Below, piece after piece: positions 1 through 64,000 of a stretch of DNA of 64,000 nucleotides; the stretch's first letter is position 1; each line of letters opens with the position of its first letter. The translations under genes and the position numbers were made by a program. The notes beneath the pieces were generated by a model that searched no databases, was not told the DNA's origin, and was given only the letters and a program-made list of their open reading frames with translations. Source of the DNA: an uncultured Ruminococcus sp. Its GTDB lineage: Bacteria > Bacillota > Clostridia > Oscillospirales > Acutalibacteraceae. The stretch is taken from NCBI GenBank assembly GCA_902763365.1, contig CACWRT010000001.1, positions 20,943-84,942 of the forward strand. The letters run 5' to 3'.

Positions 1-649
1 CAAACAGTCTTTTTACAAAATCGGGATGAGTACGTGAAATAATAGCTCTCGGACCTCTGTCTCCGGATTTTACGTTTACGACATAGACTTTTATAGGCTC
101 GCCAACTTTAAGTACCTCACCGGCAACCTGATCATTTTTCGGAAGTATAGCAATAGCCTTGCCGAGTTTGAGAGTAGCATTGCCTGTATTCGGATCAACC
201 TGTTCGACGGTTGCGGTAACAATATCCTGGAGCTTGCTCTGATATTCTGAGAGAGCCTGTTCTTTTTCGCCGTCACGAATACCCTGACGTATCATATTTC
301 TTGCGGTCATAACAGCAATTCTGCCGAAATTCTTAGGATTAAGGCGAATACCTACTTTGTCGCCGATAGCGGCAGTTGGATTAATATTTCTTGCAGCCGA
401 GAGAGTGATCTCACGGTTGATATCGTTAACTTCTTCAACAACAGTTTTGTTAAGGCTTGCCTCAAGCTGACCTGTTGTTTTGTTGTACTGAACGGTTACA
501 TCGTCATTTCCGCCGTAAGAGTTTTTGCAGGCAGTTATAATAGCCTTATTGATCTGTTCGAGCATAAAATTTGCGGGAATGCCCTTTTCCTTTTCAATAA
601 GCATCAATGCTTCAAACAAATTCTCCTCTGGTTCTTTGTTTTTTTTCAT
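1..649 (-). CDS. nusA: Transcription termination/antitermination factor NusA, N-terminal part (gene runs off the window start)
   Basis: Reverse-strand translation from ATG 647-649 gives MKKNKEPEENLFEALMLIEKEKGIP...GRIAVMTARNMIRQGIRDGEKE...VGEPIKVYVVNV (NusA N-terminal and S1-like region). GGAGG lies upstream. It follows rimP as in the conserved rimP-nusA operon. It is absent from the ORF track because there is no stop in the window. Confidence 0.9.
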   Translation of the reverse strand, partial: MKKNKEPEENLFEALMLIEKEKGIPANFMLEQINKAIITACKNSYGGNDDVTVQYNKTTGQLEASLNKTVVEEVNDINREITLSAARNINPTAAIGDKVGIRLNPKNFGRIAVMTARNMIRQGIRDGEKEQALSEYQSKLQDIVTATVEQVDPNTGNATLKLGKAIAILPKNDQVAGEVLKVGEPIKVYVVNVKSGDRGPRAIISRTHPDFVKRLF

Positions 650-705
650 TTCTTTAACCTCCGTTTTAGTTGTCGGATTAGTTTACAGTTTTATGATAAT
701 AACTA

Positions 706-1191
706 TTAACTATAAATATTAAAGTCGTTAAGCTTGATATAGACGGTATCTTTTTTTGTTATATTAAATTCTCTTCCGTCATCGGCTACGACTTCTACAC
801 TGTCCTTATCGTGGGAGATAAGGGTTCCTGTCAGTTCTTTAGTTCCGTCCTCAAGGGGCTTGTGCATTTTTATCATTACAGGAGCGCCGAGGAACTGTTC
901 AAAATGTTCATCACGCAGCAGTTCCCTTTCGATTCCCGGAGAAGACACCTCAAGTGTATAGCTTCCGTCGATAGGGTCAAGCTCATCCAGGGGTGCGTCA
1001 ACAGCCCTTGTGACATTTTCGCAGTCTTCGATAGTAACGCCTTCGGGCTTATCAATAAAGATCCTGAGATACCACAATGCGCCTTCCTTAACATATCGGA
1101 CATCCCACAGCTGCAGTCCCAGACCGTTTACGATAGGTTCTACGAGAGCCGATACTTCAGCGACAGTATTGCCGCCTTTCTTTTTTGCCAT
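706..1191 (-). CDS. rimP: Ribosome maturation factor RimP
   Basis: The internal start MAKKKGGNTVAEVSALVEPIVNGLGLQLWDV...LEVSSPGIEREL is typical RimP. GGAGGA lies 6 nt upstream of ATG 1189-1191. The longer track ORF (to 1362) has no SD. Confidence 0.9.
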   Translation of the reverse strand: MAKKKGGNTVAEVSALVEPIVNGLGLQLWDVRYVKEGALWYLRIFIDKPEGVTIEDCENVTRAVDAPLDELDPIDGSYTLEVSSPGIERELLRDEHFEQFLGAPVMIKMHKPLEDGTKELTGTLISHDKDSVEVVADDGREFNITKKDTVYIKLNDFNIYS

Positions 1192-1212
1192 ATCTAATCC
1201 TCCAGCAAACTT

Positions 1213-1250
1213 ATAATAATGAATAATTAATAATGAATAATGAATAATTA
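1213..1250. repeat. Heptanucleotide tandem repeat (TGAATAA/TTAATAA, 5 units; TTATTCA on the rimP sense strand)
   Basis: Read directly: ataataa tgaataa ttaataa tgaataa tgaataa. It abuts the rimP SD. Confidence 0.9.
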
Positions 1251-1455
1251 TTGTCAGCGGCTGCTTGCAACAAAAAGCGGCACCGACTTCTCGTCGGCGC
1301 CCACTCAACATAACCTCCATAATCATCTCTAATATTCTATCATACAAGTATTGATTTTGCAAGTGTTTTTCGGCTTTTTTTATTGAAAACCGGAGATGTT
1401 ATTTTTGAGTTGACTGTTTTGCTTGTATTTATTTCTATGCAAAAATCTCATACAG

Positions 1456-1713
1456 TCAAAAAGTTTCCTTGAATTCAAGCAGTCTGTTTGGTTCTACGGA
1501 GAGTGCGTCGGAAATGTCAAAAAGCAGTTCAAGAGAGATCGTTTTTACTATATTCGGGGCTTCGATCGCACTAAGATAAGAGCGGCTTATTCCGGTTTTT
1601 TCCGCAAGCTCTTCCTGACTCAGCCCCCTGAGCTTTCTGTAATATGATATATTCAGTCCGATCTGTATATACTTGCTTGTGTTTTTATATGAAATGGGTT
1701 TAGCTCTTGACAT
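1456..1713 (-). CDS. XRE-family helix-turn-helix transcriptional regulator
   Basis: GLNISYYRKLRGLSQEELAEKTGISRSYLSAIE is a classic HTH_3/XRE motif. I prefer the start at 1713 (GGTGA, 5-nt spacer). ATGs at 1719 and 1725 are also possible. Confidence 0.8.
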   Translation of the reverse strand: MSRAKPISYKNTSKYIQIGLNISYYRKLRGLSQEELAEKTGISRSYLSAIEAPNIVKTISLELLFDISDALSVEPNRLLEFKETF

Positions 1714-1931
1714 TTTCATCACCATAAATAGCATATACCATTTATAAAATAATATAAATAATTTAATAACTAACTTTTGCATTTTATTAAAAAGCATACT
1801 ATAATATATTCATAAAAAATAATCTTCGATACATGACGATTCATTATTTTTCGAAGGCTTGAAGATAATAGTCAGTCAAGGACACCCTGATTCCAATATT
1901 CCGCCGCCTTGTTACATAATAATCAATAATT

Positions 1932-2171
1932 TTATTTTTCTATCAGATCATCTATATTAACATTCAACACCTTAGCCAAAGCGTATAATTCAATATCCGT
2001 GACAGTTCTTGATTTATCCTCTATTCTTGAAACAGAACCTCTGCAAACATATACTCCCATCAGTTCAAGCTTGTCAGAAAGCTTTTGTTGACTCATTTTT
2101 TGCATAATACGATACTTCCTCACATTATCACCAACAATATTCATTTTATTTCCGTCAATTATCCTCGACAT
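1932..2171 (-). CDS. XRE-family helix-turn-helix transcriptional regulator (79 aa)
   Basis: VGDNVRKYRIMQKMSQQKLSDKLELMGVYVCRGSVSRIE is an HTH_3 motif. AAAGGTGG SD lies 7 nt upstream. Confidence 0.85.
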   Translation of the reverse strand: MSRIIDGNKMNIVGDNVRKYRIMQKMSQQKLSDKLELMGVYVCRGSVSRIEDKSRTVTDIELYALAKVLNVNIDDLIEK

Positions 2172-2190
2172 AATAATACCACCTTTTATA

Positions 2191-2264
2191 AAATTGTCTT
2201 GACATAGGACAATTTTTATGTTATCATTACATCAACAAATAGTTGTCCTGTTATAGGACAACTA
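2191..2264. promoter_or_regulatory. Two inverted-repeat operators sharing a TTGTC..GACAA core, overlapping a sigma-A-type promoter for the plus-strand lipoprotein gene
   Basis: IR1 is AAATTGTC (2191-2198) / GACAATTT (2208-2215). IR2 is TAGTTGTCCT (2240-2249) / AGGACAACTA (2255-2264). Both have perfect arms. TTGACA 2199-2204, a 17-nt spacer and TATCAT 2222-2227 lie between them. Confidence 0.65.
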
Positions 2265-2311
2265 CAATTATTATATCAAAATATCAAAGAATTATTTCAG
2301 GAGGGATTCAC

Positions 2312-2701
2312 TTGAAAAGAGTAATGGCAGTATTTAGGAAATCAATTATATTTATTATGGCTGCAATATTCACAACACTTGCTTTTGCGGGTTGTGAAAA
2401 AGAAGAACAGAGGAGCGTGGAATCTTCACAGGATATATCTGTTGCGGAATCAGTCCAAGAATCAGAAACTTCTGAAATATCATTACCGGAGTCATCAATT
2501 CAAGAATCATCAACTCAAAAATCAATCATCGAAGTAAGCAGGGAGGAAAGCGAAGAGAGTTCGGAAAACAATTCTGAGGAAGAATCTCAGATAAGTCAAG
2601 CGGAATGGGAATTATTGACTACCGAAGAAGCGATGAAAAAACTCCCAATGTATGCAATTGATGATTGGAAAAAATTTGACAATGTTGAAAAAAAGATATA
2701 G
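2312..2701 (+). CDS. Ser/Glu-rich lipoprotein (N-terminal reading frame of a probably split gene)
   Basis: TTG 2312 lies 6 nt after AGGAGGG. The signal peptide plus lipobox is MKRVMAVFRKSIIFIMAAIFTTLAFAGC. The frame stops at 2699-2701 just after an A7 run. Confidence 0.7.
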   Translation: MKRVMAVFRKSIIFIMAAIFTTLAFAGCEKEEQRSVESSQDISVAESVQESETSEISLPESSIQESSTQKSIIEVSREESEESSENNSEEESQISQAEWELLTTEEAMKKLPMYAIDDWKKFDNVEKKI

Positions 2702-2892
2702 TCTTATATGGTAGGTTTATAAATGAAGATTTACCAATATCGATTAATGTCGGTGACATTGTTGGAATTATAGGAAGAGGAGATGAAGATGATATTGTAT
2801 TTATATATCTAGGTAAAGGTAAAGTATGGTCTTCACCGATAGAAAACTTTGAATATCTGAAGGAGTATGAAGGACCTATTGTTGAAAGGTGA
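2689..2892 (+). other. Out-of-frame continuation of the lipoprotein gene (protein-like frame without its own start)
   Basis: The frame opening at 2689 reads KKDIVLYGRFINEDLPISINVGDIVGIIGRGDEDDIVFIYLGKGKVWSSPIENFEYLKEYEGPIVER*. It has no start or SD. One extra A in the A7 run (2688-2694) would join it to the upstream ORF. Confidence 0.55.
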
Positions 2893-2904
2893 CCGTGTAA
2901 AAGG

Positions 2905-2933
2905 GGGCTGTCGCACTAAGAAAGCGGCAGCCC
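2905..2933 (+). terminator. GC-rich stem-loop (weak terminator candidate)
   Basis: GGGCTGTCGC ... GCGGCAGCCC with one G-T pair. There is no clear U-tract. Confidence 0.35.
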
Positions 2934-2998
2934 TAAAATATTGTAAAAAAATAACAGCCGGACTATGAAAAATCCGACTGTTGGTGTAAAATAGAAGT

Positions 2999-3342
2999 AT
3001 GGTCAAACACAACTATTTACAAAAAGATTATACACCAAACGGAGTAGAAAAGCAACTGAAAATTCCGTTTGAAATAGAATTGAAATAGAATTAAAAATAG
3101 ATAGAAGTGATCCGGTCATGTTGCTGAGTCAGTATGTGGAGGAAATGGATTTAACTGACTTGTATTCCACTTATGAAAGAATAAGGGAAAATCAGGTAAC
3201 ACCGAGACAGCTTTTAAAGATATTGCTATACGGATATATGAATCGAGAGTATTCAAGCAGAGCAATAGAAACAAGATGTAAACGAGACATCAATTTCATG
3301 TATCTGCTGGAGGACAATCCTGCACCGGATCATTCTACAATA
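2999..3342 (+). pseudogene. IS1182-family transposase remnant (N-terminal ~110 codons only, frame broken)
   Basis: MVKHNYLQKDYTPNGVEKQLKIPFEIELK* is followed in another frame by IDRSDPVMLLSQYVEEMDL...PRQLLKILLYGYMNREYSSRAIETRCKRDINFMYLLEDNPAPDHSTI. This is the typical IS1182/DUF772 N-terminus. It is interrupted by a tandem 11-bp duplication (3071-3081, 3082-3092), and similarity ends after DHSTI. Confidence 0.75.
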
Positions 3343-3371
3343 GTAAGATATAACACAAATATTTGCATTAT

Positions 3372-3395
3372 AAAAAAGCACCCGTTTCCGAGTGC
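3372..3395 (-). terminator. Rho-independent terminator candidate for the 76-aa gene
   Basis: On the minus strand: GCACTCGGAAACGGGTGC stem-loop followed by TTTTTT. Confidence 0.5.
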
Positions 3396-3498
3396 CTTAA
3401 TTCATTCTTTGTCTTTCCTGTTAATAAAGTTATTATGTTTTTTATCAAAGGTACATATACTATAACCCGAAACTGTATGATAAGCACATAGCAAACAA

Positions 3499-3729
3499 TC
3501 AACAAAATCCGGATAGCTTTATATGCTTTTCAGCAGCAGCAGATTCCCATGCACTTTTTTCAAGCGGAATCAGTTCAGGATCTGCTGCAAAGCTCCAAGC
3601 TCCCCTTAAAGATTTGTTCTTTGTACTATTTGATTGTTCATGAAAGATTTTTAAAACTGACATGACTGCATTGAACGCTTCATCATTCAGTTCATCTATC
3701 CATGTGTGAGCAAGTTCTCTTGTTGTCAT
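3499..3729 (-). CDS. Hypothetical small protein (76 aa)
   Basis: The ORF is intact, AGGGAGGGA lies 9 nt upstream of the ATG, and a terminator lies downstream. I recognise no family. Confidence 0.5.
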   Translation of the reverse strand: MTTRELAHTWIDELNDEAFNAVMSVLKIFHEQSNSTKNKSLRGAWSFAADPELIPLEKSAWESAAAEKHIKLSGFC

Positions 3730-3777
3730 TGAAATCCCTCCCGAATCATTTCTGTAATTATTTTATTTGAGACTAAA

Positions 3778-5139
3778 CTATAAAAGCATCTTCGTGCTTT
3801 CAGCGCTGTCGAGGGTTTCGACCTGGCTTAATTTGCGGTTGATCTGCCTTGTGCGGACTCCTACAAGCTTTTCAAGATCGTCCTGCGCAGCGACAAGACG
3901 TTTCTGAGTTTTCTCAAGGGCATCGCTGAATGTGTTGAATTCCGTTTTGACAGCTCCGAGTATTTTCCAGACTTCTCCGCTGCGCTTTTGTATCGCAAGG
4001 GTGCGGAATCCCATTTGCAGGGAGTTGAGCATTGCCGCCATTGTTGACGGACCGGCAATATTGACCTGATACTCACGCTGCAATTCTGTGACAAGATCGC
4101 TGTTTACGACCTCGGCATACAGACCCTCAAAGGGCAGGAACATTATGCCGAATTGGGTCGTGTATGGCGGATATATGTATTTTTCCTTTATATCCTTTGC
4201 ATTTTTCTTTACAGCGGCAAAAAGCTCTTTCTTCACCGAGGCTATCCTATCCTTGTCGCCGCTTTCATAGGCTGACTGTAAGCGGGTATATATATCTCCG
4301 TTGAATTTTGAGTCTATCGGCAGATAAACTGTGCTGCCCTCTTCCGCCCCCGGCAGCTTAACAGCAAATTCTACTCTGTTGCTGCTGCCCTTGACCGTGG
4401 CCACATTTTCTTCATACTGTTCCGGCGCAAGTATCTGCTCAAGAATCGAACCTAACTGTATCTCTCCGAGTATTCCTCTGGTTTTTACGTTGGAAAGGAC
4501 GTTTTTAAGATCACCTACACCCTGTGCGATCGTCTGCATCTCTCCAAGTCCCTTATAGACCTGCTCGAGCCGTTCGCTTACAAGCTTGAATGAATCCGTG
4601 ATCTTTTTGTCAAGGGTTTCCTGAAGCTTTTCATCTACCGTTCCTCGTATTTTTTCAAGCTGTCTGTTGTTGTCATCAGCCAGCTTGCTTAGCTGCCGCT
4701 CATTGGTTTCATTCATGCTTTTCAGCTGCATCGTCAGTGATGAGCGTATTTCAGAAAGCTTCCGGTCGGTCGTTGTTTCAAGTGTTCTCAGACGCTCTTC
4801 AAACTGCTTCATTCTTGCAGCTTCTGTTTTGTTCATGCTGTCAAGCTGCGCAGTAACCGAGCCGTTCATGGCTTCTATTTTTGTGTCCATAGAATCTCTC
4901 AGGTTTTCTCCGAGAGTTCCTATGTTTGAATTTACGGTATTGTTGATCTCCTGCCGCAGACTACTCTGACTTTGTGACTGCTCCTGCTGTATGCGTGACA
5001 GCTGACCTTCAAGCAGCTTTATCTGCGTTTTAAGCTCACTGCTCTTATCTTCGCCGCCGCTCTTTTTTCTGAGTATAAAAATATCCGCACCCACAAGAAA
5101 AACAATAATAATGAGCAGTATTATTTCAACAATATCCAT
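3778..5139 (-). CDS. rmuC: DNA recombination protein RmuC
   Basis: It has an N-terminal TM helix, a long Q/E-rich coiled coil, and a C-terminal RmuC-type region (GEIQLGSILEQILAPEQY...FGIMFLPFEGLYAE...NIAGPSTMAAMLNSLQMGF). Confidence 0.85.
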   Translation of the reverse strand: MDIVEIILLIIIVFLVGADIFILRKKSGGEDKSSELKTQIKLLEGQLSRIQQEQSQSQSSLRQEINNTVNSNIGTLGENLRDSMDTKIEAMNGSVTAQLDSMNKTEAARMKQFEERLRTLETTTDRKLSEIRSSLTMQLKSMNETNERQLSKLADDNNRQLEKIRGTVDEKLQETLDKKITDSFKLVSERLEQVYKGLGEMQTIAQGVGDLKNVLSNVKTRGILGEIQLGSILEQILAPEQYEENVATVKGSSNRVEFAVKLPGAEEGSTVYLPIDSKFNGDIYTRLQSAYESGDKDRIASVKKELFAAVKKNAKDIKEKYIYPPYTTQFGIMFLPFEGLYAEVVNSDLVTELQREYQVNIAGPSTMAAMLNSLQMGFRTLAIQKRSGEVWKILGAVKTEFNTFSDALEKTQKRLVAAQDDLEKLVGVRTRQINRKLSQVETLDSAESTKMLL

Positions 5140-5260
5140 CTGAACCTTGCCCCTTTAAACACTTTTGGCTGTGATCTGTCATTCCTTAGAAAGTGAAAAA
5201 TCATTTTTCCGTCAGAAAAACGAACAGCCCGCCCTGCAAAGCTGATTCCACTTTCCACAT

Positions 5261-6430
5261 TCAATAAAGTACAACGGTGTCGCCGCTGAGGTAGCAGCTG
5301 CATTCGTACTCTTCGTACATACGTGTTTCACTGTCATAAATAGCGCACATAGGAGCGGAATTTACGTTTTTCGGAGATTTTCTTGTTACTACATATCTGT
5401 TGTCAATGCAGGTTACAAAACGTCCGACAGAGGACTTGTATCTTATGTCAGCCTGACTGTTAACAAGCCCCTTGACGGAAACAGTCATCTTATCGTCCTC
5501 AACTGCAAAAAGCGAGAACGGACGTTCCTCGAGTATATAGAAAATTCTGCTACCCTCGGAAACTGACAGATCTGCTTCTATTTTGAGCGCACCTGTGAAA
5601 ACATTGTAGCTGCATATTTTTTCCTGACCCGTGCGGAATTCCTTTGCACGGAAATACATTTTTTCGTCATCCGTACCCATATATCTTGCAAGCGCTTTGA
5701 TATCCGCACTGGCTATACATTTTTTCGTGATATTCTCGCCGTCGCTTTCAAGTTCGGAAATAAGCTCGCTAAGATTGCAAAGCCATATATTATCTCTTAT
5801 ATCAACATTGATCCATCTCTGCTCTTCATAATAACCGCGCTTTATATCCTCATCGGCAAAGGGATCAAGCAGTATTGCATATTTTATTCCCTGAACAGTC
5901 ATAAGCTTGATATTTGCAGTTCCCAGACGGGCAATAAGCTGATTCTTAACGAAATGCTTGACATTAGTCTGAAGATCGTAAAGATAGCACAGACATTCAC
6001 AGCCCGTAATACTGCGGTACTGCTCAAACATCTCTTTGTTGGCTTCATCGGGACCCATATATATAAGCATATGACTTTCGTCAAGCGCAAGACAGCTGCG
6101 GAAAGCGCCTGTGCATACTATCTTTCTTCTGTTCAGCTCCGTGCCGTCCTTTTTGGAAAGCTCAATAAGCCAAAGACTGTTTTTGCCGTTTTCCAGAACC
6201 AGAAGTATATTTTCTTCAAAAGCAAAAATATGCTCCACAAATGTGGGATCTTCAAGAGTATAGTTGGTTATGAGCCTTTCGCGCTTTGTTTTGCGGTCGT
6301 ATTCCAGTATATACAGTTCATTTTTTCCGTTATCGTTTTTTTCCTCCGAATAGTATATAAAGGATTTGTCAGTGTGAAATATCTCGATATTTCTTTCGTT
6401 GAAAACGTTCCTGATATCAACAACAGTCAT
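5261..6430 (-). CDS. Hypothetical protein (389 aa)
   Basis: Long ORF with normal composition and a beta-rich repetitive pattern. I recognise no motif. Confidence 0.6.
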   Translation of the reverse strand: MTVVDIRNVFNERNIEIFHTDKSFIYYSEEKNDNGKNELYILEYDRKTKRERLITNYTLEDPTFVEHIFAFEENILLVLENGKNSLWLIELSKKDGTELNRRKIVCTGAFRSCLALDESHMLIYMGPDEANKEMFEQYRSITGCECLCYLYDLQTNVKHFVKNQLIARLGTANIKLMTVQGIKYAILLDPFADEDIKRGYYEEQRWINVDIRDNIWLCNLSELISELESDGENITKKCIASADIKALARYMGTDDEKMYFRAKEFRTGQEKICSYNVFTGALKIEADLSVSEGSRIFYILEERPFSLFAVEDDKMTVSVKGLVNSQADIRYKSSVGRFVTCIDNRYVVTRKSPKNVNSAPMCAIYDSETRMYEEYECSCYLSGDTVVLY

Positions 6431-6483
6431 AATTATCCTGCCTTTCTGAAAAATGATCTTTATCTGTTTTATGTCTTTGCTGA

Positions 6484-6592
6484 CGGCGAGCCTGCCGGAC
6501 CCTGAATGTGGGGGAACGCTGCGCTTCGCATCCGCTCTGTCTGAACCGCCCGTGGTTAATTGTCTGCGTAACAGGCTATTCTGAGCAGCTCT
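6484..6592 (-). repeat. Intergenic repeat module A (inverted copy)
   Basis: The reverse complement reads gagctgctcagaatagcctgttacgcag...gttcagacagagcggatgcgaagcgcagcg...cagggtccggcaggctcgccg. It aligns with 12591-12705 and 20745-20861. Confidence 0.8.
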
Positions 6593-6760
6593 GACCTTGG
6601 TTTTATCATATTACCACATGGAATTATTATTGCCAATTAAAAATATATACTTTTGCCGACCCCAGGCGCTGAGGCAGCAAAATGAAAATATTCGGCTTTG
6701 TTTTTGTATGGAAGTTTAAGTAAATTATATGTTATCTTATGATTTTTGTCAATGATAGCA

Positions 6761-6818
6761 ATGGATTTTAAAAAAATTCTTAAAATCCATTGTATATTCC
6801 GTCAAATTCGTATATAAT
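6761..6818 (+). promoter_or_regulatory. Perfect 10-bp inverted repeat abutting a sigma-A-type promoter
   Basis: ATGGATTTTA (6761-6770) / TAAAATCCAT (6781-6790). TTGTAT 6790-6795, a 17-nt spacer, then TATAAT 6813-6818, upstream of the 6890 gene. Confidence 0.6.
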
Positions 6819-6889
6819 AGTAAATGATTATCCGACTAAAGGAAAACAGTCGGCATATTTGTATCCGCTTTATACGATAAGGAGGGATA

Positions 6890-7561
6890 ATGGTGGATAA
6901 GTACAAACTGACGCTCAGCGCACTTAAAACGCTTCTGACTGAAATAGAGAAGACAGAGTATGTGCCTGTCGTTGATGAGTGCATTGAGAAGTGGGAAACC
7001 GAAAAAGATCTTGATATGATACGCCGTGAATTTGAAAAGAACGGACGTTTCGCAGATTTTTCTATCAGCAGCAAGACTGCCCGTACGCCTGAGATAGGAT
7101 TCTGGTCGGCACAGGTTTTTACTGCGCTTTTAGCGCTTAATGCACAACTTGCGGATTTCCGCAGGAAGGGTCTCAGGGATGATATGGAGTATATCCGGAA
7201 GAATTTCGGAGCAGCAAATGAGGTCTTCTATGCAGGAAGGTGTAAGCTTTGCGGTCATGTTGCCGCAACGGCAAGCGATGTTGATAAATACGTTTCAAGG
7301 ATCGTTGTTGCAAAAAGGCTTGTCAGCGGACTTGAAAACGGCGATCTTGAAAAAGAAGTAAAGTCGCTTGCTGATCTGAGCTGCCCCGATATCGAAAGGG
7401 AAAGGAAAAAAACTGTACTGCGGCTTGATAACAGCGGTATTCCGCACAATAATAAGTACGGAAAGATAGAGGTCTGCCCAAAATGCGGAAAAGGCGATAT
7501 AACGGAAGCAAGACTTCTTAAAAGCCTGAGAGAGAATATTTTTATTCCGCTCACTAAATAG
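6890..7561 (+). CDS. Hypothetical protein with split CxxC...CPxC zinc-ribbon-like cysteines (223 aa)
   Basis: A GGAGGG SD is present. Cysteines occur in GRCKLCGH and VCPKCGKG. I recognise no family. Confidence 0.65.
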   Translation: MVDKYKLTLSALKTLLTEIEKTEYVPVVDECIEKWETEKDLDMIRREFEKNGRFADFSISSKTARTPEIGFWSAQVFTALLALNAQLADFRRKGLRDDMEYIRKNFGAANEVFYAGRCKLCGHVAATASDVDKYVSRIVVAKRLVSGLENGDLEKEVKSLADLSCPDIERERKKTVLRLDNSGIPHNNKYGKIEVCPKCGKGDITEARLLKSLRENIFIPLTK

Positions 7562-7674
7562 TATACCCGGTTCCGGCTCAAAGCAAACAGCTTTTCAGCT
7601 GAAACTTGACGATCTTTATTTTCTTGCTTTATGATCGAAAATAAGAAAAATGAATATGGAAGGAGGAAATAATT

Positions 7675-8538
7675 ATGAAAAAACAGCTTACTGCTATTAT
7701 ACTGATAAGCTCGGTTATAGCCATGATACTTTGCGGCTGTACACAAAAAGCAAATGACTCTTCCGCCGATGAAGGCGCAAATACAGAGAGCGGCAGCAGC
7801 CAGACATCGGGCAATACCGACAGCAGTACAAAAAGCGATGCGTCTTCGGGCAGTTCTGCATCTGACAGTGATAAAAACGCTCAGAACAGTACAGCTGAAA
7901 AAGCTGACGAAAACATCGAAGACGGTAAGGATGCGGTAGTATATGATGAAAACGGTGCTGTAATACAAACACCGACAAAGTATGTGTCTACTACTCAGAT
8001 GACAGTTGACCTATCAGATGAAGTTTTGTCAAAAACGGGGGATAGTCTTCGTCTTGCATTTATTACAAGCAGAAAAGAGCTTGACGATTTCTATAATTCA
8101 AATAAGGATAAGTATTCCCTCGATAAGGTTGACAGCGGAAGTGATTTCAAGACAGCTGTAAAAGATCTGAATGACGTATTCTTTGAATCAAACAATGCTA
8201 TGATAATAGTGCAGTCCTATGATAAGGATAAGGGCGTCGAGATAGGCGATACTCATATTGAGGATAAGGGCGCACTTATAGACATCTATAAAGAAGAACC
8301 CAGAGCACCCGATAAGGCTGCTTATGTGATGAATATCATCTGTTACAGCAAGGATGATATCAGTATAATGCCCGAGGTAAATACTCTTCCTGCGGGTTCG
8401 ATGTATTCCGATGAAAGTGATCCTGATGTGATAGTATATCTTGATGATTCGGAAGATCCTGCCGAAGAGGACGAAGGACCGATATATGTTATAGACGAGG
8501 ACGATAATGTTTCCGTCATAACTTCACAAAGCAGCTGA
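7675..8538 (+). CDS. Lipoprotein, Ser-rich linker, unknown function
   Basis: GGAGGA SD. MKKQLTAIILISSVIAMILCGC is a signal peptide plus lipobox. Confidence 0.75.
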   Translation: MKKQLTAIILISSVIAMILCGCTQKANDSSADEGANTESGSSQTSGNTDSSTKSDASSGSSASDSDKNAQNSTAEKADENIEDGKDAVVYDENGAVIQTPTKYVSTTQMTVDLSDEVLSKTGDSLRLAFITSRKELDDFYNSNKDKYSLDKVDSGSDFKTAVKDLNDVFFESNNAMIIVQSYDKDKGVEIGDTHIEDKGALIDIYKEEPRAPDKAAYVMNIICYSKDDISIMPEVNTLPAGSMYSDESDPDVIVYLDDSEDPAEEDEGPIYVIDEDDNVSVITSQSS

Positions 8539-8570
8539 AACAATAAAAATTTTTTATGAGGTGAATTCCT

Positions 8571-11500
8571 ATGGGGTTGAAAGCATGGTTTAACGGCAGC
8601 AACAGCCGAAGAGAACTTAAAAAGATAAAGCCGATGGTGGATAAGGTATTTGAGCTTGAGGAAAAATATCAGAAATTCACTGACGACGAACTGAGAGCAG
8701 AAACAAAACGTTTCCAGGAAATGTTCAAAACAGAAGAGGAAATGACGGAAAAGAAAAAGGATCAGATTTTTGATGCTATTCTTCCCGAAGCATTTGCAGT
8801 ATGCCGTGAGGCATCATGGCGTGTGCTTGGCATGAAGCATTTCCGTGTACAGGTAATAGGCGGTATCATCCTTCACAGAGGACGTATCAGCGAAATGAAA
8901 ACAGGTGAAGGTAAGACCCTTGTGGCTACCCTTCCCGCATATCTGAATGCACTTGCAGGCGACGGCGTTCATGTTGTTACCGTAAACGAATATCTTGCAA
9001 AGCGTGACGCTGAGTGGATGGGTAAGCTTTATCGTTTCCTCGGACTTACTGTTGGTATACTCCAGCATGACAGTACGAACGAAGAAAGAAAAGCAGCTTA
9101 TAATTCCGATATAACTTATGCTACCAACAATGAGCTGGGTTTCGACTATCTGCGTGATAACATGGTTGTTTATAAGGAAAATAAGGTTCAGAGAGGACAT
9201 ACTTTTGCTATCGTGGATGAGGTAGACTCGATTCTCATAGACGAGGCAAGAACACCGCTTATTATTTCGGGCCAGGGCGATAAGTCGACTGATCTGTATC
9301 AGAAGGCTGACGAACTTGCAAAGACAATGAAATGCAAGAAAATAGCAGAGACTGATGCAAAAGAAGATAATGACGATGAATATATCGAAGAGGGTATAGA
9401 TTACATAGTTGATGAAAAAGCAAAGACAGCTACCCTTACACCTGTAGGTGTAAAGAAGGCTGAAAAATTCTTCGGTGTAGATAACCTTACCGATCCGGAT
9501 AATATTACAATACAGCACCATATCAATCAGGCTATCAAGGCTCATGGTGTTATGAAGCGTGATATTGAATATGTAGTAAATGAAAAAGGCGAAGTAATAA
9601 TCGTTGATGAGTTTACAGGACGTCTTATGTACGGCAGACGTTATAATGAGGGACTGCATCAGGCTATAGAAGCTAAAGAAGGCGTTAAGGTAGAGAGGGA
9701 AAGCAAGACTCTCGCAACTATAACATTCCAGAATTTCTTCCGTCTTTATAAAAAGCTTTCGGGTATGACAGGTACGGCTATGACCGAGGAAACCGAGTTT
9801 TCCGAGATCTATCGTCTTGATGTTATCGAGATACCCACAAACAAGCCGATACAGAGAATTGATCTGCCCGATGTTATTTTCAGAACAGAACAGGGTAAGT
9901 ATGACTGCCTTATCAAAGACATAGAAGAGGCTCACAGCAACGGACAGCCTGTACTTGTAGGTACGATATCAATTGATAAGTCGGAAGAGCTGAGTAAGCT
10001 GCTTAAAAAGAAGGGCATAAAGCATAATGTTCTGAATGCAAAGTTCCATGAAAAGGAAGCAGAGATAGTAGCTCAGGCAGGTAAGCTCGGTGCGGTTACT
10101 ATCGCAACAAACATGGCAGGCCGTGGTACAGATATAAAGCTTGGCGGTAATGAAGAATTCCTTGCAAAGGATGAGATGAGAAAGCTTAATTTCAGCGAGG
10201 AAATGATAAACGAAGCGACAGGCTATGCCGAAACAGACGATCAGGAGATACTTGACGCAAGAAAGAAGTATCAGGAGCTTATTGAAAAGTACAGATCAGA
10301 AATTGAAGTAGAAGCAGATAAGGTAAGAGAAGCAGGCGGTCTTTTCATCATGGGTACTACAAGACATGAGTCAAGACGTATAGATAACCAGCTCAGAGGC
10401 CGTGCAGGACGTCAGGGTGACCCGGGCGCAAGCCGTTTTTACCTTTCAGCAGAGGACGATATACTCAGACTTTTCGCAGGCGACAGGATAAAGAATATTA
10501 TGGATAAGATGCCCGGCGATGATGACGAGCCGCTGGAGAGCAAGCTGCTTACATCCGTTATCGAAAGCGCACAGTCAAAGGTAGAGGGCAGAAACTTCAG
10601 CATACGTAAGAGCGTACTTGAGTACGATGACGTTATGAACCGTCAGAGAGAGATAATCTACGGTCAGAGAGATCAGGTTCTTGATGGCGAGAATCTCAGA
10701 GAGACTATTATGAAAATGATACCCGAAACGGTTGAATCAAAGGTATCGGAATATCTGCCCCATGATGATAAGGATAACTGGAACCTTGAGGGCCTGAGAG
10801 ATGCACTCAAGGGCTGGCTCATACCTGATGATGACGAGGAAACACTCGTATATGATACAGATGAGCTTGAAAGGCTTGAAAAAGAATATCTTGTAACAGA
10901 GCTTTCAAAGATGGGTACAGAGCTTTATGAGAAAAATGAAGCGCTTATACCCGACGAAACAATGCGTGAGCTTGAAAGAGTATATCTTCTCAAGAATGTT
11001 GACCGTTATTGGATGGATCACATTGACGCAATGGATGAGCTCAAAAGAGGTATCCGCCTGCGTTCCTATGGTCAGCATGATCCTGTTGTTGAATATCGTA
11101 TCGAAGGATTTGATATGTTTGACGAGATGATACGTGAGATCCGTGAAGATACAGTAAAGATGCTGCTTGTAGTACCTAAGAAGGTAGCAGAGCGTCTTGC
11201 AGAGCAGGAAAGAATGAGAGAAATGGCAGCTCAGAGAGGCGCTATGAGCAGGGCGAGAGCTGCTGCGCTCAAGGCTGCTGCAAACCTTATGGAAACAGTT
11301 CAGCAGCAGGGCGTGCAGGTAAGAATAGTTGAAGGTGACGCAGCAGAAGAAACGAAAGTACCTGCAAAAGAAGAGCCTGAAACATTTGAAGAAGAGATCC
11401 TTGAGTCGGATAAGCCTGTTGAAAAGGAAGAGAAGAAGGTATCCGAAGAGGACATCAAAAAGGCAGCAGGCAAGTTTATGGAAAGAGAGCAGGTTGCAAA

Positions 11501-11639
11501 GCCCACTTCCACGAATATGGACTCTACAGCAGAATCTGTCAATAAGACAGTCAGAGGTGTAAAGAAGATCGGAAGAAACGATCCCTGCCCATGCGGAAGC
11601 GGAAAGAAATATAAAAAGTGCTGCGGTGCAAAGAAATAA
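8571..11639 (+). CDS. secA: Preprotein translocase ATPase SecA
   Basis: It carries MKTGEGKTL (Walker A), [33 protein letters not shown] and the C-terminal zinc motif [13 protein letters not shown]. It has a long acidic insertion before the C-terminus. Confidence 0.98.
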
Positions 11640-11740
11640 ATATAAGTTTTCTGCATACAAAGAAAAGGGGGACGGCCGGTATCGGGTCGTTCCCTTTTTT
11701 GGCAGTACATTATTCTGATTTATCATAAAGGGGTAAATTT

Positions 11741-12373
11741 ATGAAAAAAACACATTTAATATTGATCTCAGCTTTGATATTTATAATGCTGTGCGGATGC
11801 GGCGAAGATACGGACAATGAAAAAGATACGGACGATCAGTCTGTTGTAACTGAAAACAGTTCTTCCGTATCGGAAGATAACAGCGGCATACGACCCGTGT
11901 CCTCTTCGCTGACAACTCCGCTGGGCATTGATGAATGGGGCAGCGCAGCAAAATTTTCGGTATCAATGCAGAAATATTATCCCGTGCCTGTACGGATAAC
12001 CTCCGTGATCAAGGGAAAGGATGCGGCAGCTAAGGTAAAACAGTTTATGGATTCATCGGATGAATATGATTATAAAAAGCCCGAAGATGACTATGAATGG
12101 ATTTGCGCAGAATATGAGATGGAGCTTAATGATTTTCCGACGGATGAGGGAGGTACAGATGTATCAATAACATCATTTGTGACTGATAAGGATGGCAAAA
12201 GCATAGAATATGATGGAAAGATCATTTCCGTTACTACAATAAACATGACAGATGACAGCTATTACTATGACGGCACGCATAAAGGCTTGATAGCATATAC
12301 CCTGCCCGAGAAATACAGTGATCAGATCCTTATTCTTGGTGAATACAATGAAACACAAGCCTTTTTCAAGTAG
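11741..12373 (+). CDS. Lipoprotein, unknown function
   Basis: MKKTHLILISALIFIMLCGC signal peptide plus lipobox. AAGGGG SD. Confidence 0.75.
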   Translation: MKKTHLILISALIFIMLCGCGEDTDNEKDTDDQSVVTENSSSVSEDNSGIRPVSSSLTTPLGIDEWGSAAKFSVSMQKYYPVPVRITSVIKGKDAAAKVKQFMDSSDEYDYKKPEDDYEWICAEYEMELNDFPTDEGGTDVSITSFVTDKDGKSIEYDGKIISVTTINMTDDSYYYDGTHKGLIAYTLPEKYSDQILILGEYNETQAFFK

Positions 12374-12590
12374 TAGGTAAATAGTGAGAGCAATTAGCTC
12401 AAAGCGGGTAGCAGTTAGCTCAAAGCATGGCGGCTAAAAGTAATAAACTCTTGAAAATTCTATGGCAGCATAAACTTTATTGCAAAATGAGCGGCTAATA
12501 AAATCTGGCTCCGCAGTTCAAAGCAGATGGCTATTAGCTCAAAGCATGGCGGCTAAAATTTTCTTTGCTAAAAGCTGATTTATTTGTCGC
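12374..12590 (+). repeat. Intergenic repeat module C, with an internal 25-nt perfect direct repeat
   Basis: ttagctcaaagcatggcggctaaaa occurs at 12415-12439 and 12534-12558. The tail ...ttttctttgctaaaagctgatttatttgtcgctg aligns with 20110-20155 and 53410-53448. Confidence 0.8.
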
Positions 12591-12705
12591 TGAGCCGCTC
12601 AGAAAAGCCTGATACGCGGTCAGTACAGTATGAATAGTGAGTTCAGAGCGGATGCGAAGCGGAGCGATACCCGCGTTTAGGGTCCAGCGTCACGCTGGCG
12701 CCGGC
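12591..12705 (+). repeat. Intergenic repeat module A
   Basis: tgagccgctcagaaaagcctgatacgcgg...gttcagagcggatgcgaagcggagcgatacccgcgtttagggtCCAGCGtcaCGCTGGcgccggc. A near copy lies at 20745-20861. Confidence 0.85.
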
Positions 12706-12852
12706 AAAAAATTTGAGAAAGGTATTGTAAAAGTAATGGGGGTTGTAGTATAATAAAGTTGTATGATGTTGGCGTTACAGATATTGAACGCAAAAAATTT
12801 TCAGGATACAATATCGCTCGAGCGGTGTTGCAATACAGGAGGGAGGATCCTT

Positions 12853-13485
12853 ATGAATATTTTAGATAAGGTCGGAGAGGGTCTTGCAACAACAGTAGAT
12901 CTTCTTGTGGAGAAAAACAGACAGATGGCTCAGCTGAACCGTCTTTCAGCTATCATCAAAACTGAGAAAGACATGATAAACCGTGCTTATATTGCACTTG
13001 GCAAGCAGTATTTTTCAATGCTTCAGGGTAATGCCGAGGAAAATGATATGAGTCAGATCTGCGAAGTGATCAAGTTTTCTGAGGAAAGACTTAAAAAAGC
13101 ACAGGCACGTTATGATTATGTAAAGGTCTACGGTGTACCTGCCTCACAGGTTGATACCGTGGATATGATACGCAGCAATGATCAGGAAGAAGCAGAACCT
13201 TCTGAAGAGGCTGCAATTGAGATCGAAGATGAAGGCTCGGATATCACTATAGCTGTAGCAGGTGAAGACGCTGCTGAGGAAACAAAAAGTGAGGAAGCAG
13301 AAGAGAAATCTGCCGATGAATCCGAAGAACAGGAAGAAGCTGCTGCTGATGAAGAAAAGACCGAAGAAACAGCAGAAGCTGATGATAAAACAGTTGCCGA
13401 AAAAGCTGCCGAAACGATCAGTCAGTTCAAAAAAAGACGCAGCCGTAAGGTAGAAAACGACAGCGAAGCCGAAAACGATAACTGA
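12853..13485 (+). CDS. Hypothetical coiled-coil protein with a highly acidic C-terminus (210 aa)
   Basis: GGAGGGAGG SD with ATG at 12853 (MNILDKVGEGL...). The upstream part of the track ORF lies in repeat DNA. Confidence 0.7.
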   Translation: MNILDKVGEGLATTVDLLVEKNRQMAQLNRLSAIIKTEKDMINRAYIALGKQYFSMLQGNAEENDMSQICEVIKFSEERLKKAQARYDYVKVYGVPASQVDTVDMIRSNDQEEAEPSEEAAIEIEDEGSDITIAVAGEDAAEETKSEEAEEKSADESEEQEEAAADEEKTEETAEADDKTVAEKAAETISQFKKRRSRKVENDSEAENDN

Positions 13486-13596
13486 TATTATTGTTAACGC
13501 AAGCGTACAGATCCTATCCGTTCAGGAAGGATACTTTAGATAATGCAATAAAATTATTCGCTGTATTCCCACAGGAAACAGCAGGAGGTAATAAAT

Positions 13597-14319
13597 ATGA
13601 AAGCAATGACTGCTGAGGATAAGAAAAAGGCGCAAAAAAAGTCTGTTACCAATTCCTCAAGAATGAGGGTGAATGAGCGTACAAGGAATCTGGCAATACT
13701 CGGTCTGCTTGCTGCTATCACTATCATTATGGGCTTCACACCGATAGGATATATACCGATAGGTGCGCTTAAAGTTACTTTTATGACGCTGCCTGTCATA
13801 GTTGCGGCTGCTATTTTAAAGCCGAAAGATGCTGCCATTGTCGGAGGAATGTTTGGTCTGACAAGTTTTATACAGGCTGCAACAGGTATGAGTCTGTTGA
13901 CAGGCGCGCTTTTTCAGCTTGATCCGGTACTGACATTTTTACTATGTGTTGTTCCGAGAATATTTGAAGGTCTTCTGGGCGGACTTATCTTTCAGGGACT
14001 GAATAAGATAGATAAGACAAAGTTTGTTTCCTATGTAGTGACAAGCTTGTCTGTTCCCGTGCTGAATACTCTGCTGTTTATGTCGGCTTTGTATGCAGAA
14101 ATAAAGCTGATAGCAGCATCCTCGCCTTCTTTGAACGGATTATCGGAAGATATGGCAGGTACTTTTACGGGAGTTGCCGATAAGGCAGCAGGAGATGTTA
14201 TTCTGTTTTTCGGAGCAATGGTTGGTGTTCAGGCTGTTGTGGAAGCTGTCGTTTGCTTTGCAGTAGGTACAGCTATAACAAAAGCCTTGGCAGTTGCACT
14301 CGGAAAAAAGAAAAAATAA
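13597..14319 (+). CDS. ECF-transporter substrate-specific (S) component, substrate unknown
   Basis: Multi-TM protein with GFTPIGYIPIGALKVTFMTLPVIVAAAILKPKDAAIVGGMFGLTSF, typical of ECF S components. GGAGG SD. Confidence 0.7.
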   Translation: MKAMTAEDKKKAQKKSVTNSSRMRVNERTRNLAILGLLAAITIIMGFTPIGYIPIGALKVTFMTLPVIVAAAILKPKDAAIVGGMFGLTSFIQAATGMSLLTGALFQLDPVLTFLLCVVPRIFEGLLGGLIFQGLNKIDKTKFVSYVVTSLSVPVLNTLLFMSALYAEIKLIAASSPSLNGLSEDMAGTFTGVADKAAGDVILFFGAMVGVQAVVEAVVCFAVGTAITKALAVALGKKKK

Positions 14320-14326
14320 TATGAAA

Positions 14327-14356
14327 ATGACGCTTTGCGCAGGTGCAGAGCGTCAT
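14327..14356 (+). terminator. Stem-loop terminator candidate
   Basis: ATGACGCTTTGC-gcaggt-GCAGAGCGTCAT followed by ttgttg. Confidence 0.5.
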
Positions 14357-14398
14357 TTGTTGAATTTATGACAATTATTGCAGCAAGGGATGAAGAAA

Positions 14399-15364
14399 AT
14401 GAAAGATAAGGTACTGTCAGTTTTAGAATCGCATAATGGATATGTTTCAGGAGAATACCTTAGTAAAATTCTTGGTGTATCACGTACAGCAGTCTGGAAA
14501 GCCATAAACAGACTGCGTGAGGATGGATATGTAATAGACTCTGTAACAAACAGGGGTTATTGTCTGAAAAAGAAGGCTGATCAGCTGAATACGGGACTTA
14601 TTTCGTCAGGGCTTGAAACTTCTGTGGTAGGAACAAGGATAGAGGTAATGAAAACTGTGGACTCCACTAACGAGGAGATCAAGCGCAGAGCAGCCGCAGG
14701 TGAGGAAAGCGGATTGCTTATAGCAGCCGAAAGGCAGACGGGCGGAAAGGGCAGACTGGGGCGTTCCTGGAAATCGGACAGCGGGGGATTATATTTTACG
14801 TTTCTGCTGCGTCCCGAGCTTCCGCCGAATGAGATATCGGGTATAACACTTGCGGCAGGATATGGAGTATGTGTTGCCGTAAGGGAATTCACAGGTCTGG
14901 ACGCAAGAATAAAATGGCCGAATGATATAATTATAGGCAGCAAAAAGATCTGCGGTATACTGACAGAAATGACAGCACAGACTGACCGTGTTGATTTTGT
15001 GGCAGTAGGTATAGGTATTAATGTGAATAACAAGGAATTTCCCGAGGAGATAAAGGACAAAGCTACTTCGTTATATTTAGAAAGCGGTATGGAAATAGAC
15101 AGGAATGATTTTTTATCAGTAGTTATCGGAGATCTTGATATTGCGGCAGGACAGTTTCTCAGCGGTTTTCCGAGGAATATGAAAGAGCATTTCAAAAGTC
15201 TTTGCGCCACACTTGGCAGGAATGTTACTGCGCACAGGGGCGGCAGGATAATAGAAGGCACCGCTGTTGATATAACAGACGAGGGAAATCTTCTCATCCG
15301 TGACAACAGCGGTGAACCGGTTGAAATCAATTCAGGTGAAGTAGTTGTGCAGGGTATTTATTAA
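14399..15364 (+). CDS. birA: Bifunctional biotin-[acetyl-CoA-carboxylase] ligase / transcriptional repressor BirA
   Basis: It has an N-terminal winged HTH (VSGEYLSKILGVSRTAVWKAINRLREDGY) and a ligase core (QTGGKGRLGRSW, KWPNDI, KICGILTE). The start may be 14390 or 14399. Confidence 0.9.
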   Translation: MKDKVLSVLESHNGYVSGEYLSKILGVSRTAVWKAINRLREDGYVIDSVTNRGYCLKKKADQLNTGLISSGLETSVVGTRIEVMKTVDSTNEEIKRRAAAGEESGLLIAAERQTGGKGRLGRSWKSDSGGLYFTFLLRPELPPNEISGITLAAGYGVCVAVREFTGLDARIKWPNDIIIGSKKICGILTEMTAQTDRVDFVAVGIGINVNNKEFPEEIKDKATSLYLESGMEIDRNDFLSVVIGDLDIAAGQFLSGFPRNMKEHFKSLCATLGRNVTAHRGGRIIEGTAVDITDEGNLLIRDNSGEPVEINSGEVVVQGIY

Positions 15365-15397
15365 TTTAAGAATATTGATAGGTTTGATGTTTTGGGA

Positions 15398-16231
15398 TTA
15401 AAGCTTATCTGTGTCAGAAGAACGTCTGCACGGGTGGAAATTATTGTCCGAAGGCTGATCTTTCGGGAAGAACTCGCCTGTCGGGAAGTCTATGCTGCTG
15501 AAAAGCTCACAGGGATCTTCCGAGCTTGCAATACATTCTTTTCTGGGCATACAGAAATCGTAAGAGGGTATCATCATCTGTACATCCCTTTGAAGCTGTA
15601 CTATGGTGAACATACCTATTGATACAAGAACATCTTTTTCGGATTCATTCTGAACAAATTCTCCGCCGTATCTGCGTATAATGCTTTCAGGTATCCTCAG
15701 CGGCGGCATATGGCAGTCGTGATGTCTTTCGAGCCTTGCGGAAAGTGCAACAGGCTCTGCTACCTGAACTATAGCTTTCGGGCAGTTCTGTGATACTTCC
15801 GAAAGACCTTCTGGTGCATCGGGACAGTCAGACGTGTAAATCTTTACGCTGCCTTCGCTGCCGAAAAGTACTGCTCTTTTTGAGAATACAGCAAGACCCT
15901 TTACGGGCATCGGAAGGGCATTGGGTGCCATAAACGCATCAAGTCCAACGTCAAAATAGAATATCATATCAATGGCATAGAAGCCGTTGTGGAACGGAAC
16001 GGGCTGTAAGCTTACGGAAACATTGCAGACATTTACTGTATTGAGCCGCACGCTTGCAGCCTTATCTATAAGGCATTGACCGGGCTTTGTCAGCAGTACC
16101 GGCAGATCCTCAAGACAGTCTTTATCCGAGCAAGAGTCATATATTCTCGGCGCATTTATACAAACTGCCTCTCTCACATGATCAAAACGCAGCTTCTCTT
16201 CTTCATCAGGCATAATTATATTTTCGGGCAT
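15398..16231 (-). CDS. Hypothetical Cys-containing protein (277 aa)
   Basis: AGGAGG SD. The N-terminus reads CINAPRIYDSCSDKDCLEDL. I cannot assign a family with confidence. Confidence 0.65.
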   Translation of the reverse strand: MPENIIMPDEEEKLRFDHVREAVCINAPRIYDSCSDKDCLEDLPVLLTKPGQCLIDKAASVRLNTVNVCNVSVSLQPVPFHNGFYAIDMIFYFDVGLDAFMAPNALPMPVKGLAVFSKRAVLFGSEGSVKIYTSDCPDAPEGLSEVSQNCPKAIVQVAEPVALSARLERHHDCHMPPLRIPESIIRRYGGEFVQNESEKDVLVSIGMFTIVQLQRDVQMMIPSYDFCMPRKECIASSEDPCELFSSIDFPTGEFFPKDQPSDNNFHPCRRSSDTDKL

Positions 16232-16330
16232 AAAACATATCCTCCTAATCTTTTTATTCCAAAGCGTATGAATTTACCCTTGTATCAATATAATATGCCT
16301 TTTTCTTTCTTTCGTTACTTTTCCTCTCTG

Positions 16331-16420
16331 CGCCCCTGCGGAGGGGCTGCCGCCCCTGCACCCTGCCGGGGCGGCAGCCCTGGACCCGCAAGCCTTTGAA
16401 AAGGCCTCTGCGAAACTTTT
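16331..16420 (-). repeat. GC-rich hairpin cluster plus an inverted fragment of the MITE-like element
   Basis: GGCTGCCGCCCC (16345-16356) pairs perfectly with GGGGCGGCAGCC (16368-16379). ggacccgcaagcctttgaaaaggcctctgcgaaacttt is the reverse complement of the left part of 44468-44510 with a few mismatches. Confidence 0.75.
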
Positions 16421-16485
16421 GCGCTTACATTATTTACAGTTTTCTTGACAACTTCGACTTTCACCCTCTGACGGCGGAATAACTA

Positions 16486-18312
16486 TTAACTAAAATATAT
16501 ATTATACCAGACGAGGAAGACGTAGATCGTCCAGACCTTGCGGCTGTTGTCTTCTTTGCCGTTAAAATGATCGTCAAGATAGGATACGATGAGATCAGTG
16601 TTGAAGAATTTTTCGGCAGTTTCAGAGCGGAACATTTCTTTTACTCTGTTGTAGTATTTCTCGTCTTTTAGCCATACTCTTGTGGGTACAGGGAATCCTA
16701 ACTTCGGCTTCTGTGCGGTGGCTTTCGGCAGGTGACGAAGTGCAGCCTGACGAAGCGCATATTTTGTGGTGCCGTGCGCAATGCGGTATTTTGTGGGGAT
16801 CGTTCTTGCAACCTTGAATACCTCCTTGTCAAGGAAGGGTACACGAAGTTCAAGTGAATTAGCCATACTCATTCTGTCAGCTTTCAGAAGGATATCTCCT
16901 ACCATCCACAGGTTTATGTCAAGATACTGCATCTTTGTTTCATCATCATAGTTCTTTACTCTGTCATAGAATTTACGGCAAAGATCCTGAGGACGTGTGA
17001 CAATGGAACTGTCTTTAAGTATCTCTTTCTTCTCTTTGTCATCATACATGAAAGCGTTTCCGATAAATTTGTCTTCCGTTTTTCTTGCGCCTCTGAGGAT
17101 GTAACCTCTGCCTTTTATATGCGGCCACTTTTTTGCCTTTCTTGCAAGCGCATATCTTGCCTTTTCAGGGAGTATCTTCTGATATAGCTTGAATACATGA
17201 GGTTCGTTGTATACTGTATAACCGCCGAAAAGCTCGTCTGCGCCTTCACCCGAAAGTACTACCTTTACGTGCTCACTTGCAAGCTTGGATACGAAATATA
17301 ATGCGATACATGACGGGTCGGCAAGCGGCTGATCCATCTGATACTGTACTTTAGGAACAGCTTCCCAGAATTCCTCCGAACCGATAAGATGTGTGTAATG
17401 ATCAACGCCTATCTCTTTTGACAAGCCTTCTGCCCAGCTTATTTCGTTGTATCTTTCGCCAAAGTCAAAACCGACAGTGAATGTTTTCTGATCTGCAAAA
17501 TATGTGGATACATAGCTTGAGTCAACTCCGCTGGAAAGGAAACAGCCTACTTCAACGTCACTTATTTTATGGGCATTGACAGAGTTTTCAAAAACTGCTT
17601 CTATTTTGTCAACAGCCTCTTTTTCGGTAAGTGACATATCAGGCTCAAATGTAGCTTCAAAATAACGGGTGGTTGTTACCTTGCCGTCCCTGAACCACAT
17701 AAAATGTCCCGGCAGAAGACAGTATATTCCCTCGAAAAATGTTTCGGGCGGTACAACGTACTGGAAAGAAAGATAATTATCCAGCGCTCTGTAATTGAAT
17801 TTTTTTACATATGAAGGATGCTCAAGAATACTCTTGATCTCTGAACCGTAAATAAGCTCGCCGTTAACTACTGCATAGTGCATAGGCTTTATTCCGAAGA
17901 AATCACGGGCAATGAATACAGATCCATCTTTGGTGTTGTATATAGCAAAGCCGAACATTCCTCTGAGCTTGTTCAGAAGCTTTTCGCCCCACTGTTCAAA
18001 ACCATGTACAAGTACCTCGGAGTCAGCTTTGGTATAAAACTTATGCCCAAGTTCCATAAGCTCTTCACGAAGATCGTTGTGGTTATATATTTCGCCGTTG
18101 AACATAAGAACAAGGGTCTTGTCCTCGTTGTAAATGGGTTGATGACCGCCTTCAAGGTCAATAATGCTCAGACGGCGGAATCCCATAGATATCCTGCTGT
18201 CTTGATAGAAACCGGCACTGTCGGGTCCACGGTGAGTAATTACGTCAGTCATTTTTTTAAGAACTTTTTCTTTTTCTGCAATATGACCTGTAAACCCGCA
18301 TAATCCACACAT
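16486..18312 (-). CDS. asnB: Asparagine synthase (glutamine-hydrolysing)
   Basis: It starts MCGLCGF (catalytic Cys2) and carries SGVDSS (PP-loop) and a typical AsnB C-terminus. The start is trimmed to ATG 18312. Confidence 0.95.
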   Translation of the reverse strand: MCGLCGFTGHIAEKEKVLKKMTDVITHRGPDSAGFYQDSRISMGFRRLSIIDLEGGHQPIYNEDKTLVLMFNGEIYNHNDLREELMELGHKFYTKADSEVLVHGFEQWGEKLLNKLRGMFGFAIYNTKDGSVFIARDFFGIKPMHYAVVNGELIYGSEIKSILEHPSYVKKFNYRALDNYLSFQYVVPPETFFEGIYCLLPGHFMWFRDGKVTTTRYFEATFEPDMSLTEKEAVDKIEAVFENSVNAHKISDVEVGCFLSSGVDSSYVSTYFADQKTFTVGFDFGERYNEISWAEGLSKEIGVDHYTHLIGSEEFWEAVPKVQYQMDQPLADPSCIALYFVSKLASEHVKVVLSGEGADELFGGYTVYNEPHVFKLYQKILPEKARYALARKAKKWPHIKGRGYILRGARKTEDKFIGNAFMYDDKEKKEILKDSSIVTRPQDLCRKFYDRVKNYDDETKMQYLDINLWMVGDILLKADRMSMANSLELRVPFLDKEVFKVARTIPTKYRIAHGTTKYALRQAALRHLPKATAQKPKLGFPVPTRVWLKDEKYYNRVKEMFRSETAEKFFNTDLIVSYLDDHFNGKEDNSRKVWTIYVFLVWYNIYFS

Positions 18313-18396
18313 AATAATTCCTCTCTTCCTTTGCATAAATATCCCATATCTCAGGGATGGCATTAACATAAATAATTGACAATGTTTTACATTAAA

Positions 18397-18425
18397 ATTT
18401 TAACACATTAAAGCCAAACTTTCAA
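18397..18425 (-). promoter_or_regulatory. Sigma-A-type promoter candidate for asnB
   Basis: On the minus strand: TTGAAA, a 17-nt spacer, then TAAAAT preceded by TGT. Confidence 0.45.
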
Positions 18426-18735
18426 CATAAAATGACATCCTGTGAAGAAAAATAAATATTCACCTCATCTTTTATTATGTGCAAATTACAGATAATTCAT
18501 TAAAAAACCTGTTTTTTCAGGGACATATACAGTTTAGAAACACATATGTTGAAACGGTTGATAAGTTTTCAACTTTTTAACATTGCGGTGTTGAAAACCC
18601 GCCGATGTGCAGGATAGATAAAAGTATATGCAATAATTTGTTTAATAATAAAAGTGATTATTGTATACTTTTCACCATTTTTGTCGTAATTTGATGTATA
18701 ATTATCATACAAACGAAAAAAAGAGGTAGTAACAT

Positions 18736-20067
18736 ATGGTCAGAAAGATCATTAGAATAGTTATATCGGAATTTATGTGTATTGTATTGCTGGCTGTATG
18801 TATTATTCCGGGTAAGGTTTATACGGCAGATATGGTATATCTGAGCAACACAAGCATTTTTCCCGATAAGTGCGGCGGATTTGTTATTATTACCCGGGAC
18901 AATACAAAATATTATATAAACCATGTTTCTGCTGACGGCAGTGTTTATGATGTGTCTGCTGACAGTATAGCCGTCAGCAGTGTGAATTTCTGCGGCACGG
19001 ATGCGGTACTGTTATCGTATGCCAGAAACACAATAGTCATTGTTACCTGTAATGTTTACAGCGGTAAGACCGAATCAACGTTGATAACACATAAAGATAT
19101 AAACATAAAAGAACCTTTAGTCTGCATAGACAGAAACAGGAATATATATCTTGCTGACAGGAAGAATAAAGAACTGTATATCTGCAATCACACGGGTGAA
19201 TTGATGGGTACAATATCACTGCCTTCGTATGCGAGGGATATTTTTACTGATGGCTGCGCATACAATGTTTACTGCCTTACAGACAGCGGAATTGTCAACG
19301 TCGGTACAAATATACTGACAGGCGGAGAAATACCCTCAGGGCAGATAGGATGCGGCGGAGAGTATTATTACAGCGGACAGGATGTATACACATTGTCTTC
19401 AACAGAAGGCTTCAAAAGAATATATCATACCGGATTCCCGTTGGTTTGCAGGACATTGACTGATCTGTATGCTGCCGAAGACAGCACTATATACCGGATA
19501 GATGATAATGATAATATTTCCGTATACTGTGATACAGGTGTGCAGATAAAGAATCTGTATGTAAGCGGAAACACTGTAGCATACACTGATTCCGACAACA
19601 GACTGTTTTTAGCCGAAAGCAGCTGCATGATCCCGGTTCAGACCGATCATCCGACTTTTTACCCCAAAATGATAACATCTTCCGAACTGAAAATAGAAGG
19701 AAAATATATTTCAGCTGTAAAGCAGGGGATGACAGTATCTCAACTGAAAAGTAAGCTAAATTACGGCGACTATGAAATTGTTGTATATGATCATAACGGA
19801 AGAACAGTAAAATCGGGTACTGTTGGCAGCGGCTGGAAATTTGTTTTCTCAGGCGGAGGAAATGAAACCGAACTTATAACCGTAGTCAAGGGAGATGTGA
19901 CAGGAGAAGGTCAGATAAACAGAAATGATTATAAAAAGGTATCCGATTACATAACAGGAAAAACCGATCTTAATGAAGTTGAATTAAATGCGTCAGATAT
20001 AAATTCGGACGGCAAAACAGACTTATCCGATTTCTACCTTATATATCGAAGTTTAGTATATGGTTAA
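18736..20067 (+). CDS. Secreted/anchored protein with a C-terminal type I dockerin
   Basis: The N-terminus is a hydrophobic signal or anchor. The C-terminus GDVTGEGQINRNDYKKVSDYI...SDINSDGKTDLSDFYLIYRSL contains two Ca-binding dockerin segments. Confidence 0.8.
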   Translation: MVRKIIRIVISEFMCIVLLAVCIIPGKVYTADMVYLSNTSIFPDKCGGFVIITRDNTKYYINHVSADGSVYDVSADSIAVSSVNFCGTDAVLLSYARNTIVIVTCNVYSGKTESTLITHKDINIKEPLVCIDRNRNIYLADRKNKELYICNHTGELMGTISLPSYARDIFTDGCAYNVYCLTDSGIVNVGTNILTGGEIPSGQIGCGGEYYYSGQDVYTLSSTEGFKRIYHTGFPLVCRTLTDLYAAEDSTIYRIDDNDNISVYCDTGVQIKNLYVSGNTVAYTDSDNRLFLAESSCMIPVQTDHPTFYPKMITSSELKIEGKYISAVKQGMTVSQLKSKLNYGDYEIVVYDHNGRTVKSGTVGSGWKFVFSGGGNETELITVVKGDVTGEGQINRNDYKKVSDYITGKTDLNEVELNASDINSDGKTDLSDFYLIYRSLVYG

Positions 20068-20260
20068 TTATAATTAGCTCAAAGCTAAGGGCTCAGAGCT
20101 CAGAGCAGCGGCGGTTCAGATTTTTTCGTTTAAAGTTGAAATTTTTGTCGCTGTAAGTTATCTAAAGTGTTCCATGATACGATAGCATCAAGGTCAAAGC
20201 TTGTTGGCTCAGATTTTCTTAGCTTAAATCCGCTTTACTTGTTATTGTGAGTTCTGTCAA
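20068..20260 (+). repeat. Intergenic repeat module C
   Basis: agctcaaagctaagggctcagag...ggcggttcagattttttcgtttaaagttgaaatttttgtcgctgtaagtt aligns with 53374-53450 and 12530-12590. Confidence 0.75.
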
Positions 20261-20295
20261 GGTCATCCTTGCGAATGACGGCTTTCCCAAAGGGG

Positions 20296-20448
20296 CAATG
20301 GTTTCAATTTAAGGTAAACATAATTGATAAAGTTTCGCTCAAGCCTTTTCAAAGGCTTGCAGGGTCCAGGGGCAGCGCCCTTGGTCGCTGCGTTAGCAGC
20401 GAAACAAGTCTTCAAATCTTTCGTCAAAGTCTTAGGTTGACAGCATTG
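20296..20448 (+). mobile_element. MITE-like element, older copy (153 bp)
   Basis: It is the same length as 44438-44590. There are 4 mismatches over the 129-nt core. The ends caatggtttcaat / gttgacagcattg are partly decayed, and the flanks tcccaaagggg / ccccgaagggg match 9 of 11. Confidence 0.75.
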
Positions 20449-20514
20449 CCCCGAAGGGGAAGCCGAGCGGCAGTTTTAACTTCTATTCTAGTTGTTCAGT
20501 AAATCGGGTACACC

Positions 20515-20553
20515 TTATAATGAATAATGAATAATGAATAATGAATAATGATA
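20515..20553. repeat. Heptanucleotide tandem repeat (TGAATAA x4 plus partial units)
   Basis: Read directly at 20521-20548. Confidence 0.9.
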
Positions 20554-20659
20554 TAGTAAATTTTCGATTAATTATTACTGAATTACTAAAAAACAGAGGT
20601 GAGGATTATAAAACTATCAGCCGATCAAAAAGTAATAACCGCGACAAGTAAAGGCTGCA

Positions 20660-20724
20660 GCGATGAGCCCAGGGCGGATGCGAAGCGGAGCGATACCCGC
20701 GTTTAGGGTCCGGCGGCTCGCCGG
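20660..20724 (+). repeat. Intergenic repeat module A (3' half only)
   Basis: ggcggatgcgaagcggagcgatacccgcgtttagggtCCGGCGgctCGCCGG. Confidence 0.8.
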
Positions 20725-20744
20725 TATTATCTATGGTAAAAAAA

Positions 20745-20861
20745 TGAGCTGCTCAAGAAGCTTGATACGCGGGCAGTAAAGCCTGAATTGCGAGTTCAGA
20801 GCGGAGCGTAAGCGCAGCGATACCCGCGTTTAGGGTCCGGCGGCTCGCCGGGCGCCGGGGG
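20745..20861 (+). repeat. Intergenic repeat module A (full copy)
   Basis: tgagctgctcaagaagcttgatacgcgg...gttcagagcggagcgtaagcgcagcgatacccgcgtttagggtCCGGCGgctCGCCGGgcgccgggggg. Confidence 0.85.
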
Positions 20862-20862
20862 G

Positions 20863-20891
20863 TTGACAATGAGGGAATAGAAGTGTAAAAT
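20863..20891 (+). promoter_or_regulatory. Sigma-A-type promoter candidate
   Basis: TTGACA 20863-20868, a 17-nt spacer, TAAAAT 20886-20891, immediately after module A. Confidence 0.5.
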
Positions 20892-21052
20892 ATAATTGGA
20901 GTTTTATCGAAAATGAGAATGTTTACACATTTTCTTTATACTTTATTTAAAAAGGGATATGAAATATAGTTATAATCAACAAAAAGATAGGCTTGTTATT
21001 ATCTGAAATATAAGCTTATTAAATGAAAAAACAGCAAAAGGAGAGTGGTATA

Positions 21053-23350
21053 GTGAAAATGAAAAAAACGGCTGCTGTCCTGCTGGCGGCATTATCTGTG
21101 CTTATTGCAGCACCGCAGCAGGCGGGAATACTTACTGTTTCAGCAGCACAGTCTGCTTCACAGACAAGCAGCTATGTATCCAATATCGTTGTAAACTCCA
21201 ATAAAGGAGAAACAGAAACAGATATACAGAATGCTTTGGAAAGAATCAGAGGCGGAGGCGGAACTGTTAAGCTTGTAGGAAAATTCAGGATAACAAAAAC
21301 ACTAACAATGTACAGCAATCAGACGCTGGATGCGTCGGGGGCGATCATAGAAAGTTCTGCCGATAAAGTTATCTATTCATACAAAATGAGAAATGTTACC
21401 GTAAGAGGAGGTACATGGAACCTCAGCGGTGAGTCTATACTGGTAAATTTCAGCAGATGTACAACAGGAAAGGTGGATTCAGTAACCACAAACGGCGGAG
21501 GAGCGTTCGGATACGGAGGTATATACATAGCCTGCTGTCAGGATATTTCCGTACTGAACTGTAAGCTTACAAATCTGAAAAGCGAAGCAATATATTCATA
21601 TCGTTCATCGGACTTTCTTGTTTCGGGATGTATAGTTGACAACTGCGGAGGTCACGGATTGAGAATATTCGGCAGCAGCGGCTTCCGTTTGTACGGGAAC
21701 AGGGTAAACCTTCCTAAAGGAGATGCCGTAAGCTGCAGCCAGAGCGACAGGGGTGAGATAAGCGGAAATTTCTTCTCCAATGCCAGGGAAAATTCGCAGC
21801 TGGATATAGATCCAACCAGATCTGAATCAAGAGCAGGCTGCGGTATCCTTATCTCGGACAGTGCCGACATAAATGTAGGAACTCGCGTAAATTACGGAAG
21901 ATATACATATGAGGGAAATACAATAACAGGCTGTGTTAATTATGGTATGCACATTACAACATCTACCAACACCTTCGTCAACAGAACAAATATTTCTTCA
22001 AACGGTTCAGACGGTATACATAACTCGGCTTCGTCATATACGGTAATTCAGAACTGTAACATAAAAGGATGTGGAGGGATAGGCATTTCAATGCTTCCCG
22101 GACCGGTGGATACCATAGATGCACATTATCGCCAGTGCAAGGATTCTGTTGTCAGCAATAACATAATAGAAGACTGCGGAGAATTCGGAATACTGCTGTC
22201 CCTTTCCCAGAGCTGCAGCGTATCATACAATATGATACGAAACTGCCGTGATTACGGTATATACTGCAACGGTGTAAATAATATCACGATCATTGACGGA
22301 AGTATAAGCGGTACAAAAAATGTCAACGGTCTTGGCATCGGCGTATCCTCAAATTCAACAAATGTAGCTCTTGATGTAAAGCTTGAACTTGATAAGTCAA
22401 GCATTTCTCTCGGTGTGGGAGAAAGCTATCAGCTTGTGACCAAATGTACCGCGCTGACCTGGACTACCTCAAATAAAAATGTTGCTTCTGTATCGGCAGG
22501 CGGAGTAATAACCGCTAAAGGCAACGGTACAGCTGTTATAACAGCTAAAAGTATAAGCGGAAGAACATCATCGTGTACGGTCACAGTTAAAAACGCACCT
22601 TCAAGCGTATCGCTGAATTATGTTGATCTTACCGTAGGAGTAGGAGAAAGCTATACATTGACAGCTTCCATACCCTCAGGATCTGCAGCGGCAGTAAGAA
22701 CCTTCCGTACAAGCAACAGCAGCATTGTCAAAATGACAAAGACAAACTGGGAAGGAAAGTTTACTGCTATGCGTCCCGGAACAGCCTGGGTAACAGTAAG
22801 ACTTTATAACGGTCTTGAAATAAGCTGCAAGATCACCGTAAAAAAAGCTCCGACAACTGTAAGTTTGTCAAAACAAACGCTGACTCTCGGAGGAAATGAA
22901 AAATTCAGACTTACTGCTGTATTACCTTCGGATATGGCTTCATCAGTGAAAACCTTCAGATCCGATAACAGCGGTATCGTGCGTATGACGAGAACGAACG
23001 GAGTCGGAGAGTTTATAGGTGTAGGACTCGGAACAACAAATGTCAGAGTGCGTCTTTATAACGGACTTGAGGCGGTGTGCAGGGTTACTGTAAAGCTTAT
23101 CCCCGCTACGGTAAGTCTGAATGTATCTAATCTTCAGCTGAGAGTAGGACAGACAGCAACAGTCAGCGCTGTGCTCCCTCCAAACGGCGGGGCAGCAAAA
23201 CGTACATACAGTTCAAGCGACCCCTCGGTTGTGAAAATGACAAAAACAGACTGGACAGGTTCTTTCAAGGCTGTGAAAAAGGGTAAGGCATGGGTCACGG
23301 TAACACTTTATAACGGTGTGCAGGCAAGCTGCCTTGTGACTGTTTATTGA
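21053..23350 (+). CDS. Secreted right-handed beta-helix (pectate-lyase-fold) protein with four C-terminal Big_2 Ig-like domains
   Basis: A signal peptide is present (KKTAAVLLAALSVLIAAPQQAG). Repeated G-x-x-I/V-x-N/D-C beta-helix rungs follow, then four ~85-aa repeats of the type LxVGESYxL...SSNxxVxxV...G...AxxxGTAxVT. The start may be GTG 21053, ATG 21059 or ATG 21023. Confidence 0.8.
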   Translation: MKMKKTAAVLLAALSVLIAAPQQAGILTVSAAQSASQTSSYVSNIVVNSNKGETETDIQNALERIRGGGGTVKLVGKFRITKTLTMYSNQTLDASGAIIESSADKVIYSYKMRNVTVRGGTWNLSGESILVNFSRCTTGKVDSVTTNGGGAFGYGGIYIACCQDISVLNCKLTNLKSEAIYSYRSSDFLVSGCIVDNCGGHGLRIFGSSGFRLYGNRVNLPKGDAVSCSQSDRGEISGNFFSNARENSQLDIDPTRSESRAGCGILISDSADINVGTRVNYGRYTYEGNTITGCVNYGMHITTSTNTFVNRTNISSNGSDGIHNSASSYTVIQNCNIKGCGGIGISMLPGPVDTIDAHYRQCKDSVVSNNIIEDCGEFGILLSLSQSCSVSYNMIRNCRDYGIYCNGVNNITIIDGSISGTKNVNGLGIGVSSNSTNVALDVKLELDKSSISLGVGESYQLVTKCTALTWTTSNKNVASVSAGGVITAKGNGTAVITAKSISGRTSSCTVTVKNAPSSVSLNYVDLTVGVGESYTLTASIPSGSAAAVRTFRTSNSSIVKMTKTNWEGKFTAMRPGTAWVTVRLYNGLEISCKITVKKAPTTVSLSKQTLTLGGNEKFRLTAVLPSDMASSVKTFRSDNSGIVRMTRTNGVGEFIGVGLGTTNVRVRLYNGLEAVCRVTVKLIPATVSLNVSNLQLRVGQTATVSAVLPPNGGAAKRTYSSSDPSVVKMTKTDWTGSFKAVKKGKAWVTVTLYNGVQASCLVTVY

Positions 23351-23652
23351 ACAAAATATATACAAAAACTCACGGTTGTCGCTTATGATAATCGTGATTT
23401 TTTCGCTATTTGGGTTGATTTGTAAAAAAAATTGCTAAATTTTACGTAAAGCACTTGTAATTTTGCTTAAAATGCTATAAAATAATGACAGTACTATAAA
23501 TGAGTGGAATATGACGGGTCATGTCAGTGCTGTGTATTGAATTCAGGTATGTTTTTTGCTGCGAACCGTTTGTGGGGTCTCGCAACGGATAACAAACGGC
23601 GTGACTTATCCGCCTGTTTATAGACATAGTAAAATTTCAGGAGGTAATTCCC

Positions 23653-24690
23653 ATGTCAGTAAAAGTTGCTATTAATGGTTTTGGCCGTATAGGTCGTCTT
23701 GCATTCAGACAGATGTTTGGTGCAGAAGGTTATGAGGTTGTTGCTATCAACGATCTTACAAAGCCTTCTATGCTCGCTAACCTTCTCAAGTATGATACAG
23801 CTCAGGGCGGCTACTGCGGTAAGATCGGTGAGAACCTTCATACTGTAGAGGCTGATGACGAGGCTGGTACAATTACAGTTGACGGCAAGACTCTTACAAT
23901 TTATGCAAAGGCTAATGCTGCTGAGCTTCCCTGGGGCGAACTCGGTGTAGACGTTGTTCTCGAGTGCACAGGTTTCTATTGCTCAAAGGCTAAGTCACAG
24001 GCTCATATCGATGCAGGCGCTAAGAAGGTTGTTATTTCTGCTCCCGCAGGCAGCGACCTCAAGACTATCGTATTCAGTGTAAATGAAGATACTCTTACAA
24101 CAGAGGATACTATCATTTCTGCTGCTTCTTGTACAACAAACTGCCTCGCTCCTATGGCTAAGGCTCTTAACGATTATGCTCCTATCCAGAGCGGTATCAT
24201 GTCAACAATCCACGCTTATACAGGCGATCAGATGATCCTTGACGGTCCTCACAGAAAGGGCGACCTCAGAAGAGCAAGAGCAGGTGCTGCTAACATCGTT
24301 CCTAACTCAACAGGCGCTGCAAAGGCTATCGGTCTTGTTATTCCTGAGCTCAACGGTAAGCTCATCGGTTCTGCACAGCGTGTACCTGTTCCCACAGGTT
24401 CAACAACAATCCTCACAGCTGTTGTAAAGGGTGCTGACGTAACTAAGGAAGGTATCAATGCTGCTATGAAGGCTGCTGCTTCCGAATCATTCGGCTATAA
24501 CGAGGATCAGATCGTTTCTTCTGACGTTATCGGCATGAGATTTGGCTCACTCTTCGATGCTACTCAGACAATGGTCAGCAAGATCGCTGATGATCTGTAT
24601 GAAGTACAGGTTGTTTCTTGGTATGACAACGAGAACAGCTACACAAGCCAGATGGTAAGAACAATCAAGTATTTTGCTGAACTTGGCTGA
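23653..24690 (+). CDS. gap: Type I glyceraldehyde-3-phosphate dehydrogenase
   Basis: [15 protein letters not shown] and the SCTTNCLAP active site are present. GGAGG SD. Confidence 0.98.
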
Positions 24691-24720
24691 TAAAACCATT
24701 TAAGCATATTTGAGAACAAG

Positions 24721-24752
24721 ATCCTGTTGGAATTTTTCCAACAGGATTTTTG
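24721..24752 (+). terminator. Rho-independent terminator of gap
   Basis: ATCCTGTTGGA ... TCCAACAGGAT is a perfect stem followed by TTTTTG. Confidence 0.9.
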
Positions 24753-24774
24753 TAAATATTCAAGGAGATCTTTT

Positions 24775-25617
24775 ATGGATATAGAAAAAGTATTAAATAA
24801 AGTTGATGAAGTACTTACACCTCAGGAGGTACTGAGACTTAAAGTTCGAAAAGGTACTGCGGGGCTTTTTGACAGCAAAATAGGCGGTACTCCGTATTTC
24901 CCTAAAAATGAAGAGTACCCGAAAGGAAAACAAAATGAATTCAATGGTAAGCCGTTGGTTCTTCTGGCTCAGCTCAATTTTGAAAAGCTGCCGCATATTT
25001 CTGATTTTCCGAAAAAGGGAATTCTTCAATTTTTTATTGCGCCTGACGATCTTTACGGTATGTCGTCGGAACCCGGTGCCGGCGCTGTAAGGCAGGATAA
25101 TTTCAGGGTCGTATATCACGAGAATATCATAACTGACGAGTCACAGCTTATGACAGCCGACGATATGCCTGTCTATCCGGAAGAAGATGACTATTATCTG
25201 CCGTTTGACGGAGAATATGAGCTTATGGCTCTTGAAAAGGATATGGCGGCAGCCGGTATCTCTGATTATCGTTTCAATGATGTTCTTGTGAAATGCTATA
25301 ACGAGCTTTATGACGAGGATGTTGAAAATGCGTGGGATATTCTTGATAATGTGAAGGATGATATACTTAGTGACCGCGATGAAGGAGCAGACGCATTTAT
25401 TGGCGGCTATCCGTTTTTCACACAGGATGATCCGAGATGTTTCAGTGAACTTTCCGACTGCGACACTGTGCTTTTTGAGATTAACAGTGTTATGGATCAA
25501 GAAAATGACATTGAAATACTTTGGGGCGATATGGGTACGGGCACGTTCCTTATTCCTCGTGAAAATCTCAGAAATCTTGATTTTTCACGGGTAGTTTACA
25601 ATTACGACTGCTACTGA
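24775..25617 (+). CDS. DUF1963 (YwqG-like) domain protein
   Basis: SKIGGTPYFPKNEEYP...LLAQLNFEKLP...GILQFFI...GGYPFFTQDDP...LWGDMGTGTFLI matches the YwqG/DUF1963 pattern. AAGGAG SD. Confidence 0.75.
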   Translation: MDIEKVLNKVDEVLTPQEVLRLKVRKGTAGLFDSKIGGTPYFPKNEEYPKGKQNEFNGKPLVLLAQLNFEKLPHISDFPKKGILQFFIAPDDLYGMSSEPGAGAVRQDNFRVVYHENIITDESQLMTADDMPVYPEEDDYYLPFDGEYELMALEKDMAAAGISDYRFNDVLVKCYNELYDEDVENAWDILDNVKDDILSDRDEGADAFIGGYPFFTQDDPRCFSELSDCDTVLFEINSVMDQENDIEILWGDMGTGTFLIPRENLRNLDFSRVVYNYDCY

Positions 25618-25702
25618 TCCTGTTTCAGCAAATAGAAATATTCTGTAAAACCATATCGACAAAATATTATAATGTTATCTGACACAAAAAAGGTGAATGT
25701 AT

Positions 25703-25966
25703 ATGAAAAATAAAATGATGGCTGTTATAATATGCGCGCTCATGTGCCTATCCCTTTCAGCCTGCGCTGGAAATGAAATTGAAACAAAAAATATAGAATT
25801 ATCTAAAGAATCATCTTTAACTGAAAATAGTTCTGCTGAATCAGAAGAAAATGTCAAGGAAATTAATGATGTGTCTGATGAATCGAGTATAGAAGCTTCT
25901 GATGCTGTTAAAGATGATCAGCCGAAAAGCAGTAATGAGGTTTCCGATGATGAACTGATGCAGTAA
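25703..25966 (+). CDS. Small acidic lipoprotein
   Basis: AGGTGA SD. MKNKMMAVIICALMCLSLSAC lipobox. Confidence 0.65.
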   Translation: MKNKMMAVIICALMCLSLSACAGNEIETKNIELSKESSLTENSSAESEENVKEINDVSDESSIEASDAVKDDQPKSSNEVSDDELMQ

Positions 25967-25991
25967 CAGTAATGAAGATAGGGTGTGTGTT

Positions 25992-26804
25992 ATGAAAAGG
26001 TATGTTGCATTTTTATTGCTGGCAGGCTGTATGTTTTCTTTTTCGTCATGTACGTCAGATTCTTCACCTGAGAATGGTGAAGAAAAATCCTATGTCGAAA
26101 GCAAGTCATCGGTTGTGTCCGATACTTCGTTACAAAACACGGAATCGTCAGAGGAAGCTGCTGCTGTACAGAGTTCTGCCGAAAATTCAGAAGCAAAAAA
26201 AGAAATAATCACCGTCTGGAAAGAAGGGCTTGGAGATCCTGTGTCCTTGAATTATTCACAGGGACTTGAAAGCGGCGTTATGAGCTATAATACAACGGAC
26301 GCCGACTTGCTGAAAGAACTTACAGAAGCGCTTAAAAAGTCTGAAATAGAAAAACCGACAGAAGAACGTGTGCTTGATGATTCTCAGGAACTGACCTTCA
26401 CCTTTGAAGACGAAAGCACGTATTTTATTAAATTTGAAGGTAAAGGATTTCTTTATAATAACGATAGATATATTATAAATAACGCATCGGAAGTACAGGC
26501 GGCTCTTGATAAGATCAAACAAGCGTCTGTAAAAGACGGTACGGCAAAGGAATACAACGAATGGATAGTCAATATGGCCAGGGTGGAAGAAAGAGTTTCC
26601 CATATGTGCAGTTCAGATGAGTACGAAAATGCAGATACCGAAAAAAAGCGGGAGCTTGCTCTGGAGCTTCTCAGGCAGCTTGAAAGCGACGGACTTATAA
26701 CCAAGGGAAGTATTTATTCGTCTGATGAAATGATAAGCTATCAGTATTCGGGCGGAGGTACCGGCGGAATACAGCTGACTCAATTTGATCCGTATATGAA
26801 TTGA
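25992..26804 (+). CDS. Lipoprotein, unknown function
   Basis: MKRYVAFLLLAGCMFSFSSC signal peptide plus lipobox, then a Ser/Glu-rich linker. Confidence 0.7.
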   Translation: MKRYVAFLLLAGCMFSFSSCTSDSSPENGEEKSYVESKSSVVSDTSLQNTESSEEAAAVQSSAENSEAKKEIITVWKEGLGDPVSLNYSQGLESGVMSYNTTDADLLKELTEALKKSEIEKPTEERVLDDSQELTFTFEDESTYFIKFEGKGFLYNNDRYIINNASEVQAALDKIKQASVKDGTAKEYNEWIVNMARVEERVSHMCSSDEYENADTEKKRELALELLRQLESDGLITKGSIYSSDEMISYQYSGGGTGGIQLTQFDPYMN

Positions 26805-26972
26805 ACTGAGAGTATGACAGCAAAGAGTAACATAAAGGTAAAAGTTGTATACAAAAATAAAAATATAGTTCATAAATTTAAGCAGTTTTATATTTGTGTT
26901 TTTCGGCAAAATAAGGTAAAATATATATAGCTGTTTTTACGGCTAAAATGAATTCTGCAGGAGCTGATACGA

Positions 26973-28310
26973 TTGAAAAAAATAATATCCGTAATGTTAT
27001 CCTGTCTTATAGTTTTGTCAGCTTTTTTGCTGCCGGAAACGATATCTGCGGATGCCGCTGCTTTCAATGTGGATGTGAAGCTGAAAAGCAAATCCGTTTA
27101 TCTTGAAAATCTTGATACGGAGACTGTTGTTTTTGAACAAGAAGCAAATGCAAGACGCTTTCCTGCTTCTACTACAAAGATAATGACATATATAATTACG
27201 GCTGAAAACGTAAGTGATTACCGCCATACCTATGTTACGGTAAAAGAAAGATTGTTGAGTATGCTTGACGGAACCGGAAGTTCTGTAGCAGGTCTGAAAG
27301 CAGGAGAAAAGGTAAGTATCTACCAGCTTCTCTGCTGTCTTATGATACCATCAGGTAATGATGCTGCGCTGATACTTGCGGACTATATCGGCAACGGAAG
27401 TATAGAAAAATTTGTTGATATGATGAACGCAAAGGCAAAGGAGCTTTACTGTACGGGGACTCATTTTGCCAATCCTCACGGTCTGAATGACCCGAATCAC
27501 TATACAACTGTGGCTGATATGGCAAAAATAGCTAAGTATGCCATGACGCTGCCCGAATTCAATGAGATATCAAATATGACTGAGTCTGACTGCCTGGGAG
27601 AAGATCGCTATCTTATCACCACAAACTATATGATAGATGAGGGGCGGGGCGGAGATTATTATTATGAATATGCCGCGGGTATAAAGACAGGCGCAACAGG
27701 AAATGACTCGGGTTACTGCCTTGTTTCCACTGCCTCAAAGGGCGGATATACATATCTCTGTGTAGCATACGGCGCACCGTATGAGGATAAAAACGGAAAT
27801 GATTATGATAACGGCGCGATGATAGATTCTGTGAATCTGTATGAATGGGCTTTTGATAATCTTTCTATAAAAACAATTCTTGATAAGAATGAGCTTATGA
27901 AGGAAATCAGGATCAATTACGCATGGAATAAGGATACTATACAGCTTATCCCCGCAAGAGGTGTCACTGAGCTGATGCCCTATGATGTTACGATAGAGAG
28001 CATTGATAAAACATTCAGTGTTCCCGAAGAAATAGACGCTCCTGTAAAAGAAGGAGATAAGATCGGTACTGTGACTCTGAGCTATGCAAATCAGCAGCTT
28101 GCAACAGTTGACCTTTTAGCAGGTGAAACTGTTGAGCGAAGCGATCTTATAACAGCGGCGGACGGTCTTAAAACTATAGCTACTTCCGAATGGTTTATAA
28201 TAACCGCCTCGGTTATAGTTTTGCTTATCATAATCTATATAATAATTGTAGGCGTATATAACAGACGCAAGAAAAAATATCGCCCTGTGAAGAAATACAG
28301 AAAGTTCTGA
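26973..28310 (+). CDS. D-alanyl-D-alanine carboxypeptidase (S11, PBP5-like) with a C-terminal membrane anchor
   Basis: The SxxK (PASTTK), SGN (IPSGND) and KTG (GIKTGAT) motifs are present. A C-terminal TM helix is followed by a basic tail. TTG start after AGGAG. Confidence 0.9.
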   Translation: MKKIISVMLSCLIVLSAFLLPETISADAAAFNVDVKLKSKSVYLENLDTETVVFEQEANARRFPASTTKIMTYIITAENVSDYRHTYVTVKERLLSMLDGTGSSVAGLKAGEKVSIYQLLCCLMIPSGNDAALILADYIGNGSIEKFVDMMNAKAKELYCTGTHFANPHGLNDPNHYTTVADMAKIAKYAMTLPEFNEISNMTESDCLGEDRYLITTNYMIDEGRGGDYYYEYAAGIKTGATGNDSGYCLVSTASKGGYTYLCVAYGAPYEDKNGNDYDNGAMIDSVNLYEWAFDNLSIKTILDKNELMKEIRINYAWNKDTIQLIPARGVTELMPYDVTIESIDKTFSVPEEIDAPVKEGDKIGTVTLSYANQQLATVDLLAGETVERSDLITAADGLKTIATSEWFIITASVIVLLIIIYIIIVGVYNRRKKKYRPVKKYRKF

Positions 28311-28355
28311 TGTCTGTATCTGATTCAGTTCAATAATCTATATGAGGTGAAGGTT

Positions 28356-29147
28356 TTGTCATATCTGTATATTAAAAGAATAACAGCCGCATTGTTAACG
28401 GCTTTTACTGTGCTTTCTTTCAGCGCCTGCAATGACGTATCCGATAACGGTAAATCAGAAGATGCAGATACTGTATCCTATGAGATCAGCAAAGCCGGTG
28501 AGGTATCAAAGGAAAGCAGAATTGAAAGCAGTACTGCTTCATCACAGACTTCGTCCAAAACGGAAAGCAGCAAAACAGATACTAAAGAAGGCAAGGCTGA
28601 TTTTGAAAATATATCTTATTGGGCAAAAAAGGATAAGGATATAAAAATAACTGCGAAAGCGTCTGTGGAAAACAGCGAGCTTAAATACGCATTTTACTTC
28701 AAGAGGGCATCTAACAAAAAATGGAATCCTATTGGCGAGGAATATTCAGGCAGGAGAACTGCAAGCTTTACGGCTAAGGATGATGTAGACTATCAGGTGA
28801 AGGTCGTTATCCGTGATAAGGATAAAAATACCGTTGGAAAGGTTTTTAAGATCGACAGCAAATTTTCGGTTCTTGAGAACAGAAGCAAGATCGGAAAAAC
28901 CGAAGTAAAAAAAGGCGGCTCACTGAAGATTGCCGCAAGAGGTGAAGGCGGAACAGAGCCTTATACTTACGCATATTATTTCAAGCATAAGGATAACGAA
29001 CGCTGGGTGAAGATTGGCACAGAGTTTACCGAAAACAATTCAGCAAAATTCAAACCCACATCAGCAGATGATTATCAGCTTCGTGTTGTTGTTAAAGACA
29101 ACAACGGTCAGGCGGCAGTTAAAAAGTTTGACGTAAAGGTTGTATAA
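28356..29147 (+). CDS. Lipoprotein with two Y_Y_Y-like Ig-fold repeats
   Basis: Lipobox LSFSAC. The internal repeat is YAFYFKRASNKKWNPIGEEY...DYQVKVVIRDKD and YAYYFKHKDNERWVKIGTEF...DYQLRVVVKDNN. The start may be TTG 28356 or GTG 28347. Confidence 0.7.
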   Translation: MSYLYIKRITAALLTAFTVLSFSACNDVSDNGKSEDADTVSYEISKAGEVSKESRIESSTASSQTSSKTESSKTDTKEGKADFENISYWAKKDKDIKITAKASVENSELKYAFYFKRASNKKWNPIGEEYSGRRTASFTAKDDVDYQVKVVIRDKDKNTVGKVFKIDSKFSVLENRSKIGKTEVKKGGSLKIAARGEGGTEPYTYAYYFKHKDNERWVKIGTEFTENNSAKFKPTSADDYQLRVVVKDNNGQAAVKKFDVKVV

Positions 29148-29170
29148 CAATATAAAACTCAGTTAATAAA

Positions 29171-29206
29171 CGTTGGTATGTGATTGTCAGCATACCGGCG
29201 TTTTTT
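29171..29206 (+). terminator. Rho-independent terminator
   Basis: CGTTGGTATG-tgattgtcag-CATACCGGCG followed by TTTTTT. Confidence 0.8.
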
Positions 29207-29215
29207 ATGTCTTGA

Positions 29216-29686
29216 TCAGGAGAAGACAGATCTCATCTTACCCCCTGAAACAGTATCACAGATATCTGCGCCGATAATTTTGTTATCAAACACTATCAGA
29301 TTGAGCACAGCAGTTTTATTATAAGGCGCGGATATTATTTCATAGGTGTACAGGGTGCATTTTTGTCCGCAGTAGGGAAGGAGATCAAAACCCGAATTTT
29401 TCTGCATTTCATTATAATCTGTATATACCTTGTTGAATTTTTCGGGAATACGTACCTTTTGTATCATTGCAGGATTGGTGCTTAGCGTAAGACCAAACTG
29501 TAAGGCAAAACGTTTGTGGTCTTCCAATGAATCGGCACGGACAGAGTAGCTTTTACCGTTATATTCTATATGATCGTCCTCTTTTATCCCGCTTAATACG
29601 ATAAAAGCTGATATCATTACTGTAATGCCGATAAGGCATACAATAAGTCGTTTTCTTAATTTTTTTGTTATAAAAAAGGCTGCCAT
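29216..29686 (-). CDS. DUF4830-like membrane-anchored protein
   Basis: It has an N-terminal TM helix followed by ...IPEKFNKVYTDYNEMQKNSGFDLLPYCGQKCTLYTYEI..., the pattern I associate with DUF4830. AAGGAAA SD. The start is trimmed to 29686. Confidence 0.65.
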   Translation of the reverse strand: MAAFFITKKLRKRLIVCLIGITVMISAFIVLSGIKEDDHIEYNGKSYSVRADSLEDHKRFALQFGLTLSTNPAMIQKVRIPEKFNKVYTDYNEMQKNSGFDLLPYCGQKCTLYTYEIISAPYNKTAVLNLIVFDNKIIGADICDTVSGGKMRSVFS

Positions 29687-29839
29687 TTTATCATTTCCTT
29701 TCACAATAAAATCAAGAATATGAATCTGTATCATGTGCAAAGTTCCGAAAATAGATCGTTTCGGTTTACCTGACCTGAGGGCTGCATATAATATCAGAGC
29801 AGGCAAAAAACTGCAAATCTGTTACGAGGTGATAATATT

Positions 29840-30046
29840 ATGAAGAATAATATGTTTTATGAGGGAAGACGATCATTTGCCCCCGGAACGCCCTTTGATC
29901 CTTACGGCACAGACGACAGGCTGGGCAGCAGGAATGCCCGTGTAATGCCGACACAGTTTCTCCTGCCATATCAGCCCGTCCGTTTCAGTCTGCTGAGAAA
30001 TACCGTTCCTGATGATGAAGAGACAACGGGCAGTTTCTTCTACTGA
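29840..30046 (+). CDS. Hypothetical small protein (68 aa), uncertain
   Basis: GAGGTGA SD lies 7 nt before the ATG. A TTTACC-16 nt-TATAAT promoter candidate lies at 29765-29792. I recognise no family. Confidence 0.35.
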   Translation: MKNNMFYEGRRSFAPGTPFDPYGTDDRLGSRNARVMPTQFLLPYQPVRFSLLRNTVPDDEETTGSFFY

Positions 30047-30319
30047 GGATCGGATTTTAAGACTGACGAGATGATCTGAGTATTTTGTCATACTGAGCAG
30101 CGGCTGCGATATAAGGTCTTTTACCGGGCATAAAAGATCCGTTGCCTGCGCTCGGAATGACTCAATCTCTTTCCATACATATGCTGTTCAGTTCAGTTTT
30201 ATAATAATTTATAGTTAATAGTTTATAGCTTCGGTTGAGGGCAAGAAGATATTGCAGTGAATAAAGTGGAAAAGATAAAGCGCAAAAGTTTCGCGCAAGC
30301 CCTCGCCGGGCGGTTTTTA

Positions 30320-30348
30320 TTGTAATATTCGGAATGATGTGATATAAT
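30320..30348 (+). promoter_or_regulatory. Sigma-A-type promoter candidate for DUF951-prfA
   Basis: TTGTAA 30320-30325, a 17-nt spacer, TATAAT 30343-30348. Confidence 0.55.
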
Positions 30349-30381
30349 GGGGATGTCGGAAGACGGAAAAGAGGGATAGCT

Positions 30382-30594
30382 GTGGATGTAAGAGTAGGTG
30401 ACAGGCTTGAGATGAAAAAAGCGCATCCGTGTGGGAAGAAGGAATCAAAGCTGTTTGATGTACTGAGAGTGGGTATGGATTTTCGCATACGCTGCTGCGG
30501 GTGCGGTCACGACATAATGATAGCAAGAAGCAAGGCGGAGAAAAATATCCGCAAGATAATCAGAGGAACAGGATCGGGAGATAACAATGTTTGA
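30382..30594 (+). CDS. DUF951 family protein
   Basis: [55 protein letters not shown] matches the DUF951 pattern. GTG start. It overlaps prfA by 8 nt. Confidence 0.75.
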
Positions 30595-31657
30595 GAAACT
30601 AAGTATTTTTGAAAATAAATATGAGGAGCTTTCCTCAAGACTGTGTGATCCTTCTGTAGCAGGTTCAGCTGAAAAATACACACAGACTATGAAGGAGCTT
30701 AAAGAGATCGAGGATGTAGCCTTGAAATATCGTGAATACAAAGCCTGCTGTGCCGAGCTTGAGGATGCAAAAGAAATGAAAGCTTCCGAAAAAGACAGCG
30801 AGCTTTCAGCTATGATAGATGAAGAGATATCTGTGCTGGAAGAAAAGCATAGTACTCTTACAGAAGAGCTGAAGCTTCTTCTTGTGCCGAAAGACCCAAA
30901 TGACGACAGAAATGTTATCGTTGAGATAAGAGGCGGCGCAGGCGGCGAAGAAGCAGCCTTGTTTGCCGCAGTGCTTTACAGAATGTACTCAATGTATGCA
31001 GCAAAAAAAGGCTGGCAAAGTGAGATAGTCAATGCCAATGAAACCGAGCTGGGCGGCTTCAAAGAAGTCAGCTTTATGCTCAGCGGCGGAGGAGCATACT
31101 CCAAAATGAAATTTGAAAGCGGAGTACATCGTGTACAGCGTGTGCCCGATACGGAAACTCAGGGACGTATACATACTTCTACAGTTACAGTGGCAGTGCT
31201 TCCGGAAGCAGAAGACGTTGAGATAGAGATCGACCCTGCCGACCTTAAAATAGACACCTTCCGCTCAAGCGGCGCAGGCGGCCAGCATATCAATAAAACC
31301 GAATCAGCAATCAGAATAACACATCTGCCTACGGGTCTTGTGGTAGAATGTCAGGATGAAAGAAGTCAGTACAAAAACAAAGACAAGGCTATGAAGGTTC
31401 TGCGTTCAAGACTTCTTGAAGCAGAACGGGAAAAGCAACACGGTCAGGTGGCACAGCAGCGCAGATCCCAGGTAGGTACAGGCGACAGAAGTGAGCGTAT
31501 ACGTACATATAACTATCCTCAGGGACGTGTGACAGATCATAGAATAGGTCTTACTCTTTACAAAATAGATGATATACTAAACGGAGATCTTGATGAAATA
31601 ATAGATTCCCTTACTGCGGCAGACAGAGCAGAAAAAATGAAAGAACAGGAAAACTGA
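30587..31657 (+). CDS. prfA: Peptide chain release factor 1
   Basis: The GGQ motif ([25 protein letters not shown]) and the PxT-region context are present. Confidence 0.97.
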
Positions 31658-31716
31658 GCTGAAATAATAAATCTACGACAAACAAAATTCCATCCGATCA
31701 TGAAAGGAGATAAAAA

Positions 31717-32706
31717 ATGTTCAAAAGCAAATTTACAGGAACTAAAAGAACAATTGCACTTTTTATTTGTTCATTTATCTGCATATTACTATGTATATCT
31801 CAGATCATAAGCGGTGTAAGAATGATAAAAGAAAATAATGACGCGCCGTATTTATTAACGTACAAGGATTATGACAGCTTTAAAGAAGGTCAGGTTGTGA
31901 ACGGAGTAATCACCGAATATGTTTATAGAATGGATGAAAATAGTGAAAATGGTATGACCAACAATATTGAAAGCGGCAACGGCAGCCTCATACTGTATTT
32001 TGCAAAATCCGATACGGGAAAGATAATGCTTTTTCGTGCGCCGGTGGGATCTGAACTTGCAAGTTCTATGCAGCAGCTTCATGACGGAAAGATCTCAGAG
32101 GTATATTATAAGGGTAAAGTACGTACTATGTCAGCTAAGTATTCTCAGGCCATCAAACAGGAACTGTTTTTCAAAAGATTTAATAAAGCAGTGAATATAA
32201 ATAAAAACGATGTATTTTTAGGGCTTATGATAGATATGTCCCCCACTAATGCAGCTTATTCCCAGAAGGCTATAACAGCAACATTTGTCGGCGCTGTGCT
32301 GATGTTTTTGATTGCAGGTGCGTTCTTGATAAAGCCTATAAAAAATGCAGCTGAAACCATTCTTTCGGACAAAGGCAAATATAAACCTAAGCTTGCAGTA
32401 ACAAAGGATGATCTTGAATTTGAGATGGAAGGATTCTACACAGGAAATGAACAAAAAGATGATGAATTCTTTGTAAATACGGAATATAATATCAGAAATT
32501 ACGGGGCAGTGAACAAGGATGAGGAAAGTCCTGCCGACAGATCACAGCTGCCGACAAGCAAGGACGACCCCGCTATGAACCGCGGCGAAAAAGGCGAACC
32601 CCTCTTCTATACGGGCGAGGTCAACGAAGAAGGAAACTTCTATGTGGACAGCCGCCGTGATGCAGCAACAGAGTTCGGCAAGGAATCACAGATCAAAAGA
32701 TATTGA
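31717..32706 (+). CDS. Hypothetical membrane protein (329 aa)
   Basis: Two TM helices (residues ~12-35 and ~185-205). GGAGA SD. No family recognised. Confidence 0.65.
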   Translation: MFKSKFTGTKRTIALFICSFICILLCISQIISGVRMIKENNDAPYLLTYKDYDSFKEGQVVNGVITEYVYRMDENSENGMTNNIESGNGSLILYFAKSDTGKIMLFRAPVGSELASSMQQLHDGKISEVYYKGKVRTMSAKYSQAIKQELFFKRFNKAVNINKNDVFLGLMIDMSPTNAAYSQKAITATFVGAVLMFLIAGAFLIKPIKNAAETILSDKGKYKPKLAVTKDDLEFEMEGFYTGNEQKDDEFFVNTEYNIRNYGAVNKDEESPADRSQLPTSKDDPAMNRGEKGEPLFYTGEVNEEGNFYVDSRRDAATEFGKESQIKRY

Positions 32707-32727
32707 GAATAAAAAGGACGGATAGAA

Positions 32728-33735
32728 TTGGAAACATTGATACTCGGGGTAAATGACATAGAAAAAGCAGCGGGTATAATACTTAAAGGCGGTCTTGTTG
32801 CAATGCCGACTGAAACAGTATACGGTCTTGCGGCTGACGCGCTGAACGGAGAAGCTGTAGCATCCATCTTTAAGGCAAAAGGCAGACCTATGGATAATCC
32901 TCTTATAGTACATATATCAAAGCTTTCTCAGATAGATATGCTTGTAAGCGAATTTCCCGAAAAGGCACAGCGCCTTGCGGAAAAATTCTGGCCGGGACCT
33001 CTAACTGTAATTCTGCCTAAATCCCACAGAATACCGGAGGAAGTGAGCGCGGGACTCGATACCGTTGCTGTAAGATTTCCGTCGCATCCCGTGGCACAGG
33101 CGCTTATTTCTGCATCCTGCCCCCTTGCAGCCCCGTCGGCAAATCTTTCGGGCAGTCCGAGTCCTACGACTGCCGCCCATGTTATAAGCGATATGGATGG
33201 AAGAATAGATGCGGTTCTGGACGGCGGAGAATGTTCTGTAGGCGTTGAGTCTACGGTAATAACCTTGGCAGAGGGTACGCCTAAAATCCTGCGTCCCGGC
33301 GGGATAACTGCCGAACAGATAAGCGCTGTCATCGGTGAGGTAATAATTGACAGCGCCGTAACTCAGCCATTGGGAAAAAATCAGAAAGCTGCAAGCCCCG
33401 GAATGAAGTATAAGCATTACTCCCCGAAGGCGGAGGTCATTCTTCTTGACGGAGATGATGATAAATTCTATGAATATATTCATAAACACAGTGATGACAA
33501 AACCGCTGTGTTGTGTTATAATGAGGAGGCAGACTCTTTTTCGTGTGTTAAAATCCCTATAGGCGCGAAAAACGATGATGCGGCTTATGCCTATCACCTT
33601 TTTTCTGCTTTAAGAGAAGCAGATGAAAAAAAATGCAGCAGGGTGTTTGCGCACTGCCCGAAAAAAGAAGGTATGGGACTGGCAGTTTATAACAGAATAA
33701 TCCGCGCGGCAGGTTTCAGGGTGACAAAACTATGA
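32728..33735 (+). CDS. tsaC: L-threonylcarbamoyladenylate synthase (Sua5/YwlC long form)
   Basis: AMPTETVYGLAADA, KGRPMDNPLIVH and PSANLSGSPSPTTA are present, plus a Sua5 C-terminal domain. TTG start. Confidence 0.9.
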   Translation: METLILGVNDIEKAAGIILKGGLVAMPTETVYGLAADALNGEAVASIFKAKGRPMDNPLIVHISKLSQIDMLVSEFPEKAQRLAEKFWPGPLTVILPKSHRIPEEVSAGLDTVAVRFPSHPVAQALISASCPLAAPSANLSGSPSPTTAAHVISDMDGRIDAVLDGGECSVGVESTVITLAEGTPKILRPGGITAEQISAVIGEVIIDSAVTQPLGKNQKAASPGMKYKHYSPKAEVILLDGDDDKFYEYIHKHSDDKTAVLCYNEEADSFSCVKIPIGAKNDDAAYAYHLFSALREADEKKCSRVFAHCPKKEGMGLAVYNRIIRAAGFRVTKL

Positions 33736-34373
33736 ATACATCTTTGATAATCGGACTGACAGGTCAGACGGGCGCAGGAAAAAGCTCGGTTTGCGCAGCT
33801 CTGGAAAAAACAGGCGCAGCTGTAATAAATGCCGATGCCGTTGCAAGAGAGGTAATGAAGGCGAAAAGTCCATGCCTTGTAAGCCTTGCCGAAGCCTTTG
33901 GCGAAGATGTTCTTGATAAAGACGGTAGCCTAAAAAGAGCAGTGCTTGCAAAAAAAGCTTTTTCCGACAGAGCTTCTACTGATTTGCTCAATAGTATAAC
34001 TCATCCGTTTATTATAAAAAAAACAGAGGAATATATTGATTTTTTTCGGAATAAACATTATAATATGATAATTTTTGACGCGCCGCAGCTGTTTGAAAGC
34101 GGGGGCGGTAAGCTGTGCGATATCATTGCAGTTGTAACGGCGCCATGGGAAGTCAGAAAAATGCGAATAATGAAACGGGATGGTATTGATGAAAAAGCAG
34201 CGCTGCTCCGTATGAATGCGCAGCACGATATGTCTTACTACACAGAAAAAGCAGATATTGTGCTTGACGGCTCTGAGCCGCCTGCTGAATCGGCGGATAA
34301 GCTTTCAGAGTATGTCAGGAAATTTTTGTCTGAAAAGAATCAGGCAGCGGACAGGCGGTTGAATTTTTCTTGA
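33732..34373 (+). CDS. coaE: Dephospho-CoA kinase
   Basis: The P-loop GLTGQTGAGKS is present. ATGA overlap with tsaC. Confidence 0.9.
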   Translation: MNTSLIIGLTGQTGAGKSSVCAALEKTGAAVINADAVAREVMKAKSPCLVSLAEAFGEDVLDKDGSLKRAVLAKKAFSDRASTDLLNSITHPFIIKKTEEYIDFFRNKHYNMIIFDAPQLFESGGGKLCDIIAVVTAPWEVRKMRIMKRDGIDEKAALLRMNAQHDMSYYTEKADIVLDGSEPPAESADKLSEYVRKFLSEKNQAADRRLNFS

Positions 34374-34384
34374 AATCAGAACTG

Positions 34385-34419
34385 TCATTCATTATTCTTT
34401 ATTGATTGTTAATTATTCA
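34385..34419. repeat. Degenerate heptanucleotide periodic tract (TTATTCN-like x5)
   Basis: tcattca ttattct ttattga ttgttaa ttattca, ending 7 nt before the SD of the next gene. Confidence 0.7.
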
Positions 34420-34438
34420 GGGAAATGGAGAATTGATC

Positions 34439-35209
34439 ATGAACAACAGGAATAAAAAGATAACCAAGGTATCCGAGATACCGCGTTCTTTCCCGGTAAA
34501 GACTAATAAGGTACATAGGCAGGAAAACAAATTCAAAAAAGTGATCATGGTCATTGTATGCCTGACAGCTGTATTTGTAGGAGTTTTTGTTGCCGCATTG
34601 GGACTGAAAACGGCCCACGATAAATATGTTTATTCAAGCTACCCTATGAAATATCAGAAGGAAGTTGAGCAGGCTTCCAAAAAATACGGAGTAGATAAAT
34701 TCCTGATCTATGGCGTTATAAAAACAGAAAGCAATTTTGACCCCAATGCCTTGTCGGGAGCGGGGGCTATCGGACTGATGCAGATAATGCCCGACAGCTT
34801 TGAGTGGATACAGACTTACTATGTCGACGAGGAATACGAGGATTATAAGGTCGGAGATCTTGTAAATGCCGAGATAAACATAGATTACGGTACACATCTT
34901 CTTAAACTGATGCTTGAACAGTTTGATAATGTAGAATCAACTGCGCTGTGCGCTTATAACGCAGGTCCGGGTAATGTTGAAAACTGGCTCCAGAATAAAG
35001 AATATTCGGACGACGGAAAAACTATTAAAAAAGCTCCTATTGAGGAAACAGATAATTATTTCAGACGTGTGCAGAGAAACAAGAGTATTTTCCGGAAATT
35101 ATACGAGGAAATGGACAGCGGGGGAGGCATACCTGTTGACCCGGCTGATATAGATACGGATAATTTCGATTTGGATAAAAAAGCAGAAGAGGTAAATGCG
35201 GACGATTAA
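34439..35209 (+). CDS. Membrane-anchored lytic transglycosylase (SLT domain)
   Basis: IKTESNFDPNALSGAGAIGLMQIMP...AYNAGPGNV is the SLT catalytic motif. An N-terminal TM helix is present. Confidence 0.9.
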   Translation: MNNRNKKITKVSEIPRSFPVKTNKVHRQENKFKKVIMVIVCLTAVFVGVFVAALGLKTAHDKYVYSSYPMKYQKEVEQASKKYGVDKFLIYGVIKTESNFDPNALSGAGAIGLMQIMPDSFEWIQTYYVDEEYEDYKVGDLVNAEINIDYGTHLLKLMLEQFDNVESTALCAYNAGPGNVENWLQNKEYSDDGKTIKKAPIEETDNYFRRVQRNKSIFRKLYEEMDSGGGIPVDPADIDTDNFDLDKKAEEVNADD

Positions 35210-35240
35210 GTCCGAAATTTCTAAGAAAGGAAAGATTATT

Positions 35241-36650
35241 ATGTCAGAAACAAAAGAAAAATCACAGGCAGCCCTCTTGAAGGAAAAACTGTTTGTGAAC
35301 AGAAAAAACGGATGCCGCAAGGTAAGCGCGGAAGAAATGAAAAAAGCAGACGAATTCTGTGAAGAATACAAGAACTTTCTCGATCATGCAAAGGTTGAGA
35401 GAGAAGCGGTGATCTATGCGCTTGATGCCGCAAAAATAGCAGGATTTACAGAGTACGATCCTGCCAAAACATATAAAGCAGGCGACAAGGTTTATGTCAA
35501 TAACAGGGGCAAGGCAGTTATGCTTGCAGTTATAGGCAAAAACGGTACGCATAACGGCGTCAGACTGGGTATTGCCCATATCGACTCTCCGCGTCTTGAT
35601 CTCAAGCCTAATCCGCTTTATGAAAATAAGGATCTTGCGCTTTTCAAGACACATTACTACGGCGGTATCAAAAAATATCAGTGGCCTACAGTACCGCTTG
35701 CACTTCACGGTGTTGTTGCCCTTAAAGACGGCAGCAGCATTAATATCGAAATAGGCGAGGATGAAAGCGATCCCTGCTTCTGTGTAACAGACCTTCTTCC
35801 TCATCTTGCTGTAGAACAGATGTCGCAGGTAATGACAAAGGCATTCAACGGCGAACATCTTAATGTCCTTGTGGGCAGCAGACCTTTTAACGAGGATGAA
35901 GAAAGCGAAAGCGTTAAGCTTAATATACTGAATATACTTTTTGAGAAATACGGTATCGTGGAGGAGGATTTCCTTTCGGCAGATCTTCAGATGGTGCCTG
36001 CCTTCAAAGCAAGAGATCTGGGCTTTGACAGAAGTATGATAGGTGCGTACGGTCATGACGATAAAGTCTGCGCTTATCCTGCGCTTATGGCAGCAATAGA
36101 TACTGATATGCCCGAAAGCACAATAATCACGGTTCTGACCGACAGGGAAGAGATCGGCAGTGACGGAAACACGGGTATGAAGTCAACCTATCTTATAGAT
36201 TTTGTAGCTGATTTAGCGGAATCGGACGGCGAAAAGGCAAGACACGTTATGGCAAAAAGCACCTGCCTCTCCGCTGATGTAAATGCAGCATATGATCCCA
36301 CATATGCTTCCGCCTTTGAGGCAAATAATTCATCCTTTATCAACTGCGGCGCTGTTATCACAAAATATACGGGCAGCGGCGGAAAATATTCTACCTCTGA
36401 CGCAAGCGCAGAATATATGGCAAAAATCAGACAGGTACTTGATAATGCAGGAGTGCTCTGGCAGACAGGTGAACTCGGCAAGGTTGACGGTGGCGGCGGC
36501 GGAACTATCGCTAAATTCGTGGCTAACCTTAATGCAGATGTTGTTGACCTTGGTGTGCCCGTGCTTTCCATGCACGCTCCTATGGAAGTAGTTTCAAAGC
36601 TTGATGTATATATGACGTACAGGGCTTTGTATGAGTTCTATACAGCATAA
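35241..36650 (+). CDS. M18-family aminopeptidase
   Basis: IAHIDSPRLDLKPNP, THYYGGIKKYQW, GAYGHDDKVC and LSMHAP motifs are present. The start is trimmed to ATG 35241 (AAAGGAAAG SD). Confidence 0.85.
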   Translation: MSETKEKSQAALLKEKLFVNRKNGCRKVSAEEMKKADEFCEEYKNFLDHAKVEREAVIYALDAAKIAGFTEYDPAKTYKAGDKVYVNNRGKAVMLAVIGKNGTHNGVRLGIAHIDSPRLDLKPNPLYENKDLALFKTHYYGGIKKYQWPTVPLALHGVVALKDGSSINIEIGEDESDPCFCVTDLLPHLAVEQMSQVMTKAFNGEHLNVLVGSRPFNEDEESESVKLNILNILFEKYGIVEEDFLSADLQMVPAFKARDLGFDRSMIGAYGHDDKVCAYPALMAAIDTDMPESTIITVLTDREEIGSDGNTGMKSTYLIDFVADLAESDGEKARHVMAKSTCLSADVNAAYDPTYASAFEANNSSFINCGAVITKYTGSGGKYSTSDASAEYMAKIRQVLDNAGVLWQTGELGKVDGGGGGTIAKFVANLNADVVDLGVPVLSMHAPMEVVSKLDVYMTYRALYEFYTA

Positions 36651-36798
36651 TAAACGAAATAGGATGCTGTGAAGCGATCTGCTTTACAGCATAAAAAGAT
36701 AAATTATGCGTAAACAAAAAAACTTTACATTAAAAGCGCGCAAAAAGCAGAAATATGGGTTAAAATCTCCGAAAACGTCGTTTTATCCCAAAAATCTA

Positions 36799-36827
36799 TT
36801 GACAATTGGGGCAGTTTGTATTATTAT
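36799..36827 (+). promoter_or_regulatory. Sigma-A-type promoter candidate for murA
   Basis: TTGACA 36799-36804, a 17-nt spacer, TATTAT 36822-36827. Confidence 0.55.
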
Positions 36828-36975
36828 AACTCAAGAGTAGATTTGTATCCAGTAAGGAAAAATGTATACAAACGAGCATTGGTTTGTACTGTGAAAAGCG
36901 CTGCAGCTGATATACGGCTGCGGTTTTAAAGATGAAGTTTTATATACTCTATTATTTTGATCAGGAGTGTTTGAT

Positions 36976-38256
36976 TTGGAAAAAATTGTTATCAATGGCG
37001 GTAACAGGCTTCACGGAAATGTAAAGATCAGCGGTGCGAAAAACGCAGCAGTAGCAATAATCCCCGCTGTTATCTTATCGGACGGCGTCTGCCGTATAGA
37101 AAATGTACCTAATATTCAGGATGTAAATCTTATTGCGGAGATATTGCAGCAAATGGGAGCATCTGTCAGGAGGATCGAGAAATCTACGCTTGAAATTGAT
37201 CCTAAGGGAATAAGAGAACCTGTTGCTACTTATGATCTTGTAAGACATATGAGAGCCTCAAGTTACCTTATGGGCGCGCTGCTTGGAAAGTATAACAGAG
37301 CAGAAGTAGCTTTGCCGGGCGGATGTGATTTCGGTGTACGGCCTGTGGATCAGCATCTTAAAGGCTTTACTGTTCTGGGGGCATCCCATAGTGTTGAAAG
37401 CGGAATGATAAAGGTGAAGGCTGATAAGCTTATCGGCGGACACGTGTATCTTGACGTTGTATCTGTGGGCGCTACGGTCAATATAATGCTTGCCGCAGCG
37501 AAGGCAGAGGGAAGAACGATCATTGAAAATGCAGCAAAAGAGCCGCATATTGTTGATCTTGCTAATTTCCTCAATTCAATGGGTGCCGATGTAAGAGGCG
37601 CAGGAACTGATGTTATAAAAGTAAACGGAGTTTCTCATCTTGGCGGTACAACTTATTCTATAATTCCCGACCAGATAGAAGCGGGCACATATATGGCTGC
37701 CGTTGCAAGCGCAGGCGGAGATGTGATGATCAATAATGTTATACCCAAGCACCTTGAGTCTATAACGGCAAAGATGCGTGAGATGGGTGTAGTTATCGAG
37801 GAATATGATGATTCTGTAAGAGTTATAAAGGAAAATCGTCTGAGAAGATGCAATGTGAAGACAATGCCTCATCCCGGATTTCCTACAGATATGCAGCCGC
37901 AGATAGCTGCAATACTTACTATGGCTGACGGTACAAGTATTGTAAATGAAGCAGTATGGGATAACCGTTTCCGCTATGTAGAGGAGCTCAGAAGAATGGG
38001 TGCTGAGATATCTGTTGACGGGAAGCTTGCGGTAATTGAAGGTGTGGAACATCTCAAGGGCGCACCTGTAAAAGCGACTGATCTGAGAGCAGGCGCAGCA
38101 ATGATAGTAGCGGGTCTTGGCGCAGTAGGAACTACTCAGATCGAAGATATCAGACATATCGAAAGAGGATATGAAGATGTTGTGGAAAAGTTCGCAGCTC
38201 TCGGCGCTGATATCAAGAAGATACGCAGTGAAGATCCTACGATAAAAACAGCATGA
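36976..38256 (+). CDS. murA: UDP-N-acetylglucosamine 1-carboxyvinyltransferase
   Basis: ISGAKNAAV and LPGGCDFGVRPVDQH (active-site Cys) are present. TTG 36976 lies 8 nt after AGGAG. The track start GTG 36967 overlaps the SD. Confidence 0.95.
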   Translation: MEKIVINGGNRLHGNVKISGAKNAAVAIIPAVILSDGVCRIENVPNIQDVNLIAEILQQMGASVRRIEKSTLEIDPKGIREPVATYDLVRHMRASSYLMGALLGKYNRAEVALPGGCDFGVRPVDQHLKGFTVLGASHSVESGMIKVKADKLIGGHVYLDVVSVGATVNIMLAAAKAEGRTIIENAAKEPHIVDLANFLNSMGADVRGAGTDVIKVNGVSHLGGTTYSIIPDQIEAGTYMAAVASAGGDVMINNVIPKHLESITAKMREMGVVIEEYDDSVRVIKENRLRRCNVKTMPHPGFPTDMQPQIAAILTMADGTSIVNEAVWDNRFRYVEELRRMGAEISVDGKLAVIEGVEHLKGAPVKATDLRAGAAMIVAGLGAVGTTQIEDIRHIERGYEDVVEKFAALGADIKKIRSEDPTIKTA

Positions 38257-38261
38257 TATCC

Positions 38262-38292
38262 GGGGCTGTCCTTTTTGCGGCAGCCCTTTTTT
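38262..38292 (+). terminator. Rho-independent terminator of murA
   Basis: GGGCTGTC ... GGCAGCCC stem followed by TTTTTT. Confidence 0.85.
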
Positions 38293-38322
38293 CAGTTTTT
38301 ATATAAGGGAGAAGGAAAAGAA

Positions 38323-39111
38323 ATGACAAGATTGTATCCGCTTTTCAGCGGCAGCAGCGGAAACTGCTATTATATAGGTTCGCCGGAAAGGGGCATACTT
38401 ATAGATGCGGGAAGAAGTGCAAAGCAGATAGAAAATGCGCTCAGCAGCAGAGAGCTTTCCCCCGGAAATATCAGCTCTATATTTGTCACTCATGAACACA
38501 GCGACCATATCAGCGGTTTAAAGGTTCTTGCGTCAAGGTATGGTATAAAGGTGTATACATCGGCAGGAACACTAAAGCAGCTTAAACAGAAGAACTATAT
38601 AAATGAGAAAGTGAATGCAGAGGTTATAGGTGCTGATGGAATCGAAACGGACGAGATGAAGATTTGCCCGTTCAGGATATCCCATGACTGTGCAGAGGGG
38701 TATGGATATGTTGTAGAAACCTCTGACGGACGCAAAACGGCCTTTGCCACCGATACCGGATATATTACCGAAGAAATGACTGCTGCGCTGACAGGATGTG
38801 ACACAGTCGTGATAGAAAGCAATCATGATGTGCGTATGCTTGAAAGCGGAAGTTATCCTTACATATTGAAAAAACGTATTTTGTCTGATGTAGGACATTT
38901 GTCCAATGATACCTGTGCTGCGGAGCTTGTAAGACTGGTGAAAAATGGTACAACAAGACTTTTGCTTGCGCATCTGAGCCGAGAAAACAATATGCCTCTT
39001 CTTGCAGAGCAGACAGCGAAATGTGAGCTTGATATTAATGGTATGAAAAGGGACATAGATTATATTCTGAGGGTAGTACCAGAAGTAGGCGGAGAAACTC
39101 TTATCTATTGA
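38323..39111 (+). CDS. MBL-fold metallo-hydrolase (YycJ-like)
   Basis: MTRLYPLFSGSSGNCYYIG...VTHEHSDHISG. Confidence 0.85.
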   Translation: MTRLYPLFSGSSGNCYYIGSPERGILIDAGRSAKQIENALSSRELSPGNISSIFVTHEHSDHISGLKVLASRYGIKVYTSAGTLKQLKQKNYINEKVNAEVIGADGIETDEMKICPFRISHDCAEGYGYVVETSDGRKTAFATDTGYITEEMTAALTGCDTVVIESNHDVRMLESGSYPYILKKRILSDVGHLSNDTCAAELVRLVKNGTTRLLLAHLSRENNMPLLAEQTAKCELDINGMKRDIDYILRVVPEVGGETLIY

Positions 39112-39132
39112 GGCAAATAACGGAGAAATGAA

Positions 39133-39615
39133 ATGGTAAAGATAAGTATTATATGCGTAGGTAAACTGAAAGAAAGCTATTGGAGAGAAGCAATAGCAGA
39201 GTATAGTAAGCGAATGAGCAGATTTGCAGATTTTTGTATAATAGAAGTTGATGAGGAAAAACTTCCCGACTCGCCTTCCGTAAGCCAGATAGAAAATACA
39301 GTTAAAAAAGAAGGCGAGCGTATACTTTCAAAGCTGCCGAAAAACTGTACGGCAGCAGCAATGTGCATTGAGGGAAAACGTTTTTCTTCCGAAAAGTTAG
39401 CGGAAGTCATTCAGCAGAACGCTTCTTTCGGCAGCGGAAATATCTGTTTTATAATAGGCGGTTCCTGGGGACTGTCGGATGAAGTAAAAACATCTTCCGA
39501 TATCCGTATGTCCATGTCTGAAATGACCTTTCCTCACCAGTTGGCAAGAGTCATGCTGTGCGAACAGATATACCGCTCCCTCAACATCCTCTCCCACACC
39601 AAATACCACAAATAA
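39133..39615 (+). CDS. rlmH: 23S rRNA (pseudouridine1915-N3)-methyltransferase RlmH
   Basis: KISIICVGKLKESYWREAIAEYSKR...IGGSWGLSDEV...MTFPHQLARVMLCEQIYR. Confidence 0.92.
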   Translation: MVKISIICVGKLKESYWREAIAEYSKRMSRFADFCIIEVDEEKLPDSPSVSQIENTVKKEGERILSKLPKNCTAAAMCIEGKRFSSEKLAEVIQQNASFGSGNICFIIGGSWGLSDEVKTSSDIRMSMSEMTFPHQLARVMLCEQIYRSLNILSHTKYHK

Positions 39616-39735
39616 CCGGCCCGGTGTAACGCCGGACCCTAAACGCGGGTATCGCTGCGCTCTGTCTGAACAGTTCAGGCCCCATTATTACACGCTGATT
39701 TTCTGACTTTTGCGATAAAGCTTGTTACACGAAAA
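39616..39735 (-). repeat. Intergenic repeat module A (inverted, diverged copy)
   Basis: ccggtgtaacgccggaccctaaacgcgggtatcgctgcgctctgtctgaac is the reverse complement of gttcagacagagcgcagcgatacccgcgtttagggtccggcg... Confidence 0.75.
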
Positions 39736-39755
39736 TAATAGACGATTTTGCGGGT

Positions 39756-39850
39756 CAAGGGGCTTGAGCCCCTTGTGAGGTGCAGGGCGAGGAGCCCTGC
39801 CGGAGTCCAGAGGCAGAGCCTCTGGCGGATTCCAAAGGCGGAGCCTTTGG
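39756..39850. repeat. Tandem array of four perfect GC-rich hairpins, 25-26-nt period
   Basis: CAAGGGGC-ttga-GCCCCTTG (39756-39775). GCAGGGC-gagga-GCCCTGC (39782-39800). CCAGAGGC-aga-GCCTCTGG (39807-39825). CCAAAGGC-gga-GCCTTTGG (39832-39850). Confidence 0.9.
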
Positions 39851-40055
39851 CCGTCGGAGACACAGAAAACAGAACTCACCCATGCGAGCGCTGTAATATT
39901 TAAAGGAAAAAGGAATTAAAGGAAAAGCTATGATAACGATGAGGATAAAAGCTTGATATTATTGAAGAGATGTGTTAGAATATAGAGTGTATTTGTATGC
40001 ACATCGGTTTTGAGATGTATTTGATTAGGATTTGATATAGAAAGGAAGTTTCTGT

Positions 40056-40601
40056 ATGGTTTATCTATTTCTTGCAGAAGGATTTGAAACAGTAGAAGCG
40101 CTTGCTCCTCTCGATATTCTGAGAAGAGGCAAGGTTGAACTGAAAACTGTAGGCATAACAGGGAAAACTGTTGTCAGCTCTCACGGAGTTGAGGTGACGG
40201 CTGATTTAACAGCTGATGATATCGCATTGGATGAAAATATAGAAGCAGTTATACTTCCGGGAGGTATGCCCGGTACGCTGAACCTTGGAAATTCAGATAA
40301 GGTTATCAATGCTGTAAGATACTGCTATGAGCACGACATTCTTATCGGTGCGATTTGCGCAGCGCCGTCCATACTTGGTGAAATGGGTCTGCTTGAGGGC
40401 AAAAAGGCTACTGCTTTTCCGGGCTTTGAATTAAAGCTCAAGGGTGCTGTATACAATAACGGCTATATCGAAACTGACGGAAATATCATTACTGCAAGAG
40501 GTATGGGTGTGGCAACAGAATTCGGCATTGAGCTGCTTGCTGCCTTAAAAGGCAGAGAAACTGCCGATCAGGTAAAGGCTTCGATACAATGCAGGAACTG
40601 A
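40056..40601 (+). CDS. DJ-1/PfpI (ThiJ) family protein
   Basis: LPGGMPG and the nucleophile elbow IGAICAAPSILG are present. Confidence 0.88.
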   Translation: MVYLFLAEGFETVEALAPLDILRRGKVELKTVGITGKTVVSSHGVEVTADLTADDIALDENIEAVILPGGMPGTLNLGNSDKVINAVRYCYEHDILIGAICAAPSILGEMGLLEGKKATAFPGFELKLKGAVYNNGYIETDGNIITARGMGVATEFGIELLAALKGRETADQVKASIQCRN

Positions 40602-41188
40602 CAGAAAGAAAAAATAACGTCCGCCGTGACTGCAAAAAGCGAAGAATCGCTATGGAGCGAGATGAAAAAAAACGGGCTGACAGTATCATTTATGACAGAA
40701 CATGGGATATAATAAGAACAAGACTTGATATGGAAACAGTTCTGTACTCCTATGTTTCTTCCCCGGAAATGGAAGTCGATACGCTCAGACTTATTGATAA
40801 GGCATTTGGGAATAAGATAATGATCGCTGTACCCAGGTGTGTTACAGGTACGCTCGCTCTTGAGCATTACTTTATCAATGACCGCAGTCAGCTTATAAAA
40901 GGTCACTTCGGAATAATGGAACCCGATCCGCAGAAATGTTCTGTTGTATCTCCGCCTCATGAGGGGATATGTATTGTGCCCGGTCTTGCTTTTGATATTA
41001 CGGGTATAAGAATGGGGTACGGTAAGGGGTATTATGACAGATTTCTTGAAAAATTCAGCGGACTTAAAATAGGACTGTGTTATGAAAACTGCTTTTATAC
41101 CGAAACGCTTCCCCATGATGAGCATGATGCTGTTATGGATTTAATAATAACGGACAAGAAAGTCAGACAAATAAAGAAGATCAGCTGA
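40589..41188 (+). CDS. 5-formyltetrahydrofolate cyclo-ligase
   Basis: The C-terminus carries GLAFD...G.R.GYGKGYYDRFL. It overlaps the DJ-1 gene by 13 nt. Confidence 0.85.
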   Translation: MQELTERKNNVRRDCKKRRIAMERDEKKRADSIIYDRTWDIIRTRLDMETVLYSYVSSPEMEVDTLRLIDKAFGNKIMIAVPRCVTGTLALEHYFINDRSQLIKGHFGIMEPDPQKCSVVSPPHEGICIVPGLAFDITGIRMGYGKGYYDRFLEKFSGLKIGLCYENCFYTETLPHDEHDAVMDLIITDKKVRQIKKIS

Positions 41189-41223
41189 TCAATAAGCAGA
41201 CTAAAAAGGAGGAATCTCATCCG

Positions 41224-42660
41224 ATGGATAATGAGCTTGAACAGAAAAGGAAAGAAAAAGTAGAGGGATTCAAGATAAGCTTCGGAGATCTTGATGCTAT
41301 TCCCGACGAACCCGAAAACGCTGATGATGGAACTGAACAGGACAGGGATGACGACATAAGAAGCGGTGAGAATAAATTCAAAACCGGTCTGCATGATATT
41401 CCCGCTCCTGCCGAAGATCTTACAAGCTTCAGCGAAACTTCAAACGACAGCAGTGAGCAGGTACTTGATAAGGATGAACTCAGAGCTGCAAAACGTCTCG
41501 ATAGAAAGCGCAGCAGACGAAAAGGACGTAAAAACCGTGTGATCTTCCGAACGATATGGTTCGTAATGATAATATTCGTTTCCATTATAATAGGAGAGTT
41601 CCTTATGGTAGGCGTAAATGATATGCTTGCTGTGGGACGTGAAGAAGAGAATGAGGTAACTGTAACAATACCCAAAAATGCAACCCTCGATCAGGTGACG
41701 GATATCCTTAAATCGAAGAAGGTTATAAGCAACGAGGGCTTTTTCAAGGCTTATGCGACTATAACCAGAGCAACAAGCGGTTTTACAAACGGTACGTTCA
41801 ATATCAAGACAAATAAGGATTATCAGGCTATCATAAACTATATGCAGTCTGACATGAACCGTACTGACGTGGTTACTATACAGTTCCCCGAAGGCTACAC
41901 TATAAATGACTTTGCCAAACTTCTTGAGAAAAACAAGGTCTGCTCAGCCGAAGATTTTATAAAATACACTAATTCAACAGCGCTTGATGAGGATTATACC
42001 TTCCTTACAGGAATAACAAATCCCGGGGAAAGATACTTCCGCATGGAAGGCTATATGTTCCCTGATACATATGACTTCTATGTAAACGAATCTCCCGAGT
42101 CTGTAGCGAGAAAGTTCCTTTCAAACTATCGACGTAAGCTTTATCTTACAAGACAGCGTTTTGAAAAGAATGAAAAGAAAATTACTATCGAAAACAGAGC
42201 CAAAGCTACAAATATGTCAATGGAAGAGGTTCTCACCATGGCTTCTCTGATACAAGCGGAGGCAGCTAATACGGATGATATGTATATCATATCCTCGATC
42301 ATCCATAACCGTCTTGCTACTGCCGAGACAAACGGCGTAAACCCGAGAGGCGAAACAGGCTTCATGTTCCTGCAGCTTGACTCTACGGAATTTTATCCCT
42401 ATCGTTCCAAGAGTGAGGTTCCTCAGAATCTCAGAGCAACCTATACCAGTACGTACAGTACTTATTCCAAGGAAGGTCTTCCCCCCGGACCTATATGCAA
42501 CCCCAGTCTTGACGCAATAAAGGCAGCGCTTAATCCTGCGGATACAGATTACTATTACTTCTGTCATAAACCGGCATCAGACGGTCAGCAGGCTGTCCCG
42601 TATTATGCAAAGACAAATGCAGAACACGTTGCAAACCAGAAGAAAGCAGGACTTTTATAA
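41224..42660 (+). CDS. mltG: Endolytic murein transglycosylase MltG (YceG-like) with an acidic N-terminal extension
   Basis: It has a single TM helix followed by a YceG pattern (FPEGYT, LEGYMFPDTYDF, ASLIQAEA, PGPICNP). Confidence 0.88.
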   Translation: MDNELEQKRKEKVEGFKISFGDLDAIPDEPENADDGTEQDRDDDIRSGENKFKTGLHDIPAPAEDLTSFSETSNDSSEQVLDKDELRAAKRLDRKRSRRKGRKNRVIFRTIWFVMIIFVSIIIGEFLMVGVNDMLAVGREEENEVTVTIPKNATLDQVTDILKSKKVISNEGFFKAYATITRATSGFTNGTFNIKTNKDYQAIINYMQSDMNRTDVVTIQFPEGYTINDFAKLLEKNKVCSAEDFIKYTNSTALDEDYTFLTGITNPGERYFRMEGYMFPDTYDFYVNESPESVARKFLSNYRRKLYLTRQRFEKNEKKITIENRAKATNMSMEEVLTMASLIQAEAANTDDMYIISSIIHNRLATAETNGVNPRGETGFMFLQLDSTEFYPYRSKSEVPQNLRATYTSTYSTYSKEGLPPGPICNPSLDAIKAALNPADTDYYYFCHKPASDGQQAVPYYAKTNAEHVANQKKAGLL

Positions 42661-42671
42661 TAACAATAAAA

Positions 42672-42710
42672 ACACGGGATGTCCGGGTGATGCCGGATGT
42701 CCCGTGTTTT
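42672..42710. terminator. Bidirectional terminator between convergent mltG and the sigma-like gene
   Basis: ACACGGGATGTCCGG ... CCGGATGTCCCGTGT with an A-run before and a T-run after. Confidence 0.8.
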
Positions 42711-42722
42711 GCTGTATGGTGA

Positions 42723-44405
42723 TCAACCTATTTCAGGCACAATAGTAACAATGTCCTCTCTGTATGAAAAATATCCTTCTATTACATATATAATTTTTGA
42801 CAAGTCTCCTCCTGTAAGATCGGAAATAATTCTTTCGTTATCTCCCGAATACTCTGAGGTTATTTCAAATGAAAATGATGACATATAGGGCGGCAGATCT
42901 AAATGATCGTTTTCCACGGGTTTTACCGAGATATTTGTCCTGCATTCTTCCCTGCCGTCGTCATAGGGGATATAATCGATAGTGTTGTTATTTACAAGAC
43001 TATCCATAGAACCTACGGGAATAAGCGTCAGATTTGCTGCAGCAGTCACAGTTGTTTCTCCGAAATCTGTCAAGGATACAGAAGCATCAGATATATAATA
43101 ATATCTGCCTTTTCCCTGTTCGCTCAATGCAATGATATCGCCCTTGAAAGCACTTGTTTTATATGCGTTATTGGCTACGATGTCAACACTTACATTGTCC
43201 ACCGACTTGATCTGAGTCGGCAAAGTACTGGAAGAATCATATACACCGTTTTTATACATATCTATTTTGAACTGTTCCGGCATATAAGAACCCGGGGCAA
43301 ATATATTTATAAGAAATGTTCTCTCATCTATGGGGAAAATATTGTATGTGTAGTATCTTTTCCCGTTTTCATTATCACTGCTGCCGTTTGCGAAAGATAT
43401 CATCAGGTCGGAAGAATTTATCATTTCTGAATCGGGATTTGTAGCGATAAGCTGGAAAACAGATACATCCGAAGAATTACTTACAAAACCTTCCGTATCT
43501 AATCCGAGAAGCTCGTGATCACATACCATATCACATACAAGATCAATATAAAGTTCACGGGAACGACGCCGTTCAATTACCGGAGCTGAATTATTTCTTG
43601 TGTGATGCTCGCTGTAAACATAACTATCCTGCCCCGTATTATCTCCTGAAGCAGACATATTTATTATTTGATTTACAGCCTGTGCGCAGATTATTATAAG
43701 CACAGCTGCAAATACGCCGATAATACCTATCTTTCCAGCCTGAGTTTTATAAAAAGGTTTTCCGCTTCTTGAAAACAGCCCCTTTTTATCTTCGGGAGGC
43801 TCGGAATCAGCAGCAGCTTCAAGCAATTGCCTGAAAGAAATAAGTTTTTTCCCGTCAGTTCTTTCTGTTTCCGAAAGCGAATGTACTGCTTTTGTACAGG
43901 CGGAGGACAGCAGTCTTTCAGCCGAAGAAGAAGGTATCTGATATGCTGATGCTGTTTCTTCGATGGTCATGCCTACAAAAAAATGCAATACAAATATTTT
44001 GTATTCGCTGCTTGTGGTGCTGTAGTAGATCATCTGCATACACTGCATGAGCTTATAATAGTCAGACAGAATATCATCAGAAAGCATTACCTCTGAAGGT
44101 ATGTCATTTTCAATTATTCCATCCGGTATTTCATCCGCCGGTATGCCTCCTTTCGGGTTCTCCGTACAGATCTCGGCAGTCTGCCTGCGGATAACAGAAA
44201 AAATATCAGAAGATGTATTATATGTTTTTATTCGTGCAGATATAATATTCATGGATTTCTGAGCAGTTTTCTTTGCAGCTTCTTCACCCGGACAGAGTGC
44301 TGTACAAATGAAATTGATTTCAGGCTCTGCCGCTTCAAGAAGCTTTTGCAGTGATCCTTCATCTCCCGCTGCCGCTCTTCTCAGAAGATTTTGAACGTTT
44401 TTCAT
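42723..44405 (-). CDS. Membrane-tethered protein with a degenerate sigma-70/ECF-like N-terminal domain and a ~310-aa extracytoplasmic domain
   Basis: LLRRAAAGDEGSLQKLLEAAEPEI resembles the start of region 2. YKIFVLHFFVGMTIEETASAYQIPSSSAERLLSSACTKAV resembles the region 4 HTH. A single TM helix (IGIIGVFAAVLIIICAQAV) follows. The start is ATG 44405, 8 nt after AGGAGA. Confidence 0.7.
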   Translation of the reverse strand: MKNVQNLLRRAAAGDEGSLQKLLEAAEPEINFICTALCPGEEAAKKTAQKSMNIISARIKTYNTSSDIFSVIRRQTAEICTENPKGGIPADEIPDGIIENDIPSEVMLSDDILSDYYKLMQCMQMIYYSTTSSEYKIFVLHFFVGMTIEETASAYQIPSSSAERLLSSACTKAVHSLSETERTDGKKLISFRQLLEAAADSEPPEDKKGLFSRSGKPFYKTQAGKIGIIGVFAAVLIIICAQAVNQIINMSASGDNTGQDSYVYSEHHTRNNSAPVIERRRSRELYIDLVCDMVCDHELLGLDTEGFVSNSSDVSVFQLIATNPDSEMINSSDLMISFANGSSDNENGKRYYTYNIFPIDERTFLINIFAPGSYMPEQFKIDMYKNGVYDSSSTLPTQIKSVDNVSVDIVANNAYKTSAFKGDIIALSEQGKGRYYYISDASVSLTDFGETTVTAAANLTLIPVGSMDSLVNNNTIDYIPYDDGREECRTNISVKPVENDHLDLPPYMSSFSFEITSEYSGDNERIISDLTGGDLSKIIYVIEGYFSYREDIVTIVPEIG

Positions 44406-44437
44406 GGTCATTCTCCTGTTCATGATCCTTATGAAGC

Positions 44438-44590
44438 CAATACTGTCAACTTGAGGAAAAAACAATTGACAAAGTTTCGCTCAAGCCTTTTCAAAGGCTT
44501 GCAGGGTCCAGGGGCAGCGCCCTTGGTCGCTGCGTTAGCAGCGAAACAAGTCTCCAAATCTTTCGTCAATGTCTTAGGTTGACAGTATTG
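44438..44590 (+). mobile_element. MITE-like non-autonomous element (153 bp) with 13-bp perfect TIRs
   Basis: CAATACTGTCAAC (44438-44450) and GTTGACAGTATTG (44578-44590) are exact reverse complements. They are flanked by identical ccttatgaagc at 44427-44437 and 44591-44601. Confidence 0.85.
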
Positions 44591-53623: not shown

Positions 53624-53652
53624 TTGAAATATTATAAATTGTATGGTAAAAT
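53624..53652 (+). promoter_or_regulatory. Sigma-A-type promoter candidate for purL
   Basis: TTGAAA 53624-53629, a 17-nt spacer, TAAAAT 53647-53652. Confidence 0.5.
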
Positions 53653-53740
53653 AAGATTGTTACAGGCAATACAGGGCGAAAGCAGGTGTAAAGCCGTCCG
53701 TTTTGCTTCAAACTGTTGACTAAAAAAGATAGGTGATAAA

Positions 53741-56700
53741 ATGGCAGTAAAAAGAATTTTTGTGGAAAAAAGAAAAGGCTTTGATGTAGAAGCATCAAAC
53801 CTTACAGCCGATATTCAGAAAAGTCTGGGTCTTACGGCTGTGGAAAATGTCAGGATCATCAACCGTTATGATATCAGCGGTATTGACGGAGATGATTTTG
53901 AAAAAGCAAAGAAAACTATTCTCAGTGAAACAAATGCGGATACCGTTTATGACGAGGTACTTCCCGAAGACAATGCCTATCGAATTTTCGCGATGGAATA
54001 TCTTCCCGGACAGTACGATCAGAGAGCTGACTCGGCTGCTCAGTGCGTTCAGCTGCTTACTCAGGGAGAACGACCGCAGGTAGTATCAGCTAAGGTTATC
54101 GGTGTAAAGGGCGATATCACCGACGCTGATCTTGAAAAAATAAAGCATTACCTTATTAACCCTGTTGAGTCAAGGGAAGCTTCTCTCCAAAAACCCGATT
54201 CACTTGATATGAAGTCGGATATTCCTGCCGATGTTGCGGTAGTTGAGGGCTTCACAAAATGGAATGACGAGGAAATGAAACAGTATTTTGACAGCATGGG
54301 TTTTGCAATGACTCTTTCTGATCTGAAATTCTGCCGTGACTATTTCCGTGACGACGAACACAGAGATCCTACCGTAACAGAGCTTCGTGTTATTGACACA
54401 TACTGGTCGGATCACTGCCGTCATACGACTTTCCTTACAAGACTTGAAAAAATTGAAATAGAAAAAACCGAGCTTACAAAAACAATAGAAGATGCCCTCT
54501 CTCTTTACTATGAAAGCAGAGATGAAATTTACGGCAAGGATACCGACAGGGATGTTTCTCTTATGGATATGGCTCTCGTTGGTATGAAGCTTCTCAGAAA
54601 GAAGGGCATGATACCTGACCTTGATCAGAGTGATGAGATAAATGCCTGCTCCATAGAAGTTCCCGTAACTATTGACGGCAAAACGCAGCAGTGGCTCGTT
54701 CAGTTTAAAAACGAAACTCATAACCACCCCACAGAGATCGAACCCTTCGGCGGCGCGGCAACCTGTCTTGGCGGCGCTATCCGTGATCCTCTGTCGGGCC
54801 GTGCATATGTATATCAGGCTATGCGTGTTACAGGTTCGGGTGATCCCACAGTTCCGTTTGAGAAAACTATGGAAGGCAAGCTGCCCTCAAGAAAAATTAC
54901 AACAGGCGCTGCGCAGGGATATAGCTCCTACGGCAACCAGATCGGTCTTGCAACAGGTCAGGTAGTTGAGCTTTATGACCCGGGCTATGCTGCAAAAAGA
55001 ATGGAGATTGGCGCGGTGATCGGCGCTTCGCCAAAGGAAAATGTTGTAAGAGGCGTGCCCGCTCCCGATGATATAATAGTCCTTCTCGGCGGAAGAACAG
55101 GCCGTGACGGCTGCGGCGGCGCAACAGGTTCTTCAAAGGCTCATACCATGGATTCGATCGAGACCTGCGGCGCAGAGGTTCAGAAGGGTAATCCCCCTAC
55201 AGAAAGAAAAATCCAGAGATTGTTCAGAAACAAGACAGTATCTACTATGATAAAACGCTGCAATGACTTCGGCGCAGGCGGCGTGTGTGTTGCTATCGGT
55301 GAACTGGCAGACGGTCTGACGGTCGATCTTGATAAAGTAACCAAAAAATATGACGGACTTGACGGTACAGAGCTTGCTATTTCAGAATCACAGGAAAGAA
55401 TGGCTGTTGTTCTTGAACCGAAGGATGTTGAGAAATTTATCGCAGAGGCGGATAAAGAAAACCTTGAAGCAACCGCAGTTGCGGTAGTTACGGAAGATCC
55501 CCGTCTGACAATGCACTGGAGAGGCAAGACTATAGTTGACCTGAGCAGAAAATTCCTCAATACAAACGGTGTCACACAGGTGGCGCAGGCTTATATCACA
55601 GCGCCGGACGCTGATAAGAATTACCGCACCCATGCTCCCGAGGCACTGAGAGATATGGATGCTGCCGAAAGCTTTAAGGCAAACCTGGGCAGACTTGAGG
55701 TATGTTCACAGCGCGGACTTTGCGAGAGATTTGACGCAAGTATCGGCGCAGCAACAGTTATGATGCCCTTCGGCGGAAAGACTCAGCTAACACCCGAAGA
55801 AGCAATGGCAGCAAAGATACCGCTGCTTGAGGGTGAAACAGATGATGCCACAGCAATGTCATATGGCTACATCCCCGGTATAGCAAAATGGAGTCCCTTC
55901 CACGGCGCAGCTTTTGCTGTTACCGAATCTCTTTCAAAGCTCCTTGCAATAGGCGCAGACCCGCTGAGTGCAAGACTTACCTTCCAGGAATATTTTGAGA
56001 GACTTCATGATGTTCCCTCACGTTGGGGCAAGCCTGCCGCTGCCCTTTTAGGTTCCCTTGTTGCTCAGATAAAGATGGGGCTTCCTTCAATAGGCGGCAA
56101 GGACAGTATGTCGGGTTCGTTTGAGGATCTTGATGTACCGCCGACATTAGTCAGCTTTGCTGTTGCTATGACAAAGGCTTCAAAGACAATTTCTGCCGAG
56201 TTTAAAAAGGCAGGTTCAAGAGTAATATATGTGCCTGTTCCCGAAGATAAGGCTGCTATGCTGCCCGACTGGGAAAAGCTTAAAGATATGTATCGCGCTG
56301 TTTATGCCCTTATGAGTGAGGGCAAGGTTTTAGCTGCTTCTACCGTAAAAGAGGGCGGCGCAGCAGCAGCCGTTGCAAAGATGTCTTTCGGCAACAAGAT
56401 CGGCTTCACATTTGCAAAAGAGCTTACAGCAGATGAACTCTATGCGCCGCTTTCCGGTTCGCTTATACTTGAGCTTGCAGACGGCGCGCAGCTTTCGGAA
56501 GGCGTTCTGTACTATGATCTTGGTACGACAACAGACGAGGAAACTATTGTATGCTGCGGCGCAGAGCTTTCTGTTGACGAACTTATAGACGCATGGGAAG
56601 AGAAGCTTGAAGGTGTATTTCCGTCAAAGGCTGCCTGCCCGAAGATAACCAGGAATATACCCCTCTATACCGAAAGAAATACATCTTCTCCTGTTATTAA

Positions 56701-57505
56701 GACAGCAAAACCGAAGGTATTCATTCCCGTATTCCCCGGTACAAACTGTGAAGTTGATACAGCAAGAGCATTTGCAAAAGCAGGTGCGGATCCTCAGCTT
56801 CTTATAGTGCGTAACCTGACTCCCGACGCTATTGAAGAGACTATCGCGGAGATGGTAAGACTTATAAATGAGTCACAGATGATAATGCTCCCCGGCGGAT
56901 TCTCGGGCGGTGATGAACCTGACGGTTCCGGTAAGTTCATAGCAACTACATTCCGCAACCCGAGAGTAAGCGAAGCAGTAAACGAACTGCTGAAAAACCG
57001 TGACGGTCTGATGCTTGGCATATGCAACGGTTTCCAGGCGCTTATCAAGCTGGGACTTGTTCCCTACGGTGAGATCAGGGAGCTTAAAGAGGACGATCCT
57101 ACGCTGACATTCAATACCATAGGCAGACATATTTCTCATATGGCATATACAAGAGTAACATCTGTAAAATCTCCGTGGCTTTCGGGTGTAAATGCAGGCG
57201 ATGTATTCTCCATTCCGATATCACACGGTGAGGGCAGATTCGTAGCCACAGATGAAATGCTCGATACACTTATAAAGAATGGTCAGGTAGCTACACAGTA
57301 CGTTGATCTTGACGGCAACCCTTCTGATGATATAGCCTTCAATACCAACGGTTCAGTATGCGCAATCGAAGGTATCACAAGCCCTGACGGACGTGTTCTC
57401 GGTAAAATGGGTCACTCCGAAAGAAAGGGAGAGAACCTTTATTTCAATACCCCGTTTGAAAAGGATCAGAAACTCTTTGAAAGCGGCGTAAAGTATTTTG
57501 AATAA
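53741..57505 (+). CDS. purL: Phosphoribosylformylglycinamidine synthase, single-chain (large) form
   Basis: This 1254-aa protein has an FGAM-synthase core (ETHNHPTEIEPFGGAATCLGGAIRD) and a C-terminal glutaminase domain (MLGICNGFQALIKLG, MGHSER). Confidence 0.97.
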   Translation: MAVKRIFVEKRKGFDVEASNLTADIQKSLGLTAVENVRIINRYDISGIDGDDFEKAKKTILSETNADTVYDEVLPEDNAYRIFAMEYLPGQYDQRADSAAQCVQLLTQGERPQVVSAKVIGVKGDITDADLEKIKHYLINPVESREASLQKPDSLDMKSDIPADVAVVEGFTKWNDEEMKQYFDSMGFAMTLSDLKFCRDYFRDDEHRDPTVTELRVIDTYWSDHCRHTTFLTRLEKIEIEKTELTKTIEDALSLYYESRDEIYGKDTDRDVSLMDMALVGMKLLRKKGMIPDLDQSDEINACSIEVPVTIDGKTQQWLVQFKNETHNHPTEIEPFGGAATCLGGAIRDPLSGRAYVYQAMRVTGSGDPTVPFEKTMEGKLPSRKITTGAAQGYSSYGNQIGLATGQVVELYDPGYAAKRMEIGAVIGASPKENVVRGVPAPDDIIVLLGGRTGRDGCGGATGSSKAHTMDSIETCGAEVQKGNPPTERKIQRLFRNKTVSTMIKRCNDFGAGGVCVAIGELADGLTVDLDKVTKKYDGLDGTELAISESQERMAVVLEPKDVEKFIAEADKENLEATAVAVVTEDPRLTMHWRGKTIVDLSRKFLNTNGVTQVAQAYITAPDADKNYRTHAPEALRDMDAAESFKANLGRLEVCSQRGLCERFDASIGAATVMMPFGGKTQLTPEEAMAAKIPLLEGETDDATAMSYGYIPGIAKWSPFHGAAFAVTESLSKLLAIGADPLSARLTFQEYFERLHDVPSRWGKPAAALLGSLVAQIKMGLPSIGGKDSMSGSFEDLDVPPTLVSFAVAMTKASKTISAEFKKAGSRVIYVPVPEDKAAMLPDWEKLKDMYRAVYALMSEGKVLAASTVKEGGAAAAVAKMSFGNKIGFTFAKELTADELYAPLSGSLILELADGAQLSEGVLYYDLGTTTDEETIVCCGAELSVDELIDAWEEKLEGVFPSKAACPKITRNIPLYTERNTSSPVIKTAKPKVFIPVFPGTNCEVDTARAFAKAGADPQLLIVRNLTPDAIEETIAEMVRLINESQMIMLPGGFSGGDEPDGSGKFIATTFRNPRVSEAVNELLKNRDGLMLGICNGFQALIKLGLVPYGEIRELKEDDPTLTFNTIGRHISHMAYTRVTSVKSPWLSGVNAGDVFSIPISHGEGRFVATDEMLDTLIKNGQVATQYVDLDGNPSDDIAFNTNGSVCAIEGITSPDGRVLGKMGHSERKGENLYFNTPFEKDQKLFESGVKYFE

Positions 57506-57515
57506 TATATAAAAA

Positions 57516-57554
57516 CTGACACTGTTCCTTCGGAAATGAATGGAACGGTGTCAG
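57516..57554. terminator. Bidirectional terminator between convergent purL and cls
   Basis: CTGACACTGTTCC ... GGAACGGTGTCAG, a 13-bp stem with one G-T pair. Confidence 0.85.
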
Positions 57555-57574
57555 TATTTATATTATAACATAGA

Positions 57575-59149
57575 TCACATAAGAGGAGCAAACAGCTTCA
57601 TGATACTTGCTTGTACTCTGTATTTTTTCTTATCTTTTTTAATGGATTCATCGGTTACTTTTGAGCAGTAGGCAAGGGTGGTCATGTAATCCTGTTTAAT
57701 ATTGCTTATACAGCTTGTTTTGTACAAATATGTGGCACATTCAAAGTGATGATAAAGACTTCTGTAGTCAAGATTGATCGTGCCTACCACAGCTTTTATA
57801 TCATCGCATACAAAAACCTTTGCATGAACAAACCCCGGGGTATACTCGTATATTTCAATGCCTGCATCCACAAGGTATTTGTAATGAGTTTTAGCAAGTG
57901 CATACGGTCCTTTTTTATCAGGTATTCCGGGGAGTATCAGCTTGACGTCTATACCTCTCTGGGCAGCAAATTTAAGAGCTGACTCAAGTTCATTGTCAAG
58001 TATCAGATAGGGAGTCATTATGTATACATATTTTTTAGCCCTGTTGAGAATGTCCATATATACGTTTTCTCCTACTTTGTATTCGTCAAGCGGATTGTCT
58101 GAATAGGGCATTACAAAACCGTCGCTTTTTGCAGGAACCGAAAGTCCTAAAAATTCATCCCACTGTTCCTCTTTCTCTGTAAGATTCCACATCTGGAGAA
58201 ACATGGCGGTAAAACTGTCTACGGATTCGCCCTTCAGCATTACTGCGGTATCCTTCCAGTGACCGAAGCGGTAATGCTTATTGATGTATTCGTCAGCAAG
58301 GTTTACACCGCCGTTGAAAGCAACTTTGCCGTCTATTACAAGTATTTTTCTGTGATCACGGTAGTTGTAATGGGTGGAGATAATCGGGTGTATCCTTGAA
58401 AAGGCTTTGCATTTGATGCCGAGCTTCTCCATATATACAGGATATCTTGAGGAAAGCGTTGACAGCTCGCACATACCGTCATACATAACACGCACATCGA
58501 CCCCCTGCGCAGCTTTATCGGCAAGTATTTTCAGTATGCTGCCCCACATATAGCCTTCGGTGATAATAAAGTATTCGAGGAAGATGAATTTTTCTGCTTT
58601 TTTAAGCTCTTCAAGCAGCGCTTCAAATTTTGCTTCGCCCAATGGGAAATATGTTACTTCCGTGTTTTGGTAGATGGGGAAGTTGCCGCTTTTATTAAGG
58701 TAACGGCAAAGGTCGTCGGTTCCTGATGAAACTATGTCGGGGTTATTAATTACAGCTGTATCCTGCCTGAGTTTTCCCTTGCTATGGTTATTCAGTTCAC
58801 GAAGCCTTGTTTCTATCCTGCGGTAGCCAATATGTTTTTCAGCGATCAGAAGCATGATGGAAACCTGGGCAGGAAAAAGAAACATAAGCACCAGCCACGT
58901 CAGCTTTGAGGTTGCATCCATGTCGCTTTTGAAAAGATGGAAAAACATAATGAATGTAAAAAACAGCATAAAAATGGCAAATAACGGAGAATATTCATCG
59001 AGTATGTCAGTAATTACGGCAAACAGCAGTATCTGAAGTCCCAAAGATAGAAATACTAATCCGACTCTGCCGAAAATACGCCGCAAAGTACCCATTGTAC
59101 CTTTTTTCATAAGTCGAAGCACGTTAGGATCTTCTTCAGTTTTTTTCAT
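57575..59149 (-). CDS. cls: Cardiolipin synthase
   Basis: It has two N-terminal TM helices and two HKD motifs (HRKILVIDG...; HAKVFVCDD...). GGAGG SD. The start is trimmed to 59149. Confidence 0.93.
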   Translation of the reverse strand: MKKTEEDPNVLRLMKKGTMGTLRRIFGRVGLVFLSLGLQILLFAVITDILDEYSPLFAIFMLFFTFIMFFHLFKSDMDATSKLTWLVLMFLFPAQVSIMLLIAEKHIGYRRIETRLRELNNHSKGKLRQDTAVINNPDIVSSGTDDLCRYLNKSGNFPIYQNTEVTYFPLGEAKFEALLEELKKAEKFIFLEYFIITEGYMWGSILKILADKAAQGVDVRVMYDGMCELSTLSSRYPVYMEKLGIKCKAFSRIHPIISTHYNYRDHRKILVIDGKVAFNGGVNLADEYINKHYRFGHWKDTAVMLKGESVDSFTAMFLQMWNLTEKEEQWDEFLGLSVPAKSDGFVMPYSDNPLDEYKVGENVYMDILNRAKKYVYIMTPYLILDNELESALKFAAQRGIDVKLILPGIPDKKGPYALAKTHYKYLVDAGIEIYEYTPGFVHAKVFVCDDIKAVVGTINLDYRSLYHHFECATYLYKTSCISNIKQDYMTTLAYCSKVTDESIKKDKKKYRVQASIMKLFAPLM

Positions 59150-59370
59150 TTTTAAAATACCTCCATAAAACTGTATATTTTTGTATATTATAGCATATTT
59201 TTTTGTTTTAGTCATTGTAATTCAGCAATTTTGTTGCAAAGTGTGGAAAAATAATATATAATGATAGTATTGAGCAGCCTTTTATAATTGAATAGTAATA
59301 TAATATAATGCCGACGATTTGGTTATAAGACGGATCTGATGAAGAATTATATGCAAGGAGTGTTGAAAAA

Positions 59371-60162
59371 ATGATTTGTCCGAGTTGTGGAGCAAATGTC
59401 TCTGACGGGACGAAGTTTTGCCCTGAATGCGGTAAGCCTATGCCTGTGAACGGTTCGTACCAAGGGGGTAATAATAATCCGCCGACTTACGGCCAGCCGA
59501 TGGATCAGCAGCCCTATGGTCAGCCGCAGGCTCCGATGCCCGGTTATGGGCAGCCTCAGGGTCAGATGCCGACCTACAGTCAGCCGCAGGCTCCGATGCC
59601 CGGTTATGGACAGCCCCAGGGTCAGATGCCTGCTTACGGACAGTCACAGGGATATGCGCCGCCGCCGCTGAACATTGCAAGTATGACTCCTCTTCAGGCA
59701 GCTGAAGCACGATTTCCCATGAAGTGGTACAAGTTTCTGATTTATTTTGCTTTGATCGCAGGTGCATTGTTGAATCTTGGAAAATCCTTTATGTATTTTA
59801 GCGGAACATTATATGGTGATGTTGCCCCGGAACAGATTTACTCTTATTTTGAAGGGCTGAGAGTTCTGGATATATTTATGGGAATAGCCTCAATAGCTGT
59901 TGCCAGTTTAGGAATAGTAGCATGGTATCATCTTTTGAAATTCAAGAAGAGAGGACCTGTACTGCTGTATGCTCTTTATGGAATATGTGCGCTTATCAAT
60001 ATTGTATATTGTCTTGTTTCCGTATCTATAGCTTCCGGTGCGGGAGCAAATGCTTCAGATATCATAACTTCAAATATGATATCTCCCATTATTTCAAATC
60101 TGATATGGCTTTCCGTAAATTTCTCATATTTCAATAAACGTAAAGAACTGTTTGTTAACTGA
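59371..60162 (+). CDS. Zinc-ribbon membrane protein with a Pro/Gln/Gly-rich repeat linker
   Basis: MICPSCGANVSDGTKFCPECG (zinc ribbon) is followed by (PYGQPQAPMPGYGQPQGQMP)n and then about four TM helices. Confidence 0.8.
   Translation: MICPSCGANVSDGTKFCPECGKPMPVNGSYQGGNNNPPTYGQPMDQQPYGQPQAPMPGYGQPQGQMPTYSQPQAPMPGYGQPQGQMPAYGQSQGYAPPPLNIASMTPLQAAEARFPMKWYKFLIYFALIAGALLNLGKSFMYFSGTLYGDVAPEQIYSYFEGLRVLDIFMGIASIAVASLGIVAWYHLLKFKKRGPVLLYALYGICALINIVYCLVSVSIASGAGANASDIITSNMISPIISNLIWLSVNFSYFNKRKELFVN
59521..59640 (+). repeat. In-frame 60-bp tandem duplication (2 copies, 53/60 identical)
   Basis: 59521-59580 and 59581-59640 are aligned by eye. Confidence 0.9.
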
Positions 60163-60454
60163 TAGGCAAAACAATTCACTTACAGATCCTGTTCGCAGCG
60201 GATAGGGTCTGTAACTGTTTTATCTATAAATTGGAGATTAATTGGGAAAAAGACGTTGATGTTTTATAATAAAAGTAGAAAAAAATATAAGTTGATAAGT
60301 TAGGTTGACTACAGGGAATTTTAGTTTTATAATGATAATGGTGTATAGCGGAAATCTGTGGATATGTACCTTTCCGCTGAACATCATGAGGGAGTCTTTG
60401 AAATGTTGTAAATTCTCTCTGCCAAAAAATATTAAGGATAGGTATGTGTTTGAT

Positions 60455-61498
60455 ATGAAATCTATCGGAGTATTGGGCGCGGGCACATGGGGAACAGCGC
60501 TTGCAAGAATGCTTGCGAAAAGTGATAACAGCGTTGTTGTATGGTCAGCACTGGAAAATGAAATTGATGAACTGTCCGAAAAATATGTTCATCCAAAGCT
60601 TCCCGGAGTAGAGATACCGAGAAGTGTAAAGTTCACTAAAAATATAAAAGATGCCTGTGTCGGGACGGATATGGTAATATTTGCGACACCGTCGGTTTTT
60701 ATACGCTCAACCGCAGGATCGGCTTCACGGTATCTTGACCCCGCTCAGATAATAATAAATGTGTCCAAGGGCATGGAAAAGGATACGCTTTTCACTATGA
60801 CTCAGGTCATAAGCGACGAGCTGCTTAAAAATACAGGAAAGAGTTTTAAGAAGATCGTTGCTCTTACAGGGCCTACTCATGCGGAAGAGGTTGCGGTCGA
60901 TATGCCTACGGCTATAGTGTCTGCCTGTGAGGATATTGAAACAGCAGAGATCGTTCAGGATGTATTTATGAATACCTGCCTGAGAGTATATACGAATGAG
61001 GATGTGAAGGGCGTTGAGATCTGCGGCGCTATGAAAAACATTATTGCTCTTGCCGCAGGCATACTTACAGGTCTTGGCTACGGCGACAATGTTCGGGCAG
61101 CCCTTATCACAAGAGGTCTTGCCGAGATAACCCGTCTTGGTCTTGCCATGGGCTGTATGGAACAGACATTCTACGGACTTGCAGGCATAGGCGATCTTAT
61201 TGTTACGGCAACAAGCCGTCACAGCAGAAACTATCAGTGCGGTCAGCTCATCGGTCAGGGTGTGGAAACCAAAGAGGCAGTCAGACGGATAGGCATGGTA
61301 GTAGAAGGCATCAATGCCATTCCTGCTGCACTGGAGCTTAAAGAAAAATATAATGTTGAGCTTCCGATCATTGAGTCCGCCGATGCAGTTGTGAATCACG
61401 GTATTGATCCTCAGAAAGCTCTGAATGAGCTTATGATAAGAGATAAAAGAAGTGAGCTTTCCAAGCGTAATAACAGAACGCAGGAGTGCCTGTCATGA
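60455..61498 (+). CDS. gpsA: NAD(P)H-dependent glycerol-3-phosphate dehydrogenase
   Basis: [17 protein letters not shown] and the GpsA core ([18 protein letters not shown]) are present. The upstream part of the track ORF has no support. Confidence 0.93.
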
Positions 61499-61593
61499 AA
61501 GAAATTATTACAGCAGGCGGCAGCAGTACAAGGTTTTATCCTCTGACGAAGGCAACATCCAAACAGCTTCTGCCTATGTATGATATTTTATAA
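61495..61593 (+). pseudogene. rfbA: Glucose-1-phosphate thymidylyltransferase (RfbA-type) 5' stub, 32 codons
   Basis: [30 protein letters not shown] matches the RfbA N-terminus (GGxGTRLxPxT...SKQLLPxYDKP). It is then cut off by repeat DNA (IL*). AGGAG SD. ATGA overlap with the gpsA stop. Confidence 0.7.
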
Positions 61594-61608
61594 GAGACGG
61601 CTGTGTTG

Positions 61609-61755
61609 CACGGAAATCAATTTACGAAGATCATATAAGATAAAATTTGTTTTTGGGGAAAGGGGTCCGGGGCGCAGAGCCTGCGCCTTGGTCGCTGCGT
61701 TAGCAGCGAAACAAGTCTCCAAATCTTTCGTCAATGTCTTAGGTTGACGGCGTTT
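61609..61755 (+). repeat. Chimeric repeat: left part of the 53508-type element fused to the right part of the 153-bp MITE-like element
   Basis: cacggaaatcaatttacgaagatcatataagataaaatttgttttt matches 53508-53553. ...ttggtcgctgcgttagcagcgaaacaagtctccaaatctttcgtcaatgtcttaggttgac is identical to 44523-44583. Confidence 0.8.
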
Positions 61756-61845
61756 GGGGTAAAAGGTGAATTTTTTGCTGCAACAAATGCGGCAGGATAT
61801 ACACTTGATATTTTTTGACTGAAAATTTATTGAGGAAGTGACTTT

Positions 61846-62892
61846 ATGTATCCTTTGGACTTAAAGGGGAAAACAGTTCTCATTACGGGAGCTGCGGGAT
61901 TTATTGGTGCAAATCTTGCGCTGAGATTATTGAAAGAAGGAAATACGGGCAGAATTGTCGGTATCGACAATATGAATGATTATTATGATGTCAGGCTGAA
62001 AGAGTACAGACTCCGTCAGCTTGAGGAATACAGTAATTTTGAATTTATAAAATGTGATATAGCAGACAAGGATAAGATAGAAGAGCTGTTTGAAAAATAC
62101 AAGCCTTCTGTTGTTGTGAATCTTGCTGCCCAGGCGGGAGTCAGGTATTCAATAACCAATCCCGACGCGTATATACAATCAAACCTTGTGGGATTTTTTA
62201 ATATACTTGAGGCCTGTAGGAATAATCCTGTGGAGCATCTTGTATATGCGTCCAGTTCGTCAGTATACGGATCAAATAAAAAAGTTCCGTATTCCACAGA
62301 TGATAGGGTGGATAATCCCGTATCTCTTTATGCCGCAACAAAAAAATCCAATGAGCTTATGGCGCACGCTTATGCCAAGCTTTATAATATTCCGTGTACG
62401 GGACTTAGATTTTTTACGGTATACGGTCCTGCGGGCAGACCTGATATGGCATATTTCGGGTTTACTGATAAGCTCGTCAGGGGAGAAAAAATACAGATCT
62501 TCAATTACGGCAATTGTAAAAGAGATTTTACCTACATAGATGACATAGTTGAAGGTGTAGTCAGAGTCATGCAGGGAGCGCCTGAAAAGAAAAACGGTGA
62601 TGACGGACTGCCGATACCGCCTTATGCTGTATATAATATCGGAAACCATTCTCCGGAGAATTTGCTTGATTTTGTAACTATACTGCAAGAGGAACTGACC
62701 GATGCAGGCGTTCTTCCGAAGGACTATGATTTTGAATCGCATAAGGAGCTTGTTCCGATGCAGCCGGGTGATGTGCCTGTTACATATGCAGATACACAGG
62801 CGCTCGAAAGGGATTACGGTTTCAGTCCCGACACTCCGCTGAGAGATGGTCTCAGGCGGTTTGCAAGATGGTACAAGGAGTTTTATATGTAA
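61846..62892 (+). CDS. NAD-dependent epimerase/dehydratase (UDP-glucuronate 4-epimerase-like SDR)
   Basis: TGAAGFIGANLALRL, ASSSSVYG and YAATKKSNE (YxxxK) are present. Confidence 0.88.
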   Translation: MYPLDLKGKTVLITGAAGFIGANLALRLLKEGNTGRIVGIDNMNDYYDVRLKEYRLRQLEEYSNFEFIKCDIADKDKIEELFEKYKPSVVVNLAAQAGVRYSITNPDAYIQSNLVGFFNILEACRNNPVEHLVYASSSSVYGSNKKVPYSTDDRVDNPVSLYAATKKSNELMAHAYAKLYNIPCTGLRFFTVYGPAGRPDMAYFGFTDKLVRGEKIQIFNYGNCKRDFTYIDDIVEGVVRVMQGAPEKKNGDDGLPIPPYAVYNIGNHSPENLLDFVTILQEELTDAGVLPKDYDFESHKELVPMQPGDVPVTYADTQALERDYGFSPDTPLRDGLRRFARWYKEFYM

Positions 62893-62930
62893 TAGTTTAC
62901 GTTAACAAAAATGTTCAGGCCATAAAAAGC

Positions 62931-62955
62931 GCATCGCTTCGGCGGTGCATTTTTT
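62931..62955 (+). terminator. Rho-independent terminator
   Basis: GCATCGC-ttcg-GCGGTGC followed by ATTTTTT. Confidence 0.7.
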
Positions 62956-63218
62956 ATACCAAAAGTCATTCATTATGGAGCTTGACATTTTGAAGACTGC
63001 AATGACGAATAATTTCAAGAAGATCCGTCGATTGCGTTCGGGATGATAGTACGGGCAAAAACATTTGTCATTAACTATAGAAAAGGATTTATCCTGCTGA
63101 AAATTGATTTTTATGAATAATGTTGATATGTTATTTACTTTTTTATCGAATAATGATAAAATATATGTAATGTTATATTTTTCACTTGTCAGCGGAATAT
63201 ATTTTCAAAGGAGAAGTT

Positions 63219-64000
63219 ATGGTTTTTAGTTCTACTGTATTTTTGTTTATTTTCTTACCTGTTACATATCTGCTGTACCTGATATGTAAGCCTACTGCTG
63301 TCAGAAATATAATTCTGATAATAGCCAGCCTGTTTTTTTATGCCTACGGAGAACCTATGGCGGTTTTTCTGATGATAGCGTCTATTATAGTCAATTACTT
63401 TTTTGGATTGGGAATGGACGGAAAGTATAAAAAGCCGCTTCTTATACTCTCTGTAATATTTAATTTGCTTATGCTTTATGTTTTCAAGTATCTGAGCTTC
63501 AGCGTAAGTCTGGTGAATGATATTACCGGAGCCGGGATACCCGTACCGCAGATAACTCTGCCTGTGGGAATATCCTTTTTTACATTTCAGGCAATGTCTT
63601 ATGTTATAGATGTTTATAAAGAACCAAAGCTGAAAGAAAAAAATATACTGAATATTTTTCTGTACATATCTTTATTTCCGCAGCTTATTGCGGGACCTAT
63701 AGTTAAATTTTCCGACCTTGCGGATCAGATAAAAAAACGCAGTATAACTTTGGAAAAAACAACTCTGGGCATAAGACGCTTTATATACGGTCTTGCAAAG
63801 AAGATGCTGATTGCAAATACAATGGGTCAGATCGCAGACGCAGCGTTTAATTCGGATGTAAACAATATGGGCGCAGGTGCGCTGTGGATAGGCGCGGCGG
63901 CATATACGTTTCAGATCTTCTTTGATTTCAGCGGATACAGCGATATGGCTATAGGACTTGGAAAAATGTTCGGGTTTGAATTCAAGGAGAATTTCAACTA
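63219..64000 (+). CDS. MBOAT-family O-acyltransferase (AlgI/DltB-like), 5' part; runs off the window end
   Basis: MVFSSTVFLFIFLPVTYLLY...GISFFTFQAMSYVIDVY...FPQLIAGPIVKF...FDFSGYSDMAIGLGKMFGF. AAAGGAGAAG SD. It is absent from the ORF track because there is no stop in the window. Confidence 0.9.
   Translation, partial: MVFSSTVFLFIFLPVTYLLYLICKPTAVRNIILIIASLFFYAYGEPMAVFLMIASIIVNYFFGLGMDGKYKKPLLILSVIFNLLMLYVFKYLSFSVSLVNDITGAGIPVPQITLPVGISFFTFQAMSYVIDVYKEPKLKEKNILNIFLYISLFPQLIAGPIVKFSDLADQIKKRSITLEKTTLGIRRFIYGLAKKMLIANTMGQIADAAFNSDVNNMGAGALWIGAAAYTFQIFFDFSGYSDMAIGLGKMFGFEFKENFN

Follow-up and report, generated by a model that had tools for sequence, protein, structure and literature searches.

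A tandem array of four tagged, GC-rich hairpins downstream of rlmH in an uncultured Ruminococcus: a probable REP/BIME-like repeat cluster

Introduction

The palindromic repeats of the REP type found in Enterobacteria and Pseudomonas are short, GC-rich extragenic sequences that occur both dispersed and in clusters. An unpaired GTAG tag lies directly 5' of the stem, the stems evolve by compensatory change, co-directional and convergent spacers are favoured, cluster size varies between strains and the clusters form mosaics with other repeat motifs. Units alternate in orientation in BIMEs and form inverted doublets in REPINs. As a rule, such repeats are lineage-specific and associated with a RAYT that is inherited vertically. 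The cognate RAYT (Y1) gene is present as a single copy and is itself flanked by REPs.

Tagged stem-loops have also been grouped into two superfamilies, GTAG and CGTC, which extend across several phyla and lie mostly downstream of ORFs (PMC3733652). CGTC repeats have no dedicated transposase (Di Nocera et al. 2013, PMC3733652). Their stems begin with A-T pairs and have a CCA tail at the end, head-to-tail dimers are negligible, and the repeats are missing in Acetobacteraceae; neither "Firmicutes" nor "Clostridi" appears anywhere in the main text of that paper (PMC3733652). At the RNA level, a role as 3'-UTR elements has been reported for REPs (bioRxiv 10.64898/2026.03.23.713779), and transcription termination has been proposed for hairpin clusters (PMC8355165). 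Here, an array of four hairpins from an uncultured Ruminococcus is compared with these systems. The stretch of DNA analysed, 64,000 nucleotides long, is referred to as the window.

Results

Organization of the array

Sequence inspection and a hairpin scan placed four perfect GC-rich hairpins at positions 39756-39850 of the + strand, all within 95 nt, precisely where the initial annotation had put them. The array begins 135 nt past the rlmH stop codon and is co-directional with both flanking genes. The locus comprises the following features:

39133-39615, + strand: rlmH-type SPOUT methyltransferase gene, the 5' flank of the array
39616-39720, - strand: copy of the D2-family dispersed repeat, core ...GCGATACCCGCGTTTAGGGTCC plus a short hairpin, ending about 30 nt before the first tag of the array
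39750-39755, + strand: tag/linker of unit 1, GCGGGT, 5' of the unit 1 hairpin
39756-39775, + strand: hairpin of unit 1, CAAGGGGC-ttga-GCCCCTTG, from the hairpin scan and folding
39776-39800, + strand: unit 2, linker TGAGGT and hairpin GCAGGGC-gagga-GCCCTGC (hairpin 39782-39800)
39801-39825, + strand: unit 3, linker CGGAGT and hairpin CCAGAGGC-aga-GCCTCTGG (hairpin 39807-39825), the canonical family unit
39826-39850, + strand: unit 4, linker CGGATT and hairpin CCAAAGGC-gga-GCCTTTGG (hairpin 39832-39850), a low-GC variant of the canonical unit
40056-40601, + strand: DJ-1/PfpI gene, the 3' flank of the array

The starts of the hairpins are spaced by 26, 25 and 25 nt, and TRF returns a period of 25 over the last 2.4 units, in agreement with the 25-26-nt period first read from the sequence. 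A 6-nt purine-rich linker (GCGGGT, TGAGGT, CGGAGT and CGGATT, respectively) stands 5' of every hairpin; thus, the real repeat unit is 25-26 nt long and consists of linker plus hairpin. All four units follow one another head-to-tail, each with its tag on the 5' side. Between units 3 and 4 there are differences at 5 of 25 positions, one compensatory pair included; the stems and loops of units 1 and 2 are different.

The 64-kb window contains only 35 perfect hairpins whose stem reaches 7 bp or more and whose loop is 3-6 nt, and four of these make up the array. The minimum-free-energy fold of the region consists of the four array hairpins on either strand, with z-scores relative to dinucleotide shuffles of -5.2 for DNA, -3.2 for RNA of the + strand and -5.35 for RNA of the - strand. 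No T-tract follows any of the hairpins on the + strand, the sequence 3' of each being G/C-rich, and a terminator scan of the interval 39000-40700 gave no site on the + strand. The only ORFs that overlap the array are 42-63 aa long. The locus is thus as originally described: flanked by rlmH and the DJ-1 gene, free of U-tracts and devoid of coding potential. The initial annotation had also considered that the array might belong to an annotated structured RNA. Rfam 15 produced no match at the gathering score anywhere in the window; at E<=10, a search of the spacer returned nothing relevant, the best alignment over the array being to Clostridiales-2, with 13.2 bits against a cut-off of 58.6. Neither terminal inverted repeats nor a target-site duplication of the MITE kind are present at the array, whose sole junction feature is a 4-nt CGGA repeat at the unit-3 indel (see below). 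A CRISPR array, in which repeats of 24-48 nt alternate with unique spacers of comparable length, was rejected, as the hairpins are separated by conserved 6-nt linkers.

Related repeats within the window

The spacer between rlmH and the DJ-1 gene is 440 nt long and is a mosaic of repeats. The D2 copy lies directly 3' of the rlmH stop codon. Further D2 copies are found at 12605, 20631 and 20758; at the end of the core stand ...CGCGTTTAGGGTCC and a short hairpin, and D2 repeats terminate in hairpins tagged with GGGTCC. On the 3' side, the array is followed by a 16-nt tandem repeat, AAAGGAATTAAAGGAA, and then by the AT-rich DJ-1 operon promoter region. Hairpins related to those of the array occur elsewhere in the window in these elements:

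16325-16420, - strand: partial left half of the MITE-like element (...TTCAAAGGCTTGCGGGTCC), followed by GC-rich hairpins CTGCCG/CGGCAG and AGGGGC/GCCCCT
20296-20450: MITE-like element, copy 1, 153-155 nt, central hairpin at 20366-20384 (+ strand)
44438-44592: MITE-like element, copy 2, hairpin at 44508-44526 (+ strand), CCAGGGGC-agc-GCCCTTGG, one G.T pair
61603-61757: chimeric third copy of the 153-nt element, variant hairpin at 61667-61691 (+ strand)

The initial annotation had placed the same hairpin type at the centre of the 153-nt element, and such hairpins are indeed found at 20366-20384 and 44508-44526. The former, like the latter, reads CCAGGGGC-agc-GCCCTTGG with one G.T pair, and is preceded by GGGTCC (GGGTCC AGGGGC-agc-GCCCTTGG). 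The copy at 44438-44592 is bounded by terminal inverted repeats (CAATACTGTCAAC/GTTGACAGTATTG) and by a direct repeat of about 10 bp, CCTTATGAAG, at both ends, features that identify the 153-155-nt element as MITE-like. In the chimeric copy, the hairpin at 61667-61691 (CCGGGGCGCAG-agc-CTGCGCCTTGG) combines 7 perfect pairs with two G.T and two C-G pairs; within it, at 61671-61687, lies the replaced stem GGCGCAG-agc-CTGCGCC that had been reported before. The array and the related hairpins at 20366, 44508, 61667 and 16325-16420 are all intergenic. Considered together, the array and the MITE-like and D2-type occurrences show the hairpin module in no fewer than three kinds of repeat context in the space of 64 kb. 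Across the whole window GC skew is positive, which makes the + strand the leading-strand sequence and hence the template for the lagging strand.

The locus in other strains and in relatives

Several assemblies of the same species, made independently, contain the array, which is therefore not an assembly artefact. Many assemblies of this species break within the spacer that contains it, as expected of repeated sequence. The exact RlmH protein of the locus is found only on ENA and Logan metagenome contigs, the nearest other RlmH being 77% identical. Among the loci of the same species, one (L002) has one change that disrupts the stem of unit 3 (GCCGCTGG). The linker of unit 2 is polymorphic, reading CGAGGT in L002 and in a second locus, L137. 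The latter, recovered from two samples, lacks exactly unit 3 (25 nt, CGGAGTCCAGAGGCAGAGCCTCTGG) and retains an array of three hairpins, with CGGA on both sides of the missing unit. Variation in unit number between strains, which had been proposed as a check, is thus present. Simple slippage could explain this one-unit indel. The differences between units 3 and 4 (5 of 25 positions) are to be set against a divergence of only about 1% between strains in the flanks of the array, indicating that the indel represents the loss or gain of a pre-existing module and not a fresh duplication. The units are discrete modules, gained or lost in their entirety. In L137 and L139, the adjacent 16-nt tandem is longer.

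Three relatives whose RlmH is 73-77% identical retain the murA-MBL-rlmH block, and none of them carries the array. One (L007) has DJ-1 downstream and a 233-nt AT-rich spacer without hairpins. Another (L010) has a short AT-rich spacer followed by an alpha-amylase gene in place of DJ-1. In the third (L013), DJ-1 is kept and the spacer, 596 nt long, is filled with other repeats, one of which, GGGTCCAGCGTCACGCTGGCGCCGGC, matches the end of a window D2 copy letter for letter. The cluster originated in this lineage and does not represent a conserved cis-element of either rlmH or DJ-1. No pair of empty and filled sites was found for a whole cluster, which leaves transposition putative. A scan of JGI metagenomes with locus-specific 20-mers returned only four chance matches, at unrelated loci.

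A family of tagged hairpins in several phyla

A pattern that fits unit 3, unit 4 and the hairpin of the MITE-like element (KTCCARRGGCNGNGCCYYTGG) was compared with one genome per species from 185,579 species, and matched at least 120 loci; the source species itself is absent among the matches listed. Inside the window, the pattern has three sites in 64 kb. The pattern search that the initial annotation had recommended thus reveals hairpins that are far from unique to the locus. Nearly every match listed consists of a neighbouring hairpin, a CGG(A/G)(G/T)T linker and the hairpin CCAGRGGC-RGM-GCCYCTGG. In the linker consensus, CGG-R-K-T, K and T were forced by the pattern; C, G and G were not, and are at least 90% conserved. 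Likewise unforced is the additional upstream hairpin (stem of at least 7 bp) present in 133 of the matches listed.

In 142 non-redundant copies from other genomes, the free stem positions form Watson-Crick pairs in 280 of 284 cases, the remainder being three G.T and one A.C, and the family matches are therefore not due to chance. This result sustains the earlier proposal that selection, or the generating mechanism, acts on the palindrome and not on the primary sequence. In a set of 46 gapless two-hairpin copies, in which helix 1 had been pre-filtered for pairing, 99.3% of the cells pair and double changes are seen in 10 of 16 pairs (112 cells); the covariation score of the set was reached by none of 500 shuffles. 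Complementarity is thus kept through compensatory A-T/G-C switches, with few imperfections, most of them G.T on the tag strand. Internal imperfections in the neighbouring hairpins, read on the tag-bearing strand, are 13-15 G.T versus 1-2 A.C. This bias suggests that one particular strand is the folding one; it is drawn from about 15 events and may be due to a mutational bias. The commonest loops in the family are AGA and AGC, not GGA. Head-to-tail arrays of 3-5 units with the tag 5' are found in many other genomes. The start unit GGGT + CAAGGGGC is present at three other loci (L113, L173 and L180), and hairpins of the unit 4 type, TTCCAAAGGC-AGM-GCCTTTGG, recur at many loci in Clostridia.

The Clostridia hosts among the matches listed, from rumen and gut, include Ruminococcus (including the cultured strain R. 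flavefaciens MA2007), Oscillospiraceae, Acutalibacteraceae, Anaerotruncus and Ruminiclostridium. The alphaproteobacterial hosts include many Acetobacteraceae and Rhodospirillales (Acidiphilium, Roseomonas) along with sphingomonads, and further hosts are Humidesulfovibrio, Nitrosovibrio, Streptomyces and one Chloroflexaceae MAG. Genomes that carry the unit include those of Acidiphilium rubrum ATCC 35905 and the Acetobacteraceae chromosomes OZ255620 and OY970156. Unit 3 with its linker is identical at 26 of 26 nt in Acetobacteraceae MAGs and in Ruminococcus/Oscillospiraceae MAGs. The same two-hairpin architecture is seen in about 35 of 53 matches from IMG/VR viral contigs. BLAST searches of 72,556 plasmids with the array and with an alphaproteobacterial two-hairpin element yielded three short, unannotated matches. 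The array had initially been regarded as a Clostridial curiosity, a view that has to be abandoned now that the unit is found near-verbatim in Alphaproteobacteria, Actinobacteria, Desulfovibrionales and phage contigs. At 18 representative related loci, the hairpins match no Rfam family at the gathering threshold, and a full-text literature search with the exact unit sequences and with REP, RAYT, Clostridia and MITE keywords found no description of the family.

In loci with a GC content of at least 0.56, the frequency of a second, separate site is about one per 38 kb. This rate would imply of the order of 100 copies of the pattern per genome, a figure extrapolated from these loci and not counted in any whole genome. 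The low-GC loci have no second site in 180 kb. Sixty of the high-GC sites could be classified by the orientation of their neighbours (-- 24, +- 21, ++ 12, -+ 3), with crude gene calls based on ORF length and GC3. A gene 3' end lies nearby in 57 of the 60, with 36 sites in co-directional, 21 in convergent and 3 in divergent spacers; of the 36 co-directional sites, 12 have the tag strand in sense and 24 in antisense orientation. This location bias is REP-like. The low-GC loci show the same mixed orientation, and many copies lie at contig ends.

Search for a mobilizing enzyme

The resemblance to REP/BIME clusters had led to the suggestion of a link with a RAYT Y1 transposase. A tblastn search of the window with IS200, IS608 and E. 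coli RAYT sequences as queries detected no Y1 gene, and among 10 selected ORFs of the window Pfam recognized nothing but a DUF772 transposase fragment (3118-3465). When the same E. coli RAYT query was applied to all fetched loci, one ORF matched (L110, 3222-3629). It scores 22.1 bits for Y1_Tnp, against a cut-off of 23 bits, and is probably frameshifted. This ORF belongs to a family of proteins of about 170 aa from gut and rumen Clostridia; its relatives number 2,763 at E<=1e-10, and most are found on only one or a few contigs. Neither the L110 ORF nor four of its homologues (L203-L206) are flanked by hairpins of the array type or by a REP cluster. No RAYT-like protein was detected in the viral contigs scanned. 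When 1,980 ORFs from within 1.5 kb of the repeats were clustered, only ABC ATPases were seen to recur. No known enzyme or RNA family identified in these searches accounts for the array.

Discussion

The array is best explained as a four-unit, REP/BIME-like cluster of a dispersed, tagged, GC-rich palindromic repeat, a reading to which we assign a probability of roughly 0.6. The unit is composed of a 6-nt, purine-rich, unpaired tag (CGG-R-K-T) and a 19-20-nt perfect hairpin (CC-RRR-GGC, a purine-rich loop of 3-5 nt, GCC-YYY-GG). Such units are dispersed within the genome and across phyla, and their number is polymorphic. The REP/BIME traits listed at the start of the Introduction, from dispersal and clustering of GC-rich extragenic palindromes to mosaicism with other motifs, have counterparts here, apart from the identity of the tag. 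The likeness drawn in the initial annotation is therefore borne out in part: the intergenic location, the lineage-specific presence and the avoidance of divergent promoter regions agree with it, while tag and orientation do not. The tag is CGGRKT instead of GTAG. The hairpins are shorter (19-20 nt), perfect and without a bulge, and have triloops; the units are joined head-to-tail by linkers of 5-7 nt, whereas BIMEs alternate and REPINs are inverted doublets; and no RAYT linkage was found among the window and the related Clostridia loci. Moreover, classical REPs are lineage-specific, whereas the present unit is common to several phyla.

The latter property is closer to that of the GTAG and CGTC superfamilies (PMC3733652), which likewise span several phyla and lie mostly downstream of ORFs. 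However, neither tag fits, and the array family is abundant in Acetobacteraceae and in Clostridia. A connection with MITEs, which depend on a DDE transposase, exists in that the same hairpin rides in the 153-nt element, with its terminal inverted repeats and target duplication of about 10 bp; the units of the array differ in being 25 nt long, joined head-to-tail and without terminal inverted repeats beyond the arms of the hairpin. With the intrinsic terminators made of hairpin clusters (PMC8355165), the array shares several adjacent stable hairpins past a stop codon, and differs from them in that it consists of conserved, tagged repeat units found at unrelated loci and in unrelated phyla, in both orientations and without U-tracts. 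As an intergenic palindromic repeat the array is ordinary; it is unusual in its architecture, in its tag and, above all, in its near-identity across unrelated phyla.

Several other explanations were weighed. According to the foremost of them, the array might be retained chiefly for a role in RNA, as a 3'-UTR stabilizer or as a hairpin-cluster terminator or insulator separating rlmH from the DJ-1/5-FTHF-ligase/mltG operon, and not be primarily mobile DNA. Such a role would agree with its orientation and its position 135 nt past the rlmH stop codon, with the great stability of the hairpins as RNA, with the mostly G.U-compatible nature of the family's imperfections on the tag strand and with the concentration of family members at gene 3' ends; the published accounts of REPs in 3'-UTRs and of termination by hairpin clusters (bioRxiv 10.64898/2026.03.23.713779; PMC8355165) lend it further credit. 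We nonetheless consider it unlikely: no hairpin is followed by a U-tract, sister species lack the array at the same locus, a strain of the same species has three units only, Rfam contains no match, and the mixed orientation in co-directional spacers (12 sense versus 24 antisense) is a poor fit to a strand-specific RNA role. An independent small RNA, for example a sponge for a CsrA-type protein with GGA or Shine-Dalgarno-like motifs, transcribed from its own promoter just upstream, appears very improbable. There is a weak sigma-70-like sequence, TTGCGA-18-AATAAT, at 39710-39739, ending about 10 nt before the array, and five GGA motifs occur in loops and linkers within about 80 nt. Yet the promoter matches at 9 of 12 positions in a region where promoter-like sites are not enriched (6 versus 3.4 +/- 1.7 expected), there is no terminator, the sub-threshold 13-bit alignment to Clostridiales-2 is all that Rfam offers, relatives lack the array, and the loops of the family are mostly AGA and AGC.

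That the array is only a local minisatellite, in which replication slippage duplicated a 25-nt unit in place and mobility between loci has no part, is improbable as well. The TRF period of 25, the one-unit length polymorphism with CGGA microhomology at its borders and the length polymorphism of the neighbouring tandem AAAGGAATTAAAGGAA are what such a process would leave behind. It does not account for units 1 and 2, whose stems and loops differ, or for identical units at unrelated loci of the window and in other phyla, and the divergence of units 3 and 4, compensatory pair included, beside flanks that differ by about 1% speaks against a recent duplication. Scarcely credible, finally, is an array of duplex palindromic operators for a dimeric DNA-binding protein, even though each unit is a 19-bp perfect palindrome and the four are phased and precede the DJ-1 operon's promoter region. 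Stem bases vary between units and between genomes while complementarity is kept, which is the signature of intrastrand pairing and not of base-specific protein contacts; the asymmetry between G.T and A.C indicates a single folding strand; and the sites adjoin unrelated genes in many phyla.

If the array is indeed a REP/BIME-like cluster, its unit would be a non-autonomous mobile or expanding DNA whose active form may be the hairpin on one DNA strand, here the + strand. New units would be added beside existing ones by a putative enzyme that recognizes hairpin plus tag, HUH/Y1-like in its logic, and/or might be propagated via slippage at CGGA junctions. Intrastrand repair together with purifying selection could then keep the stems perfect. 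Incidental effects are conceivable: RNA reading through from rlmH, with its four stable stem-loops, could slow 3' exonucleases, and the same stem-loops could insulate rlmH from the DJ-1 operon. A bolder proposal, which we advance only tentatively and at less than even odds, is that the CGGRKT tag and CCRRRGGC hairpin, arranged head-to-tail, define a third superfamily of tagged palindromic repeats. It would have spread horizontally across phyla (rumen and gut Oscillospirales, Acetobacteraceae/Rhodospirillales, Streptomyces, Desulfovibrionales and their phages) via a putative enzyme, other than a classical RAYT, that recognizes the single-stranded hairpin and tag.

The identity of a 25-26-nt unit in a rumen Clostridium and in Acetobacteraceae associated with lichens or acid soil, together with its head-to-tail arrangement, its different tag and the absence of a linked Y1 gene at the loci covered, points either to an as yet unrecognized mobilizing enzyme or to a horizontally transmissible repeat system. 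This could be tested in cultured hosts such as Ruminococcus flavefaciens MA2007, Acidiphilium rubrum ATCC 35905, Roseomonas and Streptomyces. In practice, the repeats cause metagenome assemblies of rumen Clostridia to break between genes, and the one-unit polymorphism can be used as a strain marker.

Transposase-related proteins and REP-like families

Two kinds of transposase-related protein were found, one in the window and the other on contigs from elsewhere:

3118-3465, forward strand: 115-aa ORF carrying only the N-terminal transposase domain DUF772 (Pfam, E = 4e-15)
L110 (contig of a Clostridia MAG), 3130-3629, and contigs L203-L206, 2001-~2516: RAYT-like Y1 proteins of ~170 aa with HVH and YIYTNP motifs

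The 115-aa ORF is probably the remnant of a DDE transposase; its surroundings, at the window start, are AT-rich and repeat-rich. The RAYT-like Y1 proteins belong to a large family with 2,763 relatives at E<=1e-10; its members come from gut and rumen Clostridia, and most of its clusters are seen on a single contig or a handful of them. At all five loci examined (L110, L203-L206), the gene sits among housekeeping genes and is not flanked by palindromic repeats; the L110 gene appears to be frameshifted close to its start. Palindromic repeats of other types occur on the L110 contig:

400-450, 3083-3112 and 4053-4276 of L110: other palindromic repeat types

One of these types reads ...CGCAA-atRc-TTGCG...GGGGAT, and a GACCGTTC/GGAACGGT double hairpin is repeated ~170 nt apart. 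Several distinct REP-like families are present in gut Clostridia such as the source of this MAG.

In high-GC genomes of Acetobacteraceae and Rhodospirillales (loci within L019-L135), the hairpin family takes the form of a discrete element of ~75 nt. Its first hairpin is preceded, at a distance of 8-9 nt, by a conserved (C)TTAAG, and a CCTTGCYTGCC tail comes after the second hairpin. Density reaches three copies per 7 kb (locus L057).

The MITE-like element and the D2 repeat

Two dispersed repeats of the window have copies at these positions:

44438-44592, 20296-20450 and 61603-61757: MITE-like element, 153-155 nt
16325-16420, reverse strand: partial copy of the same element
12605-12698, 20631-20724, 20758-20851 and 39616-~39720 (the last on the reverse strand): D2 repeat, ~95-110 nt
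L013 (contig of a different species), 3600-3650: D2 repeat

The MITE-like element has terminal inverted repeats (CAATACTGTCAAC...GTTGACAGTATTG), and the copy at 44438 is flanked by a direct duplication of ~10 bp (CCTTATGAAG). Its core of three hairpins, namely CAAGCCTTttcaAAGGCTTG, a GGGTCC-tagged hairpin and TCGCTGCgttaGCAGCGA, is shared by many Clostridia MAGs (L016, L053, L064, L101, L111, L116 and others), among which stems 1 and 3 covary and the AAAGTTT...GCGAAA flanks are conserved. The 61603 copy is a chimera, its left half matching another repeat (53508-53565). D2 ends in GCGATACCCGCGTTTAGGGTCC and a GC hairpin of 6 bp; L013 carries the terminal GGGTCCAGCGTCACGCTGGCGCCGGC in identical form. 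A good -35/-10 promoter-like pair lies directly after the D2 copy ending at 20851 and ~14 nt after that ending at 12698.

The rlmH-DJ-1 spacer

Same-species metagenome contigs repeatedly end within this spacer (39616-40055), at 37-43 nt and ~311-327 nt past rlmH and 52-208 nt ahead of DJ-1, which indicates repeat-induced assembly breaks. A 16-nt tandem, AAAGGAATTAAAGGAA (39900-39926), upstream of the DJ-1 promoter region, differs in length among strains: L137, from the same species, has 32 nt more (two extra copies), and extra copies are also present in contig L139.

Other repeats in the window

12396-12598, 20083-20159 and 53376-53452: additional families of intergenic repeats, with AGCTCAAAGC.../AGCTCAGGGCT... 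units of ~44-77 nt
1215-1248: intergenic heptamer microsatellite, AATAATG x4.9
20517-20551: intergenic heptamer microsatellite, ATAATGA x5
53193-53224: intergenic heptamer microsatellite, GAGTGTG x4.6
59508-59657: in-frame 30-nt tandem repeat, ~4 copies

The AGCTCAAAGC/AGCTCAGGGCT units often adjoin other repeats, and the 955-nt spacer at 20068-21022 consists of repeats nearly throughout. All three microsatellites are perfect or near-perfect. The 30-nt tandem, rich in Gln, Pro, Gly, Tyr and Met, lies within a 263-aa ORF (59371-60162) with a zinc-ribbon domain at its start.
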